DNA of 63,995 nt, the filler included, from Octopus bimaculoides (Eukaryota): assembly GCF_001194135.2 (NCBI RefSeq). It is 8 parts of 6 records of this genome, joined end to end, with 100 filler letters (N's around TTAATTAATTAA, not from the genome) between each part and the next. Parts side by side here need not be neighbours in the genome. Positions count along the whole stretch, not along the records: positions 1 to 9,219 come from NC_068990.1; 7 more parts are not named here. One strand, written 5' to 3'. Position 1 is the first letter of the stretch, and the number at the start of each line of letters is the position of its first letter. A program made the position numbers and the translations under genes. Under the pieces are notes generated by a model, which was given only the letters and a program-made list of their open reading frames with translations, ran no database searches and had not been told where the DNA came from. Positions 1 through 63,995 of this stretch are shown piece by piece.

Positions 1-55
1 TCTGAAAAAATTTTAACAATGTATATATGTTTGTACTTATGTATGTATGTAAAAG

Positions 56-396
56 GGAGGCACAATGACCCAGTGGTTAGGGCAGTGGACTCGCGGTCAT
101 AGGATCGCGATTTCGATTCCCAGACCGGGCGTTGTGAGTGTTTATTGAGCGAAAACACCTAAAGCTCCATGAGGCTCCGGCAGGGGATGGTGGCGAACCC
201 TGCTGTACTCTTTCACCACAACTTTCTCTCACTCTTACTTCCTGTTTCTGTTGTGCCTGTAATTCAAAGGGTCAGCCTTGTCACACTGTGTCTGTGGAGT
301 GCTCAGCCATTTGCATGTTAATTTCACGAGCAGGCTGTTCCATTATTGAATCAACTGGAACCTTCGACGTCGTAAGCGACGGAGTGCCAACAACAA
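56..396 (+). mobile_element. tRNA-derived SINE, family A, near full length
   Basis: Head with A-box-like TGACCCAGTGGTTAG and B-box-like ATTTCGATTCC; body CCTGTAATTCAAAGGG..CAGCC. Related pieces at 18092, 36850 and 55096. Confidence 0.8.
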
Positions 397-429
397 TGTA
401 TGTAAAGGATATGAGTCTTTGTCAGGATC

Positions 430-1330
430 ACTCAAGCTAATAGGTATGCGCTCAGAAGGCTCAGAATAGGTATGCCACTAAAATTCCAGTGTGATTGTTG
501 AAGTTCTGCTTTTGTGACTGCCTTATCCAAAACGGATAAACGTGGCTTCCCCTCGAGTTAGTAGGTAGAGTTTAAGGTAAAAAGGTGAGGCAAACAAACT
601 GGCAAAACTTGACAAGGGCATTTAATTTAATTTAGCTATAAAATGAAAGGCAGAGATAGTTTCTGACAGCTGTTTCTTAGATATTCCAGCTATTGGAATG
701 TTGTACTGAGCAAAGATGCCATACGCTGAGTATTTTGTCATCAGAGTGAGATAGATAGAAAGAGACAAGTTAAACATAAGTAACAGTAACAGTGGAATAA
801 TAGTGCCTCGTCAATGATTGTTGTGGTCCTTTAAGTCCAGACAGGGAGGATAGATCCAAATGAAACTAGTTAGATCCAGTGAGATTGGGTATTCCTTAGG
901 TAAATCAGAAAGAATGGTTTGCAAGTAATCCATAGTGAGGGAAAATGGATGCTAGCAGTTCCAAAGATAAATACTGAGAGGAGGAGTAAATATAGTACAT
1001 TCTGGTGGGAGAAAGATAGGTAGATAGGAGCTTTGTATTAGATATATACTAATCAGTACAGCAAGGGCACTCCTGCCCAGATAGGTTAATGGGGTTTGTG
1101 TATAAAGACAGATAGATAAGGGGTAAATAAAGCAGATGTCCGACCTAAAGGCTGGATAGCAATAGGAGGGGAGTGTGGAGGCGTGATAAAACAGTTATAA
1201 AAAAGATAATAGACGTCAGATGAAGTAGGTGGTCAATTTTACTAGAAGTGAAAAGAGAGTCCAGGCAGTTTTAGATGAGTTAATGCTAGGAATAGATGCT
1301 GTACAAGCAAACAAAAGACTTAAGATTTGA
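430..1330 (-). mobile_element. Highly degenerate LINE ORF2 remnant (possible CR1/Jockey-group APE endonuclease region)
   Basis: Minus-strand frames give short matches such as TKLLSTYLSP, MDYLQTILSDLP and AVTKAEL in LINE-like order; many stops and frameshifts. Confidence 0.3.
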
Positions 1331-1497
1331 GGTTTAAAACTAAGGTTAAAGATTAATATCATAAAAGTGATAAAGAGTAAATGTAAAAAATTTAAAAAAA
1401 TTTTTTTAGATAAACCTAAAATTTAAATTTAAATAAGGTAAAAATTTTAAATTAAGAACTTAGTATCTGCAGTGTTAATGAAGATATATTCCCAAAG

Positions 1498-1772
1498 ACC
1501 TGCCTGTGGAAAAACTAGAAGGACCTAAAGAGTCTGTGTATACACATGCAGAAGGCTTCATGGTGTATATTTATTTAGTAACCATGAAGGGTTATGTATG
1601 TGGCGGTACCAGGTAAGTAATATACCTAAGCTAGATGTTAATGGTAAATTGAAATATTAGTGTTTTTACACTTAGACCTGTGGAAGAAGTTGAAGGACCT
1701 AAAGAATTTGTGTTTACATATGGAGAAAGTTTCGTGCTGCTATCTCTACCTTTCATCATATTGCTAAATTAA
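1498..1772 (+). other. Candidate spliced exon pair (1498-1612 and 1676-1772) carrying a duplicated peptide motif
   Basis: CAG|GTAAGT donor at 1613, TTTTTACACTTAG acceptor ending 1675, 63-nt intron; the join is in frame. PVEKLEGPKESVYTHAEGF versus PVEEVEGPKEFVFTYGESF. Confidence 0.25.
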
Positions 1773-1830
1773 ATGAAATGTCCTTGTCAGATATTGCCTA
1801 ATTGTTTGCCTCACCTTTCTACTTAAACCT

Positions 1831-1842
1831 ATGTATGTGTGC

Positions 1843-1875
<33 letters not shown>

Positions 1876-1985
1876 TGTATGTATGTATGTATGTATGCAT
1901 GTGTGTATGTATGTATGCATGCATGTGTGTATGTATGTATGCATGAGTAATGTGTGCATGTTTGGATGCATATGACATGTATGAT
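1831..1985. repeat. (TATG)n microsatellite
   Basis: Direct reading of the sequence. Confidence 0.95.
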
Positions 1986-2082
1986 TGGATGTAGGCATGG
2001 ATGGGATTGTGGATCATATGTGGATCTTATTACACGCTGAACTTCATAAATGTTTTCCATATTTTGATAGTTTATAGCCATA

Positions 2083-2470
2083 GGAATGGCTGTGTGGTAA
2101 GTAGCTTCCTTACCAACCACATGGTTCCGGGTTCAGTCCCTCTGTGTGGCACCTTGGGCAAGTGTCTTCTACTATAGCTTCGGGCCAACCAAAGCCTTGT
2201 GAGTGGATTTGGTAGACGGAAACTGAAAGAAGCCTGCCGTATATATGTATATANNNNNNNNNNATGTGTGTGTATATGTTTGTGTCTGTGTTTGTCCCCC
2301 GAACATCGCTTGACAACCGATGCTGGTGTGTTTACATCCCTGTAACTTAGCGGTTCGGCAAAAGAGATCAATAGAATAAGTACTACGCTTACAAAGAATA
2401 AATCCTGGGGTCAATTTGCTCGACTAATGGTGGTACTCTAGCATGGCCACAGTCACATGACTGAAACAAG
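2083..2470 (+). mobile_element. tRNA-derived SINE, family B (CORE-like GGCACCTTGGGCAAGTG body, internal TA/TG microsatellite), full length
   Basis: Head TGGCTGTGTGGTAAG...GGTTCAGTCCC; tail CTAGCATGGCCACAGTC..TGACTGAAAC. Many homologous copies in the window. Confidence 0.9.
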
Positions 2471-2494
2471 GAAAAAAAAAAAGAAAAAAAAGTA

Positions 2495-3672
2495 TCTCTG
2501 ATTGTAGGTGTGTTTATTCTGGATTTGTAAATCCCAGTTTCTCAAGATTGGTGCTGGAGCAGTTAGTTATGTAGCTAAGTGCTCCAACGATTATTGGTAG
2601 AAATATAAAGCTATAGTCTGGATGGAGAATCTGCAACTTTCTCATCAGTTTGACATACTTGTCCTGTTTTTTCACTAACTTTTAACATTATGGTAACATG
2701 TGCTGAGCAACTGATTTCAACAACAGTATATAGTTTCTTTTCTCTGTTCTCAATCGTTGTGCATGAGTTGGTGTGCTTGCATTTTATTCAATCTTGCCAG
2801 GGACAATGTTTTGAATTATAAGTTATTATACTTACCACATCACTGCAGCTTCTTATATGTGTCTCAAGATTATCCTTTCCATGAAGGTCATTATAAATTA
2901 TTCTATGACATTACATCTCATATATAGGTAATACTGTGAGAACATTTTCGGGCAACCTCTTATGATATGAGTGACCATCCTCTACTAATCCTGCATTTGA
3001 ATGGTGAATATGCTTCCTTATCTCAACTGTTCATCCAGTATTTTGTGACTATTCCTTGCTCCTGTATTGCAAAAGCATTTCCTTCAAAATGGAACTTAAT
3101 ATAACGGTTGTTAGTCCAAGACGGTTGTTGTCATTTTGAGGCCTTTTCAGAATATAGACATGCATAATCTTTTGCTGGTATGTATGTGCATCCTCTCTTC
3201 TGGTAACCTGCTACAGTAGAGTTGCACAACTTCTCTCACTGTATATCCTAGTTCATCAGTCATGTTATCAGTCTCAGATATGCAAACTTGGTTCATCATC
3301 AATATTTGGTTGTTAGTAGTTGAAGTAATATGATGCAACATTCAAAGGCTGTTGGGATCAATGTTAAATTTCTACCACCTTATTTTTGTTTTAAGTAAAG
3401 GTAGTCTACTTAAATGTTGGTGTGAAAATTCCAGATATGAGTTAACAATTTTCAGATTTTAATATCAATATACTGGAGCTCATCTACTGTTCAATTGAGT
3501 AGCTCACTTGTTGGTATGAACACTGGTACAGCAAGCATGTTGTAGGCTATTGAGTTCTTGCATGCAGAAAGTTCTAAGGACCATATTTTCTTTATCCTGG
3601 TGTTATATTCCATAGTTATATACTTCTTCTGGTAGATGTCATCATCAGAAATATTTTCATCTGTTACTATGT
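2495..3672 (-). mobile_element. R4/Dong-like non-LTR retrotransposon, decayed 3' part (RT C-terminus plus restriction-like endonuclease)
   Basis: EYNTRIKKIWSLELSACKNSIAYNMLAVPVF, then REKKLYTVVEISCSAHV...KQDKYVKLMRKLQILHPDYSFIFLPIIVGALSY, typical of REL-type LINE ORFs. Confidence 0.8.
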
Positions 3673-3674
3673 AC

Positions 3675-5055
3675 CAGTTAAAGATGTCTCCTTCATCTTT
3701 AACCAACAGAAATAATGAAAGTAAGATTGGAAGATTCTTTGGTTCAGACCTCTCATCTGTTTCAAAATACAAATTTTCAAATCCAACCAGGTTCTTTTAA
3801 TTGCTTGAGTATTGGTTCTAGTGTTTGGACCAACATAATGTCTTTCGTGGCTGACAGTAAAATGGCAGAAATTTAGACAAGCTGGCCATTCATCATAATG
3901 AATAACCAAATTTTTCTGCAACTTCTCTTTGGATTATGGGTTCAAGTGTTTCAACAATTTCTTTCTTTTTTTTTTTTTTTTTTNNNNNNNNNNNNNNNNN
4001 NNNNNNNNNNNNNNNNNNNNNNNNNNNNNNNNNNNNNNNNNNNNNNNNNNNNNNNNNNNNNNNNNNNNNNNNNNNNNNNNNNNNNNNNNNNNNNNNNNNN
4101 NNNNNNNNNNNNNNNNNNNNNNNNNNNNNNNNNNNNNNNNNNNNNNNNNNNNNNNNNNNNNNNNNNNNNNNNNNNNNNNNNNNNNNNNNNNNNNNNNNNN
4201 NNNNNNNNNNNNNNNNNNNNNNNNNNNNNNNNNNNNNNNNNNNNNNNNNNNNNNNNNNNNNNNNNNNNNNNNNNNNNNNNNNNNNNNNNNNNNNNNNNNN
4301 NNNNNNNNNNNNNNNNNNNNNNNNNNNNNNNNNNNNNNNNNNNNNNNNNNNNNNNNNNNNNNNNNNNNNNNNNNNNNNNNNNNNNNNNNNNNNNNNNNNN
4401 NNNNNNNNNNNNNNNNNNNNNNNNNNNNNNNNNNNNNNNNNNNNNNNNNNNNNNNNNNNNNNNNNNNNNNNNNNNNNNNNNNNNNNNNNNNNNNNTATGT
4501 ATATATGCATATGTTTGTGTATCTGTGTTTGTCCCCCCAACATTGTTTGACAACCGATGCTGGTGTGCTTATGTCCCCGTAACTTAGTGGTTCGGCAAAA
4601 AAAGACCGATAGAATAAGTACTAGGCTTACAAAGAGTAAGTCCTGGGGTCAATTTGCTCGACTAAAGGTGGTGCTGAAACAAATAAAAGAACACATGTTG
4701 AACCAATCACATATTAATTCAGAACTTCTACCAGTTAATTGATGCCTCTTATCATAAGAGACATCTTGAATAAAATAAAAAATTAATTTTAAAATTTGAC
4801 ACAGAGAAAAATTGCAATAGATTTTGTTATTTAAATCAGTATAATAGAAAAATCATTTCCATTGCAGATAGACGGATAAGTTTGGTAGCCACAAATCTTG
4901 TAACATAAAGATGGCAAAATTTCCCCATTTTTCCTTTTTCTGGAAGCTTCCTTCACATCTCCACCACAACGATGACATGGTGCAACATTTTGAGATCTGA
5001 AGACCGTTTTCTTGTGTTTCTAGCAGATGTTCACTGAATTCATCAATAAAATTAT
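3675..5055 (-). mobile_element. Merlin (IS1016/IS1595-like DDE) DNA transposon transposase remnant, split by a gap and a SINE
   Basis: N-terminal PCHRCGGDVKEASRK...NGNDFFYYTDLN...ICDWFNMC (4690-5050); C-terminal ETLEPIIQREVA / VIHYDEWPA / HFTVSH / NTQAIKRTWLDLK (3700-3965). Confidence 0.75.
4495..4680 (+). mobile_element. SINE family B, 3' half
   Basis: Aligns by eye to 2270-2430. Confidence 0.85.
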
Positions 5056-5190
5056 TTTAATAATAACAAAATCATGTTTCATTTATGCCTTAGTAAATAA
5101 TAATAAGAATAAACCAAGAATAAACAATATAATAATGATAAATGTAAGTAAACTAATGTTTGTCTTTTAGAAGTGTTGAAATGTATTGTA

Positions 5191-5464
5191 AGATACAGAT
5201 AAGGTAATAATTTATTTTCAAGCACAGAAACGCTGATAGAACAGCAGAGACAGGATAAAATATCCATATAAAGTGGGTTAATTTGCCAGTGGGCAGTTTA
5301 GTTTAATTGGTAAAGCACTTGACCAGTAATCAAAGGGATGTGCATTCAGGTCTCATGGCTGGTTGCTGACAAATTTTTCTGCTTTGTATGGATATTTTAT
5401 GCTGTCTCTACTGTTCTATCAGTGTTTTTGCATTTAAAAATAAATTATTACCTTGTCTGTGTCT
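5191..5464. mobile_element. Palindromic element: ~100-bp inverted arms (5191-5291 / 5364-5464) enclosing a tRNA-like core
   Basis: AGATACAGATAAGGTAATAATTTATTTT...CTGATAGAACAGCAGAGACAGGATAAAATATCCATATAAAG matches the reverse complement of 5381-5464 with scattered mismatches. Confidence 0.8.
5292..5363 (+). tRNA. tRNA-Thr(AGT)-like pseudogene
   Basis: 72 nt with canonical cloverleaf spacing: D-arm GTTT/AAGC with GG, anticodon stem TTGA/TCAA, loop CC-AGT-AA (anticodon 5325-5327), T-loop TTCAGGT. T-stem and acceptor stem are degraded. Confidence 0.65.
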
Positions 5465-5649
5465 CAAAACAATATGATAATTAAAATAAGCACATAAATC
5501 ACATATCAAAGTAAATTTGTTCATATTGATCACATGCCAAAGTAGCACTAGCACATAGTAAGCTAAGAAGTATCCAAAAGTAATTGCCCTTTAAGCTTTA
5601 GATCACATGCCAAAGTAGCACCCAGTATTTGTTCTGTATTTCCAGCAGT

Positions 5650-6760
5650 GACTCTGCTTTCTGAATGCATAGTTGCTTTCATAACGTATGTTACATCATC
5701 AATGGAACAAAGTGAATTTACATTACTGAAAGGCGATCATGTTAAACAGTCTTCATCATGTGACCCTCAGTTTCAGTCATACAACATCATTATATACAGA
5801 TTTTATGTCACAACACTTCAGGAACAACAATCTCATTATCAACAATGAGTTTTTGTATAATTGCTTTATAAGGTCTTTCAGTTACTGAATCATTATCCCA
5901 AATATTTATTTTGATTCAATTAATAACATTAAACAAAACTAGATAATTCTTCCTTTGAGCCTATGATTCTTCCATTTCAGCGCATTTGTTTCCACCCAAT
6001 GAATAAATCATGTCTCTATTGTGCTTTCACCTCACTTTATTGGCTCATTCAATTTTATTCTAGATAGAGCATCAACATAGGGAAATGTATTTAAATTCAG
6101 AATTTAAATAGCAAACTAGATTGCTAATCATAATATTCTAACAGATGTTACATTAAGCAGTTCTCTATTCAAATTGAATATACGTTCTAAAATGTTATGG
6201 TCAGTTCTCAAGAAAGCATTTCCATCTTAATAATAAATGTCTGGCTCTTTGCATTGTTCATATAATAACCAAATCCTGTCTTTCAGTATTAGAAAAAAAA
6301 GCTATCTTCAGTTTCAGATCGATAAGAACAGGAACAGATGCATCTCCTGAAACAGTACAGCAGACATTGAACTTTAGCGAGCATCTGTAGTAACTACAAC
6401 CTCTTTTGTCACGTCATATAGATGTACAACGAGTGGTTCAGCCAAATCACTTTGCAAGTTCTTTTCTTCCTTTCTTTTATTTTTTCAGTCAGCATTTGAT
6501 GTTAAATATGAGAGAGCATCCAAACAATGCTACAGTTTTGAGAATGCCTGGTGCTGAAGTTGCTTGCTTAGATGCGAAATGTATGACTTTATGAAAGAGA
6601 CCTTTGTTGATAGATTGGTAAAGATACACAATGTCAAATTAAATAAATTTGCATTAGTTTTTACCCTCAGTTTGTTTGAACCAATTTATCACACCAGTGT
6701 TGTTTCTCCACGTAATTAAATTTGTATAGGCAGTAAATTTTGAAGGAAATTTTACTGCCA
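5650..6760 (-). mobile_element. Ty3/Gypsy LTR retrotransposon pol remnant (RT C-terminus, RNase H)
   Basis: LAEPLVVHLYDVTKEVVVTTDA...SAVLFQE; SNTERQDLVII; LRTDHNILERIFNLNRELLNVTSVRIL; PYVDALSR; SVTERPYK. Multiple stops. Confidence 0.75.
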
Positions 6761-6779
6761 ATACAAATTTAATTATGAA

Positions 6780-6990
6780 GTATATTTTGCAAGCAAGGCT
6801 TAGTTCAGGGTTAATTAACCTACATTTTGGTGAGTTGTTAAAGTTTTCTTTGTGCTTGTTGGATGATATTTTTTTTTTAGTTTTGTGGAATGTATTTTTT
6901 TCTTGGTTTAGCAGTTGGCCTTGTGAACACAGAGTTTTGTTGTCAATTGTTTTACTTGTTTACTTGTATGTTGATAACGGTGTATATGAC
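6780..6990 (-). mobile_element. Penelope-like element RT N-terminal fragment
   Basis: HKENFNNSPKCRLINPELS resembles the recurrent KDHKENF..NPKCRLINP motif of Penelope-like RTs. Confidence 0.5.
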
Positions 6991-8404
6991 ACTATATAAT
7001 TGATTTTATGGATTTTATTTCCTCATGGAATGGTTTGTGCAAAACATAGGCATCTTACTTTGAGGACATCTCATTTGCTTAAGGCACCTGTTGATTGGAT
7101 GCTGGAGGCTATCTAGTTGACCTAAAGCTTTCTGGTAGCTCAAAGATTCCTCATTAGCTTTTCAGTAGAGGAAATTTGTGGTGACATTTGGTGTCTCCAA
7201 ACAAACTAATGTAGGCTGGTAGTAGAACCAATAGGATCTAGTTTGAATACTAGCAAAAGATATTGAGACATATAACACCAACTGCTCCAGAACTTTCTCA
7301 ACAAATATAATAGATTCTACTGGGATGCAACAGATTTAAAACATGTTCCATCATATGTTCCAAGTGCTTAAATGTTGAGATGTACTAAGTAAATCTATAT
7401 GTGAACTAGCATAGCAGCTTCTACTAAATCACTGAAATTTATCAATGTTGTTCCAATCATTCACAAGAAATTCTATCTTCAAGATCACTTCTACATGTTT
7501 AAACCCACACCATCTTAGATATAAGGTGGACATGAGCAGAATGATCAATCTATAATATAATGATTGAAGGAGTGTGGGTCTGTGTCCAATTTATTTTTTC
7601 CCACATTATTAAAAAAGTCATATTACTTTGAAGGAATTAAAAAAAAAAATTTTAAGCTATAAAGTTTATCTGTATATTAAACGTAAATCATAACGCTTAA
7701 TATTACAAGATTCACTTCCATTTGAATTCCATATGTAAACAAATAGCGTTTTTTTTCTCATTCATAAAAAATGTAATAAAGTGAAAAAAAAAACGAAAAA
7801 AAAACAAGTGAGTAAATTATTTTTAAAAGTATTACATAGGGCAAAAACAATAATCCCTATCTAATAGAATTAAGTTTTCAAATTGTGTTAGACTGCAGTC
7901 ATGCTGGGGTACCACTTGAAATTATTTAATCAATAATATAATCTCCCAACACAATTCTTCATACATGGTCAGATGTAATGTTGCATTATCAAGAGGTTCA
8001 AGAAAAGTAAAATATAAAAATATTAACCGAAATAAATGAAAAGGGTCCATTTGCTGATAATTGTGTCTGCAAAAAAATTCTACAGTGATATGAAACATTC
8101 ATTAATCTCTTTTAATTGAAATGTATTTAAGTTTCTTTTTAATTGCTAAGAAATGAACACTAGAAACACCTAAGACGTCTATAAGTGAATATAATGAAAC
8201 AACAATATGGCAAAACTCAACTCTTGATATTGGTAAATGTAATTCATTAATTCCTACCAGGGCATCTATTCATGAACATTTTCCTTTGACAGTCTCATCT
8301 CTTCCCCAATTTTCATTATCATCTTTTCTAAATGTATCATGGATTATTTTACTGATTACAGATTAAACTACATCATCAATTTACTCTATAATTTATGTAT
8401 CATA

Positions 8405-8604
8405 TCTATATCTATATNNNNNNNNNNNNNNNNNNNNNNNNNNNNNNNNNNNNNNNNNNNNNNNNNNNNNNNNNNNNNNNNNNNNNNNNNNNNNNNNNNN
8501 NNNNNNNNNNNNNNNNNNNNNNNNNNNNNNNNNNNNNNNNNNNNNNNCAATAGGCGCAACACATACACCAGCAGAAAACTGTCCGAAGGACGGTTTTCTG
8601 CTAG
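8405..8604 (+). mobile_element. Small non-autonomous Helitron-like element spanning a gap
   Basis: A|TC start followed by TCTATA repeats; 3' hairpin AGCAGAAAACTGTCC-GAA-GGACGGTTTTCTGCT (8570-8602) ending in CTAG|T. Confidence 0.55.
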
Positions 8605-9154
8605 TAATTGTAATAAGACAACATGCAGGACATTTTATATCTTACATGACTAGTTTGATGAAAATGTCAGTTAATCTCCAACCTCTTCTCATAGAAACTA
8701 ACTTGCTACATAAACTGTCGAAAGAAAACATTTGCAACCCAGAAACAAACATGGCAGATATAGTTAGCATAATGTACAGCAAAACATGAGGTAGATTAAA
8801 GACTAAATTAGATTGGTTTTCTCTTTACCAATAAGTCTGTTGAAAACAGGAATGCACAATCAAGACGTGGTCATCCAAGTCACCAGGCAGAATTGTAACT
8901 TTAAATAAGAATTCATTCAGACCATGTTGATATGTTCAAATTATGCTGGCAAGCAATTGCAGATGAATCGATACATAGAATAAAAATAAACAAAGATATT
9001 ATAAGGTGTTTTTACCATGTAAGCTGCATCCTCTATGATAGAGAAATTGAGAAAATACTAAAATCTGTAAAGACCTGCTCAAAATCCTGACAGTACTACT
9101 TCAGTTAATAATTTGAGGTCATTAAAAAAGTAAAAAGATATATAAATATATATG

Positions 9155-9219
<65 letters not shown>

Positions 9220-9263
9220 NNNNNNNNNNNNNNNNNNNNNNNNNNNNNNNNNNNNNNNNNNNN

Positions 9264-9275
9264 TTAATTAATTAA
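9264..9275. other. Artificial scaffold-gap spacer N44-TTAATTAATTAA-N44 (also at 13674, 21497, 37218, 55019, 61015, 62565)
   Basis: Identical 12-mer centred in 100-bp gaps seven times; stop codons in all six frames. Confidence 0.9.
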
Positions 9276-9319
9276 NNNNNNNNNNNNNNNNNNNNNNNNN
9301 NNNNNNNNNNNNNNNNNNN

Positions 9320-9625
9320 GTGGTGGCTGTGGTGGTGGCTGTGGTGGTGGCTGTGGTGGTAGTGATGGCTGTGGTGTGGTTGCGATGGTGGTGGTTGTGG
9401 TTGTGGTTGTGGTTGTGGTGGTGGTTGTTGTAGTGATGGTGGTGCTGATAGTTGTAGTGGTAGTGGAGGCAGTGATAGTGGTAATGGTGGCAGTGGTTGA
9501 CTGTTGTTGTTGTTGCGGTGGTGCTGCTGCTGATGGTGGTGGTCATTATCATTGAGAAAGTGATAATGCTTGTTGTTATTGCTGCTGCTTTTGTTATTAT
9601 CATTATTGTTGCTGCTGCTGTTGTT
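9320..9625. repeat. Compound GGT/TGT/GCT trinucleotide low-complexity tract
   Basis: Direct reading of the sequence. Confidence 0.9.
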
Positions 9626-10010
9626 CTGATTTGTTATATTTTCTTGTATTGAAATCAATGATGAAATTAGTTTGCAAAATTAAATAAATTTAACTGATTC
9701 AATATTCTCTAAATTTCTTTACTTTTCTAAAAATTTACATTTTCTTTCAGTGTCTTGCTGAAATATTGATGACTAATTACGCTGATTTAAAACAGTCAAC
9801 ATATAAACAAATAAGAATGGCTAATTTGAAGTTACAAACAATTGCACAGACATTGTTTACAGCAGAAACAGACTCTCATAGGCAACATAATATACTTCTA
9901 TAATGGTACTTTAAAATAGCCACACACTCAGGCACACACACACACACACATATATATATCGATTTATCTATACTGTCTCTTTCTTTCACTGTATATCTAT
10001 CTATCAATCC

Positions 10011-10098
<88 letters not shown>

Positions 10099-10218
10099 NN
10101 NNNNNNNNNNNNNNNNNNNNNNNNNNNNNNNNNNNNNNNNNNNNNNNNNNNNNNNNNNNNNNNNNNNNNNNNNNNNNNNNNNNNNNNNNNNNNNNNNNNN
10201 NNNNNNNNNNNNNNNNNN

Positions 10219-10259
<41 letters not shown>

Positions 10260-10261
<2 letters not shown>

Positions 10262-10510
10262 AAATAATGCAGAATGGGACAAGAACGCAAAACATCCAGG
10301 CAGTTAGGTGATACAAGAAAGGAACAAAACATACACATAGATGATACAAAGAAAACACGGACATGTCATTCGGAGTTTTCTCTCTTCAGTCGAGATCTAG
10401 ATTTTCTTTGCAATTTCGGCTGATAATTCTCGATATTGCTCCAATCTGGCCAGTCCCAAGGAAAACTAAGCTAAGAGCATTAGGTTCCTTGGAAGAATGT
10501 AGCGAATGTA
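10260..10510 (-). repeat. Interspersed repeat with degenerate hammerhead-like motif; inverted homolog at 11365-11560
   Basis: Shared CTTAGCTTAG...CAGCCGAAA...CTTTGTATCATC blocks in both copies. Confidence 0.5.
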
Positions 10511-10625
10511 TACAAAAAACAAAGACGGAAAAAAAGAACAATGTTACACAAATACAGTAGGAATAATAGCGGGACATAACAACAGATGTCTTTCTATATT
10601 ATATTATATGCATATATAATATATA

Positions 10626-11370
10626 TCATCATCATTTAATGTCCATTGTCCATGCTGGCATGGACCTGGACAGTTTGACCAGGCCAGCATGCTGGAAAGC
10701 TGTACCAGACTCCAGCCTAATTTAGCATGGTTTTCTACGGCTAGATGCTCTTCCTAACACCAGCCCCTCCAAGAGTGTAATGGGTGCTTTTACGTGCCTC
10801 TGGCACCAGTGCAATTGGTGTGACACCGGGGCGCATTTACATGCCAATTTGTGTGACACCAGTATCCTCCACGACTGCGATTTTGCTCGGCTTCATGGCT
10901 CTTCTTCTCAAGCACAACATAATGCCAAATGTCTTGGTCATTGCCTCTGTGAGGCCCAATACTCAAAAGGAACGCAGCCACTTTGCGTCCGTGAGGCCCA
11001 ATGTTCAAGAGATGTTCTTTACATGTCACCATCACGAGTGCACTTGGCTTGACGCATCCTCTCAAGCACAGCACATCGCCAAAGATCATGGGCACCAGCC
11101 ATTGCCTCTGTGAGGCTCATATCTCGAAGATCATGCTTCACCATCTCGTCCCAAGTCTTCTTCCTTGGTTTACCTCTACCACAGGTTCCCTCTACAGTTA
11201 GAGATTGTGACTTCTTTACACAGCTGTCCTCCTCCATACGCATCACATGACCATACCAGTGCAGTCATCTCTCTTGCACACCACATCTGATTTCTCTTAT
11301 GCCTAACTTTCCTCTAAAGAAGTTTACACTCTGTCAAACAAGAAGCTTACACTCTGTCCGTGCTGTCGCT
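10626..11370 (-). mobile_element. RTE-clade LINE 3' end (ORF C-terminus, 3'UTR, (GAT)n tail)
   Basis: MRMEEDSCVKK...VEGTCGRGKPRKKTWDEMVKHDLR...DLWRCAVLE; the 3'UTR matches copies at 43465, 57470 and 59072-60260. Confidence 0.85.
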
Positions 11371-11645
11371 CACATTCACTCGATTTCTTCCAATCATTTA
11401 ATGGGCTTAGCTTAGATTTTTGGGGCCTAACAATTTTCAACAATCTCAAATGTAACAGCCGAAACTGTAATGATGATTGGAAGCTTGACTGTTGAATAGA
11501 AAGCCACTAATGTTCCGTCCTTGTTTTCCTGTCTGTCTTTGTATCATCCATCTGTCCGTATGATTTCATTGTCATCCGTTAAGTTCGTTTTCCGTTTTTT
11601 CGATTTATATATACATATAGCGGCATACATCGACCTTTTGCTCAG

Positions 11646-11685
<40 letters not shown>

Positions 11686-12580
11686 NNNNNNNNNNNNNNN
11701 NNNNNNNNNNNNNNNNNNNNNNNNNNNNNNNNNNNNNNNNNNNNNNNNNNNNNNNNNNNNNNNNNNNNNNNNNNNNNNNNNNNNNNNNNNNNNNNNNNNN
11801 NNNNNNNNNNNNNNNNNNNNNNNNNNNNNNNNNNNNNNNNNNNNNNNNNNNNNNNNNNNNNNNNNNNNNNNNNNNNNNNNNNNNNNNNNNNNNNNNNNNN
11901 NNNNNNNNNNNNNNNNNNNNNNNNNNNNNNNNNNNNNNNNNNNNNNNNNNNNNNNNNNNNNNNNNNNNNNNNNNNNNNNNNNNNNNNNNNNNNNNNNNNN
12001 NNNNNNNNNNNNNNNNNNNNNNNNNNNNNNNNNNNNNNNNNNNNNNNNNNNNNNNNNNNNNNNNNNNNNNNNNNNNNNNNNNNNNNNNNNNNNNNNNNNN
12101 NNNNNNNNNNNNNNNNNNNNNNNNNNNNNNNNNNNNNNNNNNNNNNNNNNNNNNNNNNNNNNNNNNNNNNNNNNNNNNNNNNNNNNNNNNNNNNNNNNNN
12201 NNNNNNNNNNNNNNNNNNNNNNNNNNNNNNNNNNNNNNNNNNNNNNNNNNNNNNNNNNNNNNNNNNNNNNNNNNNNNNNNNNNNNNNTATATATATATTT
12301 ATTTATATATATAATTGCTTAAACTATCTTATATCGAAATTTTGCCAAATGCGTTTTTTTTTTTTTTTTCACTTTTTCAATACTTTTTCTTGCAGCAGCC
12401 AATTCTATTGGTCAAACTATCGTATCCTCAGCTACTTCAGATACCAAGATATGAAAATTGTCAAAATGTAGTACAACAGTTTTGCTATGGAATGGTGAAA
12501 CTATTTTTCGTTTTTTGAAAAAGCAACGCTTTGGACTTATGACACTTTTGCATAATAACAACGATATATATATGTATATA

Positions 12581-12727
12581 TGGAAGGCATCTAGCAGTAG
12601 AAACCAAACCAAAACACATTGGAACCTGGTACAGCTCTTCAGCTTACCAGTTCCAGTTAAGCTGTCTAACCCATGCCGGCATGGAAAGCGGATACTAAAT
12701 AATAATGAAGATGATGATGATGATGAT
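12581..12727 (+). mobile_element. Short RTE 3' tail fragment
   Basis: GAAGGCATCTAGC...AACCCATGCCGGCATGGAAAGCGGA followed by (GAT)n. Confidence 0.65.
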
Positions 12728-13731
12728 TATATATATATATATGTGTGTATGTATATAATAAATATCTTTAAAAGCCTGTAACAATGAGATATGTGCATTT
12801 ACACACCTATGAAAATATTGTCATATTCTATGCTACAAAAAAAAAATGTCTGAACTCTCATCTATTCTATATTTCGTTTATATTTCACAACTACGTTGGA
12901 AAAACTCCATAAGAAGAATACAGAGTGTTTAATGTAACTAGACTTGAAACTTCATTGTGTATATACACAATGTTAAAGATTAATAGAAACTGCAGTGAAA
13001 ATAAAAGAGAGAAAGGATAAAAAATATATTCTTCGCATCGATACAATGGGGAATAAATAGTAGAGTTTAACAATATTGGAAATGACCCTATTTTATTGAA
13101 CAATAAATAATTACGTCTACCTGAAAAAAGATCTAAATGTAAACTATTGTTTGAGATGAGAAGAGCAGGAAATAGGAAAACAACATGTCATGAATAAGAG
13201 ACAACAAATATAGAAATACTAAATACTATATTAAGGACAGGAAAAAAGTTTGACCTCATTCAGAATGAGGGAATAAAGTACATAGTCGTTCATTAATATT
13301 TATTATTGTAAAAAGCCTTTGGTTCTTCGTAGAGAGATGAGTGTTTGTTATTATGTTGTTCAATATTTTCTACTGTAAAAGATAACAAGATATCGGTTTA
13401 ACCTTTACAAAGTCAAAGCGTCAAAACCTTGAAAGTTCCTTATTGACGCATACCACGTACGCATTGTATTTATGCGAACATAGAGATAAATATATAAACA
13501 TACATATATATTTATATATATATATATAGAGAGAGAGAGAGAAAGAGAGAGAAAGGGAGAGAGAGGGAGAGAGACTGTGTGTGTGTATGTATACGGTATA
13601 TATATATATATATATATACATATATATATNNNNNNNNNNNNNNNNNNNNNNNNNNNNNNNNNNNNNNNNNNNNTTAATTAATTAANNNNNNNNNNNNNNN
13701 NNNNNNNNNNNNNNNNNNNNNNNNNNNNNCC

Positions 13732-13790
<59 letters not shown>

Positions 13791-13863
13791 TATAGATAGA
13801 TATAGAGTGAGAGAGGGAGAGAGAATCGGACAGAGAGAGAGATAGACAGACAGACAGACAGAC

Positions 13864-13913
<50 letters not shown>

Positions 13914-14535
13914 GGAGAGAGAGAGGGGGAGAGAGAGAGAGAGAGAGAGGGGGGAGAGGGAGAGGTCTTCGTAGATCTCTGCACACGTTTCTGTTGAATA
14001 TCCGTATGAATTGATAGATCTGCCTCGCTATCACTTTGCAATCAAGCATAAAATGAAATATTGTCGGTTTGCATGTTGATTTACACTGAAAGCTGCGTTT
14101 ATGATAATAGCTGTGCGTTGTAGAGGTTCCGATACGTGTTATGGCGTTAGCAATCTCCAAACTATGACAAACAGTGTTAGCAAATTGAAATATGAGGTTT
14201 AGCTGGTCAAAACTGACCTGCTGGCATTCCAGATGGAAATATTGCGTGGATATCCGTTAGGAATATAGGAAAATTGTGAAAGTGTTAGTGTGTATGGTTA
14301 AAACAAAGTAAATCAGCTTGTTAGGTCCGAAACCGGTGTGGATCACTTCCTGGAAGGAGGGATTGCAGGAAAATCTAGAAAACGAAATTGATTCAAAGTA
14401 AACTTCTGTATTATCAATCACCATGCTGTTACAATTGGTCATTATCGATGTCAAAATGTGAAAACACCAATGAACGTAAATATGGTTTGAAAATATTGTG
14501 GACGCCATTATTCTAAACTTATTATAAAACTCATG

Positions 14536-14609
<74 letters not shown>

Positions 14610-15356
14610 CGAGACCAAGATCAAGACCAGAATCAAGCGATAAAAACAATTTGAGGAACATGGAGAGAATGTGTGAGAAAAATGTAGAGCCTGTAGAATG
14701 TGATACGAGAGAGTGGCACACATTGTGAGAGAATGTCCCAAGTTGGCACACGAAGAATATAAGAAATGGCGGCACGACTAGGTTGTAAAAATTTTACACT
14801 GAAAACTTTGCCAGAAATAGGGATTTGAAGCTGGAAAGACATGGTAAAATCATTGAGTCGAAAGAGTCCTGGAGTTGGAGAAATGTAAGGTTCTGTAGGA
14901 CATTGCTACTGAAATGGACAGGAAGTTAGAAAATAATAGACCAGACATAACAATTATAGATACGGAAAAGCGGAGCTGCTTACTTATCGACCCATCATGT
15001 CCGTTTGACTCCAGGATCGTAAAGAAAGAGGAAGAAAAACAAAATAGAAAAATCTTATCGCTTAAAATATGTAATAGGAAGAATTTGGAGCATGCGAACA
15101 GTAAAGGTCGTGCTTATAATAATTGGTGTGTTGGAAACAATAAGCGAGGATATAGAGAAATTGGTGAAGGAGACTGGAATAGAATGGTCTGCAGAGCTTC
15201 TACTGAAAGTTTGTCCCTTAAGGGCAGCAAGGATTATCAGGAGAGTTCTATGCCACTTGAAAGACCGCGTAAAACTTGTGGATGCCTTAGATTACAGGTA
15301 GTAACCTGCTACCCACGTAAGTCCTACCAGGAATAAGACCGAATCTAAGCCAAACC
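14610..15356 (+). mobile_element. 5'-truncated R4/Dong-like LINE (CCHC knuckle plus REL endonuclease) flanked by (TAA)n on both sides
   Basis: CRAC...VAHIVRECPKLAH; NNRPDITIIDTEKRSCLLIDPSCPFD..KEEEK; RAARIIRRVL; short 3'UTR then (TAA)n. Confidence 0.85.
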
Positions 15357-15415
<59 letters not shown>

Positions 15416-15420
<5 letters not shown>

Positions 15421-15632
15421 TTCAGACAAATACATAACAAAAACACCAGGACTTACAAATATATATAACATACAGAAAATTGCACTACTGGGCACTGCAC
15501 ACATCCTACGCAAAACACTTTCAATAAAGTAACCATAAGAGCATCACAGCAAACCACAGCACATACACAATGCACACAGAGGTTCGCTCGGTAGTGAAGT
15601 GAAAGCACGTTATAAAAATAAAACTACTGAAC
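15416..15632 (+). mobile_element. Second R4/Dong-like family, extreme 3' end, between (TAA)n arrays
   Basis: KYSDKYITKTPGLTNIYNIQKIALLGTAHILRKTLSIK* plus 3'UTR and (AAT)n tail. Confidence 0.8.
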
Positions 15633-15692
<60 letters not shown>

Positions 15693-15954
15693 NNNNNNNN
15701 NNNNNNNNNNNNNNNNNNNNNNNNNNNNNNNNNNNNNNNNNNNNNNNNNNNNNNNNNNNNNNNNNNNNNNNNNNNNNNNNNNNNNNNNNNNNNNNNNNNN
15801 NNNNNNNNNNNNNNNNNNNNNNNNNNNNNNNNNNNNNNNNNNNNNNNNNNNNNNNNNNNNNNNNNNNNNNNNNNNNNNNNNNNNNNNNNNNNNNNNNNNN
15901 NNNNNNNNNNNNNNNNNNNNNNNNNNNNNNNNNNNNNNNNNNNNNNNNNNNNNT

Positions 15955-16200
15955 TAAACAAACCTTATTCAGGGACCTTTTGAGCCGGATGGGCTACTCG
16001 ACCCGAAGAAAATTCTAACTGAGCCCCACCTGCAAGGTCATGTGCTGTTTATCTTGATACGAGATCACCATGTCGCACACATATGGTTGTGATGCATATG
16101 CCTTGTGTACCCTTATCAGACGGGTAGTCATGATGGGTATGCTGGGCTTCGTATATTTTACCCCAGTGTCACCTTGATGGCATGCACTGCTCTCTCACTC
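15955..16200 (+). mobile_element. 3' half of the non-coding (TAA)n-associated element (full copy at 39392-39940)
   Basis: Reverse-complement match to 39392-39640; (AAT)n tail at 16201-16244. Confidence 0.75.
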
Positions 16201-16244
<44 letters not shown>

Positions 16245-16850
16245 GGTCTTCCCACATGAGCAGAAGGGTGCAAGTGTAAGTGCAGAGGTACCACGGATCA
16301 ACTCCTGGTAAACAAAACTGTACTTAGAGATTGCAAGGGGAGGAAAACTAACTTAGGCATGTCATGGTTCGACTATCGTAAGGCATGCGATATGATCCCA
16401 CTTTCTTGGATTATGGAATATATGAACCTATTTGATATTGTGCCGAATGTTGAGCGATTGCTTGCAAAAAGTATGACGAAGTGGAGGACGGAACTGACAG
16501 CATATTAAAAAAAGGTTAGGGACAGTAGAAATCAGGGAAGGCATCTTCCAAGGGACTACCTGTCCCCACTGGAAAGCAAAAGCTGGGAATGTATTCAAAA
16601 ACCGCCAACAAAAAGTCAACCATTTGTTATTCATGGATGACCTCAAACTTTATGGTAAAGATGAATCCCAAGTCAGTTCTCTCGATAATACGGTGTATAC
16701 CTTCAGTGCTGATATCAGAATGGAGTTCGAACTGAAAAAGTGTGGTGTGTTAGTCTTGAAGAGAGGCAAAATCAAATGTATGGACGGGTTAGCGATACCT
16801 TCGAGAGAGGTTTTGAAGCAGATAGAAGAGACGAGATATAAGTACTTCGG
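16245..16850 (+). mobile_element. R4/Dong-like reverse transcriptase fragment starting at an (AAT)n array
   Basis: FPHEQKG..DQLLVNKTVLRDCKGRKTNLGMSWFDYRKA; QGDYLSP; HLLFMDDLKLY; MEFELKKC. Confidence 0.85.
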
Positions 16851-16854
16851 TTTC

Positions 16855-18025
16855 GTCACTCTGTGCGTACCTCGGACAAAACCGTCTGACAGCACATCCG
16901 TACTTGTAGAGTTTATCTTGAACTGGTAGCGTCCTCCGACATAAGGATTTTCGGAATAACACTGCTACCTCGCCGCCCGCTCCCGATAGACCACAAGATG
17001 AGAATATCTCGTAATCGTCAAAAATGGGCGCTAATGCTTGCGCATTAGAAATCGTTGTCTCCCTAATTGCGGCAACATCTACTTCCAGTGACCTTAGGTC
17101 GTTGAGCAAACGACCTTGCTTCTAAGCTGACCCCAGGCCACGTACGTTCCACACACCCCAATGTTAGATCTGACATGTCAGTAGGAGAGAAAAAACAGAG
17201 ATCACTCACCTTGATTTTTCAGACGCCCAGGTATTCCGGACTGTCTTCTTAAAGGCTCTTCTGACAATCTTTTGTCAATGATTCTTTTTTAAAATTCCCG
17301 CACTAGCTGGATTTTTCTCTCGAATTGTCCTGTAAAAGTCTGCTGATGATTTAATTAACAGTCTGTCTTTCGGGGTTTTGAGAATGGAATTCTCAAATTC
17401 CTCCCACTCTGTTTCGACTTTATTTTCCATCCGGTAATCCATCAAGCCACTGTTGAGGTGGTTCACAACTGATGCATGCATTGTGGGTTGGGGTTTAAAT
17501 CTTCAACGGGTTTAGGTTTGGTTGTTGTTGTTTGTGTTTCTTTGTTGTTGTTGCTGCTGTTGTTGTTGTAACTGCTGTTGTTGTTGCTGTTGTCGAGGTT
17601 GACGCTGCTGTTGATTTTGCTGTTGCTGCTGCTACTGCTGCTGATGTTGTTGAGATGGTTGTTAAGTGGGCTGAAGATGAGGTTTTTGTTTTTGTTTGTT
17701 TGTTGAGCTCTCAGAGTGAAGCTCTCGGAGTGAAGCTCTCGGAGTGAAACTCTCGGAGTGAAGCTCTGAACCCTCCTCTTTTTCGGTTCGCCCCTTTGGA
17801 GACTATTTGCCATCATTCGGCCTGATCTTTCTACTCAAAATCATTCTCCAAGGGGTCGGTGGGGGATGGGGAAATCTGACCGAAAGAGGAATGCAAACCC
17901 TTGTTTGGTTGTGAAGCGGGACATTTGGAAGGGCTTGCTCTTCAGCAGGAGCAGGGACCAAACTTTTCCGCTGCCGAGGTTTAGATGTTGGGGGTTCAAC
18001 TAGATGCGGGCCTGGGGTTTTCAAT
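16855..18025 (-). mobile_element. Tx1/L1-like LINE fragment (ORF1 C-terminal part and APE endonuclease start)
   Basis: VWNVRGL..KQGRLLNDLRSLEVDVAAIRET...GGEVAVLFRK; upstream Pro/Gln-rich ORF1-like sequence. Confidence 0.7.
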
Positions 18026-18091
18026 AAGGGTGGTTTATGCTTCTTTAATTGAGAGTAGACAGCTATTTAATGGGTTGTACTTCTGCAGAGT

Positions 18092-18168
18092 GAAGGCGCA
18101 TGACTCAGTGGTTAGAGCGTCGATTTTACGACCGTGAGATTGTGATTTCGAATCCCGGACCGGGCTGC
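18092..18168 (+). mobile_element. SINE family A head
   Basis: TGACTCAGTGGTTAG...TTTCGAATCCCGGACCGGG, homologous to 56-135. Confidence 0.75.
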
Positions 18169-19351
18169 GTATAGTATACTCAGCTGTAGAAATGAGTTGC
18201 GACATCACTGGTGCGGTGGTGATGGCGGTGGTTGTTGTTGGTGATGATGGTCTTCTCACTCTGTCCGCTTGCCGACGTTGCTCTTTCACTAGCAACGTCA
18301 GTACGCGAAACGCTATCCCTCTCTCTCTCCTTCTTTCTTCATTACCCCCCCCCTCTTTCATTTACAACTGACTCTCTCTCGCTCGAACATTATTATTGTT
18401 GTTGCCATTTTGAAGAATTTAAAACTTTTTCCCACCTGGAAATAATGTCGATAAGTTCCTCCAGAAATAGGGGGACTTTAGATAAAACAAAAAAAAAGGG
18501 GACTCAGCAGCAGAAGAAGGTTCCCCTAGTCTCCACTCTGGTCCAAAATGACGTGAAAGTACAGTTATTTTCCGGAGAAAATAAGGACTTTTCAAAGACA
18601 AAATACGAACCCGAGGTCAACGTNNNNNNNNNNNNNNNNNNNNNNNNNNNNNNNNNNNNNNNNNNNNNNNNNNNNNNNNNNNNNNNNNNNNNNNNNNNNN
18701 NNNNNNNCTGTATTTAACCATATTCAAGAAACTGATCCAGATAATTAGGTAAATACGGTTAAGAAATGTTCATTTTTGTTTTTTTAGTGGCTTCCGAGTT
18801 TTAACGAAAACCCAAGCGGATCAGTTTTTCAGTTAAAATCATTAAGTATCGAAATATAAGCTATATCATTTGTTTTGACAGTTATGTATCTGTATATATT
18901 ATTTTCTGCGAGTATTCTTCGCTTACAGACGTAGCTCTCAATATGATTTACAGATATGTAACAAAATTATGCATCTATAAATGGTGACGAAATTTTTTCC
19001 AAGGATGTCAACAACATGTGTGTGTGTGTTTGTGTTTACCGTTTACTTTTAACGGGTCGTGACCATGCTGGGGCACCGCTGTTGGTGTTGCTTCACATTT
19101 ACTGACCTTTCTCATCCAGTTGTCATTTGGAGAACGAGGGATTTCGGAGTTGTTTCCCTCATTTGATTTTCTTGTTGTAAAATAAGTGAATCTGGAATTC
19201 TAGACAGTAGAAAGTCAAATCACATTTTCTAAGACAACATCTAGACCCCTAAAGTCGGGTATATAAAAGTTGTGGGCTTTGAACCCTATACATTCTTGTG
19301 TGCGTGTATATATATATATACAGACATAGCTATCAATATGATTTGAGATAT

Positions 19352-19568
19352 AAGGCGGTGAGCTGGCAGAAGTGTTAGCACGCTGGGCGAAATGCTTAGC
19401 GGTATTTCGTCTGTCTTTACGTTCTGAGTTCAAACTCCGCCGAGGGCGACTTTGCCTTTCATCCTTTCGGGGTCGATAAATTAAGTACTAGCTGCGTAAT
19501 GGGGTCGATCTAATCGACTGGCCACCTCCACAAAAATTTCGTGCCTTGTGCCTAGAGTAGAAAAGAAT
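19352..19568 (+). mobile_element. tRNA-derived SINE, family C, full length
   Basis: AAGGCGGTGAGCTGGCAGAA head; central GCCTTTCATCCTTTCGGGGTCGATAAA block; about ten copies in the window. Confidence 0.9.
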
Positions 19569-19995
19569 ATGATTTAAGATATGTAAAAAAATTTGGTGCA
19601 CCTGCATAACCGCAGCCACTTGGCTGAAACCCATAAATAAATAAATAAATAAATCTATAAATAGTGACGACATTCTTTCCACGATGTCAATAACGTGTGT
19701 GCGTGTGCGTGTGCGTGTGCGCGCGTGTGCGTGTGCGCGCGTGTGCGTGTGCGTGTGCGTGTGTGGAACAAACTGCCTGCATCAATTATCAGTTGCCGAG
19801 ATATTGCATCCTTTAAAACCTCCATTCTTCCTGAAATTCGCCAACACTACACCTGATATCCCCTCCATACGCATGCGTACACGTATATCATGACTCATAC
19901 ACTGTTCCCTTTCCTGACTTTTGTACATAATTCCATGTACTGTACACTCACCTTTGATGAGTTGTAGTGCACCTGAGCACTATACACCATAATTT

Positions 19996-19998
19996 CAC

Positions 19999-20050
<52 letters not shown>

Positions 20051-20084
20051 GTTATTGTTATTGTTATTATTATTATTATTGTTA

Positions 20085-20116
<32 letters not shown>

Positions 20117-20132
20117 GTTATTGTTATTGTTA

Positions 20133-20196
<64 letters not shown>

Positions 20197-20199
20197 CAT
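19996..20199. repeat. (ATT)n/(GTT)n compound microsatellite
   Basis: Direct reading of the sequence. Confidence 0.95.
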
Positions 20200-20289
20200 T
20201 ATAAAAATGAAGTAGATTGACAAATTTATTTTTTGAACCAGTTGAAGACACACAAGATGTCGAAATATCGTTCACTATATAATAATGGC

Positions 20290-20845
20290 ACCACGGTGGA
20301 ATTTGAAGTCAGGACGTAAAGTCGGACTAAATGCCACTCAGCATTTTGTCCGGCGTACTAACGATTCTGCCAACTCGCAGCTTTGTCCTTGTACAATACT
20401 AATTCAATATAAGGCGGCGAGCTGGCAGAACCGTTAGCACGCCGGGCGAAATGCTTAGCGGTATTTGGTCTGCCTTTACATTCTGAGTTGAAATTCCACC
20501 GAGGTTGAATTTGCCTTTCATCCTTTCGGGGTCGATAAATTAAGTACCAGTTGTGTACTGGGGTTTATCTAATCGACTGGTCCTCTCCCCCAACATTTCG
20601 AGTCTTGTGCCGAGTAGAGAAGAATATAACAAGGCAGGAAGCTGGTAGAATCGTTGGCGCGTCGGACAAATGCCTCATGACTGATGGGCTCTTTACGTTC
20701 TGATTTCAAATTCTACCGAGGTCGACTTGGCCTTTCATATTCCAAGATCACTATAATAAGTACCAGTGGGATACTGGGATCGATGTAATCGATCTAACCT
20801 TTAACCTAGAACTTCTGGCCTGCTGCCAATATTCAAAACCATTCT
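20290..20845. mobile_element. Cluster of family C SINEs: minus head 20290-20392, plus copies 20411-20625 and 20631-20843
   Basis: Homology by eye to 19352-19568. Confidence 0.85.
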
Positions 20846-21128
20846 TAAAATATGACTGTGAGAGAAAGGGGCATTTACTACATTGTCGTAGTTTTCAGGT
20901 GGGTAATGTGAGTCCAGTACCCGGGTTGAATTTAGAGGAGACAGGAGCGCTTTCGATTCTACTCCAATCTGATAAACTTTATGGAGCGGCTTTGTAGCAT
21001 TCGCACCCGTACACGAGCATTTTTATAAACCATTTAAATCATATTTCGCCATTGGAAGACAATGACTCAACAGGAAGAAATGGTGAAAGAATCGATTCTT
21101 CCTTTTCTCCCACGATATGATTTCTTTA

Positions 21129-21164
<36 letters not shown>

Positions 21165-21355
21165 CGCACACACGTACACACACACATACATGTATGTATG
21201 CATACGTTTATATGTAGGTAGGTATATATGTATATACATGTATAAAAATATGTGTATAAGAATACAGAGGTGCTTATTATCCACTTAAATTTTATATCTA
21301 CTTACGACCATATATTATATATACACATGTATGTATACATACATACATATATGTA

Positions 21356-21388
<33 letters not shown>

Positions 21389-21863
21389 GCACATATATGT
21401 GTGTCTGTATTTTATATGTATATATGCATTTATGTATATATATATATATATANNNNNNNNNNNNNNNNNNNNNNNNNNNNNNNNNNNNNNNNNNNNTTAA
21501 TTAATTAANNNNNNNNNNNNNNNNNNNNNNNNNNNNNNNNNNNNNNNNNNNNTATATATATATATATATATATATTATTGAGAGGATATAAATACCTCTT
21601 AGAGGGATGTTAGCATTCACGTTCCCCGGTTTTAAGCAGTGTATCACTGAAATACAAAACAGATATTAGCTTCTCATTGATGCAAATGGGTATGTTATCA
21701 TTTCTACATAAGAAAATAAAATAGAGAAATCGACACATAGACATCAATTTATTAATACAAATGTAATTTCAAGCAACATCAATTTCATATAACCTACAAT
21801 TGTTTCCATGTTCAATTAATTCAAACATCAAATAATTAAATTAAAGTTGTGACAAATTGAAGT

Positions 21864-22509
21864 AGAAAAGTTCTTAAGTTATTTATAAGCTATACTGGCA
21901 TTCATATTCTCGCAAGTAATAAGGAAAATTTGAGAATAAGTAGTTTTGCTTACCGTTAACTGTATCGAAGGTGTTGTTTATCCAATCTAACGGATCTTTT
22001 ATCTTTCAAATATATTCAATTATCCTGTTCTTTAGTGTTGGTATATACTTATCTAAAATAGCTTTGCTTAGTTTACCTCAATCAGATTTACCTGGGCAAA
22101 TTAATCTTACTTTCAGGTTACTATATAAATTTTCCTTGCGGTCTTTTAAAATACCTTCTTCTTATGATTATAATAAAAATGATATATTGTACACAAATAT
22201 TTATGACATAGAATGCAGCTACCGTATCATAGTAGGCACATTCGATACGTTATAGTCATGTGGTACATGTTAAACAATAACAGTGTTTATAGTTTAAATA
22301 ATATAAATTAAAAATTAATGATTAAATTATTAAACCTAGCAGTTATGACTAAGTGACTTAGAAAATTCTTAAGTAATTGATAAGTTATACTGGCACTCGT
22401 ATACTCACAAGTAATAATGAAAATAAGAATAAATAGTTTTGCTTACCGTTAACTGTATCGAAGGTATTGTTTATTCACTCTAATGGATCTATTGTTTTTC
22501 AAATATATT
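21864..22509. repeat. Diverged local duplication (21864-22016 versus 22360-22509)
   Basis: Shared TAGTTTTGCTTACCGTTAACTGTATCGAAGG core and similar flanks. Confidence 0.85.
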
Positions 22510-23314
22510 AACACGCACACACATAAATACAATAATAGTAATAATGAAACAAAATTGCATATACGCAAGTAACGTTTTTTTCTTGTTTTTTTTTTGTTTG
22601 TTTGTTTTGTTTTTTTTCTTGTTAAGAACATTAATATACACACCCGCAAGCATCTGAACTTAATGTTGATCTGGCAATGATCACTCGATCCATTGAGATG
22701 TCATTTTTTTTTTCCGGTCAATTTCTAACCCTGATGAAATATTCAATTCACTGCATTCAAATTACATTTTCAATTTAATTTAATTTAATTATTTGATATT
22801 TGAATGAATTGAACATGGGAACAATTGAAGGTTATAAGAAATTGATCCTGCTTGAAATTGGATTTGTATTAATAAATTGATGTCTATCTGTCGATTTCTC
22901 CATTTTATTTTCTTATACATACATACATACATACATACATACATNNNNNNNNNNNNNNNNNNNNNNNNNNNNNNNNNNNNNNNNNNNNNNNNNNNNNTAT
23001 ATATATATATATTAAACCCTTTTGTATCATCTCTTACTTTCTGCTCTGTCTCTCTATCTGTCTTTCTGTCTGTCTGTCTCCCTCTGTCTCTATCTGCCAT
23101 TTGTCCTCTTTCCCACTATGCATTCGTGTCTTTCTCTCTTTTTTCTTTATCGCTTGACTGTATTTATGTAATAATTGATTTTCTTATGTATATATTTGAA
23201 TATCATTTAAGGTTTTGCGTTAATTGATTAATTGATGAAATATGTGAAGTATTAATTGATGAAATATATGGAGTGATAAATACATATATACATGCACATT
23301 AGATACAAATATAA

Positions 23315-23372
<58 letters not shown>

Positions 23373-23599
23373 GTATGCATGTGCGTGTGAGAGTGTATGT
23401 ATGTGCGCGCGCGAAATATAGTTCACTTTTTATTGCAATTTTCTCGAGTTTACGATGTAATTATTTTTCTCTCAAAATAGGTTTCTAACTACTCTAATAA
23501 TCCCCAAAGATCTATCTATAAATTGATAAGGAATATTGGCTATTTTTTTTGTTTTACTATCACTGTAGCGACTCTATTAAACATTTTTATGATGGATGC

Positions 23600-25764
23600 T
23601 TTATAAATTAGACTATTTGTTAAAATAATTATGATGCATAATTTTTTAAAATGTCTACATAGTTTCACAGTCACAGTACAAACCAGCAGCACGAAAATAT
23701 TGTTATCATTCGTGCTATTCCTAAAGCAATTTCGATGAATAAACTTTGTTAATATATTCAGAAGAAAAGTAATGAATCATTGTTAAATACTGAGTTATAT
23801 AAACATAGAGCATTATTTAAACACAGCCGAATTTATAACTTTATGACATAAATGTAAGATATTACAAAAGAAAAAATAAATCTTAACAAGAAATACAAAA
23901 CTGAGGAAATGTAAATTATATCTTTACTGTCATAGGGATTTATGTTCATAAATGGAAAACAATATCAGTATAATGACAGGTTTTTGGTATTGTCAAATTA
24001 TATCAACGAATCTGTAATATCAACATATTATATTACACAGGAATTTAAACCTTAATATAAAGATGATGTATAATACCAAAAAATGTAGGTGTAGTTTCAC
24101 TAACATGTAGATACTACACTCTACTAGAAAATATATCCACAACTTATACATATTGCTCGTGTAAAATATACAGTTCAGCCACCTAACTCCTTATAAAGGC
24201 TAAGCTTTACTGTATCTGATGACCCTTAGTGGCGAACTGACGTATATCAGAAGATGATATTGACTTTTCACTGTAACAAAATATGTCCTTGTCAAATAAT
24301 GACTGATGTTTTATAAGGTTCGTTCATTAAAGAAATGCATTCCACATATCTTGAACAATGCTCTTATAACATATACTTAAATTTGGGGTCATACTGACGA
24401 TATTAAAATCGTCATCGAAAATCATCATCGTACTACACTTGCTTGCCCAGTCAATATGTTTTCTTATACTATCACATGGATACTATGACAGTCTGTAATT
24501 GTACTTCGTGATCTACTTCACTGCTTATTATCTTCAGCCTGAAGCTGCTCATCTGATTGACCATTGATCTTATATTCTTCCATATTCACACTTTTAACTC
24601 CATCCTAGTTTTGACCTTTAGTTTCTTTTACCCTCACAACTCCATCACTCAAGAAATATTTTTCCAAACCTTTTTGAAGTTTTGCAGCCAATCTATTACT
24701 GTATTAGCGTCATAGAGCTGGCGTTGTGTCTGTAGAAGTTATTACGTTCTATCCACTCTCTTCCGATATATTATGTACGTGTTTCACTGTATTTTTGTGT
24801 GCAGATTATAAGTAAACTAGTCGAAGCATACAATTTATATTTTAACTTCAGTAATAAATGATATTTTAAAATAACTAGCTAGAGGATAGTATTGTATATT
24901 TTGTAGAACTGAAAACAGTGCAAGCTCTAAACCTCAATCAAGTTTGTATAAATATAAACCTGCTTTCGGTTGGTAACATCAATCCATAATTTAATGAAAT
25001 TTAATGTTGATATTATTTGCTGCGTTATAGACAAAGTGGAATGGATTCAAGCAGCAATTGAAAACGTGTCACACTTGCAGCTTGCCATGAACGACTATTA
25101 TCAGGTGACTTTTTGCATTTTCTACATTCACTAGAAGCTACAGATTCGGAGATAAACACTATAAATAATTAAATCTGCCCCTGTATATGGCGTTTAATTA
25201 TTTTATAATTCTCATAGTATGTTAAATATAATCTGTAGGGGTTTGAACTCGACAGGTATAAAAATGATGCTGAGTGAAATGAGGTATTATTTTGATATTC
25301 CAACTTCTGTATTTTATGCAAATATTAAGTAAAATGAACTAAATATATATCGTAAAACATACAAAACATATTGAATAGATTTTGTTTGAAAAGAATATTA
25401 GTAAAAATAATCCATTTTGTGGGGAAAGGCAGGGAAAATAATCCTGTCAATATCACAATAACACACTGGCAGATACATTATGTATGATATCTGAACAACT
25501 ACATACATTCTATAGGAGAGCCAAAAATGCTAAAGATATTGCATACAATATTGTATAGACGAATGACAAATGTGATAATGTTTAGAACTTAGATTAATAC
25601 AGGAATAAAAATCAAAACAGGCATTATTTGCTATAATATTCATAATATTTATCATGTCAGATAGGATCATATATAAATACAATAAATCATAGCATAAAGA
25701 GAGTATTGTTGCATAGAATGAGCTGTTTGCATGTATATGCACTTGCATGTATATATATGTGTGT

Positions 25765-25803
<39 letters not shown>

Positions 25804-26500
25804 TGTGTGTGTGTGTATGTGTGTATGTGTATGTGAGTGAGTGAATATGCATGTGAGTATATGTACATTCAAACATACACATATATGCATTTGGTTATAT
25901 AAATGAGAGAAAAAAATACTCAAAACACGTAACAGAGTTTATATATGCAATGGAAGCTAATGATTTGCCTATTTTTCTACTCAGAGTTTCTTGCTACGTG
26001 TTATAATTGCGGCATAAAAATTAATGGAAGAAGTAGTTTAGTAGTATCTGGAATTTCAAAATGCTCATATTTCGATTCCTAGGTTTTGTGAAATACTGGA
26101 CTTTAGAGTTTCTTTCAAAATTTGATCTCACGTCAGTGGCATGTGTCCGACATATAAAATGAATTAAATTAGTATCTCACTTAAAATAACCATTTTCAAA
26201 AGTCTACTGCTCGTATTTCGTATAGTTAACCGGTACTTCCATTTCCGCTGCTAATTTCAGTGCAACAGTCCAGTTTTTGCATAGAGTATGAATTCAGCAT
26301 AGTGATTACATAAAGTTAGAATATAAAATAACTGTAGTAACTAAGCTTGTTTCTATGAATTTCCTGATTACAATGGTGGATGTACATTGAGATTCCTACA
26401 AAACCTATGTTAAAACTAACAGTCAAATTCTATATACTAATTCCAACTTAAGCGGTCCACTATATGTTATAGAACAAATATATTTAGCAATAAGAATAGA
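23600..26500 (+). pseudogene. Putative decayed Toll-like receptor A (LRR-LRRCT-TM-TIR)
   Basis: ELKTVQALNLNQ (24907); KNNPFC (25406-25420); TM-like ALFAIIFIIFIMSDRIIYKY (25621-25680); TIR-like SFCIEYEFSI (26272-26301). The order is right but the frames are broken; the 5' boundary is uncertain. Confidence 0.35.
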
Positions 26501-26608
26501 CCTGCCACTGAGGAAACATGTTTTCATAGACAAATACAGCTTACCAATCAAGTTATAAAACATCAGTTTGTGGACAAATCATGTTAAGCATTTAAATACA
26601 CAAAAAGT

Positions 26609-26657
<49 letters not shown>

Positions 26658-27155
26658 ACACACNNNNNNNNNNNNNNNNNNNNNNNNNNNNNNNNNNNNN
26701 NNNNNNNNNNNNNNNNNNNNNNNNNNNNNNNNNNNNNNNNNNNNNNNNNNNNNNNNNNNNNNNNNNNNNNNNNNNNNNNNNNNNNNNNNNNNNNNNNNNN
26801 NNNNNNNNNNNNNNNNNNNNNNNNNNNNNNNNNNNNNNNNNNNNNNNNNNNNNNNNNNNNNNNNNNNNNNNNNNNNNNNNNNNNNNNNNNNNNNNNNNNN
26901 NNNNNNNNNNNNNNNNNNNNNNNNNNNNNNNNNNNNNNNNNNNNNNNNNNNNNNNNNNNNNNNNNNNNNNNNNNNNNNNNNNNNNNNNNNNNNNNNNNNN
27001 NNNNNNNNNNNNNNNNNNNNNNNNNNNNNNNNNNNNNNNNNNNNNNNNNNNNNNNNNNNNNNNNNNNNNNNNNNNNNNNNNNNNNNNNNNNNNNNNNNNN
27101 NNNNNNNNNNNNNNNNNNNNNNNNNNNNNNNNNNNNNNNNNNNNNNNNNNNNNNN

Positions 27156-27209
<54 letters not shown>

Positions 27210-28425
27210 ATGTATGTATGTATATATTTGTGTATCAACGCGTATGAACAGGTGCGACCATTTATACAAGGCAGCAAATTGGTGTGTAGATAAATAAAGA
27301 ACGTTATGTTATATACTAAAATGAAATAATGAGATCGTGGCTGTCATTCATTTACTTAACACCGGGATTAATAGATGTTACTCGTTAGACTTCAAATATT
27401 GTATCTAATATAGCAAGTAGTTTTTGTTTTTGTGTTTTTTTAACGATTTAGTTAGAAAGTATCTTTGCTTATAATAAGAAGGAATAATAAAAAGAACGAT
27501 ATGAAATATTTAAGAAATAATGAAATTAGTGTATCTAGCGAGAATACTATAACTGTTATACAAACAAAACGAAGTGGGAATTATAACTAAATGAAACCGC
27601 ATGACATAAAAAAAAAGATGACAAATTTTATCTTATAACATACATATGAAGTTTATATCTATGGATACAGTGTTAATAAAAGTGTCTATTGAATGGTGTC
27701 TCTCAATAATACATTAAAAAGACGATTAACAGAATCATGTTAACCTATAACGATAAAAGAGGAAAAGTATAACTAAAATAGTAAGCTATATCAATTACAT
27801 ATATAAATTTGCTATCATGCGTATTATTAATTAAGATAAAGAAAAAGAGATCGAGAAGAAACAGGATGCCAATTATCATTAAATCAGTACATTAATTAGA
27901 AGGTGGCTGGCATTTTTAAGAGGTCGAATTATTGCTGTTCAAAGAACAGCCTAGAGTTTTTACTTACTATTGAATAGTAAAAGCAGTTAGGGATATTGTT
28001 TGCTAATACAGTGGACTTCTGTTGCAATTCCCTCGATTACATTCTAAGGTTTTGGTAATATCTAACATGCTCAAAGCACCGTGTGATGGGATCAAACCGA
28101 GAACTACATGGTTGTAAAGAGAACTTATTGACCACTCGACCATCACTACCCACAATGCTTTTAGTTTTTATTTCATTATTGCTTATTTTTCTCGCTGAAT
28201 CACATGAATAGATATTGGTGTTTTATAATATCTCTTCAAATAAAGTTCAGGTAATACCTTCTTATAATTATTGTAGTTTTCCTTTGTCTTGGGTATGTTA
28301 TTCTTTGCCCTATATTTACGCAGACCTCTGAGGAACAAGGTTTCAGGAATAGTATTTTTAGAACTATGTTATTAAACATATTTGTATTTAAAAAACTAAT
28401 AGTGTGCTTTCACGGAGCGACCGTA

Positions 28426-30450
28426 TTAAAACGCCATCTTTTCTGTTGGTGGTCGATTTGGATTATTAGACCTGTTTTGCTTAAAGTTCCGAACAGTTCG
28501 GTCTACGCCGCTAATAGTAATATTGATACCTTGGTCCGGTGGGTATCCAACTGCTTTTGGTCCATCGAAGTGCCGGAGTAGACGTGTTATTTCACATACA
28601 GGAACACACACCTGCATATATACACAAAATACATGGTAATTACTCTCATCATACAAGCATAGATCTTTGTCAAATTAAAATGTTTCTTTTGCTTTCTTCG
28701 CCGATGACGAAATCTTTCTTATCTATATATAATCTAATCCTTTCTGCAGAGCTGGCGCTTTCTAAATCACTGTTTGTAATTTATATTGCACAAAGCTTCA
28801 AGCAAGTTTCAATGATAATATTGATTTCTGATAGATGTAGAAAGGAGACTTCTTTGGAGAAGAAGACGGGCATCTATGAAAACCTAATTATTTTATGGAT
28901 CCCAGAAGAATGAAAAATTATTAACCTCTTTGGAATTTCAGCTCGACACATACGAGATTGCAATTTTTCCAGTGATGTAACAAACAATTCTGTTATCTTT
29001 CCACCCAAACAATAATTTGAAACACAGACCATGCATTTGTGCGGAAGGAAAAGGTGATGAAATCAAGCTATGCACTTGAACGGTACCTTTTTCATCGACC
29101 ATTGAGTTATGGACTGGTTTGTTTAACCTACTGGGATTCAAAAGAAAAATAACCTCAAGGAATCTTACATTATGATTAAGCAATTCAATATATAAATTAT
29201 AATCCTTAACGATTGGTAACATAAGAATAAAATATGTTAATATATATTCTTTCCTGTTAGCAAACAATGACTAGCATATAATAAGCATTAAGTATACTAA
29301 TAATTAATCATATAGATGCTTGAAGTACTATTTGTAAAAACAGAATTGTATGTGAAATATATAAAATGAGATATGAAAAACGACACTACAATACTACACG
29401 AGCAAATTAATTATGTAAATAATTTTTGTCATTGACCGATTATAAACTGATAAAACCACAACACGTAGTTGAATCCTCGACTCACGCCCAATTTCCTATT
29501 ATCAGAACATTGCAATTTAAATATATCTTTTGATTTTAAGTTGTGCACCACGAAAAGCTATTTGATTTCAATATTCAAAATCTCTTCTTTCGTGTTAAAG
29601 TACCATCAAAAGGAAGAATTGCTACCAATTATTTCAAAAAGTGGAAATAAATATATTTCATATATTTTACATTTCATAGACGAATTGATTAGTATCAGCT
29701 ATGGTTGCTAGAAACATGAAATAAGAGCGTATAAGAACAGTACTAATAGCATATTAGTTAATATAAGTGTACTCGCCACTCGTAGTTCTCTATATATTTT
29801 ATTTAAGGTTTGCTGATGTACGCATTTTTTAAAATACATATGCAGATGATTAATGATAAATGGTTATCTTTTCAATCGTAACATATTTGAAATTAATTGC
29901 TAAAGATCTCCGCGAAATTTTTTCAGCATGTGATGACGTAATATAACACATTTGTAGCTATGATACTTCGATAATGTGATATACATTTATAAGGTTTCAA
30001 AACAGTTAGAGAAAAAGTTAAATATCAATTGTTTGTTTGATAATAATTATTCATCACACGCGGATAAGTTTTGATCAACACCTAACGCTTGCCATTTTTT
30101 CTATGTATTTCCTACATGTCTATACATAGCCATAATAATATTACTTGAATCAACTTAGTTGTAATTTAAGTGGCAATAATAAATTGGAAATCAATATCAG
30201 AAGCAACTGAATAAATAAGAAGTATAAAACGGGAAGGAATATCACGAGTGGACATTGAATTCTTGGCACATTCCCTTTCAATACAAAGATTTGGTGATAG
30301 CATGCAACAAAATTCAAAATAAACGTACAAATTTGTTCAACTTTAGACTGCAGGATACCATAGTTTTGGTGTTTCTGTTGATATTATATTTATTCATGTG
30401 GGCCTTATTCTTCTAGTGGGAGCAATCTACATTATGCACCTCATTTTTTC
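28426..30450 (-). pseudogene. Putative decayed Toll-like receptor B
   Basis: LRRNT-like VDCSH..NRNTKT (~30430); LRR-like LISNMLRLKR; TIR-like LESASSAERIRLYIDKKDFVIGEE..NIL (28694-28765); CLYDE; VPVCEITRLLRHFDGPKAVGYPPD. Confidence 0.5.
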
Positions 30451-30489
30451 TTTGCATTACGAAATAAACAGCAATTTTATTGAAATAGT

Positions 30490-30703
30490 GAGTTCAATAT
30501 TTAGCACAGGGCCAGCAATTTCAGTGACGCTTATAGTCGATTACAGCGATCCCAGTGCTCAGCTAGAACTTACTTTATACACCCCGAAAGGATAAAAGGC
30601 AAAGTCGACCTCGGTGAGGTTTAAATTGAGAACATAAAGACAGGCGAAATGCCGCTAAGCATTTTGCACTGGCGTTCTAACGATTCTGCTGGCTCTCCGC
30701 CTT
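30490..30703 (-). mobile_element. SINE family C
   Basis: Reverse complement of the family C sequence including the AAAGGCAAAGTCGACCTCGG block. Confidence 0.85.
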
Positions 30704-31329
30704 ATTTTGTATTGAAAATATTGACAACAAGAACAAATTGTTTTTCATCTCATTACTGCTATCAGAGCTTTGCGAGCTATTTTATTATTATTAATATTAA
30801 ATTCCAAACAAAGGAAACCAGGAAAAATCTCTCTACATGAATAATTAGAATTACGTGATCCTGATCATTTTTGGAGCACTTGCATTCTAAAATGAAATAC
30901 GAAATAAAATATTTCCGCTACACCATGATATTTTATTATTTTACAGATGTTAGGATTGTATTGCTGGCCCCATTTTCAATGGTTTTATTAGATAATACAC
31001 TTGGACTACTACTTAATTTATTGGCCTCGGGGGAGAAGGAAAAATAACTGATGTGAAAATATACACATATTTTAGGAATACGTAGCTTTCAATTGTAACG
31101 AAAAGGTTTCGAAGCTATCCGAAGAGAGCTAAAGAGAACTGAAAGTTCTAGATGTAGGGCATTAATGCAGCATAGATGCAGTTGAAAGCAAAACCAACCC
31201 ACATAGTGAAATAAATATATAGTATATACTTACCTGAACTAGACGCGCAAGTGTTTACTAATTAGACACTCATAAAAACATATGGAGGTATAGAGCACTA
31301 TAAGCAAGAGTCGTAAAGGTATTTTACTA

Positions 31330-31990
31330 TTTATACACATTGTGGTGTGGATACCGATGATGTAGGGAAATATGGAGAATTTCGGAAACACAAATATATT
31401 ATTACTTCATATATTTTCTTAAACAAGCCTTCCCCACAATCCATAAATATAAGGTATTTTAAGAAGCCAATTTTATGGTGGACTACAACTGTAACTAAAG
31501 TGTATTTCAGCATACCAAGTATAAAAATAAAAAACACATTTTCATTAAAAACAGGCAAACACTGTATTTAATTCTCATAATCTCAATATTTATCTTCTTA
31601 AGGATTAGATCATAAAACTTCCTTTCCACATAATAAAACAAAAGATCATAGCTTACTGAAAATCCTTTTACAAAAACTTTTACAACAAATGTATACATTC
31701 TGAATTACGGAAAGTCCCTTCTGCAATGTACTATCAAAATCTATCAAGAGTTGAATGGATGACATTATTGTGAATTACAAAATCGTTTGGTCCATTATAG
31801 GATGCAAGCTATTTCACGTTAATGGCCACTGAAGGTGTAATCTTTGCTAACGGATCAAAATTGATGAACTTCTTGGTGCTTCATTTTAGCAATCTCGAAA
31901 TACCGCATGATACTACTTCAGACAGTCTAAAGATTCTGCTACCTCAAGGCCTTAAAGACAATCATTCAATAATAACGAAAAATATCATGC
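31330..31990 (+). pseudogene. Possible partial paralog of the 5' LRR part of TLR-like remnant C
   Basis: 31707-31846 is a diverged copy of 32889-33027 (RKVPSAMYYQNLSRVEWMTL versus RKAPFPMY*QNLFGVEWLTL). Confidence 0.25.
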
Positions 31991-31999
31991 TTAAATTTC

Positions 32000-32054
<55 letters not shown>

Positions 32055-32260
32055 NNNNNNNNNNNNNNNNNNNNNNNNNNNNNNNNNNNNNNNNNNNNNN
32101 NNNNNNNNNNNNNNNNNNNNNNNNNNNNNNNNNNNNNNNNNNNNNNNNNNNNNNNNNNNNNNNNNNNNNNNNNNNNNNNNNNNNNNNNNNNNNNNNNNNN
32201 NNNNNNNNNNNNNNNNNNNNNNNNNNNNNNNNNNNNNNNNNNNNNNNNNNNNNNNNNNNN

Positions 32261-32296
<36 letters not shown>

Positions 32297-34011
32297 ACAC
32301 ATTTTACGTGTGTTGTCTGTGGTGGTATGCGGGAAAAAAGGGAAAATAGAAAGTAGGAAAATTGTTTTCGAAATCAGTCCTGGTTTTACTGCCCCTTTTT
32401 CTGGCATCGCTGTCTGTTCCGTAGGTATCACTGCCCGTTTTGCTTATGTCCATTCTGTTGGTGCCACTGTCTCTTCTTTTGGTGTAACTTTCCCTTATAT
32501 TGCTATTACACCGGCTGTAATTTCCATATTGCTTATAGTGTTGTTGTTGCTGCTGTTATTGTTATTGTTGCGGTTGTTGTAGATTTTTGTAGTAAGTACC
32601 TTTCCTTCTGCTTAATTTTCGAAGAGAAGAAGGCTATAGGGTTGTCTATACTACAGCATGTTTAGCACCTATGTTTCAAGCTCTCCAGCATGACCTGTTT
32701 ATGCTTTTGTCTTCCAAGTAGATCCACTCGGAAATTTCAAGTATTTTTCGATTATAACTAGCATCTACTTTACCCTTATATACAAAGACAAGTGCACTTG
32801 CAGGTTACGTTGTAGTTTATAGACTCACCATATATTTTGACCACGGTTATCAGTGTATCAATTCCTGTTTGTGGAGATAAATTTTTTTACGGAAAGCTCC
32901 TTTTCCAATGTACTAACAAAATCTGTTTGGAGTTGAATGGTTGACATTACTAAGAATTATAAAATCGCTCGGTCTAACATAGGACAGGAGCCCTTTCATG
33001 TTAATGGCTTCAGAAGTGTAATCTTTGTCTCTCAGAGAAATGTTATATTATATTATATATTTGCAATTGCGAACGGAAGATGATATAGATAAGTCTTGTT
33101 CATATGTTACTGTGGAAAGCTTTTTTCACAAGTCTTTCACTGTGAAACACAATGCCATGGCAGTCACTTATTTTCCTGGTGTGCTATATAGAAATTTATA
33201 CCTCATCTCAAACATGTTTACACATTTCACGAATCGATCGTTTGCATACGCACCAGCATGGACTTCCCTTCTTAAATGCTGTTTGAGTGTCATTCGGATT
33301 TAAGTCATGTAGTCTTTAAACAAATCCTTATTTTCGATTAATGTAAAAGTTGAATCTCAAAGCAGACGATTGGGCTAAATGGTGGAAGTATACATTTCTG
33401 GTTGCTATTGCTTGCAACGCCCGTTGTTTTTTGTGAGTATTGTTGTTTATCTCCAAGTCACGCTGGATGGAGAAAACCTGCATCCAGGTATTTTATCCGC
33501 ATCTAAAAAGATATCCAATGTGTTCTTTCTATTCCCGAAAGTGCATGTGCGATGAAAATTCTATTTGCATATATGGCTGTCATACTTAAATCCAGGGATA
33601 TGAGGTACTTCAACATATTAGCCTACTTTATATGCCTATGTTGCCAGGTCACAGAAAATTATTTAACTAACAAAAAATAAAAGCCATTTAACCAAAGCTC
33701 TAACCACAAAAAGGTGACCTTTGAGACTGTATTCTTTAAACTTAATGGAAGAATGATACTTTATGCTTGATTCTAGGATAGTGATAGGAAATAATTGATC
33801 GCTTGTATCTTACTGATTAATATCAGTAACATATCAGTGGAGACATAAATATAAGAAGCAGGTGAGCACTCGTAGAAGCATAACTGATACCATAAGAGAC
33901 AATAATGCCTCGCACTTAGCGGAAGACTATCAACCAATTGTATGCCAAAATACCATGCATAACATGTATACAGTTTGTCTGAACGTTTTCTTCGAAGATT
34001 ATTTTGATCAT

Positions 34012-34216
34012 AATATCGATTTCAAGTTTTGAGGCAAGGCAAGTAATTTCGAGGGAAGGGATAGATCAATTACATCGACCTCAGCACTCAACTAGTACTT
34101 ATTTTATCGACCCGAAAGGATGAAGGCCAAAGTCTACCTTGGTAGAATTTGAACTAGAGACGGACGAAATGTCACTAAACATTTTGCCCAGCGTGCTACC
34201 GATTCTGCGGTTCACC
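34012..34216 (-). mobile_element. SINE family C
   Basis: TTTATCGACCCGAAAGGATGAAGGCCAAAGTC and head remnants. Confidence 0.85.
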
Positions 34217-34229
34217 AAGTTCTTTATGA

Positions 34230-34405
34230 TTGAAATAATAACAACACAGCTGTAAAAGCAGCTGCAAAGAATGCAGTTTGGGGATGTACTGAACAACTCT
34301 TGATCAACAAAATCGAGTTGTCAGAAATGCGATGCCTTAAGAGAAACTCCATCACAGTCAACCTGGATTACAAGAAATTATTCGACACTCATCAGCACTT
34401 CTGAA
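34230..34405 (+). mobile_element. R4/Dong-like RT fragment
   Basis: WGCTEQLLINKIELSEMRCLKRNSITVNLDYKKLFD parallels GCKDQLLINK...DYQKAFD at 37274-37646. Confidence 0.6.
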
Positions 34406-35851
34406 CAATCTGACTTCTTCGTGAGTGTATGTGTGTGTGGGCGTGTTTTTCACTGTTGTATGCCTGTTTAGAATATAAATATTGGTGAGAAAAACGGAAA
34501 ACGCTGTGCTGTACAAACGAATGTGTTTGTATCGAGTTAGATACTATATTGCCACTCTCATCGTCAGAAATATTACGAGCCAATGATTGGTAACTCCTAA
34601 CGAACGACACAATTGCCAACAAATTGCAATTTTATAGTGACTAGATATAAAAATAGATGTTAAATTTAAAGAAGCATTTAGCATCCTTCCCATAAGCTCC
34701 AAAATAACACTATCAAAATAAATTAACAACGGTTTTCATTCCTGGTTGAAACAATTTCTCTCCACTGATACCGACATTTTGGAGGATAGCAATAAAACAA
34801 AGCCTTTATTTTGTAGTTAGATTTTAGGCTTTGCTCCCATTTATGAAATCAATATTTCAATAACTGAAGTGCTAAATGTTTTCATATAAAGCATAAGATG
34901 TCTCAGATACAGAAAATGTGTATATGTAATCGAAAAACACAATTAGATTCAGTTTCCAAGTTGAGAGTTTACGATAAAATACAACATTTGTGAACTTAAT
35001 TACTTTCTGGCAGAGATTAAAGGAAAGTCTGTTACTGTAGATTCTCCTAATTAGCTTTCCACTCAAATAATAATGTATTTTATAATCTTTAATATCTTCA
35101 AGATTGTTACCGTTTCAGAATGCATACGCAAAACACTGTATTATATACAACTTACTTTTTATATTCCATAAATTTGGAAAATGTCTTTTATCACTTTGAA
35201 ATCTTCTCATGAATAAGATGAATGGCATAGTTGTTTCACATTATCTTTGGTATGTATTCATTTTAGAGATAACGCCAGTTGTACCAATCTTAACCCATTC
35301 GATTTGAAGCTACTGTCATAATGCATTCGTTGTTGATAAGCAAGTAGCTTTTTTTTTTTAATTTTGAAAGACTAAGACATTTTTAATGATCTTACTTCCA
35401 TGAAAGATGATTCCTAAAACCAAATTTATGAAACAAAAATAGATTATTCATTTTATTTAAAATGATGTGTTCACTTGAAAGCAAAGAACAATACCTCTCT
35501 CCGTATACATATGTGTTTACATTTTCATCTTGTTTCTCTAATGCAGCTATGTTTCATATTACATGCTCTCTGAATGCAACTAAATTACAGAGCTATAACA
35601 AATATATATTTTCCATGAATTATCCCAAATATCACTTTCTAAATTCATTTTAGATTTTATATACTTCCCTTTCCATCTCCAGTGTATATATAGATTAATT
35701 TTCTCAATCAGTTAAAAATATTTTACTCAGTATAAAGTGAGGCTAGTTTAACAAGAGGTTTTCTCTTAATTCTATTAAAATATCAGCATTGTGGCAAACG
35801 CACGGTGTAAAATAGCTGTTCACTTTATATTATAGTTCTTACACTGATTTG

Positions 35852-35925
<74 letters not shown>

Positions 35926-36088
35926 TTATATATATTATTTATAGCTCATAGAACCAAAGTCACATAAAATAATTATATATATAATTATATATGCATATAT
36001 ATGTGCGTCTGTGTGTGCGCGTAGGTGGTTGAGTGTCTATGTGTGTATGTGGTTTGGTTACAATAACACGCACATAGACATGCATACT

Positions 36089-36142
<54 letters not shown>

Positions 36143-36164
36143 GAAAACACAAAGAATGGAGATT

Positions 36165-36706
36165 GGTACTAGGACAAAATCATCCCGTGGATAAAATCCC
36201 CACCAAACAAAAACCTACCGGACAAAATCTCCCGAGATATTGCTCTTTTTCTACAATAGAAATATTTTAGGAAAGTGAAATTTTATAACAGAATTTAAAA
36301 TATTTATTTAGTTGATATTTTTATGTAAAATTTAGGAATAGATATAATAGCTAAGAATATGTTGTTTCTGGGTATTTTTGCACAACTGAAAAAATTCATG
36401 AAGCTGCATCCTTATATTTCTTTCTCGCTGGTTCAGTACCATTACCAGCAATAATCCGAGTCATTTGAACATTTTGAAAATTAATTTCTCGTCCTAAAAT
36501 ATTCACAATTTTCCAGGTGACTGGATAGGAACAACCGGCAAATGATACAAAGCGCCGGTGCCATCCTTCGACAGAATTATTCGTACTATGACGTTCAGCG
36601 TCTGTTCCTGTGTGCATATTCCAAAGAGATATGCTAAATATTGGTTCGGGGGAACGATTTTGTCCTCAGAAAGATTTTGTACTCGGTGGAATTTTGTCCT
36701 GATACC
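36165..36706 (-). mobile_element. Internally deleted Mutator-like (MULE) element
   Basis: TIRs GGTACTAGGACAAAAT / GGTATCAGGACAAAAT built of GGACAAAAT subrepeats; internal STNNSVEGWHRRF..GCSYPVTWKIV from the MULE transposase C-terminus. Confidence 0.75.
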
Positions 36707-36849
36707 TATAAGTATATATACATACGTATATACACATATATAAACACGTACACACACATATACATGCATACACAGACACATGCATACATATGCACACACA
36801 TATACACACGCACATACACACACACATACACATGCACACACATACCTAC

Positions 36850-37010
36850 GTGAGGGTGCGTAGCTAAGTGGTTAGTTGTACTCGGCTCACGATGGTGAGT
36901 TCGCGAGCTCTCTTCCCGGCAGAGCATCGTATCTCTTGAAGAAGACACTGTACGTCACGTTGGTGGCAAAAATAAGTTGTACCTGTAATTCAAAGGACCA
37001 GCCATGTTTC
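36850..37010 (+). mobile_element. Degenerate SINE family A fragment
   Basis: TAGCTAAGTGGTTAG head and CCTGTAATTCAAAGGACCAGCC. Confidence 0.6.
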
Positions 37011-37110
37011 ATTATAAGATATTGTGAGTGAGTAAATTTTCAAGTTGCCAGGATGAACTCCTTGAGAGAAGATGATTGGATCAATTTTGATTTAGTGATT
37101 TGAACAAATT

Positions 37111-37173
<63 letters not shown>

Positions 37174-37273
37174 NNNNNNNNNNNNNNNNNNNNNNNNNNN
37201 NNNNNNNNNNNNNNNNNTTAATTAATTAANNNNNNNNNNNNNNNNNNNNNNNNNNNNNNNNNNNNNNNNNNNN

Positions 37274-37646
37274 AGTGCTCTATGTATTTTATGATAATTG
37301 GTGCCACCTTGTTTATGGCTAGTGTTTCCAGAATCCACGTGTGGGGAACACTGTCGAAAGCCTTTTGGTAGTCCACCCAGGCCATACTGAGGCCTTTCTT
37401 CTTTCTGCGGCTGTCTTTAGTTATGGCTTTATTGATCAATAATTGATCTTTACAGCCGTATGAGCCCTTGCAGCATCCCTTCTGCTCTTCTGGAAACAGG
37501 TTGTTATTTTCCAGGTGTTTACTCAATCTCTGCGATATTATTGCAGTAAAGGCTTTGTAGATCGTAGGGAGACAGGTTATAGGTCTATAGTTTTGTGGTT
37601 TCTCCGTTTCCGTGGATTTGGGGATTAAGATGGTTTTCCCTTTTGT
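37274..37646 (-). mobile_element. R4/Dong-like RT fragment
   Basis: Open frame GKTILIPK..NYRPITCLPTIYK..EEQKGC..GCKDQLLINKAI..AWVDYQKAFDSVPH; begins at an (AAT)n array on its sense strand. Confidence 0.9.
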
Positions 37647-37653
37647 TATTATT

Positions 37654-37688
<35 letters not shown>

Positions 37689-37689
37689 T

Positions 37690-38198
37690 TTCATATACAC
37701 TCAACAGATTAGACTGTTAGAAAAGAAAAGAACCCTAACATTGAGCTACAACAAGTAGCTTTAGAGGCCAAGAACCCTCCTATTGGGTTACAGCAAGTAA
37801 CCTTTGATGCCAAGAACCCTCCTAAGTATCCTAGCTGTCCCTAATAACACTGTTTTCTGGAGCTGTACTAAACTAGGTTTTATGCCTATTTCCTCTATCC
37901 ATCTGTTTAGATCTTTAGGGATAGTTCCCAATGCACCTATAACTGCTGGGATACATTTTACCTGCATGTTCCAGATCTCTGTAATTCAATATCTAGGTCC
38001 TGGTACTCTGCTATTTTTTCTGTACCTCTCATATTAATTTTTCTTCATGATTTGGGACTGTAAAGTCAATTATCTGGCACTTTCTATTCTCTTTATCTAC
38101 TACTACCAAATCTGGCCTTCTAGCTTCTATTACTCTGTCACTCTGAATGTTAAAGTCCCACAACATCTTGTATTTCTTACTTTCTAGTACTTTACTAG
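37690..38198 (-). mobile_element. R4/Dong-like LINE 3' end (REL endonuclease) with (AAT)n tail
   Basis: MLWDFNIQSDRVIEARRPDLVVVDKENRKCQIIDFTVP...VIGALGTIP...QKTVLLGTARILRRVL. Confidence 0.85.
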
Positions 38199-39069
38199 AA
38201 TCATCATCATCATCATCACCATTATCAACACCACCACCAGTACTTGAGGAAAGGATTATGATTATTCATCAAAAAAAATATCCAAACACTTAAGAAGGTA
38301 GTTTCAAAGATAGAGATAGAAACATCAATAACAGCAGCAGTGATGATTTTGCATGGTGTCAAACATTATAATCCATTCATATTATATTTGTGTTGAAGTG
38401 AATCTTAGCACAGAAGTGTGCAAATAGAATTTTAGACTTAGACTCTTCCAAGGTAAAAAATAAAGTTGGAAGAATTTTATAAGACTGAACAGCAATTCTT
38501 TACCACTGAAAGGGCAAACAAAATGATTATGTATTTCTGTTTGTGGATGGACAGAGGTGGATTAAATTTTCTTTCACAACATGAATTACAAGCTCTCTAG
38601 GACATATCAGGAGAAATTCTCTCAAATGAAATAACAAAAACTATGGGACTGAGTGCTGTACTTTTAAAAATGAAAACTCCATCAAAAACATTGCCTGATA
38701 TTGTCTGGTATACCTCTGATACTTGTCAAAGAAGTACACGAGTGAAGATGAGAGACATTGAACACGACATATATCCATGGCTCGTACTGACTTTTATAGC
38801 ACATATGGGGAGTGGTTAAAGCAGGGTTAATGAAAAGTGACAAATGGTTAGATGGTGTCAAAATAGGTTTTCATATCCTAATGATCTCCAATGTTTACAG
38901 AGTCATACTGAAACTGTACCTACTAGAAGATGCCAAAACAAAAGACATAAAATTAAAGGTATAGGGCTGTAAGCCTACTCTGAAGTCAGTGAATCTCACT
39001 TCAGAGCTGAATTCCTGGAAGTGGAAAAACTGAACAAAGAAAAAAATGATACGGTCCTGATAAAATAAG

Positions 39070-39360
39070 AACAAGTTTAGTATTGGGGTCAATGTAATCG
39101 ACTTAGCCCCTTCGCCGAAATTGTTGGCCTTATGCAAAAATTTGAAACCATTATTATATAAGGCAGCAAGCTGGCAGAATTGTTAGCATGCCACACAAAA
39201 TGCTTAGTAGCATTTTGTTCATCTTTATCCTTTGATATTCAAATTCTGCTGGGGTAAATCATATGGGGTCAATAAATTAAATTCCAGTTGAGTACTGGGG
39301 TCAAAATAATCAACTAGTTCTCTGCCCCCAAATTTCAGGCCTTGTGCCTATAATAGAAAG
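39070..39360 (+). mobile_element. Family C SINE tail (39070-39150) followed by a family C copy (39160-39360)
   Basis: Homology by eye to 19352-19568. Confidence 0.75.
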
Positions 39361-39391
39361 GATTATTATTATTATTATTATTATTATTATT

Positions 39392-39940
39392 GAGTGAGAG
39401 CATGCCATCAAAGTGACACTGGGGTAAAATATACGAAGCCTTGTATACCCATCATGACTACCTGTCTGATAAGAGTACACCAGGCACATGCATCACAACC
39501 ATATGTGCGTGACATGGTGATCTCATATCAAGATTAACAGCGCATGACCTTGCAGGTGGGGCCCTGTTAGGATTTTCTTTAGGTCGAGTAGCCCATCCCG
39601 CTCAAAAGGTCCCTGAATAAGGTTTGTTTAAGGATGTTGAGCAAAACACCCATGTTTCCAAAGGTGAATTATTCAAACCCCAAAGAATTCCTCTCAACAC
39701 AAGGCTATGATGCTCCCCCACTACTTCTGCTTGTGATCAGAGATGCATATATCGTCAGCCACCAAGAGACATGCTCAACTGGTTAAGGTCAAACAACTGA
39801 CAAGTAAATCTGTGGTATTAAGCAGAATATTTGCTGTAGCCCATCTTTTATACCAAGATAAAACAATGTACATGATAAAACTTCCAATCAATTAAGATCA
39901 GAAGCCATGAGAGCCACTGCTTGGTACTGCATCCGGGCAT
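39392..39940 (-). mobile_element. Non-coding ~550-bp interspersed element inserted in (TAA)n
   Basis: (ATT)n on both flanks; second partial copy at 15955-16200; no tRNA head or long ORF seen. Confidence 0.75.
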
Positions 39941-40280
39941 TTATTATTATTATTATTATTTGTTACAAATGAGCATATATTTATTATAAATTCTATCAAC
40001 TATCATCAATATATATTCAATAAATACATATTTCTGGTCGGTTGACATATCTTCCCTTGCACCTTCCTAATTTCCTAATAACCTCCACCCTATATTGCAA
40101 CCTTCATTTTCCATGACATTCTCCTAACTCCTCCACGTCTACTTGACCACTAACTCTCTATAAGAATGCTAACTCCAGGTAAGAACTGACATTGGGTGGA
40201 ATGAACTCTTTTGTTCTGCTCACATGGAATAAGTTGTCTTGTGGTGACAAGTCAACATTGCCTCAGTCCATGGTGTAAAG

Positions 40281-43200
40281 TAGGGTAGAGTGAAAAAGGT
40301 ACTTTTTACACAGATTTTCGAAATATGTTTTCAAGAATATATTTTTTATTATGAAATCTTTTAAAAACAACTGTGTTAAAATCTGAGGTTCTTAAATTTA
40401 CATCTTCAGGCTCCACAGCCCACTTGAAATTTTGAATAAGGACCAAAAAATCAATTTGTAGCATGTTTTCTGTTCCTCATTTTATTTTTTACATTCATTG
40501 TTATGAATCAATTTTCTTTCGCAAAATCCTTTACAATTTAAAAACAAGAGTGTTAAAATCTCAAGCTCTAAAGTTTGTCTCTTCAGGCTCCATAATGCAC
40601 TTGAAATTTCAAAATTATGTGAAATGAATAGACTTTTCAACTTCATTTTCTTTATTATTCTCAGTATACTAGGTCACTGAATGTTACATGAGGTCTAGAT
40701 TACACACACATTAAAATAAAATTACGTGTAAACCAATTTTTGATTCTTGACACATTTTGGTGATAAAAATAATTAACATCTCCAATTTATTTGAAATAAT
40801 TCTGTGTAACTAAATAATAAGAATCGTTGTAGTGTATTCCCTTTCATTCCAGTAATAAAGCCAATTAATATTTTTCGTAGACAAGAATTAGCATATCACT
40901 CTCAAATAAAGAATGGAACAGTCAAAGATTGTATTGTTTTGGAAATTTTTCAAACAACATAATGCTAATTGCTTGTTATGTTTAAAATAGTTAAAACTAA
41001 ACAATTCTAATTGATTATTGCTGTAATTACCTTTCAATATGAAGTCCTTTTTTGTCATGAACACCAGAATTTTTTCTCTTGATTTGATTCGACTCCTGAT
41101 GAAACTGTCTTGACTGATCTCACAACAAACATTAGCTGATGCTTCTGTTATGAGTTTTACACATCTCTCCACAGCTTGGGTGTGGCACGGTAATTTTTCC
41201 AGTTGCATCAAATGCCACTGTTGAATGAAGGTATTGATTTCTTCATCGAAAAATGCCTGTGTTAGAGGTGGTTCAGTAACAATAGCATCCTGCCAGTTAA
41301 TTATGTCTGTGTAGTTTGAAGCAGCAAAGTTTAGGGTAAGAATTTTGAAAGGTCGCACAGATTTCCCTTTATGCTGTGTTTGAGCCTGCTTTATGTGCTT
41401 CCATGCTAGTTCTCGAATGTGGCTCTGTTCATCATTTATTATGGCCAGTAAAATATTTTCTGGGTGCGCAAAGAAAGCATTCTGTTGTATGACTGGAAAT
41501 ACAATGTCTTGTACCACTTGATCCATTTCTCTTGAAGACTCAATTGTCTTGAACACAACTCTTTAGAGCCCCATTTTCCAAGGAAGAGTTGTGTTTAATT
41601 GTGAACCACATTGGTACATAAACTTTCATTATGTAAGCAACAATTAATTTCATTGTGTTCGAAGGATTCTCAGTGACAACATCCAGCAGTAGCATACGAT
41701 TTGCAGCTGTAAGACACTGAGAATGCACCATTTTACTGGGATTCCTTAATGCCATTTCAGATGAATATTTCCATTCAGAAATAGACTGGTGGATATCAAG
41801 AAGTTATTTTTGATTAGTGCTGAGATTGTTTCTGTCTACTGATGTTAAGTCCGTTGGAATCTGATTAAATTTCACAACACTTAGTGTTTCACATTGCTCC
41901 AGTCTCTTACCAATCAGCCCCAAAATCCATGAGGGCCAGTAGTTTTTCCATTGGGAAGCTCATTTGCATGGAGCTGACACACAAACCAAATGCAATGGCT
42001 TCTTCAATTTATCCTCCAAAAGCCTAATGGTACCTCCTTTTAGTCTTGTATTGACTGCAGTACCATTGCAACCTACAGCTATCATGTTATTGGTTACTAT
42101 CTCATTGATTTCCAAATAATTCAACAAACCATCAGAAATGGTTTTTGAGGAACTTGTTTTAACAGCAAAGTGCCCAAGATAGCAGGACTCAGGTTCTTCT
42201 ATCAACGAAATGTGTTCTTCTTGAATTGTTTTCTTACAAACTGTTTTTCCAATTTGTTCACTTATGAGGGTTGTGTCCCTCCTTCCATCAACATACCCGA
42301 CAGACAATGGTTTATGTGGCCTACCTTGTTTCTGCAGGGATTTACATTTTCTGGATCATTCTTGCTTTACCTTTGATCTGTCTATAATGAAAGAACATTC
42401 ACCAGATATACTTGCCATTAAGTTGCTGATGACTGAACTTGTAAGAAGAGCAGCAGCACAGTCTGACACACTGGTGCAGTCATGGGTAGAAGCTAGTTCT
42501 GGGAATTTCATTTGTTTTATTGGTGTTTTTGAACTTACGGTTTTGCTGACATCTTTTCATTTCATGGAAAATGGAATCGAAAATGTTCATCTTTGCCTGC
42601 TGATCCATTTCCAGATTCACTGCTTGATGAAAACACTATCAATTCAGAATCCTTTGCTGACGTACAAGGGCAACTGTGATCAGGCCAATCACAGATGCCT
42701 TTCTAATCAACCTCTGAACGTTCTGTTTAGATACTGCTTGATCTATTCTGCCAATGATCATTTTCTGATTTATCTGTTGATTCTGTAAAATATCTTGTTT
42801 TCTCTGTGATACTTTTTTGTCTCTATTACAACTGCAGTTTTTAAAGGAATTGCACTTGCAACAGGAAATGTCAAATAAATCTTTTGTTGCATTGTTTTTA
42901 AACACATTACACTTTGTTTGAAATGATGGCACATTTTTTTCTATTTTCACAGATTTTAGTAATGCTTGATACTTTAGATAAAAGTTTAAGATATTTGGTT
43001 GAACTGACTCAATCGTAATACAAAGACTGGATGCCTTTTGCCAAAGAAGAATTATCTTTTCTGCTACAATCATGACAATTTGTTTAATTGAAGGATCTTT
43101 CTTTACACTCTTTTCTTTTTGTCGTTCAAATAAAACACATTTTAATATGTCCTTGTAAGTTGGTAAAAGTCACTCGCTAAGATCACATGGAGTAATAAAT

Positions 43201-44447
43201 ATTGGGCATTCAATATCATGACATTGGTTTACGAGTCATCACTAAATGTATACAACACTAAATTTAACACGATCATTAATTTTAATACAATGGCCTAAAG
43301 TCAAGGTACAAAGCAGAAAACTTCACACACGTATGATGCACATCCACATGCAATGACAGTTGCAGTAGCACTGGAGAGAAGTTCACACTCCCGTTCTCTT
43401 TATAGTCAATGCAGAACCTCAAGATATTAGTCAATTGTATTGAAACTTGGTATGCAACCTCTTAATCATCATCATCATTTAACGTCTGCTTTCCATGCTA
43501 GCATGGGTTGGACGATTTGACTAAGGACTGGCGAACCAGATGGCTACGCCAGGCTCCAATCTGATTTGGCAGAGTTTCTACAGCTGTATGCCCTTCCTAA
43601 CGCCAACCACTCCAAGAGTGTAGTGGGTGCTTTTACATGCCACTGGCACGAAGGCCAGTCAGGCAGTACTGGCAGCGGCTACGCTCAAAATGGTGTATTT
43701 TATGTGCCACCTGCACAAGAGCCAGTCCAGCGGCACTGGCAACGACCTCACTCGAATGTCTTTTCATGTGCCACTGGCACAAGTGCCTGGAAGGCGACAC
43801 TGGTAACGATTACGCTCAAATGGTGCTATTTATGTGCCACTGGCACGGAAGCCAGACAGCTGCTCTAGCAACGATCATGCTTGGACGGTGCTCTTAACGC
43901 TCCACTGGTACAGGTGCCATCACGATTTCGCTTTCACTTGCACCAACACGTCTCCGCAAGCCGAGTTTAGTGTCCAATGTAGGAGACATTGGCATGGGTG
44001 ACAGTTGTCGAATTTAGTTCGATTTCACTTGCCTCAACAGGTCTTCGCAAGCGGAGTTTAGTGTCCAATGAAGGAAAGGTACTGACAGCATATCTGAACA
44101 TGGCTCGCACTAACCATTCTTCTATCCCTAGTTTCCTCATTGACCACCAGATAAGGGATCGAGGGACCCTGTCAAAGGCTTTCTCCATGTCAACGAAAGC
44201 TGGATACTATATTTACTGTTTTGTATTCTGCTATGAAGAAATATCTACTCATTACGACTTATAATCCACGAAATCCAAAATTCGACCAAAAATAGCAATT
44301 TTTTAAAATTTCATTTGTGTTATGGAACCTGGAAAACAATATTTAACTGCAAAGTTCTTTTATACACCTTTCTTTTCATCCCAATTTGTAACAAAATATC
44401 GATTCTTGGTTACCAGTTTTGAAAGTTGCATTTTTCACTCCACCCTA
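40281..44447 (-). mobile_element. Near full-length hAT-superfamily (hATm-like) DNA transposon with decayed transposase
   Basis: 17-bp TIRs TAGGGTAGAGTGAAAAA / TAGGGTGGAGTGAAAAA; flanks GTGTAAAG / CTATAAAA (5 of 8 match). Motifs VGCNGTAVNT..GGTIRLLE, NAFFAHPENILLA, TEPPLT, LPCHTQAVERCVKLITEAS. Confidence 0.85.
43465..44200 (-). mobile_element. RTE LINE derivative nested in the hAT element (RT fragment fused to 3'UTR)
   Basis: AFVDMEKAFDRVPRSLIWWSMRKLGIEEWLVRA followed almost directly by a 3'UTR with ~60-bp repeats and a (GAT)n tail. Confidence 0.85.
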
Positions 44448-44904
44448 CTATAAAATGGTTGGTGATAAGGATGACAAAAAGATATACAATAGCATGTCTC
44501 CATCCTTCTTCTTATTAAAGATGTACACAGTTGCAAAGATGGTTGGATTTTCATTGTTGCTCTGTGAGCTACATTATTGGGTGGTGGTGGTGGTCTTGGG
44601 TGTTATGTCACATAGCTAAGCCATGCTAACATGGATAAAAGATCTTAAAAAGAAGGGTAGGAATGATGATGATGATGATGAGGGGGAGGAGGAGAACGCC
44701 GATGTTGGTGATGAGTATGGTAGTGGTGATGATGATGACAGTGACTGAAAAGATATAGGGATTGAGAAGTTGAGTGATAGACAAAACACATTGGTACCCC
44801 CACATTTCCCTGCAAACAGACACAGAAACAAAGAGATAGGCAACAAGAAGATGAGAAAATGAGAGAGGGAGAAAAAGGCAGTCAGACCGACAAAGAAGTA
44901 GGCA

Positions 44905-45020
<116 letters not shown>

Positions 45021-46827
45021 GAGAAAGGTTGACTGAATGTTTACTAATTCCAAGATGCTCTTTCATCTAAGGCCACTGTCCACTTCACTGTTCTAGCAAC
45101 TGCAGGGTAGAGTGTGTGTGAAGAAATGGGGGTGGTCCATGTGTAAGAAAATGTTGGTAGATAGAAATACGTTTAAAATGTAGGCTTGGTTGAAGTGTGA
45201 TGGATGGAAAGAGAAAAAGAATCAAGCAGATGGCGAAAGAGAGAGAGAAAGAAAGAGAGGAATTATAAAAAAGATTGATTGAGATCAGAAGGAAGGAAAG
45301 GAATAAAGAGAAGGAATTAAAGGAAGTAGAAATGGAAGAAAAAGTTTGGGAAATGCTTTAGAGAAAGAAGAAAATTCCAGCTGGATTTAGTTGAAGGCAA
45401 CATAAAGGTGGGAAAGGAGGAAATGGAGGGAAGATAGAGTAAAAAGAGAAAGAGTTAGATAGAGAGGGAGGGAGAGAAAGGGAGAGAGGAAAAGAATGAG
45501 AGGAAAGGAAGAAAAAACGAAAGAATTAATGCCTGAACATTTTTTTTCATTTACATCTTTATGTTTTTTCTTTTTTTGCTTTCTTTTATTTTGCATGTTG
45601 GTGGTGGTTGTGGTTATTGCTGTTGTTGTTTACTGTGCTGCTAAATTTATCTGTTTCCATTAGTCCAACAAACTCGCATTTGCAGCTAGCTGCCAGAATC
45701 AGTTCAGTGCAGATCAGTAAAGTGCGCTAGTCCTTAATACATACATACACATACATGCACACATATGCAAGTACACATGCATATACATACACATGCACAT
45801 ACACACACGTGTACATATATATACAAAGAAACATACACACCTATGTACACACAAATATATATTCATACATACATACATATATACATACATATATACATAC
45901 ATACATATATACATACATACATACAAACATATACATATGTACACACATACAGACACACAGGCATACATACATATACACACATACATACACATATATACAT
46001 CCATACAAATACACACATGCATATACGAAGGTTCCTACATGCCTACATATAAATGTGTGTATGTATACTTTGAAGTTATGCATATATACACACACATGTA
46101 TTGCTTCTAAATTCTTTCCTCTGTTGATAAATCTAAATTATAACAAAAAGAAATGAAACTAAATAAAATATTTTGTCATGTTTATCTTTTCTTATTTGTT
46201 TGTTGCTCAATTTTTATAATTTTTTTTTTATTGATGTTTTCATTTACCACGATTGTCCTGTTTATTTAGTCTACCTCTGCAGTTGTGTAAACTACACTAT
46301 ATGGTCTTTTATAATAAGGGCTACTGAAACAGTGTTCAACGTTAAGAGATATAAATATCAGTACTATTTGCAAAATGAATGCTACAGTCTGACTGACCAT
46401 AATCACCCAAGAGAAGGCCTCACAACTTACATCAAATCAAATATTTAGTACATAGAGATCTCACATGTAAACTAATTGGAAATGACATGACGAAAGTGGT
46501 GTAATATAGTGTGGTTTAGTGGAGTGTAGTGTGTGACGGGAAATGTAGCATGTTTTTAATGTGCTGCAATGTGGTGTTCTGTGTTTAGTATACTATGGTG
46601 TAGTGTGTACTGCAGTGTGGCATGTTGCAGTGCTGGGAATTTGGTATGGTGTTTTTGGTGTAGTGTGGGTACTATATTGTGCAGTAGCATAGTTGTTTAG
46701 ACTGATATCATTACATTATCTCTGCTGAATTGACATATGATCAAAGGTATACCTATCTATGACCATCTCTCCTTTTGTGTATCAGGGTCAATGAAGTCCA
46801 ATTTGTCATATCTTTCTTTATTTAAGA

Positions 46828-46880
46828 CTAGCAGAAATACGCGGCATTGCTCAGGATTAAAATGGCATAGTTTTTTTATT
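46828..46880 (-). mobile_element. Helitron-like 3' terminus
   Basis: Minus strand CCTGAGCAATGCCGCGTATTTCTGCTAG|T; last 10 nt TTCTGCTAGT are identical to 8596-8605. Confidence 0.45.
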
Positions 46881-46884
46881 GTTT

Positions 46885-47175
46885 TACTTGTTTCAGTCTT
46901 GTGACCGTGGCCATGCTGGAGCACCACCTTTAGTCGAACAAATTGATCCCAGGATTTATTCTTTGTAAGCCTAGTACTTATTCTATTGGTGTCTTTTGCC
47001 GAACTGCTCAGTTAAGGATATGTAAACACTGCAACATCGGTTGTCAAGCGATGGTGGGGAGACAAACGCAGACACATCAACAGACACGACTATACACATA
47101 TATACAACAGTCTTCTTTCAGTTTCTGTGCATGAAATCCACTTACAAGGCTTTGGTCGACCTGAGGCTATAGTAT
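46885..47175 (-). mobile_element. SINE family B lacking the head
   Basis: Reverse-complement match to 2170-2470. Confidence 0.85.
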
Positions 47176-47299
47176 ATATATATATATATACATACCTACA
47201 CCGGAGTAAGCACATAAATGTGGAAAAAAGAGTACTCAAATACCAGAGGTAGAGTAATATGCTTTATTTAAAAGCAACAGAAATATAACAAATAGTATA

Positions 47300-48914
47300 T
47301 AGTGGGGGGAAATAAATATTTGTACATGTCAAAATTCTTTATTTATTTAATTTCTAATGAACATAAATGGGATATACCAATACTATATTTGCATGCACAT
47401 GCATAAACTAAGAATATGCAAAAGAAACTAATAAATTATAGTAACTAATGAATTTATATACAATTATAAATATTTAGGAGTGAAAAAATTATTCATACAG
47501 AACATAAATAACTGATAATTCTGATTTAATACTTCGTTGCATAATCATTATTCAGTTCCAGTTCAACCAATCTCTTCTTGTAGCTCTTAATCAATGACTT
47601 GCATGTTTCTTTAAGAATCTTTTTTCCCATTCTTTTTGACAAATTTTCTTCAAATCTGGAATGCACGTTGGGGCTCTTGAATGAATTTTAATTTTCAAAT
47701 AACGCCACAAATTTTCAATGGGGTTCAAGTCAGGTGACTGGCTTGGCCATTCTAATGATTTTATATTGTGATTGACAATCCATCTTTGGTAGACTTCGCT
47801 GTGTGCTTAGGGTCGTTATCCTGTTGTAAAACTCACCCTTCACAAAGCTGGAGCTTTTCTACAGAGTCCCATAAATTATTGTTCAAAATACTTTGGTACA
47901 TCTCTGCATTCATTCTACCATCTATCACATGTAAATTCCCAGTGCCATTTGCAGAGAAACACCCCTACACAATGATGTTGCCACCTCCAAACATTACAGT
48001 AAGAATTGTGTTTTTCGGTGAATAGGTGGTACCATTTTTCCTCCAAACATGGCTACATGAATTTCGTCCAAACAATTCAATTTTCGACTTGTCTGTCCAA
48101 AGAATATTTTCCCAGAATGTATCAGATTTATCTTTATGTTCATAAACAAATTTTAAACGGGCATCTCTATGCCTTTTAGTCAACAGTGGAGTTTTTCTAG
48201 GAGAGCATGACTTCAGTTCATTCCTATGAAGTTCATTGCTGATTGTACATAGTGTAACACTAGTCCCTGAAGCTAACAAATCTTCTTGCAACACCTTTCT
48301 GGTGATCATTGCGTTTTTTTCAATTCTCCGCTTCATTTTTCTTAAAGATCTAGGGGAAATCTTGCGTGGTGCACTGGATCTTATTCTGTTTTCAACAGTT
48401 CCCGATTTTTCATATCTTTGAATAAATGAAGATATGGTAGAAAATGGAATACAAAGGTTCTCTGATATTTTCCTGTAACTTTTACCTGCTTTCCACAGTT
48501 CAATAATTAAGTTTTTCACTGAATTTGTGAGTTCTTTACTTTTCCCCATTATTACGACACTACTTTATGTTGTCTCAGTGCTGAATGAAAAAGATAGCGT
48601 TTTGACACTTAAAAATGACCACTGATGAGATTATTGGAACAAACGAGAAAGTTCTAGTAAAAAAAAAAATTATTTTATCAGCATTTTGTGACATAGAAAC
48701 TCGTAAATTCATTCTGTACGAATACTTTTTTCACCCCTAAATATTTATAATTGTATATAAATTTATTAGTTACTATAATTTATTAGTTTCTTTTGCATAT
48801 TCTTAGTTTATGCATGTGTATGCAAATATAGTATTGGTATATCCCATTTATGTTCATTAGAAATTAAATAAAGAATTTTGACATGCACGAATATTTATTC
48901 CACCCCCCACACTA
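47300..48914 (-). mobile_element. Full-length Tc1-family transposon with ~200-bp TIRs and TA target duplication
   Basis: TIRs 47300-47500 and 48712-48914 are near-identical inverted copies with TA on both flanks. Confidence 0.95.
47526..48549 (-). pseudogene. Tc1 DDE transposase, disrupted
   Basis: MGKSKEL..GKSYRKIS HTH; WTDKSK; QQDNDPKH; WPSQSPDLNPIENLW. Two TGG-to-stop changes (~47965, ~47833) and one frameshift (~47780). Confidence 0.9.
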
Positions 48915-50010
48915 TATAACAGAAAGTATTTTCTCTCTCTATTCGTTACTTGTATAGAGTCCTTTAACTTTACGCCCCTCTCCCCTCCTATCACTCAACT
49001 CTTCTCTTGTTAACTGTTACATCTAAGATCCTTCCTTTTCTTTTCCCCCTCTGCGTTTTAAAATTTATCTTCTCGTCTATACTGTTGTGTCTGGGGAGAG
49101 TCATTTTCTTATTGTGCCTTAAAATTTCCACTTATTTCTTATTTTTATTTTCCTGTTTTTGCTTTTGTTTGTTTTTGCGCATGCGTGTGTCTCAGTGTGT
49201 GTGTATGTATGCCTGTGTGTGCGTGCACATGTATATATGTATGTATGTGTGTGTATGTATATATGTATGTATGTGTGTGTTTGCATGTATGTATGTATGT
49301 ATTCTGCATTTGTCTGGTTTTTTTTTGTTTCTTTTTTTATTATTATTATGTATGTGTGTGCATGTGTGTATACGTATGTATGTNNNNNNNNNNNNNNNNN
49401 NNNNNNNNNNNNNNNNNNNNNNNNNNNNNNNNNNNNNNNNNNNNNNNNNNNNNNNNNNNNNNNNNNNNNNNNNNNNNNNNNNNNNNNNNNNNNNNNNNNN
49501 NNNNNNNNNNNNNNNNNNNNNNNNNNNNNNNNNNNNNNNNNNNNNNNNNNNNNNNNNNNNNNNNNNNNNNNNNNNNNNNNNNNNNNNNNNNNNNNNNNNN
49601 NNNNNNNNNNNNNNNNNNNNNNNNNNNNNNNNNNNNNNNNNNNNNNNNNNNNNNNNNNNNNNNNNNNNNNNNNNNNNNNNNNNNNNNNNNNNNNNNNNNN
49701 NNNNNNNNNNNNNNNNNNNNNNNNNNNNNNNNNNNNNNNNNNNNNNNNNNNNNNNNNNNNNNNNNNNNNNNNNNNNNNNNNNNNNNNNNNNNNNNNNNNN
49801 NNNNNNNNNNNNNNNNNNNNNNNNNNNNNNNNNNNNNNNNNNNNNNNNNNNNNNNNNNNNNNNNNNNNNNNNNNNNNNNNNNNNNNNNNNNNNNNNNNNN
49901 NNNNNNNNNNNNNNNNNNNNNNNNNNNNNNNNNNNNNNNNNNNNNNNNNNNNNNNNNNNNNNNNNNNNNNNNNNNNNNNNNNNNNNNNNNNNNNNNNNNN
50001 NNNNNNNNNN

Positions 50011-51290
50011 GGTCTTTACAAGCACCTTCCATGCATTTTATGCTGTAAACTACATTTCTATTTCTGCAGTTAATGCCAGGGCTAATCCTACATACCATGC
50101 AGTTATGATTGGTACATATGGTATTCTCAAAGGGGTACGTCCTACATAGTTGTGATCTGATGGAGTTCCCTGGCTTTTCAACAATCTTAATGTTGAGTTT
50201 CGACTCCTTCAGAGCTTTTCTAAACCTACGCGCTAGTTCTCCATGGGCTGTGGCCTCTACAAACATCACTCCTTGATATCTGTTGGTTTTATACCACGTG
50301 TTCGCCTCGTTGGCTTTGTCACAAATTCTTTGTATCCTATTCCATCCTTTGTTTCTATATCTAGGGCAGGTACCACTAGTATCATTATGTATAATCTTAT
50401 CTAACCTCTTTCTAGTTCCCCTGTATACTCGAACCCTATCTTTCTGATCATATCCAGAGAACTGCATGCGGTGCATGAAGTTCTGTATATGTTTTTTCTC
50501 ATCTATATGTATACAACAAGTGATTTTTGCATGCGAGCATGATTGCGTACATATATATACATGTTCATATGTGTATATTTATGTTTCACATATATATGCC
50601 TGTATATGTATATAGTCTGTGTGCATCCATCTGTGTATTTTGATGTATATATGTATATTAATGGTTGCGTATATACTGATGTAAAATATTTATGTAATAC
50701 AACGTGGAAATTTTANNNNNNNNNNCTTTACCTGTGTAAAATGTGGGTATGATATCTATGTATATTTCCTATTTAATATCGGGGAAGTTTCATTTATAAG
50801 GACGTACTCCCATATTTGTCTTAGAGTTGCGTCTTTTGGGTGCTTGGATAAGATGCGGATGTCAAGTTGACCCAAGTTTCCTCCATGCTGGTCTTTGGCA
50901 TGTTGGTAGAATATGGAGGACTGCTTTTTGTTGTCATATTGTCTCATATGTTCGTTTAGCCGTTCCGCAATGCTCCTAGATGTTTCACCTATATATGTCA
51001 TATTCAGGTCTTTACAAGCACCTTCCATGCATTTTATGCTGTAAACTACATTTCTATTTCTGCAGTTAATGCCAGGGCTAATCCTACATACCATGCAGTT
51101 ATGATTGGTACATATGGTATTCTCAAAGGGGTACGTCCTACATAGTTGTGATCTGATGGAGTTCCCTGGCTTTTCAACAATCTTAATGTTGAGTTTCGAC
51201 TCCTTCAGAGCTTTTCTAAACCTACGCGCTAGTTCTCCATGGGCTGTGGCCTCTACAAACATCACTCCTTGATATCTGTTGGTTTTATAC
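50011..51290 (-). mobile_element. Penelope-like element, two tandem partial copies including the GIY-YIG endonuclease (50011-50490 and 50756-51290)
   Basis: NFMHRMQFSGY..MFVEAT..GELARRF; VVYSIKC...YIGETSRSIAERLNEH; E.VLINETSPILN. 50011-50294 matches 51007-51290. Confidence 0.9.
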
Positions 51291-52842
51291 NNNNNNNNNN
51301 NNNNNNNNNNNNNNNNNNNNNNNNNNNNNNNNNNNNNNNNNNNNNNNNNNNNNNNNNNNNNNNNNNNNNNNNNNNNNNNNNNNNNNNNNNNNNNNNNNNN
51401 NNNNNNNNNNNNNNNNNNNNNNNNNNNNNNNNNNNNNNNNNNNNNNNNNNNNNNNNNNNNNNNNNNNNNNNNNNNNNNNNNNNNNNNNNNNNNNNNNNNN
51501 NNNNNNNNNNNNNNNNNNNNNNNNNNNNNNNNNNNNNNNNNNNNNNNNNNNNNNNNNNNNNNNNNNNNNNNNNNNNNNNNNNNNNNNNNNNNNNNNNNNN
51601 NNNNNNNNNNNNNNNNNNNNNNNNNNNNNNNNNNNNNNNNNNNNNNNNNNNNNNNNNNNNNNNNNNNNNNNNNNNNNNNNNNNNNNNNNNNNNNNNNNNN
51701 NNNNNNNNNNNNNNNNNNNNNNNNNNNNNNNNNNNNNNNNNNNNNNNNNNNNNNNNNNNNNNNNNNNNNNNNNNNNNNNNNNNNNNNNNNNNNNNNNNNN
51801 NNNNNNNNNNNNNNNNNNNNNNNNNNNNNNNNNNNNNNNNNNNNNNNNNNNNNNNNNNNNNNNNNNNNNNNNNNNNNNNNNNNNNNNNNNNNNNNNNNNN
51901 NNNNNNNNNNNNNNNNNNNNNNNNNNNNNNNNNNNNNNNNNNNNNNNNNNNNNNNNNNNNNNNNNNNNNNNNNNNNNNNNNNNNNNNNNNNNNNNNNNNN
52001 NNNNNNNNNNNNNNNNNNNNNNNNNNNNNNNNNNNNNNNNNNNNNNNNNNNNNNNNNNNNNNNNNNNNNNNNNNNNNNNNNNNNNNNNNNNNNNNNNNNN
52101 NNNNNNNNNNNNNNNNNNNNNNNNNNNNNNNNNNNNNNNNNNNNNNNNNNNNNNNNNNACATACAACATGCAGCGCGGAATTTTATCAGTGAACAGGTTG
52201 CGGTGTCAAAGCGAGGAAAACATATTGGCAAATTAAATTTAAATGTTGAAATGAATCTAACGGTTTTTATGTATTTCTTAAATGGCTTATAAACACCTTC
52301 CACGCTGCAATTGTTTTCGTTCCAGCACATGATCTCAGTAATTGTTTTCACCTCAATAGACATCATTGATTGGTTGAAATTACTGAAATACTACAACTTT
52401 AACACGAAATAACTTCGAAAATAAAGAATTTTCTTAAAAACGCCAAGAGTAAATGATGTTTTGAATGACACATTCTACCAGTATACGAAATTTGAAAGTG
52501 TTTAGTTACAAAAAATTATTTTTTTCCATGTGCCGGCCAAAAGGAAAAGATCCGTAGTTTCTACTTATCTAGGTTACTTCTGTCCAATTGAACATTCAGT
52601 GACACAGCTCAGGTCGGAAGTTGAACGGAAATCCCTCCATCACTTTTGGATAGTACAAAGAAATTTCTTTCGTGCCTGTTTGGCAAGTGGTGGATCAGGC
52701 GAGCGAGAATCCTTAGATTCAGTTTCGAATCTCAGCTCGGAAAATGAAATATTAGTTTTTACACACAAACACACACATATGCATACATGTATATATATAT
52801 ACATAATGAAACTATCAAAAGTGAAACAATATAAAAGTGAGA

Positions 52843-54974
52843 CTATTTATTGGATGACTTAAGGCATGCGCGCACTTCATCAGCCCTGGTTCCTTTAGGG
52901 ATGACAGGAAGGGTTTGTCGGAAATCTCCTGAAAGCAATAGAGTTACACCACCCATAGAAGCTGTAGAATCCCTGATATCTTTCAGTGGTCGGTCCAGTG
53001 CCTCAAGGGCACCCTTATTGGCCATTGTGCATTCGTCCCATACAATGAGACGGCACTGTCTAAGAACTTCAGCTTCCTCTGGACTTTTGCTAATGTTGCA
53101 AGTAGGAACCTCGGCCCTAACCAAATTCAAAGGCAGCTTGAATGCCGAGTGCACCGTCCTACCTCCTGGCAATAACATAGCGATTCCCGAGGAGGCAACG
53201 GCTAGCGCAATTTGTTTCTCGCGACAAATCTTAGCAAGTATTAATCGTGTTACAAAGGATTTGCCAGTACCTCCAGGGCCATCGAGGAAAAAAATGCCGC
53301 CCACCTGTTTTTCAACGGCACTGGCGACAGTTTCGTACGCCAGCCTCTGATCAGCGAGCAATTTCAGTTCATTTACTCTCAGGTACTCCGCAAGGCTATC
53401 AGCATCATACGACAACTCCAGAAGTAACTTTGGTATGAGTGTATTAACATCCTGTCGCAATGAGGAAGGCAAACCGAATGTGTTCAATGCCGCCCCACCC
53501 ATTTTGAGCAGGGCATCCTCAATTTCAATCAGCGCATTATTGTAGATCAGGTCATTGTATCCAATGTCAGCATTAGGGCACTGTTGCTTTGCCATCCAAA
53601 GGAAGTCCTCGGACATAGGATCCCTGTACTTCACCCACATTTTTGGAGCAAAATAGCGAAGACTTGCCGTAGGCTTTTGGGTGAGTTTAGCAAAGCCCCT
53701 TCATAATATGCCCTTGACGACACTGTTTTAGCCAATGTCACAGAGGGGTCATTGGATTGACGATGTTGAATGCCGAAATGGTAACCATCCTCCCCGCAAG
53801 TGAACAAAAGGGGGTACTGTAGGCTGTCGTAAGAGCGGTGAGTTTCACTAATCCTACGAAGGTTGCCGCCACGGCATGAGATAACTATATCTCTGGGGTT
53901 GTGTTGGTCCCCATGAAGAATGACTGCCACCTCATTGCATGCGGGAGCATTGTAGCAGTGAGCATGCCCCCCAGATGGCCTCTTGTCAGCGTCAATGATG
54001 ACATTGTAGTTGGAACAGGGTGGGTTCTCCAATGCACATTTGAAGCTGAGGATATAACTGTTGTGCTCGTGCAGCATTGTTTGTAGGCCAATTAAGATGT
54101 CTCTGTCGGAAGTTTCAGCCTCTGTGTTGTCTCCATTCGCCTGGAAATCGGCTACTCATGCTGCGGCCTGTTGATTGTAGTCAGAGATGAAATAAAGCTG
54201 CAAAAACGCCGGTGAACTATTGTTAGGGGGCTGGAGTGGCCCAATGAGGTGGTAAACCTGCCCCTGGACCTTAAAAGTTGGCATCCACCTTTCCTCTTGG
54301 ACAACTTTAGCCCCAAAGGAGGTCATCTGGAAAGCGCAGTTGTATGTCCTGATAAGGTGAAGAAATCTGAATGACCTTGGCGCAGACCATGCCAGCAGGT
54401 CCTTCAAAGGTTGTGGAGGGTCTTCAAGTGGTGGCAGCTGCACCTTGTCATTTGAGCAGCACATCCCAGGTGGTTCGGCTGACCATTTCTTAGCATTGCA
54501 GTGCTTACAGGTGGAGCACATACCCTCCAATCTCGATTTCAGAACGAGAGGAGTAGCTTATCGTCGGTTCATAGTTGAAAGCCTTCATGAGCCAATAGGA
54601 ACTTTTGGGGCTTGTAATGCCGCGAGCAGCCTCTCGCCGATGACTATTCTTCTGTAGCCTACCATATCTCTGTAGAGGAGTTTCAGCAGATAGTGTAGTA
54701 GTAGTGGCAGCAGTGTTTTGCGAATTTTGGACTGCTCGTTGTTCCGCAGTCTCGGAGGCTTATGAATTGGCAGTGGCAGCAGCATTCTTTGAATTGCGTA
54801 TTGCCCGTTGTTCAGCTGTCTCGGTTGCTCTTGCATTGACAGCAGCGTTTTTTGAATTGCGAGCAGATTGAGCTGAGCTCGTTTCTTGAAAACGCACTGA
54901 ACAGTCGTACGACCTCCTCCTTTGTAGTCGCATGGCTCTTCGTCACTTTCAGTGACTATCCTGCTCAAAGCATG
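52843..54974 (-). mobile_element. Helitron Rep/helicase remnant (frameshifted, internally deleted, truncated)
   Basis: CKHCNAKKWSAEPPGMCC; FQMTSFGA; FKVQGQVYH; YNAPACNEVAV; YDSLQYPLLF..GEDG; PIF1-type FFLDGPGGTGKSF, VASSGIA..LLPGGRTVHSAFKLP, LIVWDECTM, GDFRQTLPV. Confidence 0.92.
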
Positions 54975-55074
54975 NNNNNNNNNNNNNNNNNNNNNNNNNN
55001 NNNNNNNNNNNNNNNNNNTTAATTAATTAANNNNNNNNNNNNNNNNNNNNNNNNNNNNNNNNNNNNNNNNNNNN

Positions 55075-55095
<21 letters not shown>

Positions 55096-55117
<22 letters not shown>

Positions 55118-55445
55118 AGCACTCTGTCAGTTATGACAACAAGGGTCCTAGCTGATATGATCAACAGAACAGCTTGCTTGTGAATTTAACGTGCACTCCA
55201 CAGACATGTATCCTTAGCATCGGTTGTCAAGCGGTGTTGGGGGTACAAACACAAACACACACTCTCTATATACAGACAACGGGCTTCTCTCAGTTTCCAT
55301 CTACTAAATCCACTCACAAGGCTTTGGTCGGCCCAAGGCCATAGCAGAAGACACTTGCCCAAGGTGCTACGCAGTGGGACTGAACCTAAAACCATGCAGT
55401 TGATAAGTAAGCTACTTACTACACGGTCACTCCTAACCATAAACA
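55096..55445 (-). mobile_element. Chimeric SINE: family B head and body joined to a family A tail
   Basis: 55215-55445 matches family B; 55096-55215 matches family A positions 290-390. Confidence 0.7.
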
Positions 55446-55928
55446 TATTTTAATTAGGTAAATAATACGACATTAAAAGCAATAAAAGCTGGATAAAATA
55501 CCCATGTTCAGGTGAGAAATTTGAGAGCTGATACATAGAACTTATGAGTATGTGTGTGTGTGTGGGGGGAGTGCACTGAATTATCACACAATGTCTGTAA
55601 ACAGAATGTGAGAGTTTTGCTGCGTAATTCAAATGGTGTTATGGTTCAGCTGGAATGTGTTTGTGTGTGCACGTGTGTGTGTGTGTGTGTGTGTGCACGT
55701 GTGTTAGTATGTGTATGTATATAAGTGTGGGTATATATGTGTAAATGTGTGTGTGTATATTGTATGTATATGTGTGTTTGTGTGCATGTATATGTACATG
55801 TGTGTGTGTGTGTGTGTGTGTGTACGTATGTTAGTATGTGTATGTATATAAGTGTGGGTGTATATTTGTAAATGTGTGTGTGTGTGTGTGTATATTGTAT
55901 GTGTATATGTGTGTTTATGTGCATGTAC

Positions 55929-55963
<35 letters not shown>

Positions 55964-55977
55964 TGTGTGTGTGTGTG

Positions 55978-56290
55978 TGGCACCTTGGGCAAGTGTGTTC
56001 TACTATAGCCTCGGGCCGACCAATTTCTTGTGAGTGGATTTGGTAGAAGGAAAATTGAAAGACGCCCATCGTGTGTGTGTGTGCGTGTGTGTGCGTGTGA
56101 GTGTGTGTGTGAGTGTGTGTGCGTGTGTGTGTGCGTGTGTGTGTGTGTGTGTGCGTGTGTGTATGTCTGTCTGTGTCTGTGTTTGCNNNNNNNNNNNNNN
56201 NNNNNNNNNNNNNNNNNNNNNNNNNNNNNNNNNNNNNNNNNNNNNNNNNNNNNNNNNNNNNNNNNNNNNNNNNNNNNNNNNNGCATGTAC

Positions 56291-56325
<35 letters not shown>

Positions 56326-56710
56326 TGTGTGTGTGTGTGTGGCACCTTGGGCAAGTGTGTTCTACTATAGCCTCGGGCCGACCAATTTCTTGTGAGTGGA
56401 TTTGGTAGAAGGAAAATTGAAAGACGCCCATCGTGTGTGTGTGTGCGTGTGTGTGCGTGTGAGTGTGTGTGTGAGTGTGTGTGCGTGTGTGTGTGCGTGT
56501 GTGTGTGTGTGTGTGTGCGTGTGTGTATGTCTGTCTGTGTCTGTGTTTGCCCCGACCACCGCCAACAATTGACAACAAGTGATTGTGTATTTACGTCTCC
56601 AAGTGACCAATATAATAAGTGCCAGGCCTCAAAATAAGTACTTGAGTTGTTTAGTTCGACTAAAATCCCTCAAAGCAGTGCCCCAGCATGGTCGCAGTCT
56701 AAGGACTAAT
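55978..56710 (+). mobile_element. SINE family B with the 5' part present twice across a gap
   Basis: 55925-56186 is repeated at 56283-56550. Confidence 0.8.
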
Positions 56711-57383
56711 AAGTAAAGGAGTGTACGTATATATTTTTATGTTGTTATGTATTTATGTCAGTTAAAAAACATAAGCGCCATTGTAATAATTTTGTCTCCG
56801 CAAATCTGTTTCTATCTAAGTGGGTGATAATGTGTGTGTGTATGTAAGTATGTACACATGCACATACCTATGTGTGTGTGTGTGAGTGTGTGTGTGTCTG
56901 TATGTACACACGTATGTAAAAAAAAATCTGTTTATGTCCATCCTAATCTGAATATGCATTTGATCTTGCACACATGCTCACTACATGTATATATGTGTGT
57001 ATGTTTGTGTGTGTATGCATACTTGTGCATATGTGAATACAGACTGCATGTCTCGGTACATGTTTCGCTCACTCTATCTCTCTCTCTCCATATATACATA
57101 TACATATATATATATATATACATATATACATATATATANNNNNNNNNNNNNNNNNNNNNNNNNNNNNNNNNNNNNNNNNNNNNNNNNNNNNNNNNNNNNN
57201 NNNNNNNNNNNNNNNNNNNNNNNNNNNNNNNNNNNNNNGAGACAGATAGACAGACAAACAGACAGATAGACAGACAAACAGATAGACAGATAGACAGATA
57301 GGCAAATAGACAGACAGGCAGATAGACAGATAGACAGACAGACAGACAGAGACAGACAGACAGACAGAGACAGACAGACAGAC

Positions 57384-57436
<53 letters not shown>

Positions 57437-57469
57437 GACAGACAGACAGACAGACAGACGTACAGACCA

Positions 57470-57830
57470 AGACTCCTGGTGGTTTGCTATACTTGAGAAG
57501 ACACATCAAGCTAAGTAAAGTCATGGTTGTCCTTTCGTACAGGTATAACCCCCTACATCACTGTTCAGCCCAGTGATCCCAATCAAGGAGGATCATGGCT
57601 GCTGGCGCCATGCAAAAAGCACCTGCACCAGTGCCACATCAAAGTGCTGATGCTGGTGCCACATAAAAGCACCCAACACACCTTGTAAAGTGGTTGGCAT
57701 TAGGAAGAGCATCCAGCCATGGAAACCATGCGAAAACAGACATGGAGTCCGGGCAGCTCTTCATCTGGTAAGCTCCTATCAAACATTCTAACCCATGCCA
57801 GCATGAAAAGCGGACATTAAATGATGATGA
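57470..57830 (+). mobile_element. RTE LINE 3' end
   Basis: DSWWFAILEKTHQAK*, then 3'UTR and (GAT)n tail. Confidence 0.8.
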
Positions 57831-57853
57831 GTGATCATGGTGATGAAATACAG

Positions 57854-57880
57854 GGGTTAGGGTTAGGGTTAGGGTTAGGG
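57854..57880 (+). repeat. Short interstitial (TTAGGG)4
   Basis: GGG(TTAGGG)4 read directly. Confidence 0.9.
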
Positions 57881-58059
57881 TTTTGTGTTAGTTGTAAGCT
57901 GTTTTCTTTGTTTCCAATTTTCTGTGGAAACATGTATGGTCGTAGGTAAATATTGAGAGGTTCGAAAGGGAGGAAGTTTGGCAACAGGCAGAGCATCCGA
58001 CCCACCACAACAAAATTTCCATCCAGTCCGTAAGAGCATGGGAAAGTGGATGGTAAAAA

Positions 58060-58243
58060 CAACAACAATGTCAATGACAACGACGATGATGATGATGATG
58101 ATGACGATGACGACAATGATGATGGTCATGATGGTCATGATGACGATGTTGTTGATGATGATGGTAGTGACGATGATGATGATGATGATGGTGACAATGA
58201 TGGTGATGATGACGATGTTGTTGATGATGATGATATTGATGAC

Positions 58244-58285
<42 letters not shown>

Positions 58286-58310
58286 GATGATGGTAGTGAT
58301 GATGGTGATG
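58060..58310. repeat. (GAT/GAC)n compound microsatellite
   Basis: Direct reading; source of the poly-Asp and poly-Met pseudo-ORFs. Confidence 0.95.
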
Positions 58311-58424
58311 TCTGGTATTTATTTTATTGACTTATATGAATCCACACCTCCATCCCCCAGAGAGTAAAGCCGCCATTCCCAACATTGCTAGTCTAATGAT
58401 TGAAACCAATACTTGAAAGATTAA

Positions 58425-58498
<74 letters not shown>

Positions 58499-58812
58499 CA
58501 GACACACACACACATATATATATTTATATATTTATATATATATATTTATATGTTGCTACACACTGATAGCTGTATGATTTAGTGTTTATATATTTAGTAA
58601 TACAATCGTGAAAATATCTCAACAAGATAGAATGGAAGTGCAGCACTTGCTGAGATGAAACGCTTGGGGAATTGTATCCAAGACTTGCTGACTTACTGTT
58701 AGTCATTAACTAATGAGTATTGGCTGTTTTAGTAAATGACTGCATCATGACTATCCTAGTCGTTTAATCAATGGGACTATTTATTCATTATATTCTACAG
58801 ATACCTATCTGT

Positions 58813-58864
<52 letters not shown>

Positions 58865-58884
58865 GCATATATATTATATATATG

Positions 58885-58889
<5 letters not shown>

Positions 58890-58918
<29 letters not shown>

Positions 58919-58925
58919 AATGAAT

Positions 58926-58970
<45 letters not shown>

Positions 58971-59294
58971 GATAGCAAGAGAGAATGAGATAAATAGATA
59001 TGGATAAATATTTATTTGTGTATGGATGTATGTATATGTGTGTGTGTGTTTATGTATATACAGACATACATCATCATCATCGTCATCATCATCATTGTTT
59101 AACGTCCGCTTTCCATGCTAGCATGGGTTGGATGACTTGACTGAGGGCTGGTGAAACTGGATGGCAACATCAGGCTCCAATCTAATTTGGCAGAGTTTCT
59201 ACAGCTGGATGCCCTTCCTAACGCCAACCACTCAGACACAAACACAAAACAAACACATACATATATATATACATGCATATATATTATATATATG

Positions 59295-59330
<36 letters not shown>

Positions 59331-59341
59331 TGAATGAATGA

Positions 59342-59372
<31 letters not shown>

Positions 59373-59700
59373 GATAGCAAGAGAGAATGAGATAAATAGA
59401 TATGCATAAATATTTATTTGTGTATGGATGTATGTATATGTGTGTGTGTTAATGTATATACAGACATACATCATCATCATCGTCATCATCATCATCATTT
59501 AACGTCCGCTTTCCATGCTAGCATGGGTTGGACGATTTGACTGAGGACTGGTGAAACCGGATGGCAACACCAGGCTCCAATCTGATTTGGCAGAGTTTCT
59601 ACAGCTGGATGCCCTTCCTAACGCCAGCCACTCAGACACAAACACAAAACAAACATATATATATATACATGCATATATATTATATATATGTATATATATG

Positions 59701-59734
<34 letters not shown>

Positions 59735-59751
59735 TGTATGTATGAATGAAT

Positions 59752-59796
<45 letters not shown>

Positions 59797-60260
59797 GATA
59801 GCAAGAGAGAATGAGATAAATAGATATGCATAAATATTTATTTGTGTATGGATGTATGTATATGTGTGTGTGTTTATGTATATACAGACATACATCAACA
59901 TCATCGTCATCATCGTTTAACGTCCGCTTTCCATGGGTTGGACGATTTGACTGAGGACTGGTGAAACCAGGTGGCTACACCAAGCTCCAATCTGGATTTG
60001 GCAGAGATTCTACAGCTGGATGCACTTCCTAACGCCAACCACTCCGAGAGTGTAGTGGGTGCTTTTTACGCGCCACCGGCACGAAGGTCAGTCAGGCGGT
60101 ACCGGCAACGGCCACGCTCAAAATGGTGTTTTTTACGTGCCACCTGCACAAGAGCCAGTCCAGCGGCACTGGCAACAATCTCGCTGGAATGTCTTTACAC
60201 GTGACACCGGCACAAGAGCCAGGAAGCGCGACACTGGGCACAGGTGCCATCACGATTTTG
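58890..60260 (-). repeat. Tandem triplication (~400-420-bp unit) of an RTE 3' tail plus flanking microsatellites
   Basis: TAGATAGATAGCAAGAGAGAATGAG at 58965, 59367 and 59791; RTE tails at ~59072, ~59472 and ~59890, the last extending into the repeat-containing 3'UTR. Confidence 0.9.
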
Positions 60261-60729
60261 CTTCAGATATACATATATGTATATCTATGTGTTTATGTAT
60301 GTGCATACACAGACACACATACACATATATATGAGGGCGTGTGCCTTAGTGGGCAAAGCATTGCACTCATAAATCATGGGTTGCAAAGAGAGCATCTATA
60401 CTAAACCCAAGGTTCTGGGAGGTGGTTAGTAGGCTCATCAATAAGAAGACATAGTCAAGTGATGAGATGAAGGGCAACATATGAGTCAGGTGGAGGAGGT
60501 AAGGAAATGCCACAAGTCAGTGATTGCAAATGATTTAAGGCTACACTATTGGATATGATTATATTATCTGATATGAAAAATGACTCACTTGTAGTCATTC
60601 ATGACTAGAAATTATGCATTACATGAGTCATACAGCAGATCAAAATCAAGAGGTAGAGGTCAACTGATAAGGTATCTTTTGCTTATTTGGGCTTTTGAGT
60701 TTACCTGCTCTCTCTCTCTCTCTCTCTAA

Positions 60730-60777
<48 letters not shown>

Positions 60778-60799
60778 TGCTCAAATTTACAGAAAACAA

Positions 60800-60970
60800 A
60801 AGACAAAGACAACAACATGGTTCTGGGTTGGAACCTTGGGCAAGTGTCTTCTATAGCCTTGTGAGTGAATTTGGTAGATGGAAACTGAAAGAAGCCCGTC
60901 ATATATATATATATATATACATGCATATGTATGTATTTGTGTGTCTGTGTTTCTACCTCCACCATCACTT
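60800..60970 (+). mobile_element. SINE family B 5' part
   Basis: CCTTGGGCAAGTGTCTTCTATAG...GGTAGATGGAAACTGAAAGAAGCCCGTC. Confidence 0.8.
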
Positions 60971-61477
60971 NNNNNNNNNNNNNNNNNNNNNNNNNNNNNN
61001 NNNNNNNNNNNNNNTTAATTAATTAANNNNNNNNNNNNNNNNNNNNNNNNNNNNNNNNNNNNNNNNNNNNAAAACAAAAAAAAAAAACGATTCCTATATA
61101 ATCGCAAACACCAGGAAATCGATATAAGCCAAAAGCGAAATGTGCGAAGGATAATAACTTATTGTGTTATTCTTGCAGGCGTTGATGTGGTTAAAACAGA
61201 AATTGTAGAAATCAGCAACAACAACAATAAGGATGGTAATTCTCATGTTGCGGGGCAAAAGACGAACAAGTTTAGGAGAGTTTGTGATAGTTGATTACAT
61301 CGACCCCATTGCTCAACAATATATTGACTGCTACTTTACTTTATGGGCTCAGTTCCTCATCTCAACCTGCTGAAGAGGCAAAAGTTAAAGTCTACCGTGT
61401 TACAGTTTTGTCCGGCTTACAAACGATTTTGCTTGGCTAAACTAAATGCTATAACTTAATGATTATAATAATAATAA

Positions 61478-61828
61478 TACTTTCTACTATAGCTACAAGG
61501 CCTGAAATTTGGCCGAATGAGACTAGTCGATTATATCGCCACTAGTGTTCCACTGGTACTTAATTTATCGATCCCGAAAAAATAAAAGGCAAAGATGACC
61601 TCCGCGGGATTTGAAATCAGAATGTAGTGACGGGTGAAATACCGGGAAGCATTTCGCCCGGCGCGCTAACGATTCTGCCAGCTCGCCACCTTAACAATAG
61701 TTTCAAATTTTGCCACATGACAACAATTTGGTGGCGGGGATGTGTCAATTACGACCGCCCCAGTGTTCAACTGGTACTTAATTTATGTACCCGGAAATGA
61801 TGAAAGGGAAAGTCGACCTCGTCACCTT
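61478..61828 (-). mobile_element. Two tandem family C SINEs (full 61478-61693, partial 61697-61828)
   Basis: Reverse-complement homology to family C. Confidence 0.85.
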
Positions 61829-61859
61829 ATGATGATAATAATAATAATAATAATTGTGA

Positions 61860-62170
61860 TTTTCTTACCACACTGCGCCTCCCGCCACGACGGCCCATCG
61901 AATAGATTTGATCCCCTCGTTTCACAGTGCGCGCGCATTAACTTTGACTTTGCAAACTTCATGTTTCATATTGAAAAAATGGTGTAATCCCATTTTCACT
62001 GCTGGCAGGTCGGTTGCAATGTCACTACAAATAACTTCGTCTAACTTAGCTACTAGCTCTTCCTTTCTATTTTTTTCTAACTCTACTTCTTTGCTAAACC
62101 CTATCGATATTACACTAATGTCTCTTTTGAGAGCACCCTTGTCAACTTTTGCTTAACTGAATTGTTGACC
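61860..62170 (-). mobile_element. Tx1/L1-like ORF2 fragment (endonuclease-RT linker region)
   Basis: FSKEVELEKNRKEELVAKLDEVI..GLHHFFNMKHEVCKVKVNARAL*NEGIK resembles L1-clade linker segments recalled from memory. Confidence 0.45.
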
Positions 62171-62199
62171 TGGTCCTTGCTAGCCTTACGTTTCGGAAA

Positions 62200-62443
62200 C
62201 GACATGTTCAGATGACCCTCTGCAGTTGATCGACTTGACGTGTGTCGTGCCTGAGTCGGCGCGAATATTGAACATTTGTTAAATCGTTCATGGAATCTAC
62301 GAATCTTGGAATTTCTCATTCAAATTTGGAGGAATAAATCTTACGTTGCTTATCATTAAGCCTGTTTAATTTCATTCGCTTTGACTATGTAGTTTCTGTG
62401 ATATTTACATCTCAAATGATATCAACTGTTTTGAAACACCCTG
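62200..62443 (-). mobile_element. Tc1/mariner-type terminus
   Basis: TA|CAGGGTGTTTCAAAA start on the minus strand; the other end is not seen. Confidence 0.5.
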
Positions 62444-62620
62444 TATATAAAAATCTACATTCACTGTTCCATTACCAGTTAATAATTATCGCAGCAGTTG
62501 CAAGATTGCAAGGTATTTACNNNNNNNNNNNNNNNNNNNNNNNNNNNNNNNNNNNNNNNNNNNNTTAATTAATTAANNNNNNNNNNNNNNNNNNNNNNNN
62601 NNNNNNNNNNNNNNNNNNNN

Positions 62621-62661
<41 letters not shown>

Positions 62662-62687
62662 ATGAGCGCATTCAAATGCATATCTGA

Positions 62688-62718
<31 letters not shown>

Positions 62719-63246
62719 TCCCACACATCTCATACGATATGTTGTATATGTCTTATATTTGCATACTTAATTGTACATATAATCTCTCAATTTCAGTAAT
62801 TCAACAAATGACAAATCTTCGTGTTTTTTTTTTCTTTTACCCTAGTCTCATCACTATATTTTGTCATGTACGTTCCCTTATATTTTTATAATTAATTTTA
62901 TAATTAGAATGCAGAAGTTATTTCCCCTTAGAAAACAAATTTCAAAACCAGCTTACATATAATTATTCTGCATGATTTTAACCCAAAATAGAGCATGACT
63001 GCTTTCTACAATAATCTTCCTATTAGACATTACTCACCACGACTTTCCTCCACTCTAATCACTTTTCTTCTTTTCCTTACATTTTTACAATAGTAAAAAC
63101 ACATCAATAGACATACGAATTATTTCACATATTGAACTGGTGCTTCATAACCGACCGCTTTGTAACGAAACAATTGTACACTTGTAAGCATAATTCTGTA
63201 ATTTAATAGAAATCTGATTTGCTCTGCATTACATCTTTGAATATGA

Positions 63247-63293
<47 letters not shown>

Positions 63294-63784
63294 CACTCTC
63301 ACACACACAGACACACAAACGCGCGCGAGCCCACAAACACACACACATGCTCATGCATAGGTGGATAGATATACATGTGCATATATGTGTATAAGCATGT
63401 GAGTCATATCGGAAAATTGGCTGAGCTCAGAAATGGTTAAAAGAAAAAGTGGTAAAAAGAATTGATAAAGGATTGAGAGAATGGAAGAAAGGATGAAATA
63501 ATCAAGTAAAGGAAGTGAAGTACAGAAGAATGAAGGAAGGCTGAAAGAAAGGGACGGAGAAAGGAAAGGAAAGAAGAAGAAAAAAAAAGGAAGAAAAATG
63601 AAAGAAACCAGTCAAATTCTGACAGGGTGTCGTGTTAAATGACTACATTATAACACAGAATATTCTACAGCCACGTTATTCAAATACAAGCTGTGTACCA
63701 CTTATTGGCATAGTTACTCATGTCTTTTAACTTACACATATGCATAGACATACTTACACACGCGCACTCACTTTTACATACATA

Positions 63785-63815
<31 letters not shown>

Positions 63816-63995
63816 TGCAGGCATCCCGCACCTTACGGTTACCTCAGGTTACGTACTTTATGCTGAGGGAAATTTTAAATATGTTCACTAATTCAGGTTA
63901 GAGTTTGTGATTTCACTCTTACAATATATATATACATACATATACATATATATATGTATATATATATATGTGTGTGTATGTATGTATGTATGTAT

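What the first reader, a model, noticed from the sequence alone, without database searches (positions are those of the whole stretch)
5191..5464. tRNA-Thr(AGT)-like gene sealed inside ~100-bp inverted repeats: possible tRNA-cored palindromic mobile element
Seen: a 72-nt sequence with exact cloverleaf spacing and AGT anticodon (5292-5363) is abutted on both sides by long imperfect inverted arms that run right up to the acceptor stem. Ordinary SINEs have a tRNA head, a body and a tail; ordinary MITEs have no tRNA core. Inference: a MITE-like element that captured a Pol III promoter, or a long-hairpin/dsRNA-producing unit whose loop is a tRNA. I do not recognise it as a described family.
Basis: partly seen in the sequence, partly recalled or inferred. 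Interest (0 to 1): 0.8.

Follow-up and report, generated by a model that had tools for sequence, protein, structure and literature searches.

The report
Decayed tRNA copy inside octopus palindrome
A roughly 290-base palindrome in an octopus genome does have a worn-out tRNA-like sequence exactly at its centre, but only this one copy could be examined, so whether it is a new kind of jumping element or a one-off copying accident stays open.

Summary
Arms 5186-5289 and 5366-5469 (104 nt, 82% complementary) enclose a 76-nt centre. The Rfam tRNA model matches 5292-5364(+) end to end, with anticodon AGT.

The core is tRNA-derived but is not a working tRNA. It scores 19.5 bits against a 29-bit threshold, and ARAGORN finds nothing. 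Its cloverleaf energy is -0.8 kcal/mol against a -15.8 MFE. It has C33, and its B box is damaged.

The palindrome runs in register through the acceptor stem, so the real loop is only the tRNA interior. The arms differ by 19 of 104 positions (15 transitions, 4 transversions), with no strand bias in G·U-compatible mismatches. That pattern is neutral decay, about 0.11 substitutions per site per arm.

A T5 run lies 10 nt after the tRNA-like end, and further T4-5 runs sit in the arms. A Pol III transcript would therefore stop early and could never include the left arm.

The window is octopus DNA. No second copy of arm or core turned up in the window or in 25 kb of O. bimaculoides, and no clear target-site duplication is present. 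The tools hold no cephalopod genome, so copy number, the decisive test, was not done.

Best reading (about 0.4): one fold-back or template-switch event extended the tRNA's own acceptor-stem repeat. Main rival (about 0.3): a MITE-like family with a tRNA core.

The parts
5184..5291 (.). Left arm of the palindrome. Ungapped core is 5186-5289. 5184-5185 joins through a 2-nt indel. 5290-5291 are two linker bases that still pair as G·T wobbles with 5364-5365.
5292..5364 (+). Decayed tRNA-like core with full-length cloverleaf homology. Acceptor 5292-5298/5357-5363, D arm 5301-5316, anticodon arm 5318-5334, T arm 5340-5356, discriminator 5364.
   Evidence: Rfam tRNA model 19.5 bits, model 1-71/71. 17 of 21 pairs standard, cloverleaf -0.8 kcal/mol. 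ARAGORN negative.
5325..5327 (+). Anticodon-position triplet AGT (Thr) in loop CCAGTAA. Position 33 is C instead of the invariant U.
   Evidence: cmscan alignment
5299..5356 (+). The true unpaired centre of the palindrome, 58 nt: the tRNA interior (D, anticodon, variable and T regions). The acceptor stem on either side is the innermost part of the long helix.
   Evidence: in-register pair list
5365..5474 (.). Right arm of the palindrome (ungapped core 5366-5469).
5374..5378 (+). T5 run 10 nt after the tRNA-like 3' end, a Pol III terminator-like signal. It coincides with a cluster of arm mismatches: 5 of the 19 lie at 5274-5279 / 5376-5381.

Best explanation
This is a real, old and now inert palindrome, built around a copy of a tRNA gene of the Thr(AGT) type in an octopus genome.

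The tRNA's own acceptor stem is a 7-bp inverted repeat with a 58-nt spacer, and it forms the innermost part of the palindrome. The ~105-nt arms are an outward, in-register extension of that stem.

The simplest way to get this geometry is a single fold-back (snap-back or template-switch) event. A newly made DNA strand ending in the 3' acceptor half pairs with the 5' acceptor half of the same strand. It then copies the flank backwards for about 105 nt before returning to its template.

After that, both arms and the core decayed neutrally, at about 0.11 substitutions per site per arm. The tRNA lost U33, G53, A58 and four stem pairs.

Today it is not a tRNA gene and not a Pol III hairpin unit. It could make a ~115-bp double-stranded RNA stem only as a passive part of a longer Pol II transcript.

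Shown: the palindrome, the tRNA homology, the in-register continuity, the neutral mismatch pattern and the T runs. Inferred: the fold-back origin, and that the locus is single or low copy.
For: 1. The helix is continuous and in register from the arms through 5290·5365 and 5291·5364 (wobble-compatible) into the acceptor stem 5292-5298/5357-5363, with no bulge or asymmetric leftover. Fold-back priming at the acceptor stem predicts this. A captured or inserted tRNA does not.
2. The arms are equal in length and almost free of indels.
3. The arms differ at 19 of 104 positions: 15 transitions and 4 transversions. G·U-compatible mismatches number 9 on the + strand and 6 on the - strand. K2P distance is 0.22. 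This is neutral decay of two once-identical copies.
4. About 8 substitutions are expected in a 73-nt core at 0.11 per site. About 7-8 departures from a canonical tRNA are seen (G2·G71, C27·A43, C52·U62, A53·C61, C33, G58). That fits a core that was an intact tRNA gene copy when the palindrome formed.
5. The core looks like a gene, not a retrocopy or a SINE: no CCA, no body, no A-rich tail, and a T5 run 10 nt downstream.
6. There is no second copy of arm or core in the window or in 25 kb of O. bimaculoides DNA, and no convincing duplication at the ends.
7. Template switching during replication is documented to create and lengthen inverted repeats and hairpins (PMC8794818, PMC10710096, PMC13100816).
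Against: Copy number was not measured, and 34 kb of a ~2.7-Gb genome cannot exclude a family of thousands of copies.

The template-switch events I recall from the literature are mostly tens of bases, so a 105-nt copied tract would be long (from memory; the cited papers were seen only as search listings).

A ~290-bp palindrome with ~18% arm divergence is also the ordinary signature of a MITE. The window holds other inverted-repeat elements of the same age (569-659/1740-1830, also 82%) and a DNA-transposase pseudogene next door.

As DNA, the present acceptor stem has only 3 Watson-Crick pairs, so the priming stem has to be assumed intact in the ancestor.
Confidence: 0.4

Rival explanations
1. 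It is one decayed copy of a MITE-like, non-autonomous DNA-transposon family. The ~105-bp arms are its terminal inverted repeats and the internal segment is a tRNA-gene-derived core. A transposase supplied in trans moves it as DNA. The founder may itself have arisen by the fold-back event described above.
For: Size (~291 bp), long inverted ends, no coding capacity, and arm divergence typical of old MITEs. The genome neighbourhood is rich in DNA-transposon remains. These include an IS1595/Merlin-type transposase pseudogene whose inferred start lies only ~70-130 nt from the left arm. There is also another element with 91-nt inverted ends at the same 82%. The pairing runs out through a TA on each side (5184-5185 / 5473-5474) and then stops, which a TA target duplication would allow.
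Against: No second copy of arm or core in 34 kb. No convincing target-site duplication. No third arm copy downstream of the neighbouring transposase pseudogene, so the arms are not shown to be its ends. My literature searches turned up no DNA-transposon family with a small-RNA-gene core. One listed paper's title calls tRNA-bearing LTR elements 'a new type' of small-RNA-gene-derived mobile element (PMC10886601).
Confidence: 0.3
2. It is a nested insertion: a tRNA pseudogene or tRNA-SINE fragment landed by chance in the middle of a pre-existing palindromic MITE.
For: tRNA-derived SINEs are very dense here: three copies in 9 kb of window and more than 10 fragments in 25 kb of L001.
Against: The core has no SINE body, no A-rich tail, no CCA, and no direct repeat flanking it. 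Retroposition truncates 5' ends, not 3' ends, so a head-only piece is unexpected. The insert would have to sit within about 2 nt of the exact centre and be in register with the helix. The window's real SINE heads do not hit the tRNA model at all, whereas this core does.
Confidence: 0.07
3. The tRNA likeness is a coincidence. An ordinary palindromic repeat supplies an 'acceptor stem' for free, and its loop merely resembles a tRNA interior.
For: The score is below Rfam's threshold (19.5 against 29). ARAGORN is negative. The cloverleaf is not thermodynamically favoured. The acceptor stem is indeed just the inner end of the palindrome.
Against: E = 0.044 for this 116-nt stretch against 4227 families is about 1e-5 for the tRNA family alone. 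The match covers the whole model with correct spacing. It keeps U8, A14, G18, G19, A21, a perfect 4-bp D stem, Y32, R37 and T54-T55-C56-R57-C61. It is the only tRNA-model hit in 34 kb of octopus DNA.
Confidence: 0.08
4. It is a functional RNA locus: a long hairpin processed into small RNAs or edited by ADAR, or a Pol III-driven tRNA-like RNA with a regulatory role.
For: Very stable hairpin on the + strand (-143 kcal/mol, z = -18), somewhat more stable than on the - strand (-116 kcal/mol). Cephalopods edit double-stranded RNA extensively (general knowledge).
Against: The mismatches look neutral: 15 transitions to 4 transversions, and G·U-compatible mismatches 9 against 6 between strands. Pol III could not transcribe both arms, and T runs would stop it early. 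The B box is damaged. No expression data are available.
Confidence: 0.05

Closest known systems
MITEs (miniature inverted-repeat transposable elements, non-autonomous DNA transposons)
   Same: About 290 bp, long inverted ends, AT-rich, non-coding, folds into one long hairpin, and sits among other DNA-transposon remains.
   Different: The internal segment is a full-length tRNA-gene homologue that is in register with the arms. No target-site duplication or second copy could be shown. Family membership is untested.
tRNA-derived SINEs, including octopus OK/OR1/OR2 and HaSE2 of Helicoverpa, whose 3' region comes from a mariner-like element (PMC3272025)
   Same: A tRNA-derived sequence joined to repeat-like sequence. 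HaSE2 shows that tRNA heads and DNA-transposon sequence can combine.
   Different: There is no body plus LINE-type tail, no A-rich or microsatellite tail, and T4-5 runs would stop Pol III inside the 'body'. The upstream arm could not be carried by a Pol III transcript. The tRNA part sits in the centre, not at the 5' end.
Hairpins and inverted repeats made or lengthened by replication template switching (PMC8794818, PMC10710096, PMC13100816), and fold-back priming at short inverted repeats in palindrome formation
   Same: A reverse-complement copy of adjacent sequence, nucleated at a pre-existing short inverted repeat. Arms are equal in length and free of indels. No target duplication.
   Different: The copied tract (~105 nt) looks longer than the template-switch events I recall (from memory; those papers were not read). 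The nucleating repeat would be a tRNA acceptor stem, for which I found no described case.
Small-RNA-gene-bearing non-SINE mobile elements: Cassandra (5S) and Helenus/Ajax (tRNA-like) non-autonomous LTR retrotransposons (PMC10886601)
   Same: A small-RNA gene-like sequence embedded in the repeated ends or body of a non-SINE element.
   Different: Those carry the RNA-like sequence inside direct LTRs and move through RNA. Here a single copy sits between inverted arms.
Long inverted repeats giving hairpin RNAs (hpRNA loci; LIRBase, PMC8728187)
   Same: An inverted repeat of more than 100 bp with a short spacer.
   Different: No evidence of transcription, processing or selection on the pairing.

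Membership tests
Functional nuclear tRNA gene | Scores above the curated tRNA covariance-model threshold and is called by a tRNA finder | tested here: not met
   19.5 bits against a gathering score of 29. ARAGORN gives 0 genes, even at 70% thresholds.
Functional nuclear tRNA gene | Stable cloverleaf with invariant U33, G53, A58 and C61 | tested here: not met
   Cloverleaf -0.8 kcal/mol against MFE -15.8, z = -0.54. C33, A53 and G58 are present, and 4 of 21 pairs are broken.
Functional nuclear tRNA gene | Oligo-T Pol III terminator shortly downstream | tested here: met
   T5 at 5374-5378, 10 nt after the discriminator. This is weak evidence in DNA that is 71% A+T.
tRNA-derived SINE | tRNA-related 5' head with A and B boxes | tested here: inconclusive
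   The head-like sequence is present. The A box is largely kept (TAGTTTAATTGG), but the B box is degraded (CATTCAGGTCT).
tRNA-derived SINE | Body and LINE-type, A-rich or simple-repeat 3' tail, transcribable by Pol III without internal T4+ runs | tested here: not met
   There is no tail after 5474. T runs lie at 5374-5378, 5395-5398 and 5425-5429.
tRNA-derived SINE | Many dispersed copies with target-site duplications | not testable with these tools
   No cephalopod genome is searchable. There are 0 further copies in 34 kb. A 14/15 direct repeat at 5122-5136 / 5467-5481 is not significant.
MITE | Terminal inverted repeats, small size, no coding capacity | tested here: met
   104-nt arms at 82%, ~291 bp in all, and only ORFs of 62 aa or less.
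MITE | Target-site duplication of a length typical of a superfamily | tested here: inconclusive
   The scan of all boundary and length combinations found only 3-4-nt matches expected by chance. A TA on each side is possible.
MITE | Multiple dispersed copies, and related autonomous elements sharing the ends | not testable with these tools
   Searches found none. The neighbouring IS1595-type transposase pseudogene shows no matching end downstream.
Template-switch or fold-back inverted duplication | New arm is an exact-register reverse complement of the adjacent flank, nucleated at a pre-existing short inverted repeat | tested here: met
   The helix runs in register into the acceptor stem, and the arms are equal and ungapped.
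Template-switch or fold-back inverted duplication | Single locus, and the ancestral state (tRNA with one arm only) visible in a related species | not testable with these tools
   No orthologous sequence is available.
hpRNA or dsRNA-producing locus | Pairing kept by selection on the transcribed strand, and small RNAs or editing observed | tested here: not met
   G·U-compatible mismatches number 9 (+) against 6 (-), with 15 transitions to 4 transversions, which is neutral. Expression is not testable here.

The most novel reading that the evidence does not exclude
The element belongs to a DNA-transposon-type (MITE-like) family whose internal core is a tRNA gene copy. That would be a class of small-RNA-gene-derived mobile element moved as DNA, alongside SINEs and the 5S- or tRNA-bearing LTR elements. 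It could also be the kind of intermediate from which SINEs with transposon-derived 3' regions (such as HaSE2) arise.
Probability: 0.25. Interest if true: 0.7.

Novelty: new variant of a known kind. Interest (0 to 1): 0.35.

Why it matters
If it is single-copy, it is a tidy natural example of a tRNA gene's acceptor stem seeding a long palindrome by fold-back copying. That would interest people who study how hairpins and inverted repeats arise, but it has no evident function.

If it proves to be a dispersed family, it would be a DNA-transposon-type element with a tRNA core. My literature searches found no such family. In cephalopods, where double-stranded RNA editing is pervasive, it could also be a source of long hairpins in transcripts.

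A single BLASTN against an octopus assembly decides between the two.

Tried and rejected
- **Finding more copies through spurious ORFs.** A translation of the core plus right arm found nothing in the 5.8-billion-protein search. Six exact look-ups of window ORFs were not on record.
- **Exact-pattern scans.** Conserved arm blocks found nothing in JGI metagenomes or GTDB genomes. This was expected, since neither collection holds cephalopod DNA.
- **Reaching octopus DNA.** A composite SINE-ORF query reached one O. bimaculoides protein and one 25-kb locus. That locus shares the SINEs but has no arm or core match. The second hit had no contig on record.
- **Possible arm fragment at 7795-7827.** Not significant: 12 of 300 block shuffles scored as high.
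- **Arms as ends of the neighbouring transposon.** No matching repeat lies downstream of the IS1595/Merlin-type pseudogene.
- **Pfam on window translations.** Negative on the raw pieces. The transposase identity came only from the HMMER search and the Pfam domains of its hits.
- **tRNA type by similarity.** This is a lead, not a test.
- **Literature.** Searches for a tRNA-cored MITE, for octopus hairpin repeats, and for the arm or core sequence itself found nothing relevant.
- **Other origins considered and dropped.** Assembly artefact: the arms are 18% diverged, not identical. Nuclear copy of a mitochondrial tRNA: it has nuclear-type D and T loops and the wrong anticodon for mt-tRNA-Thr. Parvovirus-like terminal hairpin: the tRNA-specific invariants and spacing argue against it, and no viral genes lie nearby.
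- **Tool artefact.** The '670-nt perfect palindrome' in L001 is a run of N plus (AT)n.

Full report
**What the window is.** The piece is AT-rich animal DNA with assembly gaps. Three tRNA-derived SINE copies lie at about 60-300, 2085-2490 and 4495-4680. They match more than ten SINE fragments in a 25-kb stretch of Octopus bimaculoides chromosome CM046624.1 (L001) at 77-89% identity. A query built from their ORFs hit an O. bimaculoides protein. The window therefore comes from an octopus genome, either O. bimaculoides or a relative that shares its SINE families.

**Check of the observation.**
- The inverted repeat is real and far beyond chance. The arms are 5186-5289 and 5366-5469: 104 nt, 82% complementary, 76 nt apart.
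- With one 2-nt indel the pairing reaches about 5184/5474.
- The 296-nt stretch folds at -143 kcal/mol, against -62.8 +/- 4.4 for shuffles (z = -18).
- The Rfam tRNA model aligns to 5292-5364 on the + strand over its whole length (1-71 of 71), at 19.5 bits.
- E is 0.044 when only 116 nt are searched against all 4227 families. That is about 1e-5 for the tRNA family alone at this one place.
- This is the only hit to the tRNA model in the window and in 25 kb of O. bimaculoides DNA. Neither the window's SINE heads nor L001's SINE fragments reach E <= 10.
- I accept the core as tRNA-derived.

**The core is not a working tRNA gene.**
- The score is below Rfam's gathering score of 29.
- ARAGORN calls nothing, even with thresholds lowered to 70%.
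- Four of 21 cloverleaf pairs are broken: G2·G71, C27·A43, C52·U62 and A53·C61.
- Position 33 is C, position 53 is A and position 58 is G.
- The cloverleaf is worth only -0.8 kcal/mol, while the sequence prefers another fold at -15.8. It is no more stable than shuffles (z = -0.54).
I treat this only as a lead.

**Anatomy that bears on origin.**
- The helix does not stop at the arms. It continues in register through 5290·5365 and 5291·5364, both G·T, which is one transition away from a Watson-Crick pair. It then runs into the acceptor stem 5292-5298/5357-5363.
- The acceptor stem is therefore simply the innermost segment of the palindrome. The true loop is the 58-nt tRNA interior, 5299-5356.
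- The arms are equal in length and essentially free of indels.
- They differ at 19 of 104 positions: 15 transitions and 4 transversions.
- Mismatches that would still pair as G·U number 9 on the + strand and 6 on the - strand. Nothing suggests selection for an RNA helix on either strand.
- The K2P distance is 0.22, or about 0.11 per arm since the arms were identical.
- At that rate a 73-nt core should have taken about 8 substitutions. I count about 7-8 departures from a canonical tRNA. The core was therefore probably an intact tRNA gene copy when the palindrome formed, and it has drifted since (inference).
- The core looks like a gene rather than a retrocopy or a SINE. It has no CCA, no body and no A-rich tail, and a T5 run at 5374-5378 lies 10 nt after the discriminator.
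- Five of the 19 arm mismatches cluster at that T run (5274-5279 / 5376-5381). I cannot explain this with confidence.

**Consequences for mechanism.** A tRNA-type internal promoter starts Pol III at the tRNA, so the left arm cannot be part of such a transcript. The T5 run and further T4-5 runs (5395-5398, 5425-5429) would stop Pol III within the right arm. The B box has lost G53 and A58. The 'Pol III-driven dsRNA unit' reading is therefore not supported. The same T runs argue against the core plus right arm being a SINE. A double-stranded RNA stem could form only if a longer Pol II transcript happens to cross the locus.

**Is it mobile?** This is the decisive question, and I could not answer it.
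- There is no second copy of either arm or of the core in the window or in L001.
- A 33-nt arm-like match at 7795-7827 is not significant: 12 of 300 shuffles scored as high.
- A scan of all plausible boundaries and duplication lengths found only 3-4-nt matches of the kind chance gives.
- The pairing does run out through a TA on each side and then stops. A TA duplication would allow this, but in 71% A+T DNA it proves little.
- A 14/15 direct repeat (5122-5136 / 5467-5481) overlaps the right end. It would imply an odd 47-nt leader and is not significant.
- None of the searchable collections contains cephalopod genomes. Translated-ORF and exact-pattern searches found nothing, and window ORFs are not on record.
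- Thirty-four kilobases of a genome of a few gigabases cannot exclude thousands of copies.

**Context.**
- An IS1595/ISXO2 (Merlin-type) transposase pseudogene lies on the minus strand immediately to the left.
- The stretch 3921-3667 has 154 homologues, and the long ones carry PF12762.
- One homologue, P0063, matches a zinc-ribbon piece at about 5019-4850 with its residues 46-89. It matches the 3906-3680 piece with its residues 249-333.
- The pseudogene is interrupted by a SINE and an assembly gap.
- Its inferred start lies only about 70-130 nt from the palindrome's left edge.
- No third copy of the arm lies beyond the other end of the pseudogene. There is thus no evidence that the arms are its termini.
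- The window also holds another element with 91-nt inverted ends at the same 82% (569-659 / 1740-1830) and a 63-bp near-perfect palindrome (6713-6775).
- DNA-transposon relics of similar age are therefore common here.

**Weighing the explanations.**
- *Nested insertion into a MITE (0.07).* The insert would need to be a head-only tRNA piece with no tail or duplication. It would also have to land within about 2 nt of the exact centre and in register. This is unlikely.
- *Chance resemblance (0.08).* The model statistics, and the conserved U8, A14, G18-G19, A21, D stem, Y32, R37 and T54-C56 with correct spacing, argue against it.
- *MITE-like family with a tRNA core (0.3).* The general look of the element and its neighbourhood favour this.
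- *One-off fold-back or template-switch copy (0.4).* The in-register continuity with the acceptor stem favours this. So does the absence of any duplication or second copy. My searches also found no DNA-transposon family with a small-RNA-gene core (PMC10886601 surfaced only as a listing). Template switching is a documented way to create and extend hairpins (PMC8794818, PMC10710096, PMC13100816), although a 105-nt tract would be long by my recollection of reported events.
- These last two readings can both hold: a family could have been founded by such an event.
- *Present-day function as a hairpin or Pol III RNA (0.05).* The mismatch pattern and the T runs speak against it.

**Verdict.** The structure is real and unusual in its geometry. 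It is a single, decayed and apparently inert copy, and its status as a mobile family is untested. Novelty: a new variant of known kinds (palindrome by fold-back copying, or MITE), not yet a new class. Interest is 0.35, rising to about 0.7 if a genome-wide search shows a dispersed family that keeps arms and core together.

Noticed in passing
window 5019-4850 and 3921-3667, minus strand (SINE at 4495-4680 and N gap 3984-4495 in between): Pseudogene of an IS1595/ISXO2-like (Merlin-type) DDE transposase. A zinc-ribbon N-terminal piece and the C-terminal catalytic piece both align to the same homologue, P0063. There are 154 homologues, and the long ones carry PF12762. Raw Pfam scans of the window pieces were negative.
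   Followed up: yes
window 60-300, 2085-2490, 4495-4680: Three copies or fragments of tRNA-derived SINEs shared with O. bimaculoides (77-89% to L001). The 2085-2490 copy has a CORE-like 'CTTGGGCAAGT' segment. None of their heads reaches E <= 10 with the Rfam tRNA model.
   Followed up: partly
window 569-659 and 1740-1830: A 91-nt inverted repeat pair, 82% complementary and 1080 nt apart. It is a candidate ~1.26-kb non-autonomous DNA transposon with the same arm divergence as the finding. It contains a 63-nt internal direct repeat (1503-1565 / 1677-1739, 81%).
   Followed up: no
window 6713-6775: A 63-bp near-perfect palindrome (29-nt arms, 93%, 5-nt loop) that gives weak sub-threshold hits to several miRNA models. 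One arm resembles 3063-3090 (24 of 29, E = 0.024 in a small search).
   Followed up: partly
window 5528-5548 and 5601-5621: An exact 21-nt direct repeat (GATCACATGCCAAAGTAGCAC) 73 nt apart, with a degenerate third copy at 5495-5513. The sequences after the repeats are unrelated. It may be a small duplication or the flanks of a short insertion.
   Followed up: no
window 5122-5136 and 5467-5481: A 14/15 direct repeat (AAACAATAT[A/G]ATAAT), one copy 48 nt left of the palindrome and the other overlapping its right end. It looks like a target-site duplication but is not statistically convincing in this AT-rich DNA.
   Followed up: partly
window 5274-5279 / 5376-5381: Five of the 19 arm mismatches, including two of the four transversions, cluster at the inner end of the arms, exactly where the right arm has its T5 run. 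This is unexplained. It might be a later small event, or past selection for a terminator.
   Followed up: no
window 1827-1978: A (TGTA)n/(TGCA)n microsatellite gives the best Rfam 'hits' in the window (mir-297, 54.8 bits, below the threshold of 90). These are low-complexity false positives.
   Followed up: yes
L001 20199-21539: The '670-nt 100% palindrome' reported by the repeat finder is a run of N flanked by (AT)n. It is an artefact, not a feature.
   Followed up: yes
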